DNA of 38,892 nucleotides from Thermoproteota archaeon (GTDB lineage Archaea > Korarchaeota > Korarchaeia > Korarchaeales > Korarchaeaceae), in contig JALSOH010000008.1 in assembly GCA_026986575.1 (NCBI GenBank), positions 1 through 38,892 of the forward strand, given 5' to 3'. A program made the translations under genes and the position numbers. The notes below the pieces were generated by a model that had not been told where the DNA came from, ran no database searches, and worked only from the letters and a program-made list of their open reading frames with translations. Shown in pieces: positions 1 through 38,892 of this stretch. The stretch's first letter is position 1. Every line of letters starts with the position of its first letter.

Positions 1-134
1 TCGCCCACCAAGAAGGGGACGGTGATGGAAGGCTCGATCAGGTCTAGGGAGATCACATCATGACCTCGGAGCAGCAACTCCTCCAATACGGACCTTCCTA
101 TGAACCCCGAGCCTCCAGTCACGAGGACCTTCAT
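1..134 (-). CDS. NAD-dependent epimerase/dehydratase (extended SDR), 5' part only; runs off the window edge
   Basis: Not in the ORF track. Manual minus-strand translation from ATG at 134 gives [32 protein letters not shown]..., the GGxGFIG Rossmann motif of nucleotide-sugar epimerases. Confidence 0.9.
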
Positions 135-346
135 TCACATCTGGCTTTCGGACGAGAGTATCTTAAAAGCAAATAGTAGTGACCAATATCTCCTCCCAAT
201 TACGAACGCCAAGAAAGCTCCTCAACACAAAATCCGGTATGTCGTTTATGAGGGGGTTCTCAAGGAATACTGCCCGAGGTCTAACAGCCAAACACGTAGT
301 TTCTACTAGGAATTTTTATATATTAGTAATACTCATTTCTCACTAG

Positions 347-592
347 ATGGGCGAGAGGGAGGTCGTGAAGGTCACTAGGAACTACCAAGTGACTATACCG
401 GCTAGCGTGAGGAAGAAGGCAGGTATTAAAGAGGGAGACCTCGTCGAAGTCTCTTACGATGAGGGGAAGGGGATCATAAAAATTTCCCCTATAAGGCGCA
501 AGCGCCTCACTATTAGGATCGGGAGAAGGGTGAGTGTGGAAGAGATAGAGAGAGCCGTGGAGGAGGCGCTGGATGAAGCCACTTCTCCCTGA
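347..592 (+). CDS. vapB: AbrB/MazE/SpoVT-family antitoxin (VapB-like)
   Basis: VKVTRNYQVTIPASVRKKAGIKEGD is the swapped-hairpin AbrB signature; overlaps the downstream PIN gene. Confidence 0.9.
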   Translation: MGEREVVKVTRNYQVTIPASVRKKAGIKEGDLVEVSYDEGKGIIKISPIRRKRLTIRIGRRVSVEEIERAVEEALDEATSP

Positions 593-977
593 TACCAACG
601 TATTGGTATACGAGACGGTTGAGGACAGCCCCCATCACGAGGAGGCCTCCGAGATAATGGACTCGGCTAGGGCGATCATCATACCTTCGATAGTCCTCCA
701 CGAGTACTTGTGGGTCATGTTGAGACGGTTGAAGGTCCCTTTGGACTTCATGCTGGAGAAGGTCGAAGAATACCTGAGAGATCGCAGAGTCAGATACGTG
801 ATTGAACCTCCTGAGATGGTGCTCGACGCCTTGGAGTGGTTGAAAACGAGCTCAACCCGCAACCTCAATGACTTCCTGATATTATCGACAGCCCTACGCT
901 ATGACGCGGTGCTGGCCACATACGATGAGGATTTGAGGAGGGCAGCTGGACGTTTGGGTGTGGAATTAGCTCCCTGA
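573..977 (+). CDS. vapC: PIN-domain toxin (VapC)
   Basis: PDTNVLV, SIVLHE, NDFLIL and ATYDEDL supply the acidic PIN residues; 134 aa; coupled to the AbrB gene. Confidence 0.92.
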   Translation: MKPLLPDTNVLVYETVEDSPHHEEASEIMDSARAIIIPSIVLHEYLWVMLRRLKVPLDFMLEKVEEYLRDRRVRYVIEPPEMVLDALEWLKTSSTRNLNDFLILSTALRYDAVLATYDEDLRRAAGRLGVELAP

Positions 978-1377
978 GATTGAGAAATTCTCCGGAACGA
1001 TTTCTCTAATATTGAATAGCTACGGCCGGTACGATGGAACCCTATTAGCGAAGGACTCCGCACCCGCGCGTTTGAGAGCGAACTCTGATGTCGTCTCCAA
1101 TACTGGCTAACAGTTTGATTGGATAGGGGCTTGTCGAGTGGAATTATTCAGGATCCGTGACCGAGGGACCCCAAACTGCTTATCGAAGTGGCTGGTGTCT
1201 TCACGCGCACAAACCCGCCTCCAAATTGGGCAGGAGGAGAGAAGCGCGAGATCATGCCCTTTAACCGGTTATCGGTCACTAAAGCAGAAGATGAAAGCGC
1301 CTTTTCGTGCTGTTTATCCTCAAATACTACAGTAATCCAATCAGCTTGAGCATTAATAAGACCCAAATTGCCGAACT

Positions 1378-2616
1378 CTAGATCTCATCGAGCTGAGGTT
1401 CTTTCGCTGATTTCAAGGCAAGTTCGACCAATTCCTCGGGTCTCAAGAGCTGAACTCCCTCCACCCGAGGTCCCTCTCTCGCGACCACTATCTTCCTGCA
1501 CTCGATGGGCACCTTATCCAAGAACCTCCTCACCTCACCGTCCGTTATCTCCCCCATCATCACTTCAACCGCTGCTATCACCTTACCTTTCCTCAGGAGG
1601 AAGCCATCCACCTCGGGATCTAGGCCCCTAGCGACTTGAGCCCTCATGACCTCGGCCAATAGGCTGACGACGAATCGCTCGTAGTGGGTGCCCCTCTTCA
1701 CCTCAGCCAATCTCGCAAGCTCCTCCGGCTGGATGTCCAGCTCGTGGTAACCCGTCTTACTGTCCAAGTAGTAAAATAAGTCCACTAGGGGGGACTCTAT
1801 GGCGTAGATGTACCTCCTCCTCCCCAGAATCGGTGTTCTCGTCACTATGCCCATGAACTGCAGGTTGGACAGGTAGCTCTTCACATCCGGTCCCCTCAGA
1901 TCCCCATCAGTCATTCCCGATATATAGCTGGCCACTTCACCCGGTGTGGAGTTACCGAGACTCAGGGCTCTCAGTATCAGCTCATACCTGTCGGTGAATA
2001 CTCTATCCTCCTCCCGGAAGCTCTCACCGATTAACGCGGGTACGTTGAACCTGATAATGTCGATGAGGGATTCCATCGAGAATTCCGGCCCCAAGAACCT
2101 CAGAATCCAAGGATCCCTCAGGTAGGGAGCCGCCTTCAATAGATCTTCGGGTCTCATGTGAGCTGCGAGGCCCCTCACGACATCAACGGGCCTGATGAGA
2201 CCTATCCTTACTGGCCTGACCAGACCGAGCAACGGGCTCCTCTTCGACAGGACTCTCCTAGCCACCGAGAGGCTTGAACCTACAAGAATCAGCTTTGTCC
2301 TGGATTCGGGGCTGAGGAAGTGAAGGTGGTCCAAGAACTCCGTGGGCAGCCTCTGGAACTCGTCGATAACAACAGTTACAGGTTCCCTCAATAGCCCAGT
2401 CAATCTCTCCCTGAAGACTGGATAAGCTAGGAGCTCGCTTTCATGAGCGACGACGCCTCCCTTCATGACGAAGAAGTAATGGTCGTAGTCGAGCATCCTC
2501 CTTATCATGAAGGTCTTTCCTGTCTTCCTCCTCCCGAATACCAGGAACCACCCGTCCCCCCTGAGGAGGGCGGCCTCACTTCTAGGAATCGTGATTCCCA
2601 TAACCATGGTTCCCAT
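1378..2616 (-). CDS. Archaeal ATPase (AAA+/STAND-like) with wHTH and C-terminal restriction-endonuclease-like domain
   Basis: Walker A GRRKTGKT, Walker B VVIDEFQRL, LVGSS and SPLLG motifs, wHTH-like middle region, C-terminal EVD...AVEV motif. Start may be one of the downstream ATGs (2607 or 2601). Confidence 0.85.
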   Translation of the reverse strand: MGTMVMGITIPRSEAALLRGDGWFLVFGRRKTGKTFMIRRMLDYDHYFFVMKGGVVAHESELLAYPVFRERLTGLLREPVTVVIDEFQRLPTEFLDHLHFLSPESRTKLILVGSSLSVARRVLSKRSPLLGLVRPVRIGLIRPVDVVRGLAAHMRPEDLLKAAPYLRDPWILRFLGPEFSMESLIDIIRFNVPALIGESFREEDRVFTDRYELILRALSLGNSTPGEVASYISGMTDGDLRGPDVKSYLSNLQFMGIVTRTPILGRRRYIYAIESPLVDLFYYLDSKTGYHELDIQPEELARLAEVKRGTHYERFVVSLLAEVMRAQVARGLDPEVDGFLLRKGKVIAAVEVMMGEITDGEVRRFLDKVPIECRKIVVAREGPRVEGVQLLRPEELVELALKSAKEPQLDEI

Positions 2617-2632
2617 AATCGTGGTTCCTTAA
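2587..2632. repeat. Three palindromic 10-bp boxes (AAYCRTGRTT) at 15-bp spacing over the ATPase start and promoter
   Basis: aatcgtgatt (2587-2596), aaccatggtt (2602-2611), aatcgtggtt (2617-2626), separated by CCCAT spacers; adjacent to a minus-strand TATA-like aaatatttaa. Confidence 0.75.
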
Positions 2633-2689
2633 ATATTTTCGGATCCGCGCAGGTTGAGAGGAAGTCACCGCAAAATCCCCATTTTCACA

Positions 2690-3778
2690 CTAATGATCGA
2701 TGCCCGTTATCTGAGAGTAGAGCCTCAATATCCTCTCGCCTACCACCCTCACATCGTACCTGCTCCTGACCTCCCTTCTGGCACGCTCGACGAGGTCCTC
2801 CGCTCCCGCCACAAGTCTATCTATAGCCCTCCTCAGGGTTCTGGGATCCCCTGGGGTGTAGAAGAGGGCCATATCGCTGAAGAGGAGCCTGTGAACAGGG
2901 ATATCGGACAGGATCACCGGAGTTCCTAGGGCGGCGGCCTCCAGCACAACGGTCGGGAACCCCTCACTCCTCGAAGGGAGGATCAGGGCATCAGCTCCCT
3001 TGAAGTAGGGGACCAGGCTCCTTCTCGGCCTCCTACCGAGGAATTTCACCGAATCGCTGGCCAGCCCCCTGAGCTTTCCCTCCAGTGGACCGCTCCCGAT
3101 CATCCAGAGGCCGATGTCCAGCTCAGATATCTCTTTCAGGTCTAGGAGGAGCTGATCCAACCCCTTGGCCTCCACTAAACCGCCAACGTAAAGCAGCTGT
3201 ATTTCGTGCTCCTTCTTAACGGGGTCGACCTCCTCACTCCAACCCTCCAGCTCACTCACATCCACGAAGTTCGGAATGATCTCGATCCTGCTAGAGGGAA
3301 CGCCCATTGACTCCATGTAACTGGCATCAAGTTCGGTGAGGGCTATGAATCTGCTGGCTCCTCTCAACAGGAGAAAAGAGAGTCTCTCGTGTATCTTGGC
3401 CAGGAGCTTTGCTAGGCCGGTGTAGTAGGCTCTGCCATGGAGGGTGATGACCGTCCTGTCCTTGGGCGAGAACGGGTACGAGAGTAGAGTGGTGAAGGTA
3501 TATGGGGAGTGGAGGTGGACCACATCCACATCCCTAACCAGCTTCCTGAATACCAAGGGGAGTTTAGGGGAGAGGGGGTTCCTCAATGGCTCCGCCAGTA
3601 CCCTGAACCTGATTACTGTGATACCGTCGGTGCTTACCTCCTCGTTAGGGCTGGGTGATGTGGTGAGTACGGTGACGTGATGGCCCCTGCCAGCTAGGTA
3701 TTGGGCCAACTTCTGTACGTGATACTCTATGCCCCCCGGATGCGGAGGGAAGCGATGCGACACGTGTATTATCCTCAG
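2690..3778 (-). CDS. Glycosyltransferase family 4 (GT-B)
   Basis: FPPHPGGIE, VHLHSPY, IIPNFVD, YVGGLVEAKG and LPSRSEGFPTVVLEAAALGTPVI motifs. The frame extends above the track's GTG (3763) to a CTG at 3778, giving (M)RIIHVSHRFPP. Confidence 0.93.
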   Translation of the reverse strand: MRIIHVSHRFPPHPGGIEYHVQKLAQYLAGRGHHVTVLTTSPSPNEEVSTDGITVIRFRVLAEPLRNPLSPKLPLVFRKLVRDVDVVHLHSPYTFTTLLSYPFSPKDRTVITLHGRAYYTGLAKLLAKIHERLSFLLLRGASRFIALTELDASYMESMGVPSSRIEIIPNFVDVSELEGWSEEVDPVKKEHEIQLLYVGGLVEAKGLDQLLLDLKEISELDIGLWMIGSGPLEGKLRGLASDSVKFLGRRPRRSLVPYFKGADALILPSRSEGFPTVVLEAAALGTPVILSDIPVHRLLFSDMALFYTPGDPRTLRRAIDRLVAGAEDLVERARREVRSRYDVRVVGERILRLYSQITGIDH

Positions 3779-3897
3779 TGGGATCCCCGGGCCTCGCCAC
3801 CCAGCGAGCTAAAAAGGAGTATGCACTCTAGGTCGATAGTCCCAGCGCCATCAATGCAGCCTTATAAATTTGTTTAGAAGATTTACAGGCGATAAGC

Positions 3898-5046
3898 ATG
3901 CCTTCCAAGCCGCACGGGGGTAGGTTGATAAATAGGGTGGCCAGCCGATCAAGGGCCGAGAGACTATTAGATGAAGCTAAGGAAATGAGGACGTTCCCCA
4001 TGAATACGGCTGTAGCGGTCGACATGGAGAACATCGCCAGAGGAATATACAGCCCCTTACAGGGGTTCATGGTTCAAGAGGACTTCGAATCCGTCCTTGA
4101 CGGCATGAGGCTCGCTAACGACGTTCCTTGGACCATCCCCATAGTCTTGGATGTTAGTGATAAGGATCTACGGGAGGTATTAGAGGGAGATGAGGTGGCC
4201 CTCACCTACGATGGCGAGCCGGTGGCAATCATGGAAGTGGAGGAAATATACGCGTACGACAAGAGGGAACTCGCGGAGAAGGTCTACGGCACGCTCAGCG
4301 AGGAGCATCCCGGAGTCGTCAAGACCATGAACATGGAGGACAGGCTGGTCGGGGGTAGGATAACCCTCATCGAGCCTTTACCGAACCCCTACGAGAGGTA
4401 CACCCTCTGGCCCCACGAAACTAGGATACTCTTCAGGGAGAGGGGGTGGAGATATGTGGTGGGCTTTCAGACCAGAAACGCACCTCACATGGGACATGAG
4501 GCCATACAGAAGACCGCTCTAGCCATCGCTGACGGCCTCTTCGTCAATCCAGTGATAGGGAGGAAGAAGGTAGGGGATTTCAGGGACGAAGTCATCTTAG
4601 AGGCTTACAGGTCCCTGATAGAGAACTACTTCCCCAAGGACACTGTAGCTTTAGTCATCCTCCGCTACGAGATGAGGTACGCTGGCCCTAGGGAAGCGAT
4701 ACACCACGCGATCATGAGGAAGAATTATGGGTGCACCCACTTCATCGTGGGGAGGGATCACGCGGGCGTGGGCAACTTCTATCCCCCGTATGCCGCTCAG
4801 GAAATCTTCAAGAAGTTCCCAGACTTGGGAATACAGCCCCTCTTCTTCAGAGAGTTCTTCTACTGCAGGAGGTGCGGGGGGATGGTCAACGAGAAGACGT
4901 GCCCCCATCCCGAGGAGGACAGGGTCAGGATAAGCGGAACGACTATCAGGAAGATGTTGAGTGAAGGTAAGATGCCGCCCAAGGAGATGATGAGGCCCGA
5001 AGTCGCAAAGGCAATACTGAGGTTCGAGAACCCCTTCGTCTCGTGA
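3898..5046 (+). CDS. sat: Sulfate adenylyltransferase (ATP sulfurylase, Sat type)
   Basis: PHGGRL N-terminus, YSPLQGFM, FQTRNAPHMGHE (QxRN and HxxH), MRYAGPREA, HFIVGRDHAG, and the Zn site CRRC...CPH. Confidence 0.98.
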   Translation: MPSKPHGGRLINRVASRSRAERLLDEAKEMRTFPMNTAVAVDMENIARGIYSPLQGFMVQEDFESVLDGMRLANDVPWTIPIVLDVSDKDLREVLEGDEVALTYDGEPVAIMEVEEIYAYDKRELAEKVYGTLSEEHPGVVKTMNMEDRLVGGRITLIEPLPNPYERYTLWPHETRILFRERGWRYVVGFQTRNAPHMGHEAIQKTALAIADGLFVNPVIGRKKVGDFRDEVILEAYRSLIENYFPKDTVALVILRYEMRYAGPREAIHHAIMRKNYGCTHFIVGRDHAGVGNFYPPYAAQEIFKKFPDLGIQPLFFREFFYCRRCGGMVNEKTCPHPEEDRVRISGTTIRKMLSEGKMPPKEMMRPEVAKAILRFENPFVS

Positions 5047-5067
5047 GTTAAGGTGAGGGTGATATAG

Positions 5068-6453
5068 ATGGACGCGAAGGAGAGGATGATGGTCATAGGA
5101 CTGGATTCAGCACCTCCTTCTACCACGTTCGAGCGTTTCCTAGATGTGATGCCAAACCTAACGGAGATACTTGACTCATCCATGTACGGGCCCCTCAGAA
5201 GCACCCACCCACCAATAACGGTGCCCGCATGGGCTGTGATGGCTACTGGGCTGACCCCTGGCGAGCTGGGGATGTACGGCTTCAGGCACCGCAAGCCCGG
5301 GGACTATACTGACTACTACCTGATAACGTCCAAAAATCTGGATAGGCCGGCTGTGTGGGATTTCCTAGCCGAGAAAGGGCTAAAGTCCCTCCTCGTCGGG
5401 TTCCCACCGTCTTACCCACCCATGAAGGTCAGGGGGTGGCTGATAAGCGACTTCCACACCCCCTCCGATGCGAAGAACTACACCTACCCACCGTGGTTCC
5501 GGATGGAAGTGGAGAGGATAGCCGGAGGGAGATTCATCCACGACGTGGAGTTCAGAGTCGAAAACAGACGCCCTCTTATGAGGGAGCTCCGGAGGATGAC
5601 CGAGCAGCACCTCAGGGTGGTGGAGAAGCTGGCTAAAGGTAAGGAATGGTCCCTCCTCTGGTACGTTGAGATAGGCGTGGACAGGCTCCACCACGCCTTC
5701 TGGAAGTTCTTCGATGAGAATCACCCGAGGCATGTGAATGATGAGGAGCTGGCTGAGTTCGTTGAGCAGTACTACAGACTGATCGACGATGGAATAGGAA
5801 AGCTTAAGAAGGCTGCGCCTGACGCCCATCTGCTCATAGTCTCGGATCACGGGGCCAAGGCCATGGAGGGAGCATTCGTGATAAACGAGTGGCTCGCTGA
5901 CAACGGCTACCTTGAATTCGAGGAGAGGCCTGAGGAGCAGACCCCCCTCGGCAAGGCTAAAATCAGGTGGGAGAGGACTAAAGCTTGGGGGTGGGGTGGC
6001 TACTACGCGAGGATCTTCGTGAACGTGAAGGGGAGGGAGCCCCAAGGGGTGGTGGATCCTGATGACGCCGAATCCTTGATAAGGCAGATAGCTGACGATC
6101 TGAATGAGGTGACACTTCCTAGCGGGAGGAAGATGGGTGCACAGGTCTACCTGCCTGAAGAGCTCTACCCGGAGGTGAGGGGGGATTCGCCGGATGCGAT
6201 AGCCTACTTCGGCGACCTAGCTTGGAGATCAGCTGGGACGGTGGGGCACGGGAGGTGGTTCTTGGAGGAGAATGATACCGGACCAGATGATGCGGTCCAC
6301 GACTGGGATGGAATTTACGTGCTTTACGATCCCGAGGGGAGGGTGCCTGCGGGACAGGATGGTAGGGAAATATATGATGTAGCTCCAACGATCTTGGAGA
6401 TCTTCAATTTCGACATTCCTAACAGGCTGAAGAGCGGGAGTATTCTGAGGTGA
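5068..6453 (+). CDS. AlkP-superfamily protein (nucleotide pyrophosphatase/phosphodiesterase-like)
   Basis: GLDSA, PPITVPAW (Thr nucleophile position), DRLHH, VSDHG, HDWDG and DVAPTIL motifs; no signal peptide; lies between sat and cysC. Confidence 0.93.
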   Translation: MDAKERMMVIGLDSAPPSTTFERFLDVMPNLTEILDSSMYGPLRSTHPPITVPAWAVMATGLTPGELGMYGFRHRKPGDYTDYYLITSKNLDRPAVWDFLAEKGLKSLLVGFPPSYPPMKVRGWLISDFHTPSDAKNYTYPPWFRMEVERIAGGRFIHDVEFRVENRRPLMRELRRMTEQHLRVVEKLAKGKEWSLLWYVEIGVDRLHHAFWKFFDENHPRHVNDEELAEFVEQYYRLIDDGIGKLKKAAPDAHLLIVSDHGAKAMEGAFVINEWLADNGYLEFEERPEEQTPLGKAKIRWERTKAWGWGGYYARIFVNVKGREPQGVVDPDDAESLIRQIADDLNEVTLPSGRKMGAQVYLPEELYPEVRGDSPDAIAYFGDLAWRSAGTVGHGRWFLEENDTGPDDAVHDWDGIYVLYDPEGRVPAGQDGREIYDVAPTILEIFNFDIPNRLKSGSILR

Positions 6454-6457
6454 TCCC

Positions 6458-6997
6458 ATGAACTGTGATAAGGGTTTCGTTATCTGGCTCACGGGACTGC
6501 CGGCTGCTGGCAAAACTACCCTAGCGAGAGCCTTGAAGGAGGAGCTTCAGAAGGCTGGAAAGAGAGTAGAACTCCTTGATGGGGATGAGGTAAGGAGATG
6601 GCTCAGCCCTGAAGCAGGATTCACCAAGGAGGACAGGGAGAGGCACCTGATGAGGGTTGCCTATGTCTCTAGGCTACTGGCTAGGAATGGTGTGGCTGTG
6701 ATAGCGTCTTTCGTCTCACCCTACAGGGAAGTGAGGAGTAAAGTAAGGAAGATCGTGGAGGAGGACGCGAAGTTCATTGAGGTTTATGTAAGATGCCCCT
6801 TGGAGGTAGTTATAGAGAGGGATCCGAAAGGGTTGTATAAGAAGGCTCTAGCTGGCGAAATAAGGAACTTCACGGGGGTAGATGACCCGTATGAGGAACC
6901 ATTAAATCCGGAAATTGTTGTGGATAGCAGTGAGATGGATATAAGAGACGAAGTCTTTGAGGTAATGAGGTATTTACGAGAGGGTCATCTCATATGA
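6458..6997 (+). CDS. cysC: Adenylyl-sulfate (APS) kinase
   Basis: WLTGLPAAGKTT P-loop, LDGDEVR, GFTKEDR, RDPKGLY and FTGVDDPYEEP motifs. Confidence 0.98.
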   Translation: MNCDKGFVIWLTGLPAAGKTTLARALKEELQKAGKRVELLDGDEVRRWLSPEAGFTKEDRERHLMRVAYVSRLLARNGVAVIASFVSPYREVRSKVRKIVEEDAKFIEVYVRCPLEVVIERDPKGLYKKALAGEIRNFTGVDDPYEEPLNPEIVVDSSEMDIRDEVFEVMRYLREGHLI

Positions 6998-7057
6998 CTC
7001 ACTAACTTTGTCTAAACCTTCGCGCGCATACCACTGGTCCAAGTTTTCCAAAGATTA

Positions 7058-8548
7058 TCAATCGCGAATTGGAGAATATCTTCTCTTTAATTCCTTCACC
7101 TTACGTCTCACCTTAAATTTCCAGAGATTAATTTTCTGAATATTCTGCCGTATCTGCGTTTCGAAATCAAAGCACTCAAAGCGTATTCTACCTTCAGCTG
7201 TGTTCATGACAGGCAGACCTAGGGCAGCTAGGGCAGTTGGAAGGATATCTTCTATTCCTACCTTGAAATCTGGGCATGACACAACTCCCTTCCCCCACAA
7301 GCCAAACACACCTTTGATGTGGTGTATGCCTTTCAGCGCCTTCAAAGCAGGCCTAAGGTGATCAGGGCTCCATGGCATGAAGTGATCGCACGCAAGTCCG
7401 TCCTCTAAATGTACTATTAAGTCCGGTCCATCCTTTCCAGGATCCACCAAAACCTCCTTAACGTAGGATTCGGATTTCAGAGCATCTACCACCTCTACGA
7501 GATCGCTATCAGAGTATTTCAGGAGATATATTAGGCAGTACCCCGTCAACGGTCCAATTCCGATAGCGATGCTCTCATCCAAATTCACATCATCCCTTGA
7601 GAGCAGGAACTTCTTAACGAGCCTAGTTACTGTGCTCTCCCTCCAAGTCATCCCCCCAACAGACTTCGATCCCTCCCTGAGCCCTAGGAGTAACTTTGTG
7701 AACATCCGCTTAAATCGGGTTTTTAGAGACCGTTTTAATGATAGGAGCCCCCTCTTCTCTAGGAAGGAGTTTATTAGAAAACTCCCATCGAAGTTCATGA
7801 AGCCGTGATCGCTAGCCACCAGTAGCAGGGACTTCCTATCCTTCTTCAGGAGATCCATGGCTTCTCCAAGAATATTATCCGCCTTTTGGTAAGCTATCGT
7901 CATAAGATCCTCGTTATCCCACGCGAAATGAGAAATATGATCAATTTCAGAGAGCCACACGATGGACAGCTTGGGTCTATAGGTCTCTCTCAGCCTGAGG
8001 AAAAGTTTCCAGCGTTGATACATATCTTCCAACGGTTTCCTCAGGGACTCCTCGGATAACTCGTGGGGAACATTAACTTCGGGGCCCAACTCATATTTCC
8101 TCAACTCCTCTAACAGGGAATCAGGATATGCGAATCTACTAGCCTTGGAGAGAGGAAATCCAGCCACTATGAATCCCTTTCTCACCCTGAAGGGCGGGGA
8201 TATGAAGGGAACATTGAATACACCAATAGAAAACCCCAATTCGTTGGCAAGATCTATAACTGTAGGGATCCCTACTTTATTAGCGAATACAAGCTCTCCT
8301 TCCTTAAGCCCGAGCCTATCAAACCTTCTAAAATCGAAAATACCCGTCATCTCTGAGCTGGCTCCTGTGAGAAATGATGCGGCGCATGATACTGTTATAG
8401 GTGGAATATTCGATATGAGCTCTCCGAAGAAACCTCTCTCTGCAAGCTTCGAGAAGTTCTCAAGCCTCTCCATATGGTTTCGAATGAAGTAAGGGGACAA
8501 ACCGTCGAACACAAGAATAATGGCTTCCTCGTAAGGAATCTCTGACAT
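7058..8548 (-). CDS. Second AlkP-superfamily (NPP-like) protein
   Basis: VFDGL, PPITVSCAASFLTG, DHISH, ASDHGF, GIHHIKG and EDILPT motifs. Likely start MSEIPY at 8548 (track ORF begins at 8596). Confidence 0.9.
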   Translation of the reverse strand: MSEIPYEEAIILVFDGLSPYFIRNHMERLENFSKLAERGFFGELISNIPPITVSCAASFLTGASSEMTGIFDFRRFDRLGLKEGELVFANKVGIPTVIDLANELGFSIGVFNVPFISPPFRVRKGFIVAGFPLSKASRFAYPDSLLEELRKYELGPEVNVPHELSEESLRKPLEDMYQRWKLFLRLRETYRPKLSIVWLSEIDHISHFAWDNEDLMTIAYQKADNILGEAMDLLKKDRKSLLLVASDHGFMNFDGSFLINSFLEKRGLLSLKRSLKTRFKRMFTKLLLGLREGSKSVGGMTWRESTVTRLVKKFLLSRDDVNLDESIAIGIGPLTGYCLIYLLKYSDSDLVEVVDALKSESYVKEVLVDPGKDGPDLIVHLEDGLACDHFMPWSPDHLRPALKALKGIHHIKGVFGLWGKGVVSCPDFKVGIEDILPTALAALGLPVMNTAEGRIRFECFDFETQIRQNIQKINLWKFKVRRKVKELKRRYSPIRD

Positions 8549-8765
8549 CTTGGTGAAGGTTGGCGCAGCCCTAAAAAAGATTAGCTGTTTTATCATCTCA
8601 TAGGAAACGCGTTATCGGGAAGTAACCTTTTACAGTGGACCGGAGTCGAAGGGTCTAGTAATAGATTGCGTGACCGCACTCTTCTCAACAATAACTATCT
8701 TGGAGGTCTTAGTAGATAAGGTGGAATAGAGCTAGGAATTAGTTAAGTAGGATAGAATCAGCTCA

Positions 8766-8972
8766 TTAAATGTAGCCGAGTCTCCTCAACCTCTCTTTGA
8801 TCTCCTCTTCCTCCTCGGGAGAGTATACCTCCCCGCTCTCTTCCGAGACGAATTCTCTCAGCAGGAAGGTAACTAGTTCTTCAACTGAGGAGAAGTCCTC
8901 ATTCTCATTTACCCACTTCTCAGCTCTCTCGTATAGAGCTCTGGGGATGCTAATCGTCACTCTATCCTCCAT
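8766..8972 (-). CDS. Small ribbon-helix-helix (CopG-like) protein with C-terminal EEEEEIKERLRRLGYI tail
   Basis: RVTISIPRALYERAEKWV...FSSVEELVTFLLRE fits an RHH fold; upstream GGTGAGG ribosome-binding site. Confidence 0.88.
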   Translation of the reverse strand: MEDRVTISIPRALYERAEKWVNENEDFSSVEELVTFLLREFVSEESGEVYSPEEEEEIKERLRRLGYI

Positions 8973-9102
8973 TTGTCCTCACCTAGCAGCGTCCCTGACC
9001 CCCCATCACGAGAATACTTAAAAAGCCTGTGCTGTATCTGGGTCATGTATAATCTCACTCGCAGCGAGGGAGGTCGCCGCTTCATTGAATTCAGGTGATG
9101 GT

Positions 9103-10002
9103 ATGCGATTAGACGATTCTCCTACCGAAAATGATTTGCTTAGCATAGACTGGGATATAGCCATAATATTAGATGCAATGAGATATGACTTCTTTAAGGA
9201 GCTATACAACCATTTCTTCGAGGGGAAGCTGAAAGGAGTCGAATCTAAAGGATCCTGTACCCCAGAATGGTTCAGGAAGACCTTCACATCGTATTACAGC
9301 GATATAATATACATCTCAGCTAATCCTTACATAAATTCTTTACCAATTAGAGCATATAGCTATAAAGCTATTGAGCACTTCCCTGAGGTGATAGATGTCT
9401 GGCTCTATGGATGGGACAGCTTGCTGGGTACTGTAGTACCTCAGGAGGTAAACAGGATCGCTAAGAAGATCATAGATCTAGAGGCCAGTGCGAATAAGAG
9501 GATCATCGTACATTACCTCCAACCGCACGCCCCATACCTGACCCCCGAAGGATACGCGTTAGGCTTTCCTAATCCGTTGCCTGATAAGCAGATGTTCTTG
9601 ATGGGAATCGATGCCAGAGAGGGAAAAATTAAGCAAAAGTTGAAGAGATTGCTAGTTATAGCATCCGGCTTACTAGTAAGGACGGGCATACCTAACGGCT
9701 ACATCTGGAGGTTAGTTGAACTCTTGGGGATGTCCCCTATCTCTCCCTTGGATGCCACGAGGAGGAAGGTGGGAATTGAAGGGTTAAAACGGGCTTACCT
9801 TTACAACACATTGATTGTGTTGGAGGCGGTAGCTAAATTAGTTAAAGATCTAGATATGAGAGTGGTGATAACGGCCGATCACGGCGAGTTCCTAGGGGAG
9901 AATAACATGTTCAGCCACCCATGTAATCACGGCAACCCCATCCTAAAACATGTTCCACTTTTTCAATTGAAAAGGGTAAAGAAAGCTGATTTAGGGATTT
10001 AG
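9103..10002 (+). CDS. Third AlkP/sulfatase-like protein (short archaeal type)
   Basis: ILDAMRYD, SKGSCTPEWF, HYLQPHAPY, TADHGEFLGE, FSHP and HVP motifs; no CxPxR motif. ATG at 9103 follows GGTGA (track start is TTG 9085). Confidence 0.85.
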   Translation: MRLDDSPTENDLLSIDWDIAIILDAMRYDFFKELYNHFFEGKLKGVESKGSCTPEWFRKTFTSYYSDIIYISANPYINSLPIRAYSYKAIEHFPEVIDVWLYGWDSLLGTVVPQEVNRIAKKIIDLEASANKRIIVHYLQPHAPYLTPEGYALGFPNPLPDKQMFLMGIDAREGKIKQKLKRLLVIASGLLVRTGIPNGYIWRLVELLGMSPISPLDATRRKVGIEGLKRAYLYNTLIVLEAVAKLVKDLDMRVVITADHGEFLGENNMFSHPCNHGNPILKHVPLFQLKRVKKADLGI

Positions 10003-10335
10003 CATGTTGGTCTATAGTACGAGGCTCAATGTGATGAAGGGCAGGATGCTTAGACGAGCTACAGGAGCTAGCTTTCAGGGGCAGCCCTAAGAACTTTCGT
10101 ATTTCTCGGCTCTGTATAAGTGATGTCTGTAATACAGTTAGCTCGTGGTTAATACTCTAGATTCCTACCTCTAGGGTATAAATGAGCCTTCAGCCCTAGG
10201 GAACCATGGAAAATCGAGAAACTGTACCCTCAATTCTCCTCTACAGGGAGGCATATCTCCAAGCGGAGCAATGGGTAACTTTATTCCTGATTCATCAGTA
10301 AAGAGTCACAATGGTCTTCAAATAGGGATGGTGAA

Positions 10336-11487
10336 ATGAGGATCTACATTGTTATGGATAGTCCACCGTACCCCTACGCCATAGGAGGGGCTGAGATCTT
10401 TGCTCACATTCTCTCTAATGCCTTAGTACAGCTAGGACATGAGATCCACTTAGTGAGCGTTAAGTTCGGGGAGAAAACCCATGTGGATGCTAGGGATATA
10501 GAGATCCTCTATAATAGAACGATCATCAATGTAAGGGGCCCTTTCTTGGGGAGGACTCTCAATTACCTGACCTTGAAGAAGCGGCTGAAGGACCTACCTC
10601 CTGAAGGAGATGTGGTCTTCTCAATGATGGGTCATTCTTCTCTCTTAGGTTATCTAGTGAAGAAATACCTGAGAGCTAGGGCCTTAGCATTGGTATTTGC
10701 CGGTCTTGATACTGAAATACTAGCTAGGCGTGTTCACTCACTTAGGGAACTTCTCTATTACCTAGTAATGACGGTTGGATTGAAGCTAGGTCAGAGGGAG
10801 AATTGGTACATCGCTCTCACCGAAATAATGAGGAAGAAACTATCCAGATTCCTTGACAACAGCAGGATAAGAGTTATTCCTGTCGGGATAGAGGATAGAT
10901 TTTTTGAGATAAAAAGAGATGAGGTTAGTGGAAATGACATTTTGTTCGTAGGTAGACTAGAGGAGGTCAAGAATATCCGGATACTGATAAAGGCCTTCGA
11001 GCGACTTGTGAGAGAGTTGCCCGAGGCAAGGCTTATCATAGTGGGGGAAGGTTCCCAGAAGAGAAAGCTGAAAAGATACATTGATAATAAACCTGCCTTA
11101 AAGAACTCTATTCTTCTCGTTGGGGCGGTTCCTCATGAGCAGATCCACGAGTATTACAAAAAGGCGTCAGTTATTGTCATGCCATCCAAGTATGAGGGTC
11201 TATCTCTGGCCGCTCTTCAGGGAATGGCCTCCGGAATGCCTTTGGTAGCAGCTAAGGTGGGCGGCCTTCAAGAAATAGTAAAGCACGGATATAACGGTCT
11301 CTTATTCAATCCTGGATCAGTAGACGAGTTGTTTAAAGCGCTAACGTACTTGCTGAGAAATAAAGAGGCTCTGCTTAAAATGGGGATTAATGCTAGGAAA
11401 TACGCTTACATGTTTAAGATAAAGAATATCGCCAAGCTATACGAGCAGTTCGCTAGGGAGCTAATGACCTTCATTGAAGGTAGATGA
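10336..11487 (+). CDS. Glycosyltransferase family 4 (GT-B)
   Basis: GGAE, VIPVGI, FVGRLEEVKN, PSKYEGLSLAALQGMASGMP and GYNGLL motifs. Confidence 0.95.
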   Translation: MRIYIVMDSPPYPYAIGGAEIFAHILSNALVQLGHEIHLVSVKFGEKTHVDARDIEILYNRTIINVRGPFLGRTLNYLTLKKRLKDLPPEGDVVFSMMGHSSLLGYLVKKYLRARALALVFAGLDTEILARRVHSLRELLYYLVMTVGLKLGQRENWYIALTEIMRKKLSRFLDNSRIRVIPVGIEDRFFEIKRDEVSGNDILFVGRLEEVKNIRILIKAFERLVRELPEARLIIVGEGSQKRKLKRYIDNKPALKNSILLVGAVPHEQIHEYYKKASVIVMPSKYEGLSLAALQGMASGMPLVAAKVGGLQEIVKHGYNGLLFNPGSVDELFKALTYLLRNKEALLKMGINARKYAYMFKIKNIAKLYEQFARELMTFIEGR

Positions 11488-13330
11488 CTAGCGATGGGAG
11501 CGTCCTTATCAAAGTAGGAGCTACACAGCAAATAATTAGTAGGATCACCGCTATTTTGAAATAAAATCTCCTTCTTATCAGGAGATTACTTAGTTTCCTG
11601 AGGAAGTAACTGAAGCCTAGGATTCCCAATGGTAACTTTACTGCCCACAGGAGTTTCCATTCATAGAATTCGTAATGGAAATAACTCTTGCTTATTGTTA
11701 TGGTTTTGGCAGTAATGAAGGACATGAGCGCAAGGAAAATTAGATAATAGCTTCCCCTTGAACCCTTCTCCGTTAACTGTATAAGCGTAAGTAATCCATC
11801 TAAACCGAGGACGTAGGGATAAAGTAAAATCCTTATAGAACCATCTTCGAGTACTAATTGTGTGTGACTTCTTATGGAGATCAGTGATAGCACCACTAGT
11901 ATTATATACACAAGAACCGCGCTGTCCTTTAGTATATTGACAAAATCCTGAGATATAATGAGCTTATCACACAATAACCCGGTTATATTGCTTACCTTTG
12001 AAAACATTTTACTAAAAATTTTATGAAAAGAGGGTGCTATAGCGAGGAGGAATGCCAAAGTAGATAGGAATAGAGAGTACATGGTAAAATGGAAGCGGGC
12101 CCCGCGGTAGGGATTTAAAAGTACCATACACATCACATTGAGAAACGCTGTACCTATTAGACATAAAACAATGTATCGAATTCCCTTAAGGAATGATGTG
12201 GAAAATCCAAGGAAAATTATCTGGAGACATAAAGCAGTTATAATAATAGATTCGAATATATGGGTTAGGTAAAGTGCCGAAATTGTCAGGCCGAGAATGA
12301 ATAGGTATTTCGCATCCATCTTAACCGGTTCTTTTTGTGTTATTTCTCCACTATTAATTCTCAGCACCATCCAAATGGTGAATGCGTAGAGTATCAACCC
12401 GAAAACTCTAAGGTCAGAAAAAATGGCTTCGTATCTTAAGAAAGCGAAATGCGTATTTACTAGAGTGTCATAATATATGGATTCTTTTATTGCATTCAAT
12501 ACGTTAATTATATTATCGGCAGTTATTTGAGTGATCTCGAGACCGTAGAGCAATCTTTCAGCTATGTCTATAGTGAAGTCGATCCCCGCGAAGCCCCAAG
12601 AAAAGACAGAGAAGTTTACGATAAAGGTTACGATAATGTCCAAATCATTTTTATTTAAACTTCTTACCGCCTCTTTAATCAAGATATAGAGGGTTGCTGG
12701 CCATAGAATTGATGTCCAAAGTACTATGAGTGTTTTCAAGATAGCATCACTCGAAGGCTCCGAAATGGAGATTAGCGCTCCCAAGAAAACTTCATAAAGG
12801 GGAGGATATGCATGATAAGGCAATTGAAGCTTCCAGAGAGAGATTCCGGCTTCATAATGTCTGTTTAAGTCGAGGTTACCATACTTTATGATATTTGGAT
12901 AAATTAGGAGAACAGAAAATGAGTTAAATAATATAAGTCCGATAAGTGTCAGAAGTTCATATTTACTGATTTTAATGTCACTACTTTTTTTGGAAATAAG
13001 AGGTTCGTTACTAGAAGATAGAAGTGATCCCATATAAACAATAAATTCGAGAGCGACCGTTAATAATAAAATTAATTTTTTAATAGACAGATCAAGAGGT
13101 AATGAAATCACGAGCAATGACAGGAAAGCCGTTACTACATAACTAAGTATAAAGGATGCAACAAGGAGTTCAACAATTGATGAGGAAGGCCACCTAATCA
13201 TACGTAATAGAATTAAACCGGGAAAGAAGAGGAGGGTTGGGAGGGACAAGATTACTTTAAGTATCCCCCATGCGTTAATGCCAGTTATGTTCATTGCTAA
13301 GAGTGTTAAGATAAGTGATATTCCCACCAA
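11471..13330 (-). CDS. Polytopic membrane protein, GT-C-like; strongly AT-rich
   Basis: Many hydrophobic segments; DLNRH followed by YPPLY after the N-terminal TM bundle; LTHIFES and YEWK motifs matching the neighbouring large protein. Function is inferred. Confidence 0.7.
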   Translation of the reverse strand: MVGISLILTLLAMNITGINAWGILKVILSLPTLLFFPGLILLRMIRWPSSSIVELLVASFILSYVVTAFLSLLVISLPLDLSIKKLILLLTVALEFIVYMGSLLSSSNEPLISKKSSDIKISKYELLTLIGLILFNSFSVLLIYPNIIKYGNLDLNRHYEAGISLWKLQLPYHAYPPLYEVFLGALISISEPSSDAILKTLIVLWTSILWPATLYILIKEAVRSLNKNDLDIIVTFIVNFSVFSWGFAGIDFTIDIAERLLYGLEITQITADNIINVLNAIKESIYYDTLVNTHFAFLRYEAIFSDLRVFGLILYAFTIWMVLRINSGEITQKEPVKMDAKYLFILGLTISALYLTHIFESIIITALCLQIIFLGFSTSFLKGIRYIVLCLIGTAFLNVMCMVLLNPYRGARFHFTMYSLFLSTLAFLLAIAPSFHKIFSKMFSKVSNITGLLCDKLIISQDFVNILKDSAVLVYIILVVLSLISIRSHTQLVLEDGSIRILLYPYVLGLDGLLTLIQLTEKGSRGSYYLIFLALMSFITAKTITISKSYFHYEFYEWKLLWAVKLPLGILGFSYFLRKLSNLLIRRRFYFKIAVILLIICCVAPTLIRTLPSLVIYLQ

Positions 13331-13712
13331 TGAAGTGAGAATATCTTTCTCTCTTCATACTTTAACCCTCAGGCAGATTAGGATGGAGACAATATTTATC
13401 AAACTATTATTGTTACTACTTAACCTAGTCTAGTTAGGCTAGATTAATTATTAAAATCAATGTATTTATCCTAACTCCCATACGCGAGATGGTGACAAAT
13501 ACTACCCACCCTTACTAACGACATCTTAGTTTACAGTATCCAGACCATTCAGGATCAAACGACTATATTTGCGAATCCCACTGGATTAATATCCTAGAGT
13601 AGTCTTCTGCGCGGAGGGCCCTATGCGTCAAATCGTGAACCATCGATCTGCTGACCCGATAAGAAAGCTAAATCATATTAAGGTTTGGACAGGCTTCTCA
13701 GTTCGATGTAGA

Positions 13713-16700
13713 ATGAAATTAAAAGCACAAAACATTTGGTTCCCACTTACTGTGTTCGTGTTTTCCATTCCTACGGCGTTTCTCACAAACTTAGGTCTCG
13801 TAAGCGGGGCACTAGTGTTGCTACCAGTACTGGCGGCATTCTCTATGACTTTACAACACGGAATGAAGTATGATACATCCCTAATATCTAGGATCATGAG
13901 CCTTATACCCCTCCCACTCCTCGCCATCTCGCTCTACTTTCCTGATCCTTTGATCAGGTCCCTAACTTCGATTATTTTCCTCATGCTCATGCCCTACGGC
14001 TTTGTCTCAATGCTAAATGAACCACTATCTGCTAGGGTCGCTCTGACGTTCGTGATCGGGATCTTTCTGTCAATTCTCATAATTTTAGTCGGGATATTGA
14101 CGACGACAGATTTGATACTGCCTGCTCTGGCTCTGCTAGCATCTCTATCGGCAATTACAGGAGTTTTAGCTGGAGGTAAAAAGAACTCTGTAGAAGTCCC
14201 CCTTAACTACCTCCTCGAGGTGTTATTCCTCTCGATATTCTTCCTTGTTGAATTATCGGTTGCCTATCCCGGAATCCTGAGGATGATAAGTAATGACCTT
14301 CTATATCATCAATCCTATGCCAGAAAACTAATTTTGAGCCCCTCTAAGTACAACATGTGGAGCTACCTCGGATATCACTCAATTTTGGCCTCCACATTTA
14401 AGATATCATCACCTGATGTGCTCTCCCTAATGATATCAGCATCTATCTTGAATTTTTTCGCATTTTTAATGGTAGCCGCTTCCTTCACCAAACTATCTTA
14501 CAAAGAGGAAGCTCTGTTCCTGTGGAGTCTGCTGACCGGTTTCGGCTGGCTAGCAGTAGTCAAATACGGCAGTGACGTCAAAGGTCTGGAAGCGGCGAAC
14601 AACGCCTCCTACAAATCGTTAGTGTGGAGCCAGCCCATATTCTTCTGGGCTCTTCCTCTCACCCTCGCCATAGGGGTACTCTCCCTTCTGATCTACGTGG
14701 ACTCTTTCACTGAAAGTAAGTGGAAACCCCTGCTGGTCTTCGTGCTGACCTGTACCTCATTCCTCCTACATGTGGCAGAAGCCATTCTGTTCGTGGCATA
14801 CCTTTTCGTGATGGCCCTCCTGTTTGGAAAGAGGAGGGAAAGCGCCTTCGGAGCCACGGCCGCGGGTGCTCTACTCACCATTCTGTACTTAATACCTGGC
14901 ATCTACTCAGGAAATGCACCGAGCTCCTCCAAGTACTTGCTAGTCGCTTCTGTGGCTGCACTGATAGTTAGCGAACTTAGGGACAGGCTACTCTCAGGAC
15001 TCGGAAGGATAATTGAGTTATTGAGTAGGCGAAGGCGGGAGATCTCCGCATTCTTACTCTCCATCCTCACTACGGGACTCATAATTTGGCTGGTTCATAT
15101 GGATGAGGTGGATGTGAATTCCCTTTACTATTTAGGGCAGGTCCCATGGTTCTTTTATCCGATGATGCTGGGCGTCTCGGCCTTCCTGGCAGTCGTTCAG
15201 CTGAGGTCGAGATTCCGCCTAGAATACGCTGTATTCGTTCTCGTTAGTCTCCTCCTAGGAAGGCTCATCACCTATTACAAGCTGATGGGTTTCACCCTTG
15301 CCTACTGGGAGTATAGATTTCCTCTGTACGCATCACTGGGAATTGCTGTTCTAGCGGCTCCACTCATAGGCAACCTCAGAAGGAGGACTGGGAGGAAATG
15401 GATAGCTGCCCTTCTGCTAGGGCTGATCTTCTTCTCGGGATATGCGACGACTACTGCCAGCGTACAGATATGGTATAATGTAAACGAGTACGGTGAGGAT
15501 CTCATCCTACCTTCGGACTTTAAGTTCGCAATTAGGTCTAGGTTCTTCGAGACCCACCACATGCCAGCCCTCGTGCTCACCTCTTACTCGTCAGCCATGA
15601 TACCACTGATGAATCCTCCATCGACCGTAAAGCAGATGGTACCGTGGCTATCTTCCGGTCCGGAGATCCCACTCTATTTGCTCAACAGTGTCACTTCTAA
15701 GGAGAAGGTGGCTGCTCTCTTCACGATCTCTGATCTGGGGTTCTTGGAGAAGAGTAATGCGTCCTTCAGCTACCTTAGAAGGTTCATGGGACCTCTCCTC
15801 TCATATCCCTCCCTGACCCCTATAAACCTAAAGCCTCCCGTCTCCCCCGAGTCGAATCTCGCTATAATCCTTCCAGCCGATATTTATCTGAGGAGGAGGG
15901 CCCTTGTTGCATACGAGCTGATCAGGGGACAGCTTTCTCCTCACACGATCTACCTGAGCGATGATCCGGCAGCTCCCGACGGTGTGTTCATAGGAGCTAA
16001 ATCCGATGAGGTCACGATAGACGAGGATCTGCCCGCTGACCCCTTCGATCTCAGATGGATATACATCTGGGGCAATTTCTCTCGGGGATTAAAGGTATCC
16101 GGAAAGAGGAACGTTGCTATATCCTCATATCAATTGGAGAACGGCACGTATGAGATCAGCGCATGTGGCATCATGACAGGATACGTGGGAGCGATCTATT
16201 CCTTTAGGAACTTCGCCAATTACAGAATACTCCAAATCTTCTTGGAGAATGGGATAGCAGTCGAAAGGTTGGTTGAGGGAGGCGAGGTAAAGTCCGGAAA
16301 GCCCATCCCAGTGCCTATCAGGGTGTCTGACAACTGCTTGAATTTGACGCTCACATCCAACGGAACAATCTCTGCAATCGTGAATGGGAAGATCATCAAG
16401 CTCTCAGGTGGTGAACTTGGAGTCGTTGGGCTGGAGACCTCGGATTTCAGTGGGATAATTCACGGCCATGTGAGAGGAGTTCATAGGATTCAGAAGATGA
16501 ACGCTTCAATCGTCCTAGACGTCGTCGAAGGAGAGCTGGCTGAGTGGGTGGATCGAGCACTTAGAAACATTTCAAAGACGAGAACGGAGTTCGATCTCAA
16601 GATACATGTACCAAGGGGAGAGATCAAACGCATCAAACCAGTTGCCGCCTCTATAGACTTGGAGGCATCGGGTGACGTGGTGATAACTGGAAGACCGGTC

Positions 16701-17234
16701 TGGAAGTACACGGATGGAGATAAGACCTACCTGAACGAGGGCGTTGTCACACTGAGGGCCTCAAAGATAAGCTTCAAAGGAGGCGAGGGGTTCTATGTAG
16801 ATATAAGCATAGAAGGGGCCGAGTCCAAGTGGAATGATGGTGGGAAAGCTCTGATTAGATTCAGAACTCCTCTAGAGATACGCGCGCAGGGGAATATCAC
16901 CCTTCACAGATTCCACTACATCAAGGGGTATGTGGGTAAGGCTGCCACTTTGAATGTCAGTGCGGCCAATTTAACCGTGATCGCTGCGGACAACTCTCTC
17001 GTCTTCAGCAAGGTTGAAATACCGGAGAAGAACCTTGTCAAGAGGGCTATGTGGAGGGCCTTTGACGAGACCCGTTATCTTGGCGAGTCGCTCTTGGCAG
17101 TAATCGTGCTGACATCTGTCTTCCTCTACATCGACAGGAGGTACCGGTGGGAGCCACCGATGGCGAGGACTCCGGCCAAGAGGAGGAGAAAGGGGAAGGA
17201 GAGGAAAGGGAAGGGAAAGGGAGGTAAGAGCTAA
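13713..17234 (+). CDS. Large membrane protein: GT-C-like N-terminal TM domain, beta-rich extracytoplasmic region, C-terminal TM helix and basic tail
   Basis: About 600 aa of TM helices (NDLLYH, LHVAEA, WEYRF), then a soluble region rich in NxS/T sequons, a final TM (LLAVIVLTSVFLYI) and an RRRKGKERKGKGKGGKS tail. ATG 13713 preferred over 13623. Confidence 0.75.
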   Translation: MKLKAQNIWFPLTVFVFSIPTAFLTNLGLVSGALVLLPVLAAFSMTLQHGMKYDTSLISRIMSLIPLPLLAISLYFPDPLIRSLTSIIFLMLMPYGFVSMLNEPLSARVALTFVIGIFLSILIILVGILTTTDLILPALALLASLSAITGVLAGGKKNSVEVPLNYLLEVLFLSIFFLVELSVAYPGILRMISNDLLYHQSYARKLILSPSKYNMWSYLGYHSILASTFKISSPDVLSLMISASILNFFAFLMVAASFTKLSYKEEALFLWSLLTGFGWLAVVKYGSDVKGLEAANNASYKSLVWSQPIFFWALPLTLAIGVLSLLIYVDSFTESKWKPLLVFVLTCTSFLLHVAEAILFVAYLFVMALLFGKRRESAFGATAAGALLTILYLIPGIYSGNAPSSSKYLLVASVAALIVSELRDRLLSGLGRIIELLSRRRREISAFLLSILTTGLIIWLVHMDEVDVNSLYYLGQVPWFFYPMMLGVSAFLAVVQLRSRFRLEYAVFVLVSLLLGRLITYYKLMGFTLAYWEYRFPLYASLGIAVLAAPLIGNLRRRTGRKWIAALLLGLIFFSGYATTTASVQIWYNVNEYGEDLILPSDFKFAIRSRFFETHHMPALVLTSYSSAMIPLMNPPSTVKQMVPWLSSGPEIPLYLLNSVTSKEKVAALFTISDLGFLEKSNASFSYLRRFMGPLLSYPSLTPINLKPPVSPESNLAIILPADIYLRRRALVAYELIRGQLSPHTIYLSDDPAAPDGVFIGAKSDEVTIDEDLPADPFDLRWIYIWGNFSRGLKVSGKRNVAISSYQLENGTYEISACGIMTGYVGAIYSFRNFANYRILQIFLENGIAVERLVEGGEVKSGKPIPVPIRVSDNCLNLTLTSNGTISAIVNGKIIKLSGGELGVVGLETSDFSGIIHGHVRGVHRIQKMNASIVLDVVEGELAEWVDRALRNISKTRTEFDLKIHVPRGEIKRIKPVAASIDLEASGDVVITGRPVWKYTDGDKTYLNEGVVTLRASKISFKGGEGFYVDISIEGAESKWNDGGKALIRFRTPLEIRAQGNITLHRFHYIKGYVGKAATLNVSAANLTVIAADNSLVFSKVEIPEKNLVKRAMWRAFDETRYLGESLLAVIVLTSVFLYIDRRYRWEPPMARTPAKRRRKGKERKGKGKGGKS

Positions 17235-17353
17235 GAGGAGTTAGCTAAGGTGGCTGGACGCTTAGCGGACCGGCCGGATCCCCCGAAAGGGTTATCTTTT
17301 CCTCACTCCCCTCATCACGGTGTGACCGACTTAGAGGCGAGAAGTGACCCATA

Positions 17354-19111
17354 TTGATAGAGCCGAGGAGGGAGATCAAGCGAAAGGAGGAGAGGGTAAA
17401 GCTCTTCAGGGTGGCCAAGAGATACGGGAAACTGGAGATATTGTCGATGATAGCCGGCGCCATCTCAGGACTGGCAGCGGTCTCCTTGGACTTCGCGATA
17501 GAGGTTTTCAGGGACTTCCTCGAGTACTTGGAGAGCGCCTACATGCTGGGTCCCCTGGATATAGGTCTAATCCTGGCTCCCACGCTGGGAGGCCTGGTCT
17601 CCGGCATAATAACTTGGAGGATAGCTCCCGAGGTGAGGGGGCACGGCATCCCCAACGTTCTCGAATCCTTCCTCCACAGGCAGGGTATCATAAGGCCCAG
17701 GGTGCCCATAGCCAGGATCCTCTCCTCCGGCGCCCTCATCGGACTGGGGGGGAGCGCAGGAAGGGAGGGACCGGTCGGACAGGTAGGGGCGGGCCTCGGC
17801 TCCTTCCTGGCTCAGGTCTTCAGGCTGCCCGTTCGACCCAGGCGAATCCTGCTGATCTCCGGTCTCTCGGCCGGCATAGCCGCGGCCTTCGACGCTCCCC
17901 TCGGCGGCGTCCTCTTCGGAGTGGAGGTCCTGACCGGTTCCGTTCACCCTGTGGAGTTGATCCCAGCCTTTCTGGCCTCGATCTCGGCCGTGTCCGTTTC
18001 GTGGACCTTGAGGGGGGCCAAGCCCATAATATCGATACCATCGCTCCCGCTCCCCAATCCCATCGAGCTCATCCTGCTCTTGGGCCTGGGTGCAACGGTC
18101 GCCTTGGTATCCAGATTGTGGGTTGACGCCCTTTACGGGGCCGAGGACAGGTTCCGGGAGCTCAAGCTTCCTGAATGGTTGAAACCATCGCTGGGCGGGC
18201 TCGGAACCGGCCTGATAGCCTACTGGTCCTTGGGCTGGGGGATAATGGGGCCCGGGTTCGACGGGCTCAACAGGATCCTCTCGGGGCAGGGATGGCTCGA
18301 GTTCCTCCTGCTCCTCGCGTTCCTCAAGCTGATGGCCACATCCCTGTCGATAGGGTCAGGAGGCTCGGGAGGGATATTCACCCCCACGCTCTTCATAGGA
18401 GCCGCGGTGGGCGCTGCCTACGGGCACGTCCTCCACTCCCTTAACCCCACCCTCTTCCCCCACCCCGAGCTGTTCGCCGTCGCTGGCATGGCCGCCCACT
18501 TCACCGCAGCTGCGAGGGCCCCACTCACGGCCGTCGTCCTAGTCACGGAGCTGGCTAGGAGCTACGCACTGATCCCTGCTCTGATAGCTTCGTGCGCCAC
18601 CTCTTACTTCCTCTCCCTCTTCCTGCTCAGGAGCACCATGTACACTAGGGAGCTGGAGGAGAAAGGTGAGAGGGTATTCCAGGTCGGGATGGAGACGCTG
18701 GACAGGGTGAGGGTGGATGACGTGATGGTCAAAAGCGTTGTCACGGTCACTCCGGACAGGAGCTTGGAGGAGGTTCACGATATGATGCTCCACACCCACC
18801 ACATGGGCTTCCCGGTAGTGGACTCTGAGGGGAACCTGAAGGGCATGGTGACCTTCGAGGACCTCATGAGGGTTCACAGGAGGCTCTGGCCGAAGGTCAA
18901 GGTTGAGGCGGTTATGAGAGGGAGGATACTGAGCGTTAGGCCTGACGACACGGTCCACACCGCCGTGGAGAAGATGCTGAGGTGCGGGGTGGGCAGGCTG
19001 CCGGTCATCAACGACGGCAAGCTGGTGGGACTCATAACCAAGACAGATGTACTGAAGGCCTACGGGAAGGCCGTGTCCATGAAGGACCTGGATGAGGCCG
19101 CATCGATCTGA
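17354..19111 (+). CDS. ClC chloride channel/antiporter family protein with two CBS domains
   Basis: GHGIP, GREGP (gating Glu), GVLFGVE, GIFTP and MY motifs; C-terminal CBS pair (GFPVVD, RLPVI). Confidence 0.95.
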   Translation: MIEPRREIKRKEERVKLFRVAKRYGKLEILSMIAGAISGLAAVSLDFAIEVFRDFLEYLESAYMLGPLDIGLILAPTLGGLVSGIITWRIAPEVRGHGIPNVLESFLHRQGIIRPRVPIARILSSGALIGLGGSAGREGPVGQVGAGLGSFLAQVFRLPVRPRRILLISGLSAGIAAAFDAPLGGVLFGVEVLTGSVHPVELIPAFLASISAVSVSWTLRGAKPIISIPSLPLPNPIELILLLGLGATVALVSRLWVDALYGAEDRFRELKLPEWLKPSLGGLGTGLIAYWSLGWGIMGPGFDGLNRILSGQGWLEFLLLLAFLKLMATSLSIGSGGSGGIFTPTLFIGAAVGAAYGHVLHSLNPTLFPHPELFAVAGMAAHFTAAARAPLTAVVLVTELARSYALIPALIASCATSYFLSLFLLRSTMYTRELEEKGERVFQVGMETLDRVRVDDVMVKSVVTVTPDRSLEEVHDMMLHTHHMGFPVVDSEGNLKGMVTFEDLMRVHRRLWPKVKVEAVMRGRILSVRPDDTVHTAVEKMLRCGVGRLPVINDGKLVGLITKTDVLKAYGKAVSMKDLDEAASI

Positions 19112-19161
19112 TCCACCGCGAAACCTTAAATGGAGGTATAATCATATGTTCGGGGTTGCCC

Positions 19162-19320
19162 ATGGGAAGGTGCGCCCTCTGCGGCAGGGAGAACGTCAGC
19201 CTCCTCTGGGCGGTTCACAAGAAGAAGGGCGGTATTTGGGTCTGTGCCGAGTGCTGGAAGTACCTGTTCGAGGAGAACCTGCTCGTCTCTGGTTCCGGGG
19301 AGTCGGGATGCGGTTGCTGA
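19162..19320 (+). CDS. Small Cys-rich zinc-finger-like protein (52 aa), not in the ORF track
   Basis: Manual translation MGRCALCGRENVSLLWAVHKKKGGIWVCAECWKYLFEENLLVSGSGESGCGC*; two CxxC motifs plus terminal CGC; host-like codons; TATA-like cttaaa upstream. Confidence 0.75.
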   Translation: MGRCALCGRENVSLLWAVHKKKGGIWVCAECWKYLFEENLLVSGSGESGCGC

Positions 19321-19393
19321 TAGCGGGATGGCAATTTCCTAGCGGGTCCAAACAGGTAAGTGAGCTCAGGTCCTTCTCCCCTCCTTGCATTCA

Positions 19394-19777
19394 TCAATCA
19401 TCCGCTCCGCCCACGCGATCGCCACCCACCAGTGAGAATATGACCTCCCTCAATTCCCCAGCCATTTCCACGTACGAAGAGGCGAGTTCCCTGTTGAACG
19501 AGAAGGCCCTATGATCCGCGAGCTTCCTGGCTGCGTAGAGGCCCATGTACCTGTTCCTCACCTCCTTGGCCCTCTTCTCACCTAGCTTCTTGGAGAGGAC
19601 CCTCTCTAGTGCATTAGCTATTTTATCGTCCTTACTAGTCTTGAGGCCCTTAAGCACGGATTCCGCGGCCAATCTAACGGAGAAATAGGATGCGCTGACT
19701 GCCTTGTTGTAGCACCCCACTTCCAAGTCCTTGAGGGCCTCATCCCAGAGCACGTCGGACTTTCCCCTTAGATCCAA
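19394..19777 (-). CDS. HEPN-domain protein (putative RNase toxin)
   Basis: YNKAVSASYFSV HEPN helix and an intact Rx4H motif (RKLADH). Confidence 0.88.
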   Translation of the reverse strand: MDLRGKSDVLWDEALKDLEVGCYNKAVSASYFSVRLAAESVLKGLKTSKDDKIANALERVLSKKLGEKRAKEVRNRYMGLYAARKLADHRAFSFNRELASSYVEMAGELREVIFSLVGGDRVGGADD

Positions 19778-20069
19778 GTCTCTTTCCCCCTAGGAGCAGG
19801 AACGCCTCCACAGCACCCTCGTCCTCCTCAGGGACCACCAGGGGATTCACCCCTTCCGGCGCCACCGATGCCACCCTCTCCAGGTCCCCCTCCCTGATCT
19901 CATCAAGCACGACCAGCACGTTGGAGTCGTACAGGAGCTCCTCCTCCGAGGGCAGGGCTATCACCGAGACCAGCCTGCCCCCCATGATCGACTCCAGCTT
20001 GGACACGAAGAGCTGAACCCTCTCCCTCCAGTCCTTGGGAGATCTCAGGTTGATGGCTACCGAGTACAT
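19740..20069 (-). CDS. Degenerate minimal nucleotidyltransferase (MNT)-like antitoxin
   Basis: MNT layout (helix, VSVIAL, YDSNVLVVLD, VNPLVV) but no GS or DxD; overlaps the HEPN start. Start 20069 (ATG after GGAGG) or 20093. Confidence 0.7.
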   Translation of the reverse strand: MYSVAINLRSPKDWRERVQLFVSKLESIMGGRLVSVIALPSEEELLYDSNVLVVLDEIREGDLERVASVAPEGVNPLVVPEEDEGAVEAFLLLGGKRLGSKGKVRRALG

Positions 20070-20214
20070 CCTCCCATGGAGACCTGAGGGCATCCATTAA
20101 TAACGTAACTCGAGGATCTGGGACGGGGTATCTCGGACAGCAGCCACTCCTATTGGCCGGAAATCGTACCTTAAAGTTAAAATCTAGTCCTCTCTAGAGG
20201 GTAGAGGTAGGGAA

Positions 20215-20613
20215 ATGCCGGAGTGCAAGGTCTCGATCTTGGTGGCCCTGCCTACGGTGATGCTCGTCTTCCTAATCGTCGGTGGGGTTCACCTCCTGAC
20301 CATGGACCAGCTACACAAGGACGTCAAGAAACTGGAGGTCATAGACAGGGAGATATTCTACTTGGATACCAAGATAGAGCAGCTGAGGCAGATGATAGCT
20401 CCCGTGGTGCTCAGGGGCTTCTGGATCAGGAACACCACAGAGGGCGTGGAGGTGCTTTACAGGGACAGGGTGGTCTGGAAGGGCGATCCTAGGACGATAA
20501 ACACCACTTACACGGTAAAGTACTTCGGGAAGGTCGTCCTAACCAACAGGGACGGGAGGGTGTTGGTCACCACCACGGACGGGGTGTTCAAGTACTACCC
20601 CAAGGGGGAGTGA
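20215..20613 (+). CDS. Membrane-anchored hypothetical protein; probably the 5' half of a TGA-interrupted gene
   Basis: N-terminal TM helix, heptad-like segment and beta-rich region; same frame as the next ORF with one TGA between them. Confidence 0.7.
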   Translation: MPECKVSILVALPTVMLVFLIVGGVHLLTMDQLHKDVKKLEVIDREIFYLDTKIEQLRQMIAPVVLRGFWIRNTTEGVEVLYRDRVVWKGDPRTINTTYTVKYFGKVVLTNRDGRVLVTTTDGVFKYYPKGE

Positions 20614-20646
20614 GATGAGGGATCGGCCTACTTCGTCGACTACGTC

Positions 20647-21021
20647 ATGAAGAAGCTGAAACCTCTGATCGAAGCCTCCAACGATAAGAAGGCCGAAAGG
20701 CATGAACTTCAGGAGAAGATATCGAGGACGAGGCAGGACCCCTACGTCCTCGTGTTCTTGGCTATGCCGCTGGTCTCGATACTGGCGATGTACACGATCC
20801 TCTCCAAGGTCGGCCTAGGCAAGGACTACGCCGAGCTCTTCAAGAGCCCCTACATGACCCTCCCGACCGCCATGGTCTACCTGATCCTCATCTACCTGAC
20901 CTACCTCTACCACACCGGGACGCTCCTACCGGTCCACATCTTCTTGGTACTGTACGCCCTCCTGTCTATACCCTCGATAGCGGCCCTGCTCCTCTACTAC
21001 CACGAGGCCTGCGCCGAGTGA
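20647..21021 (+). CDS. Three-TM membrane protein; probably the 3' half of a TGA-interrupted gene
   Basis: Charged helix followed by three hydrophobic segments; the frame is open from 20614. Confidence 0.65.
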   Translation: MKKLKPLIEASNDKKAERHELQEKISRTRQDPYVLVFLAMPLVSILAMYTILSKVGLGKDYAELFKSPYMTLPTAMVYLILIYLTYLYHTGTLLPVHIFLVLYALLSIPSIAALLLYYHEACAE

Positions 21022-21076
21022 GCTGTCCCTCCTCCGCAATCCCCACCCTTATTAGATTCAGAATTCCCGCTACGTT

Positions 21077-21802
21077 ATGGACAAGCCATTCCTCCACCAG
21101 CTGAGCTACGAGGAGGCTCGAGATTATTTTTCTAGGAGGGACCTCGTCATCCTTCCAGTGGGATCGGTCGAGCAGCACGGGCCGGCCAATCCCCTCGGCA
21201 CGGACATGCTGATAGCCCAGGACTTGGCTAGGGAGGTAGCATCCAGATCGGGGATCATCTCCCTGCCGGTCATACCCTTCGGGATATCCTTCCACCACAT
21301 GGGCTTCCCCGGGACGATCACGGTCAGCGAGGAGTCCCTTGCCAGTTACGTGCTCGATGTGTTGAGATCCCTCTCCAGGTGGGGGGTGAAGAAGGTGCTG
21401 GTGGTCAACGGCCACGGCGGGAACCTCCCCACCTTGCAGATAGTGGCGAGGAAGGCCATGGATGAACTGGGGATCAGGGTCTACATCTACCAGTGGTGGA
21501 CCTCTGGCTCCAAGATGCTTGCGGAGCTCTTCAGCGAGGACGAGAGGGGTCACGCATCGGGAGCGGAGACATCTCTGAACATGCACCTCCACCCGGAGCT
21601 GGTCAGGACCGAGAGGCTCGTCGATGAGGAGCCAAAGGGATCGTTTGAGGCCCGGGTCTATCGATTCGCCTACACGCATGAGATGTCCAGCTCTGGCGTC
21701 TTCGGCAGGCAGAGCTCGGCGACCCGAGAGAGGGGTGCCGCTCTCTTCGAGAAGCTAGTACAGGATCTCTTGGACATAGTGACGGAGTTAGAGGGGGCTT
21801 GA
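21077..21802 (+). CDS. Creatininase/creatinine amidohydrolase family protein
   Basis: LPVGSVEQHG, GTD, SFHHMGFPGTI, VNGHGGN and HASGAETS motifs. Confidence 0.95.
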   Translation: MDKPFLHQLSYEEARDYFSRRDLVILPVGSVEQHGPANPLGTDMLIAQDLAREVASRSGIISLPVIPFGISFHHMGFPGTITVSEESLASYVLDVLRSLSRWGVKKVLVVNGHGGNLPTLQIVARKAMDELGIRVYIYQWWTSGSKMLAELFSEDERGHASGAETSLNMHLHPELVRTERLVDEEPKGSFEARVYRFAYTHEMSSSGVFGRQSSATRERGAALFEKLVQDLLDIVTELEGA

Positions 21803-21857
21803 GTGAGATGGGTGAGGGGAGGTGGGATGGGATGGAATGAGAAGGGAAGTGAGGGAG

Positions 21858-22811
21858 TCACTCCTCTCCAAGTCCGAGGGATTGGAGCCATCCTTTACCT
21901 TTCTTCCCTCTCAGGAGGCCCACTATTCCCCGAGGGAGATACAGTATGGAGACTATCAGCGCTAAGCCGTAGATGAGGGTATAGCCGAAGGGAAGCCAGC
22001 CCCTGAGAACCTCTTCAGCGAGGTAGATAACCACAGCTCCCAGTATGGGTCCCTCTACAGTGTAGAGCCCTCCGAATATCGGCATTATCATCGCGGCGAC
22101 TGATATAGCTACGGAGAAGGCCTCATATGGGTAGACGTATGTGGTGTAGCCAGCATCGAACCCCCCTGCAGCACCGGCTAGTAGGGCGCTCAAGGCAAAG
22201 GCCATAACCTTGTACTTGGTGGGATTTACTCCCAGAACGGATGCCGCGTCCTCGTTCTCCCTTATCGCGGAGAATGCGTAGTTGATCCCGGTCCTCTCCA
22301 GCAGGATGACGAGGAGCACGCTAGTTACCACGAGGCCTAGGATGACGTAGTAGTCAGCTATCACATCGCCCCCGAAAATTGGGGGTACCCCGACTCCCAT
22401 GGCCCCGAAGGTGATGTCCCTAGCATATAGGAAAAGTACCCTCATGGCCTCAGCGAAGGCCAGGGTCGCTATGGAGAAGTAGGCCCCTCTCATCCTGAGG
22501 GTCAGGAAGCCGAGGGCCACAGCCAGAGGGAGGACTGATAGCCCACCTACTAGTGGACCCGCTTCCATCGGAATGCCTAGATAGACGTTAGAGAGGGCAG
22601 CCGCATAGGCCCCTATGCCGAAGAGCGCTGCATGGCCCACACTAAGGTTCCCCGTCCTAGCCAAGATGTCGAAGCTTATGGCCAGCACTACATACTTCAG
22701 GGCACCTATGGCCACCCTAGTGGTGTACTCTCCGCTTAGCAAGGGAAAGACGGCCGCTGCTAGTAGGACAGCGTACGCTAGAGCCCTGCTCTCCTTCCTC
22801 TCCATCTCCAT
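21858..22811 (-). CDS. livM: HAAT (branched-chain amino acid) ABC transporter permease, LivM-type
   Basis: LSVGHAALFGIGAY, LRMRGAYFSIATLAFAE and AIRENEDAASVLGVN motifs. Confidence 0.93.
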   Translation of the reverse strand: MEMERKESRALAYAVLLAAAVFPLLSGEYTTRVAIGALKYVVLAISFDILARTGNLSVGHAALFGIGAYAAALSNVYLGIPMEAGPLVGGLSVLPLAVALGFLTLRMRGAYFSIATLAFAEAMRVLFLYARDITFGAMGVGVPPIFGGDVIADYYVILGLVVTSVLLVILLERTGINYAFSAIRENEDAASVLGVNPTKYKVMAFALSALLAGAAGGFDAGYTTYVYPYEAFSVAISVAAMIMPIFGGLYTVEGPILGAVVIYLAEEVLRGWLPFGYTLIYGLALIVSILYLPRGIVGLLRGKKGKGWLQSLGLGEE

Positions 22812-22815
22812 TCCA

Positions 22816-23685
22816 TCACCTCCCGAACAGCCCCTTAGGTCTCAGGGCAAGCACGGCCACTATCACAGCGAACGCTATTCCCGGAGCGAGGCTCCCACCT
22901 TGAGGCACGAAGGCCCCCACGAAGGCCTCAGCTAGGCCGAGAACCATGCTGGCTACTATCATGCCCAAGTAGCTCCCCATTCCCCCCAGTATCACGACTC
23001 CAAAGGCCTTCAGCGTCAGCTCACCTCCTATGAAGGGATTTATGTAGAGGTTTAGGGTCACCAGAGACCCCGCTACTCCCGCTAGCAGGCTTGCGATGCC
23101 GGAGGTGAGCAGGTAGATCCTATCAACATCTATGCCCATGAGCGAAGCCGCCATGGGGTCCTGACTCACGGACCTCATCGCCCCGCCGAGCTTGGTCCTG
23201 CCTAGGAAGACGAGGAACCCCAAGGTGAAGCCAGTAGCTATCACGAAGGCTATCAGTTTCCCCAGCCCTACGCTCACCGGACCGAGCTGCAGGACCCTCG
23301 AGGCGTAGGGGACCTCTATCTGCCTCATGTCGCTGGTCCAGAGTATGAGCGCTAGGCTCTGGAGAAATATGGAGAATCCGAAGGTCAGGGCGATCTGATT
23401 GTAGGCTGGAGCTCTCAATATCGGTTTCAGGGCAGCTCTGTAGAAGGCTAGCCCGACTAGGAACATCAGAGCGGCGTTGACGGGAATAAAGGTCACGGGA
23501 TCGATGCCAAAGAGCTCCGCCGCCCAGTAGGAGAAGTAGGCAGCAAGCATTATCAGATCCCCGTGGGCGAAGTTCGTCACATCCATGACCCCGAATATCA
23601 GGTTCAGCCCCAAGGTGACTAGCGCGTAGAACCCACCCAGTAAGATGCCGTTCACCACGACCTGCAGCACCAGCTCTGACTGCAT
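22816..23685 (-). CDS. livH: HAAT ABC transporter permease, LivH-type
   Basis: GLNLIFGVMDVTNFAHG, TKLGGAMRSVSQD and VILGGMGS motifs. Confidence 0.94.
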   Translation of the reverse strand: MQSELVLQVVVNGILLGGFYALVTLGLNLIFGVMDVTNFAHGDLIMLAAYFSYWAAELFGIDPVTFIPVNAALMFLVGLAFYRAALKPILRAPAYNQIALTFGFSIFLQSLALILWTSDMRQIEVPYASRVLQLGPVSVGLGKLIAFVIATGFTLGFLVFLGRTKLGGAMRSVSQDPMAASLMGIDVDRIYLLTSGIASLLAGVAGSLVTLNLYINPFIGGELTLKAFGVVILGGMGSYLGMIVASMVLGLAEAFVGAFVPQGGSLAPGIAFAVIVAVLALRPKGLFGR

Positions 23686-23729
23686 CGCTCGATTCCCTCT
23701 CCCTTACCTGAAAAAGGTGAGGTGGAGGG

Positions 23730-24959
23730 TCAGCCCCTCTCGGACCACCTGGGGACGGGGTAGATCAGCTCCCCCGTCTTGTACTCTTCGGGATAGAGGA
23801 TTGCCACCTTGCCGCCTTGCCACTGCACAACAAACAGCTTGTCCACGACCTGATGGAGCGTCCTCCCCGTCTGCTTGAACTTCACGGTCCCCAGCGGGGA
23901 CTTGATCTCCACCTTCTCCAGCGCGCTGATCAGCTTCTCCTTGTCAAGGCTCTTGGCGTCCTCTATGGCCTTCACCACCATCTTTATGGCCGTGTAACCG
24001 AAGGGAGCCCAGTATTCAGGTGCCCTTCCGAACTTGGACTCGAACTTCTTGACGAAGGCCTTGGCCTCCGGTGTGTTCAGGTAGGGGGACCACACATCCA
24101 CGCCAGCCACGTAGTCGCCTATGTCCTTCGGGTAGTTCGGGAACTCGGGGGCGACTATGAAGATGAGCTTCGGGTTGAAGTCGTTCTCCTTGGCGTTCCT
24201 GAAGAACACTGGGTAGTCACCCGGATACCCGACTATGTAGAAGACGTCGGGATTCTCCTGCTTGGCCTTGAGGATGACGGAGGAGAAGTCGGAGCTCCCG
24301 GTCTTGAAGGCCTCTCCCACCACCTTCCACGGAGCGTTCTTCTCCCTGCTCAGGTTCACGAAGTACTCGTAGCTGGTGGTGCCGTACACGCCGTCCTCAT
24401 AGGCGACGAAGATCTTCTTCGGGACCTCCTTCATGTGGCTCAGGAAGTAATCGATGACCGTGCCCTGCCTGTGGTAGTCCCACGGGTGCATGTGGAAGAA
24501 CCACCTCTCCATGCCTACCAGCTGCTCCACCTTCACCGAGGACGCTCCCAGCACGAACACCAGCGGCTTGTAGTTCTTTATGGCGTTCATGGAGGCGTAA
24601 GTGACCGTGGAGGAGTAGAAACCTATGATTATCGGGACCTTTTCCTTGGTGATCAGGTCGGTCGCTCCAGTTATCGCGGTATTGGGGTCGCCCTTTGTGT
24701 CCCTTATCACCAGCTCCACCGGCTTGCCCAGAACACCACCGTTAGCATTTATCTCCTCCACCGCCATCTTCATGCCCCTCAGGGCTTCCTGACCTGCTGA
24801 CGCGTACGAAGCGGTGCTCAACGGTAGTATCACACCCAACCGGATCTTATCCGGCAGGCCCCCTCCAGCACCGGGGGCCTGTCCAGACATGAGCACGTAG
24901 GCCCCCGCGACCACCACGATCAAAATGACGATTGCAGCAGCTGCAACTTTCATGTCCAT
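23730..24959 (-). CDS. livK: HAAT ABC transporter substrate-binding protein (LivJ/K-like), N-terminally anchored
   Basis: N-terminal TM helix, GVILPLS, AVEEINANGGVLGKPVELVIRD and DFSSVILKAK motifs. Confidence 0.93.
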   Translation of the reverse strand: MDMKVAAAAIVILIVVVAGAYVLMSGQAPGAGGGLPDKIRLGVILPLSTASYASAGQEALRGMKMAVEEINANGGVLGKPVELVIRDTKGDPNTAITGATDLITKEKVPIIIGFYSSTVTYASMNAIKNYKPLVFVLGASSVKVEQLVGMERWFFHMHPWDYHRQGTVIDYFLSHMKEVPKKIFVAYEDGVYGTTSYEYFVNLSREKNAPWKVVGEAFKTGSSDFSSVILKAKQENPDVFYIVGYPGDYPVFFRNAKENDFNPKLIFIVAPEFPNYPKDIGDYVAGVDVWSPYLNTPEAKAFVKKFESKFGRAPEYWAPFGYTAIKMVVKAIEDAKSLDKEKLISALEKVEIKSPLGTVKFKQTGRTLHQVVDKLFVVQWQGGKVAILYPEEYKTGELIYPVPRWSERG

Positions 24960-25100
24960 AAAATCACCACCCTTCAGAGCGGGCAGACCTTAAGGAGTCG
25001 GGAAAAACTTAAAGGCTTCGGCATCTTCCTTAAGGTCTGGAGTGGTATTTAGCCTATCAGCGATACTAGCGATGCGCTGAGTGTATAGGGGGTCGTCAAA

Positions 25101-25892
25101 ATGACGGGAGGCATAGTGGCGCTGAGGGACCTGAATGTAGATCCGGACTCTCTGGACAGCGTCATAGAGGTGGTGGACATCCACAAGTACTTCGGAGGGT
25201 TGAAGGCCCTCAAGGGCGTCTCCTTCCATGTAAAGCCTAGGGAGGTGCTGGGGATAATTGGGCCGAACGGCGCCGGCAAGACGACGCTTTTCAACGTCAT
25301 CACCGGCTTCCTCAGGCCCGACAGGGGTAGGGTCATCTACTTGGGCCACGACATCACGGGTAGGAGGCCCCATTACCTGAGCAAGCTAGGTATAGCTAGG
25401 ACCTTTCAGATAGCCAAGCCATTCGAAGGGATGAGCACGCTGGAGAACGTCCTTATAGGACTTCTTTTCGCGAAGAGGGGAAGGAACGGATTTAGAGTCG
25501 GTATGAGCGATCTGGTTCAAGAGGCTAGGAGGATCTTGGAGGCAGTGGGGCTGGAGCACAAGGCCGATTCCCCGGCCGGTCACCTAACGGTGGTCGAGAG
25601 GAAGAGGCTGGAGTTGGCGAGGGTTCTAGCAATAGAGCCGACGGTCCTCTTGTTAGACGAGGTAATGGCCGGGCTGAGCAGTCAGGAGGTGGAGTGGGAG
25701 GTGGACCTCCTCAAGAGGATAAAGGAGGAGAAGGACCTGACGGTGGTGATGATAGAGCACGTGATGAAGGCCATAATGAGCTTCAGCGATCGCTTGGTGG
25801 TGCTACACCACGGCGAGAAGATAGCTGAGGGAAGACCGGAGGAGGTGGCCAGGGATCCGAAGGTGGTCGAGGCCTACTTGGGTGAGGACTAG
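25101..25892 (+). CDS. livG: HAAT ABC transporter ATP-binding protein, LivG-type
   Basis: GPNGAGKTT, GIARTFQ, LLLDEVMAGL, IEH and DPKVVEAYLG motifs. Confidence 0.95.
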   Translation: MTGGIVALRDLNVDPDSLDSVIEVVDIHKYFGGLKALKGVSFHVKPREVLGIIGPNGAGKTTLFNVITGFLRPDRGRVIYLGHDITGRRPHYLSKLGIARTFQIAKPFEGMSTLENVLIGLLFAKRGRNGFRVGMSDLVQEARRILEAVGLEHKADSPAGHLTVVERKRLELARVLAIEPTVLLLDEVMAGLSSQEVEWEVDLLKRIKEEKDLTVVMIEHVMKAIMSFSDRLVVLHHGEKIAEGRPEEVARDPKVVEAYLGED

Positions 25893-25893
25893 G

Positions 25894-26598
25894 ATGCTGG
25901 AGATAAGGGGCCTGAATGCCGGTTACGGGGAAGTCCAGGTGCTCTGGGACGTCAGCCTGAGAGTGGAGAAGGGGGAGATAGTCTCCCTCATAGGCGCCAA
26001 CGGGGCGGGCAAGACAACCACCCTCAGGAGCGTTATGGGTATAGTGAAGCCGTTCAGGGGGGAGATAGTGTTCAACGGCCGGGATATAACTGGCCTGCCC
26101 ACCCACCGGATAGTGAGGATGGGTCTCTCCTTGGTGCCAGAGGGCAGGCACCTCTTCCCCAAGATGACAGTCATGGATAACCTGAGGATGGGCGCCTACG
26201 CGGTGGATGGCTCCAAGTACCGGGACCTCTTGGAGAGGGTTTTCCAGATATTTCCTGTCCTCAAGGAGAGGAAGGATCAGCTTGCCTCGACCCTGAGCGG
26301 AGGGGAACAGCAGATGCTGGCCATAGCTAGGGGACTGATGAGCGATCCACAGGTACTCATGCTGGACGAGCCCTCCTTGGGCCTGGCGCCCAAGATAGTG
26401 AAGAGAGTGATGAAGGTAGTCTCGGAGATAAGGGAGGAGGGCGTGACCATCCTGCTGGTGGAACAGAACGCCAAGATCTCATTGGAGATATCCGACAGGG
26501 GGTATGTGCTCGAGACTGGTAGGGTGGTCTTGGAGGGGGGCAGTGAGGAACTGCTGAGGAACGAGCATGTCAGAAGGGCTTATCTAGGACTTATGTGA
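25894..26598 (+). CDS. livF: HAAT ABC transporter ATP-binding protein, LivF-type
   Basis: GANGAGKTT, VPEGR, LSGGEQQMLA, LDEPSLGLAP and VEQN motifs. ATG 25894 (track start is GTG 25882). Confidence 0.95.
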   Translation: MLEIRGLNAGYGEVQVLWDVSLRVEKGEIVSLIGANGAGKTTTLRSVMGIVKPFRGEIVFNGRDITGLPTHRIVRMGLSLVPEGRHLFPKMTVMDNLRMGAYAVDGSKYRDLLERVFQIFPVLKERKDQLASTLSGGEQQMLAIARGLMSDPQVLMLDEPSLGLAPKIVKRVMKVVSEIREEGVTILLVEQNAKISLEISDRGYVLETGRVVLEGGSEELLRNEHVRRAYLGLM

Positions 26599-26620
26599 GA
26601 TCCTCATCTTAGGGATCGAC

Positions 26621-27034
26621 TTGGAGCCGCTCCACTGGCGTGAGGTCCTGAGACGAGATGCACCGCTCCTCATATACTATCCCGCCTGCGGTGGTGGAGA
26701 GGAGTGTATCACGGCCTGTCCCTTCTCTAACGAGGTTTGGAAGCTCGAGACAATTAAAGTCACGTTGTTCGGGGTGAGCGAGAAGCCGAGGAGGAGGCCT
26801 GTAATGGTGAACCCCGAGGCATGTCGCCGATGCTACGTGTGCGTGCAGGCGTGCCCCACCGGGGCCCTCAGGGTCAACGACGGTAGGGTGTTCCATGGTA
26901 GGTGCAGGGAGGCGCTCGTCCTGATCTATAACGTCTTTAAACTTCCATTCAAGAGGAAGTACGGTGTCAGATTCGTCTTCAAGCGGGCACACATTCGAAG
27001 GTTCCTCAGGAACAACTTCGGAGTTACTAGCTAG
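26621..27034 (+). CDS. Dicluster ferredoxin-like protein with a basic C-terminal extension
   Basis: CGGGEECITACP and CRRCYVCVQACP motifs. Confidence 0.85.
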   Translation: MEPLHWREVLRRDAPLLIYYPACGGGEECITACPFSNEVWKLETIKVTLFGVSEKPRRRPVMVNPEACRRCYVCVQACPTGALRVNDGRVFHGRCREALVLIYNVFKLPFKRKYGVRFVFKRAHIRRFLRNNFGVTS

Positions 27035-28238
27035 CTAACCGATCGGATCCCACGGCTCCTCTCGGCAGTATTTTCCACGTGATAGCGGTCAGTGGAATCA
27101 GGCCCATGGCTGCGATCCCGAAGGGAAGTGGTGGATAAAGGCTGTAAGCTATCCCCCCAACCCCTGACATCATGCCGGACAGGTTACCCTCGAGCAACCC
27201 GCTTATCGCACTGACCTTCCCCCTTACCTCCCTGTCGGTGAGATCCGCCATGAGGGCGAACGCTGCTGGCCGTGACGCGAAGGCCACGGCGATGAGCATC
27301 GAGACGAGCACGTACAGGGGCTGATCCTTGGGGGCGAGGGCCAACATCCCCAAGCCGGTTGCTCCGGAGGCGTATCCCAGCGCCATGACCGCGCTCCTGC
27401 CTATCCTGTCAGCCAGATATCCAGAGATGAGAGTCGTGAACGTTGACTCTAAGCTCATTGCCGTGGAGATGAGACCCCAGAACTCCTCACTCACCCCCAG
27501 CGTCTTTACCGCGTATATCTGGGCGAAGGGGAAGGACATCCTGTAGAGGGCCCTCACCGACGAGGTTACCATTAGAAGCCTGCCCAGATCTCCCCTCAGC
27601 AGCTTGAGGGCACTCAGATATTCCCCCAGCGCCTGCCTGAATCCCAGCTTGACCTTCCTTCTGTGGGTCTCGATGAGGAGGGTCCTAAACAGGCCTGCCG
27701 ACATAACCGCAAGTGCTGTGACCGAGTAGAGGAGCCTCATCGCCTCCTCCAGTCCCATGGCCGAGACGAGGACGGTGGCCAGAGGCGGGCCCGCCAGTGC
27801 GGTGAGTTGGGAGGGAGTCTGCGAGGCGGTCAGCCCCTTCCCCCTCGACTCTGGGGGTAGGGTGTCGGCAACTATGGCCTGGACCGCCGGCTGGTACATT
27901 AGGGAGACGCTCCCCACCACCGTGCCCCACAGAACCCACGTCCAGTCGGGTGCGAGGGCATAGAGGAAGTAGGAGGCCCCGTACAGGGTCGTCATCGGAA
28001 CCAAGATACGTTTCCTCCCAACTGTGTCGGCCAGATAGCCGCCTATGAGCCTAGAAAAGGCCAGAACAATAGTTCCGACCATCACGATCAGGCCGACCTC
28101 TATGGGGCTTCCCCCAAGCTCTAGGACGTATAAGGAGGAGTAAACGCCAGTGGCAGAGGTGAAGGGGCTCATGATCGCCCAGGTGGCGGCCATCACCCCT
28201 AAGTTCCTCCTGATGACGCGCCTCTCCATCCCGGACAC
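27027..28238 (-). CDS. MFS transporter
   Basis: About 12 TM helices; motif A twice (GYLADTVGRKR, GYLADRIGR). Confidence 0.93.
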   Translation of the reverse strand: MSGMERRVIRRNLGVMAATWAIMSPFTSATGVYSSLYVLELGGSPIEVGLIVMVGTIVLAFSRLIGGYLADTVGRKRILVPMTTLYGASYFLYALAPDWTWVLWGTVVGSVSLMYQPAVQAIVADTLPPESRGKGLTASQTPSQLTALAGPPLATVLVSAMGLEEAMRLLYSVTALAVMSAGLFRTLLIETHRRKVKLGFRQALGEYLSALKLLRGDLGRLLMVTSSVRALYRMSFPFAQIYAVKTLGVSEEFWGLISTAMSLESTFTTLISGYLADRIGRSAVMALGYASGATGLGMLALAPKDQPLYVLVSMLIAVAFASRPAAFALMADLTDREVRGKVSAISGLLEGNLSGMMSGVGGIAYSLYPPLPFGIAAMGLIPLTAITWKILPRGAVGSDRLAS

Positions 28239-28265
28239 CCATGGGGAGTGATTTGACCGGAAGGC

Positions 28266-28883
28266 CTACGTCTCCAGCCACCTGAGGTACTCCTCTAGAT
28301 TGACCCTCTCCGCCCCGATCGTCGTGGGTTCCCCGTGTCCTGGCAGGACCGCCGTCGACGGGGGGAGTTCCATCAGCTTGAGGAGACTCCCCCTCATTCT
28401 CATAGGATCACCATGTTTGAAGTCAGTCCTCCCAATATTCCCCTTGAAAAGCGTATCTCCAGTGAACACGGCCCCTAGCCTCCTGATGTGATAGCAGACG
28501 CTGCCGGGCGTGTGGCCGGGTGTATGAAGGGGCTCTATCGAGAGGGAACCGACCTTCACATTCCCCTCAAGAGGCTCCAGATCGGGAGGGGGTCCCATGT
28601 TGAGCGGCCAGAAATCGGTGAGGACGGAGATGTCCTCCTCATGTGCGAAGGCCCTCACGTCCAGATGATCCGCAAGCTCCGGGAGCCCTGCAATGTGATC
28701 GAAGTGGGTGTGGGTCAGTAGTACGAGCTCCAGTGAAGCCCCCTCTCTTCCCAGGACATTCAGGATCTCCACGGCTGGGAGACCAGCATCGATCAGAATA
28801 GAGTTTCCATTCTCCTCATCCACGATCAAGTAAGCGAGGCTCTCGTACGGTCCGCAGCAGATCCTGACCACCTTGGCGTTCAT
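28266..28883 (-). CDS. Metallo-beta-lactamase fold hydrolase (glyoxalase II-like)
   Basis: THTHFDH, HTPGHTPGS, FTGDTLF and PGHG motifs. Confidence 0.95.
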   Translation of the reverse strand: MNAKVVRICCGPYESLAYLIVDEENGNSILIDAGLPAVEILNVLGREGASLELVLLTHTHFDHIAGLPELADHLDVRAFAHEEDISVLTDFWPLNMGPPPDLEPLEGNVKVGSLSIEPLHTPGHTPGSVCYHIRRLGAVFTGDTLFKGNIGRTDFKHGDPMRMRGSLLKLMELPPSTAVLPGHGEPTTIGAERVNLEEYLRWLET

Positions 28884-29059
28884 CCGGATCCCTCTGACGG
28901 ATTCAGGGCCGACGAGTTCGGCCTCTCATGCATCCATCTCTCGATTGCCTTTGAGATCGATCCATTCTAATCAGGCGCGGGCAATGACCTCCTTTAATTT
29001 AAATCTGGGTAGAACGAGCTTCGCTAGGAGGAAACTTCGATCAAACCCCCTCACCCATC

Positions 29060-29752
29060 CTATATCACGGAGACTAGCGAGGCCTCTTTAATAGATAGAT
29101 TGATTTTACCCTCCATCAGCCTAACCCTCACCCGCTCACTCGTCTTCTCCTCCATGAGGACGGTGCTCCCTATCACAATTCCCCTCTCAGCTAACCTCAG
29201 CCTCTTGCCCGGATCCGCTCGGACGGCCACGACCTTTCCGGCTTCACCCGGTTCTAGATCCGAGAGCCTCTTCATTGGAAGTATCACGGCCTCCTCGTCC
29301 GCTCTCAGAACAGGTCTCCTCCCCCACTTCAGGTAGAAGTGAAAGCCTTCAAGCCACCTCGGCAGCCCGTGCGGGCAGCCTTCCATGAACTCTATGAATT
29401 TTAGGAGACGGTCGTAGGTCTCCTCGCTTAGGTGGTGTTCCATCCCACAAGCGTCCTTCTCGGCCACCTTAGGGTCCACTCCGAGGTACTTGGTGAGGAA
29501 CTCGAAGAGGAGGTTGTGCTTGGTCTGTATCTCCTCAGCTATGCGTCTACCCTCCTCAGTCAGCTCGATCTCACCATGTTTCTCGTACTTCACGAGGCCC
29601 TGACTTGCCAAGAACCTCACCATTTGCAGGGCCGTGGGCATCCTGACTCCAAGGGCTTCGGAGAGTGTGACTAGCCTCACTTTACTTCCCTTGGACGATA
29701 GCTGGTATATGGTGCGCAGGTAGTCTTGGGCTCTCGAGGTAAGTTCGACCAT
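29060..29752 (-). CDS. DtxR/MntR-family metal-dependent regulator with C-terminal FeoA domain
   Basis: QDYLRTIY, KHNLLFEFL, DACGMEHHLS and CPHG motifs, then FeoA-like LSDLEPGEAGKV...RLAERGI. Start MVEL at 29752 (track start 29854). Confidence 0.93.
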   Translation of the reverse strand: MVELTSRAQDYLRTIYQLSSKGSKVRLVTLSEALGVRMPTALQMVRFLASQGLVKYEKHGEIELTEEGRRIAEEIQTKHNLLFEFLTKYLGVDPKVAEKDACGMEHHLSEETYDRLLKFIEFMEGCPHGLPRWLEGFHFYLKWGRRPVLRADEEAVILPMKRLSDLEPGEAGKVVAVRADPGKRLRLAERGIVIGSTVLMEEKTSERVRVRLMEGKINLSIKEASLVSVI

Positions 29753-30024
29753 CCAGCTTACCCACCAGAAACCTATAACAAATTTTCGAGTTAGGAGGGA
29801 CCGGGCCCTAGGACTTGCCCAACTGGACTCTGGATCCCACGGCCTCATCACCACATCGAGGCCCCTCTAATCACTCAGTCCCTTTGGTCCTTCTATGTTT
29901 CTCTGGGACCACCTCTCCTACCCCTAATCACTAGAAAATCGCTACCATTAGAACCCCGACAGCAGCGGCCAGCTCGAGTTACACTAGACTTGCAAGTTTA
30001 AGGGCTCTTCCCACCTATTGGGGA

Positions 30025-30684
30025 GTGCCGTCACTGGATATCGTGATAGTGCTGGCTAGTGGAGAGGTCATCCCCCGTAGATTCTCCTACGAGAGACTCG
30101 TTCTGGCGGGCTGGTCAGGAAGGGACAGGGATGAGGTAATGGCTCACGTGAAGGAGCTGAAGAGGATAGGCGTACCGCCGCCTAGCGAGGTTCCCCAGTT
30201 CTTCAGAGTTGGACCCAATCTTCTCACGACCTCCCGTAGGATCGGAGTACTGGAGGGCAGGAACAACGGAGAGGTGGAGTACGTGATCCTACTCGAGGAC
30301 GGAAGACCGAGATACGTCACGGTGGGGAGCGATCACACTGACAGGGACGTGGAGAGGATGAGCGTACCGTTATCGAAGCAGCTCTACCCGAAGGTCATCC
30401 CGCCCATTGTGTGGCCTTACGAGGAGGTGGTGGACCACTGGGACGAGCTAGTTCTTGAGCTCAGGGTGGACGGAACCATCGCCCAGAGATCCAAGGCCGA
30501 AGGATTGCTGAGGGCTGATGAGCTGATCGATAGGGCGGGGCTCGAGGGAAATGCCGTCCTCTTCTCCGGGTCGATCCCTTGGATCAACGGTGAGATGAAG
30601 TTTGGAAGGGAATACAGGATGGAGATCAGGGATCCCGTGCTGAGAAGGGAGATAGCCTACAGCTACTTGACCCACAAAGCTTGA
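30025..30684 (+). CDS. DUF2848-like protein (fumarylacetoacetate hydrolase superfamily)
   Basis: LAGWSGRD...HVKEL..IGVPPP, GEVE, VGSDHTDR and SKQ.YPK motifs. Confidence 0.85.
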   Translation: MPSLDIVIVLASGEVIPRRFSYERLVLAGWSGRDRDEVMAHVKELKRIGVPPPSEVPQFFRVGPNLLTTSRRIGVLEGRNNGEVEYVILLEDGRPRYVTVGSDHTDRDVERMSVPLSKQLYPKVIPPIVWPYEEVVDHWDELVLELRVDGTIAQRSKAEGLLRADELIDRAGLEGNAVLFSGSIPWINGEMKFGREYRMEIRDPVLRREIAYSYLTHKA

Positions 30685-30954
30685 CATCCGGTTTATTACC
30701 CATCACATCCCCTATCTAGCGTCAACCTATGGAACAGGCTCACGAGAACATCGTTTATAGCGAAACCGGAGACCAGAATAAAAATTATAACCTGTATCCC
30801 CGGTAAAAAATCAGGGATACCTCCGGTCCCTTGGGACCGGTTGGGTGAACACGGGACCACCCCTTCGAGTAAGGAGCGGGAAGCTGTGGAATTCCCACAA
30901 TATTTAAAAGTTTTCATTGATAAAAAATATTAGAGAGCAGGGAGGTGAAAGATT

Positions 30955-32472
30955 TTGAGAAGAAAAGGGGCCTCGAAGCCCGTTACTGTTCTGGTCGCCC
31001 TCATCGTCGGCGTCCTGATTGGTGCAGTTATAGGTTACGCCCTATCACCGAAGGCCCCCGTAACCACCACAGTGACTGCTCCTTCTGGTGATCTGGAGAA
31101 GTTGAAGGCTGAGAATGAGCAGTTGAAGGCTAAGGTGGAGGAACTCACGAAGAAGCTGGCCTCGGCCGGCGAGGGAGAGATCACGATAAAGATCTGGACC
31201 ATAGGCCCGGATCCACCCAGTGAGTACAGGCTGAAGAACTTCCAGATAGCGGCTGAGATGCTTAACAAGTGGTTAGCCGCTTTGGGATCCAAGGTCAGGA
31301 TCAAGATAGACGGTCAGTTCTTCGTCAGGCCCGTGGAGTGGGGCGAGTACAAGAACAAGTTTTACCTGGCCTACAAGTCAGGGAAGGCGCCCGACATCTA
31401 CCTGACCGGCCATGAGGACGTTGGATTCCTGGCCGCGAATGGCTACATAATCCCTCTCGACGACTACATAAAGGAGTACTGGGATGTGGTCTACTACGAC
31501 GTGATCCCCACCCTCTGGGAGGCGGTGAAGTATCAGGGCAAGATATGGGCGGTTCCTCAGGACACCGAGGCTAGGCCCATCTACTTCAGGAAGGACGTAT
31601 TGAAGAAGCTCGGATGGAGCGATGAGGAAATAGCTCAGCTGCCGGAGAAGGTGAAGAGGGGAGAGTTCACCCTGAAGGACCTGCTGGAGGTCGCGAAGGA
31701 GGCCGTGGATAAAGGGCTGGTTGAGAGGGGCATACTCCACAGGGTCAAGGAGGGATACGATTACTTCCAGTTCTACCTCGCGTATGGAGGCAGGCTGTGG
31801 GACGCCGAGAGCGGAAAGATGGTCTTCACCAAGAGCGCCTGGAGGAAGACGCTCCAGTGGTTCCACGACGCCGTCTGGAAGTACAAGGTTATAAGCCCGA
31901 CTCAGTTCTCGGGCGACTGGGACAAGGACTTCCATGGCCCGTTCACTCAGGGCAAGGCCCTGTTCCTGTCAGGAGGTACTTGGCACAAGGGAGAGTGGGT
32001 GAGCAAGGGACTGCTGACCAACGAGGAGTTCAATGAGAACATAGGTTACATGCTCCATCCGGCCGGTGAGCCCGGAAAGAAGCCTGTGACGTTGAGTCAC
32101 CCGCTCATCTACACGATAACCAAGCAGGCCCAAGAGAGAGGGGTTGCAGACGTGGCGTTCCTCCTGATAACCTTGGTGACCGATCCTCACCTGAACGCCA
32201 ACCATGCGGTCCAGAGCAGCCACCTGGCCATCCTGTACAGTGAGATAAGCGACAGCAGGTACAAGAAAGAGCCCTTCTTGGCCGATGTGGCCTACATGCT
32301 CGATTACACAACGTTCATACCGAATCATCCCAAGTGGGGAGACTACAGCAGGATAGTGTTTAATGTCCTCAGGGGTGTGGAGAGCGGTGATCTGACCCCC
32401 GATCAGGCCTTCAACGAGCTTCTGAACGGAATAAAGGGACTCGGCTCTGACGCCGTCATAATAGAGGACTGA
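30955..32472 (+). CDS. Carbohydrate ABC transporter substrate-binding protein
   Basis: N-terminal hydrophobic anchor, Thr-rich linker, GKAPDI, PLDDY, GKIWAVPQD and YFRKD motifs; GGAGGTG ribosome-binding site. Confidence 0.93.
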   Translation: MRRKGASKPVTVLVALIVGVLIGAVIGYALSPKAPVTTTVTAPSGDLEKLKAENEQLKAKVEELTKKLASAGEGEITIKIWTIGPDPPSEYRLKNFQIAAEMLNKWLAALGSKVRIKIDGQFFVRPVEWGEYKNKFYLAYKSGKAPDIYLTGHEDVGFLAANGYIIPLDDYIKEYWDVVYYDVIPTLWEAVKYQGKIWAVPQDTEARPIYFRKDVLKKLGWSDEEIAQLPEKVKRGEFTLKDLLEVAKEAVDKGLVERGILHRVKEGYDYFQFYLAYGGRLWDAESGKMVFTKSAWRKTLQWFHDAVWKYKVISPTQFSGDWDKDFHGPFTQGKALFLSGGTWHKGEWVSKGLLTNEEFNENIGYMLHPAGEPGKKPVTLSHPLIYTITKQAQERGVADVAFLLITLVTDPHLNANHAVQSSHLAILYSEISDSRYKKEPFLADVAYMLDYTTFIPNHPKWGDYSRIVFNVLRGVESGDLTPDQAFNELLNGIKGLGSDAVIIED

Positions 32473-32489
32473 TCTTCCCATTCTTTTTT
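32473..32489 (+). terminator. Pyrimidine/oligo-T tract after the substrate-binding gene (possible partial archaeal terminator)
   Basis: tcttcccattctttttt immediately after the stop codon. Confidence 0.45.
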
Positions 32490-32503
32490 GGGGAGGTGTC
32501 CGT

Positions 32504-33418
32504 CTGGGAGCTCGGTTCCGGTTCAGAAGGAAGTACCTAGCCGTCTTCCTCCTGCCCAGCTTCGCCCTCATAGTTGTCTTCTACCTGCTTCCCGTCCTGC
32601 TCACGCTCCTCATAAGCTTCACCGACATGGACTACAGCTTCCAATGGAACTGGGTGGGGCTTCAGAACTACGCGCAGATGCTGAGCGATCCCATAGCTGG
32701 GAAGGTCTTCAACAACACCCTCCTCTACGTGTTCTCCACCCTAACCTTCTTCAATGTGGGAGCTGCCTTGGTGATCTCCCTCATCACCGTCCACATACCT
32801 GAGAGGGTGGGTCAGGGCTACAGGGCACTGTGGCTCCTCCCCAGGATAACCCCCTCCACCGTATACGCTCTGCTCTGGCTTTGGGCGGTGAGGCAGGATC
32901 CCACCGCACTCTTCAACTGGATCTTAGGTTTCTTCGGCATGGAACCAGTAAACTGGCTCCACAAGCACCCCTGGCCCATCGTAATCTTAGTTAACGGGTT
33001 TGTCGGAGCCTCGTTCGGCATGATAATCTTCACAGCAGCCTTGAAAAGCATTCCAGCCGACTACATAAGGGCGGCTAGGGTTGATGGGGCCTCCACCTTC
33101 CAGATAATAAGGCATATAGAGCTACCCCTGATAAAGTGGCCCCTGATGTTCGTCACCGCTTACCAAACACTCTCGCTGCTCACCTCCTACGAATACATCC
33201 TCCTTGTGACTAATGGAGGACCGGGCTACTACACCACCGAGGTATGGGCCCTGTACAGCTATCACCTGGCCTTCGCCCAGTACGGAGGGATAGTGAAGTT
33301 CGGCTACGGCGCAGCGCTAGCAACGGTGCTCGTTATCCTAGGCCTAGTACTCTCCATCGTCTACTGGAGGGTCTTCAGGCTGAAGGAGCTGATGATCGAG
33401 CCCAAGATAGAGGTGTGA
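32504..33418 (+). CDS. Carbohydrate ABC transporter permease (MalF-like)
   Basis: WVGLQNY and EAA-like RAARVDGAS motifs. The first TM helix (KYLAVFLLPSFALIVVFYLLP) lies upstream of the track start; CTG at 32504 follows GGAGGTG. Confidence 0.92.
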   Translation: MGARFRFRRKYLAVFLLPSFALIVVFYLLPVLLTLLISFTDMDYSFQWNWVGLQNYAQMLSDPIAGKVFNNTLLYVFSTLTFFNVGAALVISLITVHIPERVGQGYRALWLLPRITPSTVYALLWLWAVRQDPTALFNWILGFFGMEPVNWLHKHPWPIVILVNGFVGASFGMIIFTAALKSIPADYIRAARVDGASTFQIIRHIELPLIKWPLMFVTAYQTLSLLTSYEYILLVTNGGPGYYTTEVWALYSYHLAFAQYGGIVKFGYGAALATVLVILGLVLSIVYWRVFRLKELMIEPKIEV

Positions 33419-33420
33419 TC

Positions 33421-34269
33421 ATGGTATCGAGGAAACACCTACCGTGGATCGTCTTCATGGCCCTCTTGACCCTCCCCATAGTCCTTCTCTACGCGCTTCT
33501 CTTCGCTCAGAGCGTTTCAGAGGAGGTGGTGGGGATATTACCCGTCAACTTGACCCTCTCAAACTGGGAGTTCCTGAAGGACGGGAACATAAGAGTTCCC
33601 GGCACGACCACCCAGTACTATCCCAATGTGTACTCGGTCACCCTTAACACCCTCGCCCTAGCTTTGACGGTCGCGTTCCTCGAGCTGGTCTTCAGCTCCC
33701 TGGCTGGCTACGCCATCTCACGCTACAAGTTCAGGGGAAGGAGCGCCTTCCTCGCTCTCGCGCTTGTGCTCCACTCTTTCCCCGGGATAACCCTCCTCAT
33801 TGCCCTTTTCTACATCCTGAATGTCATGGGCCTCTACGACACCTTGTTGGGGGTGATAATAATCAAGGTCGCATTGGACATGCCTTTGGACATCTGGATA
33901 ATGAAGGGGTTCTTCGACGGCGTTAGCTGGGACATGGAGATGTCTGCTCTGGTCGATGGGTGCAGCAGGCTACAGGCTTGGTGGAAGGTAGTGATGCCCA
34001 ACGTGAGGAACGGATTGATGACTGTCCTGATCTTCGGCTTCCTCTCAGGTTGGAGCGAGTTCATATACATCCTCACGTTCATCTCCAGCCAGGACTACTG
34101 GACCTTCTCCATGCTCGTCTACGCTCTCACCACCGGGGAATATTCCTACATTAATCCAGGCGTGACCTCGGCCGTCGCCATAATTTACATGATTCCCGTA
34201 ATTCTGTTCTTCCTGTTCGCTCAGCAGTATCTCCTGAGGATCCAGATAGCTGGAAAGGGGGTCACGTAG
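33421..34269 (+). CDS. Carbohydrate ABC transporter permease (MalG-like)
   Basis: AGYAISRYKFRGR, MKGFFD, EMSALVDGCS and WSEF motifs. Start MVSRKH at 33421 after GAGGTG. Confidence 0.93.
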   Translation: MVSRKHLPWIVFMALLTLPIVLLYALLFAQSVSEEVVGILPVNLTLSNWEFLKDGNIRVPGTTTQYYPNVYSVTLNTLALALTVAFLELVFSSLAGYAISRYKFRGRSAFLALALVLHSFPGITLLIALFYILNVMGLYDTLLGVIIIKVALDMPLDIWIMKGFFDGVSWDMEMSALVDGCSRLQAWWKVVMPNVRNGLMTVLIFGFLSGWSEFIYILTFISSQDYWTFSMLVYALTTGEYSYINPGVTSAVAIIYMIPVILFFLFAQQYLLRIQIAGKGVT

Positions 34270-34371
34270 AATCCCCCTCCTTTCTTTGTGATGATGCGGC
34301 TGCCTCTGTTGGTAGGAGCCAATCCTTATTACGGTATGGTAATACTATACGGTAGGAAGGTGAAGGTAGGA

Positions 34372-34590
34372 ATGAGCGTGACGGTCTCGGCCAAGGTCAA
34401 GAGGGAGCTCTGGGAGAAAGCGAAGGAGCTGGGAATTAACGTCAGCGAGGTCATAAGAGAGGCTCTGGAGAAGAAAGTGAGAGAGGAGGAGATCAGGTGG
34501 GCTATAAAGACCATGGAGGAGATATCCAGAAAGATCTCCTTGGATGAGGAGTCCTCCAAGATAATTAGGAGGGAGAGGGACAGCAGGTGA
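34372..34590 (+). CDS. vapB: RHH/CcdA-like antitoxin (VapB)
   Basis: MSVTVSAKVKRELWEKAKELGINVSEVIREAL; GTGA overlap with the PIN gene. Confidence 0.88.
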   Translation: MSVTVSAKVKRELWEKAKELGINVSEVIREALEKKVREEEIRWAIKTMEEISRKISLDEESSKIIRRERDSR

Positions 34591-34997
34591 TAGTCGTACT
34601 GGACGCAAGCGCTGTGGCTAAGTGGTTCCTGAGGGAAGAAGAATCAGAGGAAATGAGGTCACTCAGGGAGAAGTTGGCGAGCGGGGAGACTGAGGGTTAT
34701 GCCCCATCTCTCATCCTAGTGGAGGTGGCTAACTTGCTCAGGTATGCCAAGAATGTGACTTCGGATGATGTGAAGAAGGCTTTAAGATCCTTGGAGATCC
34801 TTTTACGCTTGGTAGATGACGGAGAGCTGCTCTTTGGTGCAGTAGATCTGGCATTTCAAAGGACTACGACAATATACGATTCCCTATACGTGGAGCTGGC
34901 AAGGAGGCTCGACGCTTATCTGGTGACCTACGATGAGGAGCTGCTCGAGAAATTCGAGGAGATCGCGGTAAAAGCCAGCAATTTGCTCAGAGGATGA
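34587..34997 (+). CDS. vapC: PIN-domain toxin (VapC)
   Basis: VLDASAVAKW, EVAN, YDSLY and VTYD motifs. Confidence 0.93.
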   Translation: MIVVLDASAVAKWFLREEESEEMRSLREKLASGETEGYAPSLILVEVANLLRYAKNVTSDDVKKALRSLEILLRLVDDGELLFGAVDLAFQRTTTIYDSLYVELARRLDAYLVTYDEELLEKFEEIAVKASNLLRG

Positions 34998-35057
34998 TAT
35001 ACCTACCTAGAATATTCTTCGATCAGTGAGATCAGATTCGATCAGACCATACCTCGA

Positions 35058-36122
35058 TCAGATCAGGCTCCTTCCCGTCGCCTTGTCGAACAGGTACACC
35101 TTCTCGGGGGGGATCCTAAACTTCACTCTCTGGCCCATCCTCAGGTTAGAGTCAGTACCAGTGACCGCCTTGATGTGCAGCCCATCCAATGAGATCGTCA
35201 CCAGCAGCTCCCTGCCCAGCGGCTCTATCACATAGATCTCCCCCTCTAACTCCCCTTCCTCGGTAAGCTCCACATCTTCAGGCCTGATGCCCAAGACAAC
35301 CTCCAAGGGTGTGTCGTCAAAACTCAAATCTCCAAGCTCAATCACCCTGCCATCGAACTCAAACCTGAGCGGCTTGCTGCCGGTGATGGTGCCCTCTATG
35401 AAGTTGGTCGGGGTCGTCCCTATGAAACCAGCCACAAACATGTTGGCTGGCCTCCTGTAGAGTTCCTCGGGCGGACCGTACTGCTGGAGCCTGCCGTGGT
35501 TCAGGACCGCGATGCGATCGGCCATGGTCATGGCCTCTAGCTGATCGTGGGTCACATAGATGGTGGTGATGCCCAGATCCTTCTGGAGCCTCTTCAGCTC
35601 TCCCCTCATCTCCACCCTGAGCTTCGCATCTAGGTTGCTTAGGGGCTCGTCCATCAGGAATAGATCGGGCTCCTTTACCAGCGCCCTAGCTAGAGCTACC
35701 CTCTGCTGCTGACCTCCTGAGAGCTGGCCCGGCTTCCTGTCCAGCAGGTCCTCTATGTGCAGCAGTTCGGCAACTTCCCTGACCTTCCTCTCCATCTCCT
35801 CCTTGGGTACCTTCTTCAGCTTAAGCGGGAAAGCTATGTTGTCGAACACCTTCATGTGGGGGTAGAGGGCGTAGGTCTGGAAGACCATCCCGACGTTCCT
35901 GTCCTTCGGCTCCAGATCGTTGACCACACGATCATCGAAGTATATGTATCCCTCCGTTGGCCTGTAGATCCCAGCTATCATGAGGAGGGTCGTGGTCTTA
36001 CCACATCCGGAGGGCCCGAGGAGGGCCACGAACTCCCCGTGACCAATCTCCAAGTTCAGATGATCAACGGCTACTACCCTCCCAAAACGTTTGGTCAGGT
36101 TAACGAGCCTTACTGAGACCAT
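35058..36122 (-). CDS. Carbohydrate ABC transporter ATP-binding protein (MalK/MsmX-like)
   Basis: GPSGCGKTT, VFQTYALYPHM, LSGGQQQRVA, MDEPLSNLDA, VTHDQ and GIRPED motifs. Start MVSV at 36122 after GGAGG. Confidence 0.96.
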   Translation of the reverse strand: MVSVRLVNLTKRFGRVVAVDHLNLEIGHGEFVALLGPSGCGKTTTLLMIAGIYRPTEGYIYFDDRVVNDLEPKDRNVGMVFQTYALYPHMKVFDNIAFPLKLKKVPKEEMERKVREVAELLHIEDLLDRKPGQLSGGQQQRVALARALVKEPDLFLMDEPLSNLDAKLRVEMRGELKRLQKDLGITTIYVTHDQLEAMTMADRIAVLNHGRLQQYGPPEELYRRPANMFVAGFIGTTPTNFIEGTITGSKPLRFEFDGRVIELGDLSFDDTPLEVVLGIRPEDVELTEEGELEGEIYVIEPLGRELLVTISLDGLHIKAVTGTDSNLRMGQRVKFRIPPEKVYLFDKATGRSLI

Positions 36123-36305
36123 CCTCCACCTCGAAGGCATACTGGGATCTATAATAACCTTTATGAGGTTCCCTAGGGAGTTTCGAGGATCCTTCAACTT
36201 TACGAGGGCTGGAGGATTTATAATCCGATTCGGTAGTGGTCGAGCTAGAGCGTAAGTCAGCCGCTTAAGTCAACCTTTTTAGGTCACGTCTCATTCCATA
36301 AGTGA

Positions 36306-36665
36306 GTGAAACCCGAGGATTGGCTGAGTAGGGCTGAAATGTTCCTCAGAGCTGCTAGGAGGAACTTGGAGGCCGGAGACTATGCAATATCTTGCTTCGA
36401 CTCTCAACAGGCCGCGGAGCTTGCATTGAAAGCCCTGCATATATGCAGGTTCGGCTCGAAACCCTACACACATAACTTGGTGGCCTTGGCCGAGCCATTC
36501 GGGCTCCAACACGATTTTCTGCTCACCCTATCCCTGTTCTACACCCTATCAAGGTATCCTGAGAGCGAATCCATCTCCTTCTCTAGGGAGATGGCCCTGA
36601 GGTGCGTCGAAACGGCGAGCGAGGTGGTGGAGTTTGTCAGGAAGGAGATGGAGGGAGGCTGTTGA
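36306..36665 (+). CDS. HEPN-domain protein
   Basis: SCFDSQQAAELALKA, THNL and YTLSRYP motifs. Confidence 0.92.
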   Translation: MKPEDWLSRAEMFLRAARRNLEAGDYAISCFDSQQAAELALKALHICRFGSKPYTHNLVALAEPFGLQHDFLLTLSLFYTLSRYPESESISFSREMALRCVETASEVVEFVRKEMEGGC

Positions 36666-37059
36666 GGAGTTCGCGGGGTGGGTGAGGGAGCGCTACGGTG
36701 GGGGTGTGGTGATAGTCTTCGGAAGCAGGGCCAGGGACGAGAGCTATGCCGCAAGCGATACTGATCTCTTGGTGATACTGGACCGGTCTGGCTTGGACAC
36801 GCTCTTGGAGCTGCTCAGGAAGGCCCACCTAGTGGGGGTCCCCAACCCAGAGGTACATCTGTTCTCCGTGGACGAGGCCTTCAAGGAGGCTCGGGGAAAC
36901 ACTGTGATCATGGACGCGTTGCTTGAGGGGATCACGTTCTTGGACACCTTCGGGATAGTGGAGGAACTGAGGAGGATTGTCTTGGTGTTCGTGAGGGAGA
37001 GGGGGCTAGAGAGGAGGGAGGATGGATGGTGGCCTTCCCTATCCCATTCCACCACTTAG
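36634..37059 (+). CDS. Minimal nucleotidyltransferase (MNT) antitoxin
   Basis: VFGSRAR...SDTDLLVI with intact GS and DxD; overlaps the HEPN gene. Confidence 0.92.
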   Translation: MSGRRWREAVEEFAGWVRERYGGGVVIVFGSRARDESYAASDTDLLVILDRSGLDTLLELLRKAHLVGVPNPEVHLFSVDEAFKEARGNTVIMDALLEGITFLDTFGIVEELRRIVLVFVRERGLERREDGWWPSLSHSTT

Positions 37060-37198
37060 CTCTGTGGGTGGGCCTTGCGAGAGGGGAAAGCGATCCAGCT
37101 TCGAATCCCCATGCTGTCGTGAAGCGAGGGCTTGACTCGCGCTATGTGGAGAGGACTCAGCTTGATCCCCCAGACTATCGGTCAGCTCGGGCCCTGAG

Positions 37199-37975
37199 TT
37201 ACCTCAGTAGCTCGTGGAGGAGGCGGTAAGTGCTAGCGGAGAGTCCCCCATCTACATCGTAAACGGCTCCTGTTATGTAACTAGAGTCATCCGAAGCTAG
37301 GAAGACGGCAAGCCTCGCTACATCTTCCGGCCTCCCCAACCTCCCTGCGGGAGTGAGCCTTTCCCTCTTCCTAAGCTCCTCCTCCGTGTACTCGCTCCTC
37401 AGCATGTCAGTGAGAACGGGACCGGGGCATATGGCGTTTACTCTAATCCCCTTTGGGCCCCACTCCACAGCCACCTGCCTCGTTAGGATGATCACTCCAG
37501 CCTTGGAGGCGCTGTAGGCACCGCCGCCCTCAAGCGGCGTGTGCCCAGCCACGGATGCCACATTAATTATGCTCCCCCCACCCTGACGGATCATCCTGAT
37601 CCCGAAGCTCCTCATCGCGTAGAATACTCCATTCAGATTCACGGAAATTACCCTGTCCCATTCCTCCGGGGATACCTCCTCAAGCGGGGCCCTCGAAATG
37701 ATGCCCGCATTGTTCACGAGGACATCTACCCTCCCGAACTCCTCGAAAGCTGCAGACGCCATCTCCTCCACTTGGCTAGGGTCGGAGACGTCAGCTCTCA
37801 CCGCTACGGCCCTCCTACCCATCTTCCTTATCCTCTCCACGACCTCTTCAGCCTCCACAGATCTCGTCCTGTAGTTCACCACAACGTCCGCTCCCTCCTT
37901 TGCGAACTCCATGGCTATGACCCTTCCTATTCCCCTGCTCGCTCCCGTGATCACCGCGACCTTCCCCTCCAGCAT
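37199..37975 (-). CDS. Short-chain dehydrogenase/reductase (FabG-like)
   Basis: TGASRGIG, NNAG, YSASK, RVNAICPG and VDGG motifs. Start MLEGK at 37975. Confidence 0.96.
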   Translation of the reverse strand: MLEGKVAVITGASRGIGRVIAMEFAKEGADVVVNYRTRSVEAEEVVERIRKMGRRAVAVRADVSDPSQVEEMASAAFEEFGRVDVLVNNAGIISRAPLEEVSPEEWDRVISVNLNGVFYAMRSFGIRMIRQGGGSIINVASVAGHTPLEGGGAYSASKAGVIILTRQVAVEWGPKGIRVNAICPGPVLTDMLRSEYTEEELRKRERLTPAGRLGRPEDVARLAVFLASDDSSYITGAVYDVDGGLSASTYRLLHELLR

Positions 37976-38452
37976 GCAATCCCCCTTCCTTGATCGACCA
38001 CTAACATAAATCGGTGATGCCGTTCGCAGTGGAGCGGCCGTCCCTGAGGCCTTCAATGAGGTTTCAATGTCCCCGCGCCACCGACGAGACCCTCGTCGAC
38101 GTACCCTTGCCTGCCTACCTCCTCCACGGATCCGCCACGTTGCTGGTGTGGCCTTGGATCGGGAGAGTTCGGTAAGTTCATTTGATCCACGCGACTCATT
38201 CCCATCTGACCCCTTTCCAGCAGCCTCGGCACCTCATCCATCGACTGAGCCGCATCGAATGCTGATAGAAGCTGTATCGCGCGAGCTGGTGCTGGTTAGT
38301 AAATTCTACCCAAGCGATCTGGGTTTGGCTCTAGAATCATCATACAGGCTCATATTCAGCGTCTACCGGCCAAATTTAGTCAGGAGTCGCCTTCGGGGAT
38401 CTCAGGCGATTCCCTATTAAAGGTGCTACCCATCTGGAACGGAGGGAGTGCG

Positions 38453-38892
38453 ATGGTCACCATCAGAAGGATGAGGGAAGAGGATGTTGAGGAAGTCGGG
38501 AGGATGTACGCCGACTTCTACTCCTACCACAGGAGGATAATGGGGAGCGATGTCGCCTATCCCCCGGAGTGGGGAATCGAGGAGCTGAGGGCCGTTGAGG
38601 GCACGGTTCTCGTGGCTGTGGATGGTTCCGAGATCGTTGGTTTCGCTGGGGTCAGGGAGGAAGAGGGCGCTTACTTTCTGAAGGAGATATACGTGAAGCC
38701 GGAGCGCAGGGGGAGGGGAGTGGGAAAGTCCCTGCTCAAGGCGTGCGAGGAGGAGGCCCAGGGAAGACTCTACGCTAGCGTCATTCCAGCTAACTTAGCG
38801 GCCCTCGATTTCTTCCTGAGGGAGGGCTACTCCTTCCTCAACTCCCTGGAGCTGACTAGGGCTGATGGAGAGGTGGAGACCGTCGTCTTGGG
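38453..38892 (+). CDS. GNAT-family N-acetyltransferase, truncated at the window edge
   Basis: Not in the ORF track. Manual translation MVTIRRMREED...EIYVKPERRGRGVGKSLL...NLAALDFF.REGY shows GNAT motif A and the N..A..F...G motif. Confidence 0.9.
   Translation, partial: MVTIRRMREEDVEEVGRMYADFYSYHRRIMGSDVAYPPEWGIEELRAVEGTVLVAVDGSEIVGFAGVREEEGAYFLKEIYVKPERRGRGVGKSLLKACEEEAQGRLYASVIPANLAALDFFLREGYSFLNSLELTRADGEVETVVL

Follow-up and report, generated by a model that had tools for sequence, protein, structure and literature searches.

An archaeal ribbon-helix-helix protein with a portable C-terminal tail in sulfate-activation gene clusters

A small RHH gene among sulfate-activation genes

The window, by which we mean the whole stretch of 38,892 nucleotides analysed here, encodes a compact set of sulfate-activation enzymes together with three AlkP-type proteins. 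Sulfate adenylyltransferase (Sat) is encoded at 3898..5046 on the plus strand (NCBIfam NF003166, 8e-164, above cut-off) and is followed on the same strand by AlkP1 at 5068..6453, a 461-residue PF01663 enzyme (Pfam, 1e-39) located between Sat and adenylylsulfate (APS) kinase, which is found at 6458..6997 (plus strand; Pfam APS_kinase, 1.6e-62). The gene for AlkP2, a 512-residue long-form PF01663 protein (7058..8596, minus strand; Pfam, 1.4e-31), lies directly downstream of, and on the same strand as, a small ribbon-helix-helix (RHH) gene at 8766..8972. Divergent from the RHH gene is a gene for a 305-residue AlkP/sulfatase-like protein (9085..10002, plus strand) with a weak match to Pfam Sulfatase (2e-4). 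The neighbours of the RHH gene in the window also include GT4 glycosyltransferases. Sat, AlkP1 and APS kinase are all encoded within about 6 kb of it, with the AlkP1 gene 2.3 kb away.

The product of the open reading frame at 8766..8972 (minus strand) is a genuine ribbon-helix-helix protein and belongs to a large family that as yet has no name. The frame starts with an ATG preceded by the Shine-Dalgarno-like sequence GGTGAGG, ends with a stop codon at 8766-8768 and specifies 68 amino acids (MEDRVTISIPRALYERAEKWVNENEDFSSVEELVTFLLREFVSEESGEVYSPEEEEEIKERLRRLGYI). The RHH domain comprises residues 1-46 (8835..8972, minus strand), with the N-terminal strand RVTISIP and helices at residues 11-23 and 30-46. 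Residues 47-68 (8769..8834, minus strand) form a C-terminal tail, YSPEEEEEIKERLRRLGYI, consisting of the acidic linker YSPEEEEE and an amphipathic helix with an LGY end, IKERLRRLGYI. Sixteen close homologues share 59-100% identity with the RHH-tail protein, and Y50, P52, E53, E55-E57, I58, R61, L62, R63, L65, G66 and Y67 are invariant among them. This pattern of conservation indicates a real gene that is under selection; within the family it is a type-A member. In the 1.91 Mb genome, the RHH-tail open reading frame is the only one accepted as having an L..LGY C-terminus and the sole match to the 22-residue tail used as query. A 470-residue open reading frame on contig 6 with L..LGY nine residues from its end was dropped as an unrelated-looking protein.

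Structure prediction places the protein in the RHH fold class. The AlphaFold2 model has an overall pLDDT of 81.7, with values of 85-95 across residues 1-40, and contains helices at residues 11-23, 30-46 and 52-65, while residues 1-10 are extended without assigned secondary structure. The pLDDT of the isolated tail helix is moderate. Most of the top Foldseek matches to the model are RHH proteins (NikR, Arc, CopG, CopA, omega, ParD and PutA), at an rmsd of 1.2-2.4 Å over 42-48 columns and E-values of at least 0.3, and structures of ParD, CopA and MazE are also among the matches. The model contains the strand-helix-helix fold of about 45 residues seen in CopG, Arc, MetJ and NikR factors. Unlike these factors, the RHH-tail protein falls below the threshold of every curated model: the Pfam RHH_5 match scores 12.9 bits (E 0.095) where the cut-off is 26, and no NCBIfam model matches. 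A further difference is the conserved 22-residue acidic-helix-LGY tail, which is shared with enzymes, and for the RHH-tail protein DNA binding is a prediction. A family profile reaches NikR at E 0.05, and close homologues are named 'CopG family transcriptional regulator' in database sources.

The family is large and its tail is strongly conserved. A profile built from the 16 close homologues retrieves 1026 cluster representatives at a limit of E ≤ 1e-3 and 102 at the stricter limit of E ≤ 1e-10. Of 165 family members examined, 153 are at most 85 amino acids long and 162 carry a GY within seven residues of the C-terminus. The tail tyrosine is nearly invariant (162/165) and is followed by one or two variable residues. 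The RHH strand and an F-S-S-V turn are kept across the family, while the strand residues of type-A members vary. Strand residues commonly differ among RHH regulators with different operators.

The RHH-tail family is dedicated to sulfate-activation and sulfation gene clusters. In a sample of 80 loci from many archaeal lineages, which is non-random since the search patterns favour close type-A relatives, 53 encode at least one of Sat, APS kinase and an AlkP1 homologue no more than 6 kb from the RHH-tail gene; in the other 27, some of which are short contigs, none of the three sulfation genes is within reach. For loci covering a full 12 kb, the corresponding number is 17 of 25, and the neighbours in the remaining eight are mostly unrelated. 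Within the window's phylum (43 genomes), 18 genomes contain both an RHH-tail gene and APS kinase, one contains APS kinase only, six the RHH-tail gene only and 18 neither, and of 17 genomes in which AlkP1 has an orthologue (E < 1e-100), 16 also contain the RHH-tail gene, counts that overstate the support because related genomes are not independent. Adjacency of the AlkP1 and RHH genes is seen at other loci, and a locus in a genome of another phylum (L199) shows the gene order RHH, Sat, AlkP1, APS kinase. Type-A genes are often located at the 3' rather than the 5' end of Sat-AlkP1-APS kinase operons. Five Acidilobaceae/Desulfurococcales-type genomes have Sat/APS kinase/RHH loci lacking AlkP1, and all five encode PF01663 proteins elsewhere, an observation that is non-discriminating given PF01663 genes in 11 of 14 control genomes.

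A tail module shared with enzymes

The tail of the RHH protein also occurs at the C-terminus of enzymes. It fits a module pattern consisting of an acidic run, an [IV]-[KR]-x-R-L-x-x-L helix and a G-Y no more than about seven residues from the C-terminus. Among the best 30 long-form PF01663 (AlkP/NPP-type) loci in Bathyarchaeia, 15 end in the tail and one more ends in ...RLKGWGY, bearing out the statement in an earlier note on this DNA that an acidic helix plus RLxxLGY is a recurrent AlkP C-terminus. These counts are lower bounds, since the window's tail served as query and is less sensitive to divergent tails. Two further PF01663 proteins also end in the tail, and a 552-residue PF01663 enzyme at locus L155 has the C-terminus ...YTPEEEEEIKRRLRRLGYIS, nearly identical to the RHH tail. 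Outside the long-form PF01663 proteins, a 312-residue Bathyarchaeia homologue of the 305-residue protein (32% identity, E 8e-29) ends in ...EEEEEKIKDRLRKLGYMR and carries the tail in cis, and a P-loop-degenerate APS-kinase-like domain encoded after Sat-AlkP1 on two Nitrospiraceae contigs bears it as well. The acidic run and RLxxLGY of the long-form enzymes represent the same module as the RHH tail; unlike in these enzymes, the module is joined to an RHH domain in the window's protein. The tail is a shuffled module. We found no description of an acidic-helix-LGY tail module in the literature.

A short similarity to the tail is also found in CysD, sulfate adenylyltransferase subunit 2, another protein of sulfate activation. 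A Bathyarchaeia CysD encoded next to two RHH-tail genes ends in ...YMMQKLRSLGYM. HMMER aligns this tail-like end (...KLRSLGYM) with ...SMEEKKRQGY of chain A in PDB 1zun; both ends consist of a C-terminal basic helix followed by G-Y-hydrophobic. The parts of the CysD-CysN literature available to us contained no usable role for the CysD C-terminus. Two known motifs, the proteasome HbYX and the PCNA PIP-box, were rejected as readings of the tail after comparison with their consensus: the tyrosine comes after a glycine and before one or two variable residues, and a PIP-box would need a different spacing.

The distribution of the tail contradicts a role as a replacement for tails lost by local AlkP enzymes. 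The earlier note had observed that the 68-residue protein carries the LGY tail while all three AlkP-type proteins of the window lack it, and the open reading frames agree: AlkP1 ends in ...SGSILR, AlkP2 in ...RYSPIRD and the 305-residue protein in ...KADLGI. It had proposed a mobile module supplied in trans, with tail-less enzymes and standalone tails distributed in a complementary manner. Mobility is borne out by the tails on PF01663 proteins, the 305-residue homologue and the APS-kinase-like domain. Supply in trans, by which a genome would hold either a standalone RHH-tail protein or tail-bearing AlkPs, agrees with the tail-less state of the window's AlkP-type proteins, with the AlkP2 end ...KVRRKVKELKRRYSPIRD, which by eye, against tail-bearing and tail-degenerate homologues, looks like a degenerate tail without LGY, and with the 43 genomes of the window's phylum, in which all 31 tail matches are small open reading frames. 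However, 14 of the 19 Bathyarchaeia genomes in which an AlkP aligns through the tail also hold a standalone small tail open reading frame, sometimes about 2 kb from the tail-bearing AlkP (G222 contig 13), and none of the best 120 AlkP1 homologues carries the tail, whatever the genome. Standalone tails thus co-occur with tail-bearing AlkPs and with sulfation genes and do not stand in for cis tails that were lost; this contradicts the complementary distribution and leaves the proposal hardly tenable.

Predicted docking into AlkP1 and candidate operators

Complex prediction docks the tail in the catalytic cleft of AlkP1. The tail-AlkP1 complex reached an ipSAE of 0.71 (median of three runs, 0.66-0.73) compared to 0.00 for the best of three controls. 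The mark for such a score is attained by 116 of 157 solved complexes and by 2 of 215 mismatched pairs, counts that are approximate here since our own alignments were used. AlkP1 was the only partner in these predictions. At least 88% of the contacts are common to the runs, at a partner pLDDT of only 65-67. This prediction, which identifies residues 47-68 as a putative AlkP1-docking peptide, is in line with the docking into an AlkP enzyme suggested earlier from the sequence; the penultimate tyrosine is nearly invariant among homologues (162/165), as that suggestion had required. No similar solved complex was found in the PDB, where the nearest AlkP1 relatives are remote (E 4e-4) and no relative of a tail-bearing AlkP turned up. 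The AlphaFold2 model of a natural tail-bearing AlkP has an overall pLDDT of 87.6, with 65-77 for the tail and 47-52 for the linker, and leaves docking in cis neither shown nor excluded.

The predicted interface combines conserved residues from both partners. On the tail, residues 49-50, 53-55, 57-59 and 61-68 are predicted to contact AlkP1, where the interface is formed by residues 50-52, 71-73, 83-89, 116-117, 129-135, 159-163, 209, 310-312 and 402-407. Eighteen of these AlkP1 positions (I50, T51, G71, F72, R73, P117, T131, P132, D159, F162, R163, H209, G310, G311, Y312, N402, G405 and D407) are invariant in 100 AlkP1 homologues. By motif comparison with NPP enzymes, we take T51 to be the nucleophile and H209 a metal ligand. 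The predicted pairs include D159 with R61, L85 with I58, K59 and L62, H209 with L65, G311 and Y312 with G66, and F72 and R73 with Y67; the invariant residues of the tail are thus those for which contact is predicted.

A candidate operator is found upstream of a paralogue of the RHH-tail gene. The type-B paralogue located upstream of Sat has a conserved 16-bp palindrome, TAATTA-N4-TAATTA, in its upstream region: with at most one mismatch, it is present in the 230 nt preceding the gene in 21 of 23 type-B cases, compared to 25 of 2897 background windows. This lends indirect support to the suggestion in the earlier note that the protein could couple pathway flux to RHH autoregulation. The corresponding region of the type-A gene, the intergenic stretch between the divergent RHH and 305-residue protein genes (8973..9084), was analysed by sequence inspection, alignment and repeat search. 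A TATA-like element, CTTTTTAAGTAT, lies on its minus strand, and a short inverted repeat, CTCGC-A-GCGAG, is also present; the region displays little conservation compared to two relatives and weak repeats only. Upstream of Sat, one stretch is common to the window and a single relative, and no type-A operator was recognised there. With no conserved operator found for type A and no TAATTA palindrome in the window, we infer probable DNA binding by the type-A copy from its fold and from the paralogue.

Readings of the tail

The RHH-tail protein may be an antitoxin-style RHH regulator whose portable tail plugs or senses AlkP1, a reading to which we assign a probability of roughly 50%. Residues 1-46 would represent an RHH module expected to dimerise and bind DNA, and residues 47-68 an amphipathic helix that ends in the invariant L-G-Y and is preceded by an acidic, flexible linker. 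As a portable docking peptide, the tail would place the hydrophobic face formed by I58, L62 and L65, together with R61, G66 and Y67, in the AlkP1 cleft. One end of the protein would read DNA and the other would occupy or sense the active site of a pathway enzyme, coupling expression of the sulfation cluster to the state of AlkP1 much as in an RHH antitoxin or in a regulator tied to a 'trigger enzyme'. The tail may inhibit AlkP1, sense it or be modified by it.

The RHH fold and the conserved palindrome upstream of the type-B paralogue would also suit a plain RHH transcription factor whose C-terminal helix oligomerises, as it would on the AlkP enzymes, with no contact between regulator and enzyme. 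The Mnt repressor uses a C-terminal helix to assemble tetramers from RHH dimers. As a charged amphipathic helix that runs from acidic to basic, the tail could self-pair, and its moderate pLDDT in both the RHH protein and the tail-bearing AlkP is consistent with such a role. We nevertheless consider a plain factor unlikely, as it leaves unexplained the invariance of I58, R61, L62, L65, G66 and Y67 and the presence of the tail, each time in a sulfation context, on three domains unrelated to one another. In addition, coiled coils are not characterised by a G-Y close to the C-terminus, and the invariant tail positions are predicted to map to an invariant AlkP1 cleft at 0.71 compared to 0.00 for the controls. 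If the RHH domain were purely a dimerisation unit presenting two tails, the protein could be a non-DNA-binding adaptor that cross-links or scaffolds AlkP1 and other cluster enzymes. The frequent 3' position of type-A genes in Sat-AlkP1-APS kinase operons, the varying type-A strand residues and the lack of a recognised type-A operator agree with this proposal, but the RHH strand and F-S-S-V turn are kept in the family, paralogue B has its conserved upstream palindrome and strand variability is normal among RHH regulators with different operators, making an adaptor very improbable.

A different possibility is that the tail serves as a substrate or carrier. Using PAPS supplied by the flanking Sat and APS kinase, AlkP1 would move sulfate or another group to Tyr67. 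The modified residue would either mark the regulator as a form of feedback or shuttle sulfate to other AlkP-type transferases, a Tyr-O-sulfate shuttle having been suggested in the earlier note. LysW and ThiS/MoaD are small carrier proteins with a reactive C-terminal tail. By analogy only, the RHH-tail protein resembles them in its small size, its acidic and flexible tail, its invariant near-C-terminal residue (GY, 162/165) and its place in a pathway operon; unlike in these carriers, its globular part is an RHH domain. The nearly invariant tyrosine (162/165), the predicted position of tail residues 61-68 over the T51/H209 region, the location of AlkP1 between the genes for both PAPS-making enzymes and the alignment of the native C-terminus of CysD, a PAPS reductase relative, with the tail-like ...KLRSLGYM are all compatible with modification of Tyr67. 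A genetic requirement for AlkP-superfamily proteins in N-glycan sulfation was documented only in 2025, in Halobacterium: deleting either of two AlkP-superfamily genes is reported to affect N-glycan sulfation in Halobacterium salinarum (PMC11980604). The tyrosine is, however, followed by one or two variable residues, the RHH domain and the operator-like family palindrome fit a regulator better than a pure carrier, and a carrier fused in cis to enzymes would be unusual. We therefore regard a carrier as doubtful, somewhat more so than the plain factor. More doubtful again is its specific form, in which AlkP1 would be an AlkP-fold PAPS-dependent protein-tyrosine sulfotransferase or sulfo-relay enzyme with the LGY tail as acceptor. 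If so, sulfation of Tyr67 on RHH regulators and of the tails of other AlkP-type transferases could report PAPS supply directly and feed back on transcription or, alternatively, hold activated sulfate in protein-borne form for transfer to glycan-modifying enzymes.

A regulator with an AlkP1-directed tail would find its closest parallel in type II RHH antitoxins (ParD, CcdA, VapB and CopA), which share the N-terminal RHH domain and flexible C-terminal peptide. In RHH antitoxins, the C-terminal peptide folds onto the partner protein and can block its active site. Unlike in type II systems, the predicted partner is not a member of a toxin family but a metabolic AlkP-superfamily enzyme from a Sat/APS-kinase operon, and the tail also occurs in cis on enzymes. 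If the regulator reading is correct, the antitoxin-style combination of an RHH domain and a partner-plugging tail would extend from toxins to metabolic enzymes. Archaeal clusters of Sat and APS kinase in which an AlkP-fold enzyme replaces a classical sulfotransferase are widespread and uncharacterised, and our analysis points to a hitherto undescribed link between a regulator and sulfation enzymes and to a possible route for the sensing of sulfate activation. The conserved tail may represent a peptide ligand or inhibitor for AlkP1, and the paralogue, with its defined 16-bp palindrome, offers a candidate regulator. Like antitoxin genes, RHH-tail genes are sometimes located a few nucleotides upstream of the gene for the predicted partner: at four loci (L100, L124, L129 and L143), an AlkP1-like gene begins 6-16 nt after the end of the RHH gene.

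A ribbon-helix-helix protein in a sulfation island

The 68-aa product of the ORF at 8766..8972 (minus strand, ATG start, C-terminus ...VYSPEEEEEIKERLRRLGYI) belongs to the ribbon-helix-helix (RHH) superfamily by fold and not by any curated sequence model. Pfam and NCBIfam gave nothing above threshold (RHH_5, E 0.095). An AlphaFold2 model with 110 family members as input has a pLDDT of 81.7 and contains helices at residues 11-23, 30-46 and 52-65, with no secondary structure assigned to residues 1-10. Foldseek against the PDB gave mostly RHH proteins among its best matches (NikR, Arc, CopG, CopA, ORF56, omega, ParD and PutA), with an rmsd of 1.2-2.4 Å over 42-48 columns and E-values of 0.3 or above, values to be expected from a fold of this size. 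NikR was reached by the family profile (E 0.05), and we consider the model-based RHH assignment sound.

The C-terminal tail (residues 47-68) combines an acidic linker, an amphipathic helix and an LGY end. It is invariant in sixteen close homologues (59-100% identity), two of which, from Korarchaeota, are named 'CopG family transcriptional regulator' in source databases. A profile search of 1.84 billion representatives returned 1026 matches at E ≤ 1e-3, of which 102 reach E ≤ 1e-10; almost every one of the top 150 has a length of 64-80 aa and aligned end to end. Among 165 family members compared, 153 have at most 85 aa and 162 carry G-Y inside the last seven residues, in keeping with the conservation of the near-terminal tyrosine on which the earlier note depended. 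Across these 165 proteins the tyrosine is followed by one hydrophobic residue, alone or with D, E, S or G after it. L62, G66 and Y67 are invariant in the 110-sequence alignment and F27, R61 and L65 nearly so; the position of Tyr50 holds Y, F or L, with no conserved tyrosine. Some family members are built like P0035 (107 aa), with one RHH domain and two tandem tails, and others like P0018 (185 aa), which resembles a head-to-tail fusion of two RHH-tail units.

The RHH-tail gene lies within a sulfation island flanked on either side by GT4 glycosyltransferase genes. Sulfate adenylyltransferase (Sat, 3898..5046; NF003166, 8e-164), the 461-aa enzyme AlkP1 (5068..6453, plus strand; Pfam PF01663, 1e-39) and APS kinase (6458..6997; 1.6e-62) are encoded in a tight co-directional block (3898-6997) with gaps of 21 and 4 nt. 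AlkP1, encoded between two PAPS-making genes, may be the cluster sulfotransferase. The gene for AlkP2, a 512-aa long-form protein (7058..8596, minus strand; Pfam PF01663, 1.4e-31), and the RHH-tail gene upstream of it are on the opposite strand to the Sat block. The gene for a 305-aa AlkP/sulfatase-like protein (9085..10002, plus strand; weak Pfam Sulfatase match, 2e-4) diverges from the RHH-tail gene. The ORF list agrees with the original reading that the tail ends the RHH ORF and is missing from AlkP1 (...SGSILR), AlkP2 (...RYSPIRD) and the 305-aa protein (...KADLGI). An L..LGY C-terminus is found in no other ORF of the whole 1.91-Mb genome, and a 22-aa tail query matched the RHH-tail ORF as its sole hit there.

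Several minor features accompany the cluster. The AlkP2 end ...KVRRKVKELKRRYSPIRD resembles a decayed basic tail helix without LGY, as does that of a Bathyarchaeia homologue (L206, ...IKQRLKKLMRERRL). A short inverted repeat, CTCGC-A-GCGAG (9049-9075), separates a TATAAT-like box from the beginning of the 305-aa gene and is not conserved in two aligned relatives. A 619-aa ORF rich in hydrophobic stretches (11471-13330, minus strand) and a 1203-aa ORF (13623-17234, plus strand), for which NCBIfam gave no match, flank the GT4 gene beside the cluster and may be members of the same glycan pathway.

Linkage to sulfate-activation genes and an operator-like palindrome

RHH-tail genes are linked to genes of sulfate activation. 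Among 43 genomes of the same phylum, 24 hold an RHH-tail gene and 19 an APS kinase gene (both 18, APS kinase only 1, RHH-tail only 6, neither 18). An AlkP1 orthologue (E < 1e-100) occurs in 17 of them, 16 of which hold the RHH-tail gene, and all 31 tail matches lie in small ORFs (58-146 aa, stop to stop). In 12 of 20 loci searched by tblastn with the window's proteins, the RHH gene neighbours Sat, AlkP1 and/or APS kinase, or else AlkP2 with the 305-aa gene; the other eight gave no match to these proteins, partly because their contigs are short.

A scan with one genome per species yielded 80 related loci from Korarchaeia-like genomes, Acidilobaceae, Desulfurococcales, Pyrodictiaceae, Thermofilaceae, Bathyarchaeia, Geothermarchaeota, Methanomethylicia-type genomes, a Baldrarchaeum genome and two Nitrospiraceae bacteria. 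The scan patterns are biased to close relatives of the query, so these loci do not sample the family at random. At 53 of the 80, Sat, APS kinase or an AlkP1 homologue is located within 6 kb, and 26 have all three, repeating the three-gene block of the window; for full 12-kb loci, 17 of 25 have at least one. A complete genome of another phylum (L199) has the order RHH, Sat, AlkP1, APS kinase. The other 27 of the 80 loci lack all three genes. Two of them contain AlkP2 and the 305-aa gene (L081, L085); in one the RHH gene is near a PF00884 sulfatase gene and a radical-SAM gene (L145), and in one it adjoins a CysD gene (L151/L198). In two Bathyarchaeota genomes it directly follows the gene for a 416-aa EF-1alpha/CysN-like GTPase (L109:979-2229, L119:4730-5980) that reaches neither the EF-1alpha nor the CysN curated cut-off; upstream of this GTPase lies a 230-aa ORF that matches PF01663 weakly. 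The neighbours in the rest are unrelated.

Three RHH-tail paralogue types share the C-terminal end [KR]-R-L-[RK]-x-L-G-Y-[ILM]. The window's copy is type A. Type B (...[KR]YTTVSIP...) precedes Sat in the same orientation, at a distance of 15-56 nt or, at a single locus, 110 nt. Type C (...EYVNIPIPRPLYERLAKALEGSGYRS...) carries a short linker; together with type A, it is encoded immediately upstream of AlkP1-like genes, with gaps of 6-16 nt in L100, L124, L129 and L143. The palindrome TAATTA-N4-TAATTA (at most one mismatch) precedes 21 of 23 type-B genes at a distance of up to 230 nt (L079, L080, L083, L086, L088, L089, L091, L096, L099, L104, L108, L110, L111, L113, L115, L123, L130, L137, L140, L144 and L149), often in two copies; among background windows from these loci, 25 of 2897 contain it. 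Its conservation extends across lineages of very different G+C, from G+C-rich Acidilobaceae to A+T-rich Geothermarchaeota. The 16-bp palindrome is a likely operator of the Sat operon. The window's genome contains neither type B nor the palindrome, and no conserved operator was found for type A.

Tail-bearing enzymes and predicted docking into AlkP1

The same tail ends several enzymes. As the earlier note states, it recurs at AlkP C-termini: we found PF01663 proteins carrying it in Bathyarchaeia (L155, 552 aa, ...YTPEEEEEIKRRLRRLGYIS; two more in one genome, ...IKERLRALGYLD and ...VKERLRRLGYVD) and in a Nitrospiraceae bacterium (563 aa, ...EEEEEEIRTKLTGLGYL). With the 552-aa enzyme as query, 23 of 126 matches in 301 Bathyarchaeia genomes aligned through the last residues. 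Among the 30 best loci, 15 have the tail end by pattern match, one more ends ...RLKGWGY, one has a decayed tail without GY, and the ~500-aa forms have no tail. The tail also closes a 312-aa protein homologous to the 305-aa one (32% identity, E 8e-29; ...EEEEEKIKDRLRKLGYMR). Two Nitrospiraceae contigs encode, after Sat and AlkP1, a 130-aa protein ending ...YSPEEEEEIRKRLADLGYIE (L146:1214-1606, L150:3058-3453), whose first half is APS kinase-like (35% over 81 residues, E 1e-8) without a P-loop, a third kind of tail-bearing domain, in bacteria. The CysD at L198:898-1749 (minus strand), above the NCBIfam cut-off and beside RHH-tail genes at 1843-2022 and 2088-2306, ends ...YMMQKLRSLGYM (...KLRSLGYM). 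HMMER paired this terminus with ...SMEEKKRQGY, the native end of CysD in PDB 1zun, so the tail resembles a C-terminus native to the other kind of ATP sulfurylase and, by this sequence likeness, may derive from or mimic it. No tail was found on the 120 best AlkP1 homologues (47-90% identity), where the sole pattern match is internal (...LKVLGYP...).

As the conserved, always tail-less neighbour, AlkP1 was picked as receptor for complex prediction with RHH protein residues 39-68 (alignments of 100 and 110 homologues). Three runs gave ipSAE values of 0.71, 0.66 and 0.73, while the three controls, two with unrelated 30-residue partners and one with an unrelated 490-residue receptor, each scored 0.00. 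Of 157 solved complexes, 116 reach the benchmark mark for ipSAE, as do 2 of 215 mismatched pairs; these counts are only rough here because we used our own alignments. The partner was modelled at pLDDT 65-67, and the runs have at least 88% of their contacts in common. The model supports, rather than shows, binding of the tail to AlkP1. No similar solved complex was found in the PDB, where AlkP1 has its closest relatives in an NPP (E 4e-4) and an arylsulfatase (E 9e-4); none were found for a tail-bearing AlkP.

The predicted interface comprises AlkP1 residues 50-52, 71-73, 83, 85, 87, 89, 116-117, 129-130, 132-135, 159, 161-163, 209, 310-312, 402, 404-405 and 407, including the invariant columns I50, T51, G71, F72, R73, P117, P132, D159, F162, R163, H209, G310, G311, Y312, N402, G405 and D407. 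From the NPP motif, we take T51 to be the nucleophile and D13, D205/H209, D260/H261 and H411 to be metal ligands, which would place the tail in the catalytic cleft. The best-defined predicted pairs are L85 with I58, K59 and L62; F72/R73 with L62 and Y67; D159 with R61; H209 with L65; and G311/Y312 with G66. The invariant tail positions are the ones predicted to touch invariant AlkP1 residues, a consistency independent of the score. By profile-profile alignment, homology between AlkP1 and the long-form, tail-bearing AlkPs extends over the whole length (30% identity); the long-form proteins lack the AlkP1 motifs WGWGGYYAR and ENDTGPDDAVH, both in the predicted interface. AlkP1 as receptor and long-form AlkPs as tail bearers would fit this difference. 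An AlphaFold2 fold of the 552-aa enzyme has an overall pLDDT of 87.6, with the tail helix at 65-77 and the linker at 47-52.

Possible functions of the tail

We favor, at a probability of about 0.5, an antitoxin-style, enzyme-coupled regulator. The RHH dimer would bind DNA at cluster promoters, as we infer for the type-A copy, and the tail would dock into the AlkP1 cleft. Control could run either way: AlkP1 substrate occupancy and regulator availability would influence each other, or the tail would keep AlkP1 inactive. As proposed, the 68-aa protein resembles RHH antitoxins in joining an RHH domain to a partner-binding tail, but its partner would be a metabolic enzyme and it is therefore not an antitoxin. 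The open-access literature yielded no description of the tail module, including by tail heptapeptides, and nothing relevant on RHH proteins tied to sulfate adenylyltransferase in archaea.

A tail serving as a Mnt-like oligomerisation helix, which would make no enzyme contact of the kind predicted for AlkP1, is unlikely. We find it distinctly improbable that the tail is an acceptor or carrier whose Tyr67 is modified by AlkP1 with PAPS from the flanking enzymes. The position of AlkP1 between two PAPS-making genes, the nearly invariant tyrosine and a tail end predicted above the catalytic centre are compatible with such a role. So is the reported finding that deletion of either of two AlkP-superfamily genes affects N-glycan sulfation in Halobacterium salinarum (PMC11980604). 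There is only a slim chance that the protein is a bivalent adaptor that does not bind DNA; the palindrome upstream of type-B genes speaks against it.

The earlier note's own model, a standalone tail protein supplied in trans in place of a cis tail, is hardly credible, as the complementary distribution it implied fails. Among the 301 Bathyarchaeia genomes, 82 match the window's tail (98 matches, 92 in ORFs < 160 aa) and 81 have a long-form AlkP homologue at E ≤ 1e-30 (both 56, tail only 26, AlkP only 25, neither 194); no probability is attached to these counts because related genomes are not independent. With scoring limited to four candidates per genome, at least 28 of these 92 short tail ORFs lie within 5 kb of a long-form AlkP homologue on the same contig. 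In 19 genomes an AlkP aligned through the tail, and 14 of these also hold a small standalone tail ORF. One Bathyarchaeia contig (G222, contig 13) has an RHH-tail ORF side by side with two AlkPs, one of 460 aa without a tail and one that bears it. This co-occurrence points to the tail as a label common to several proteins of one system rather than a substitute supplied in trans.
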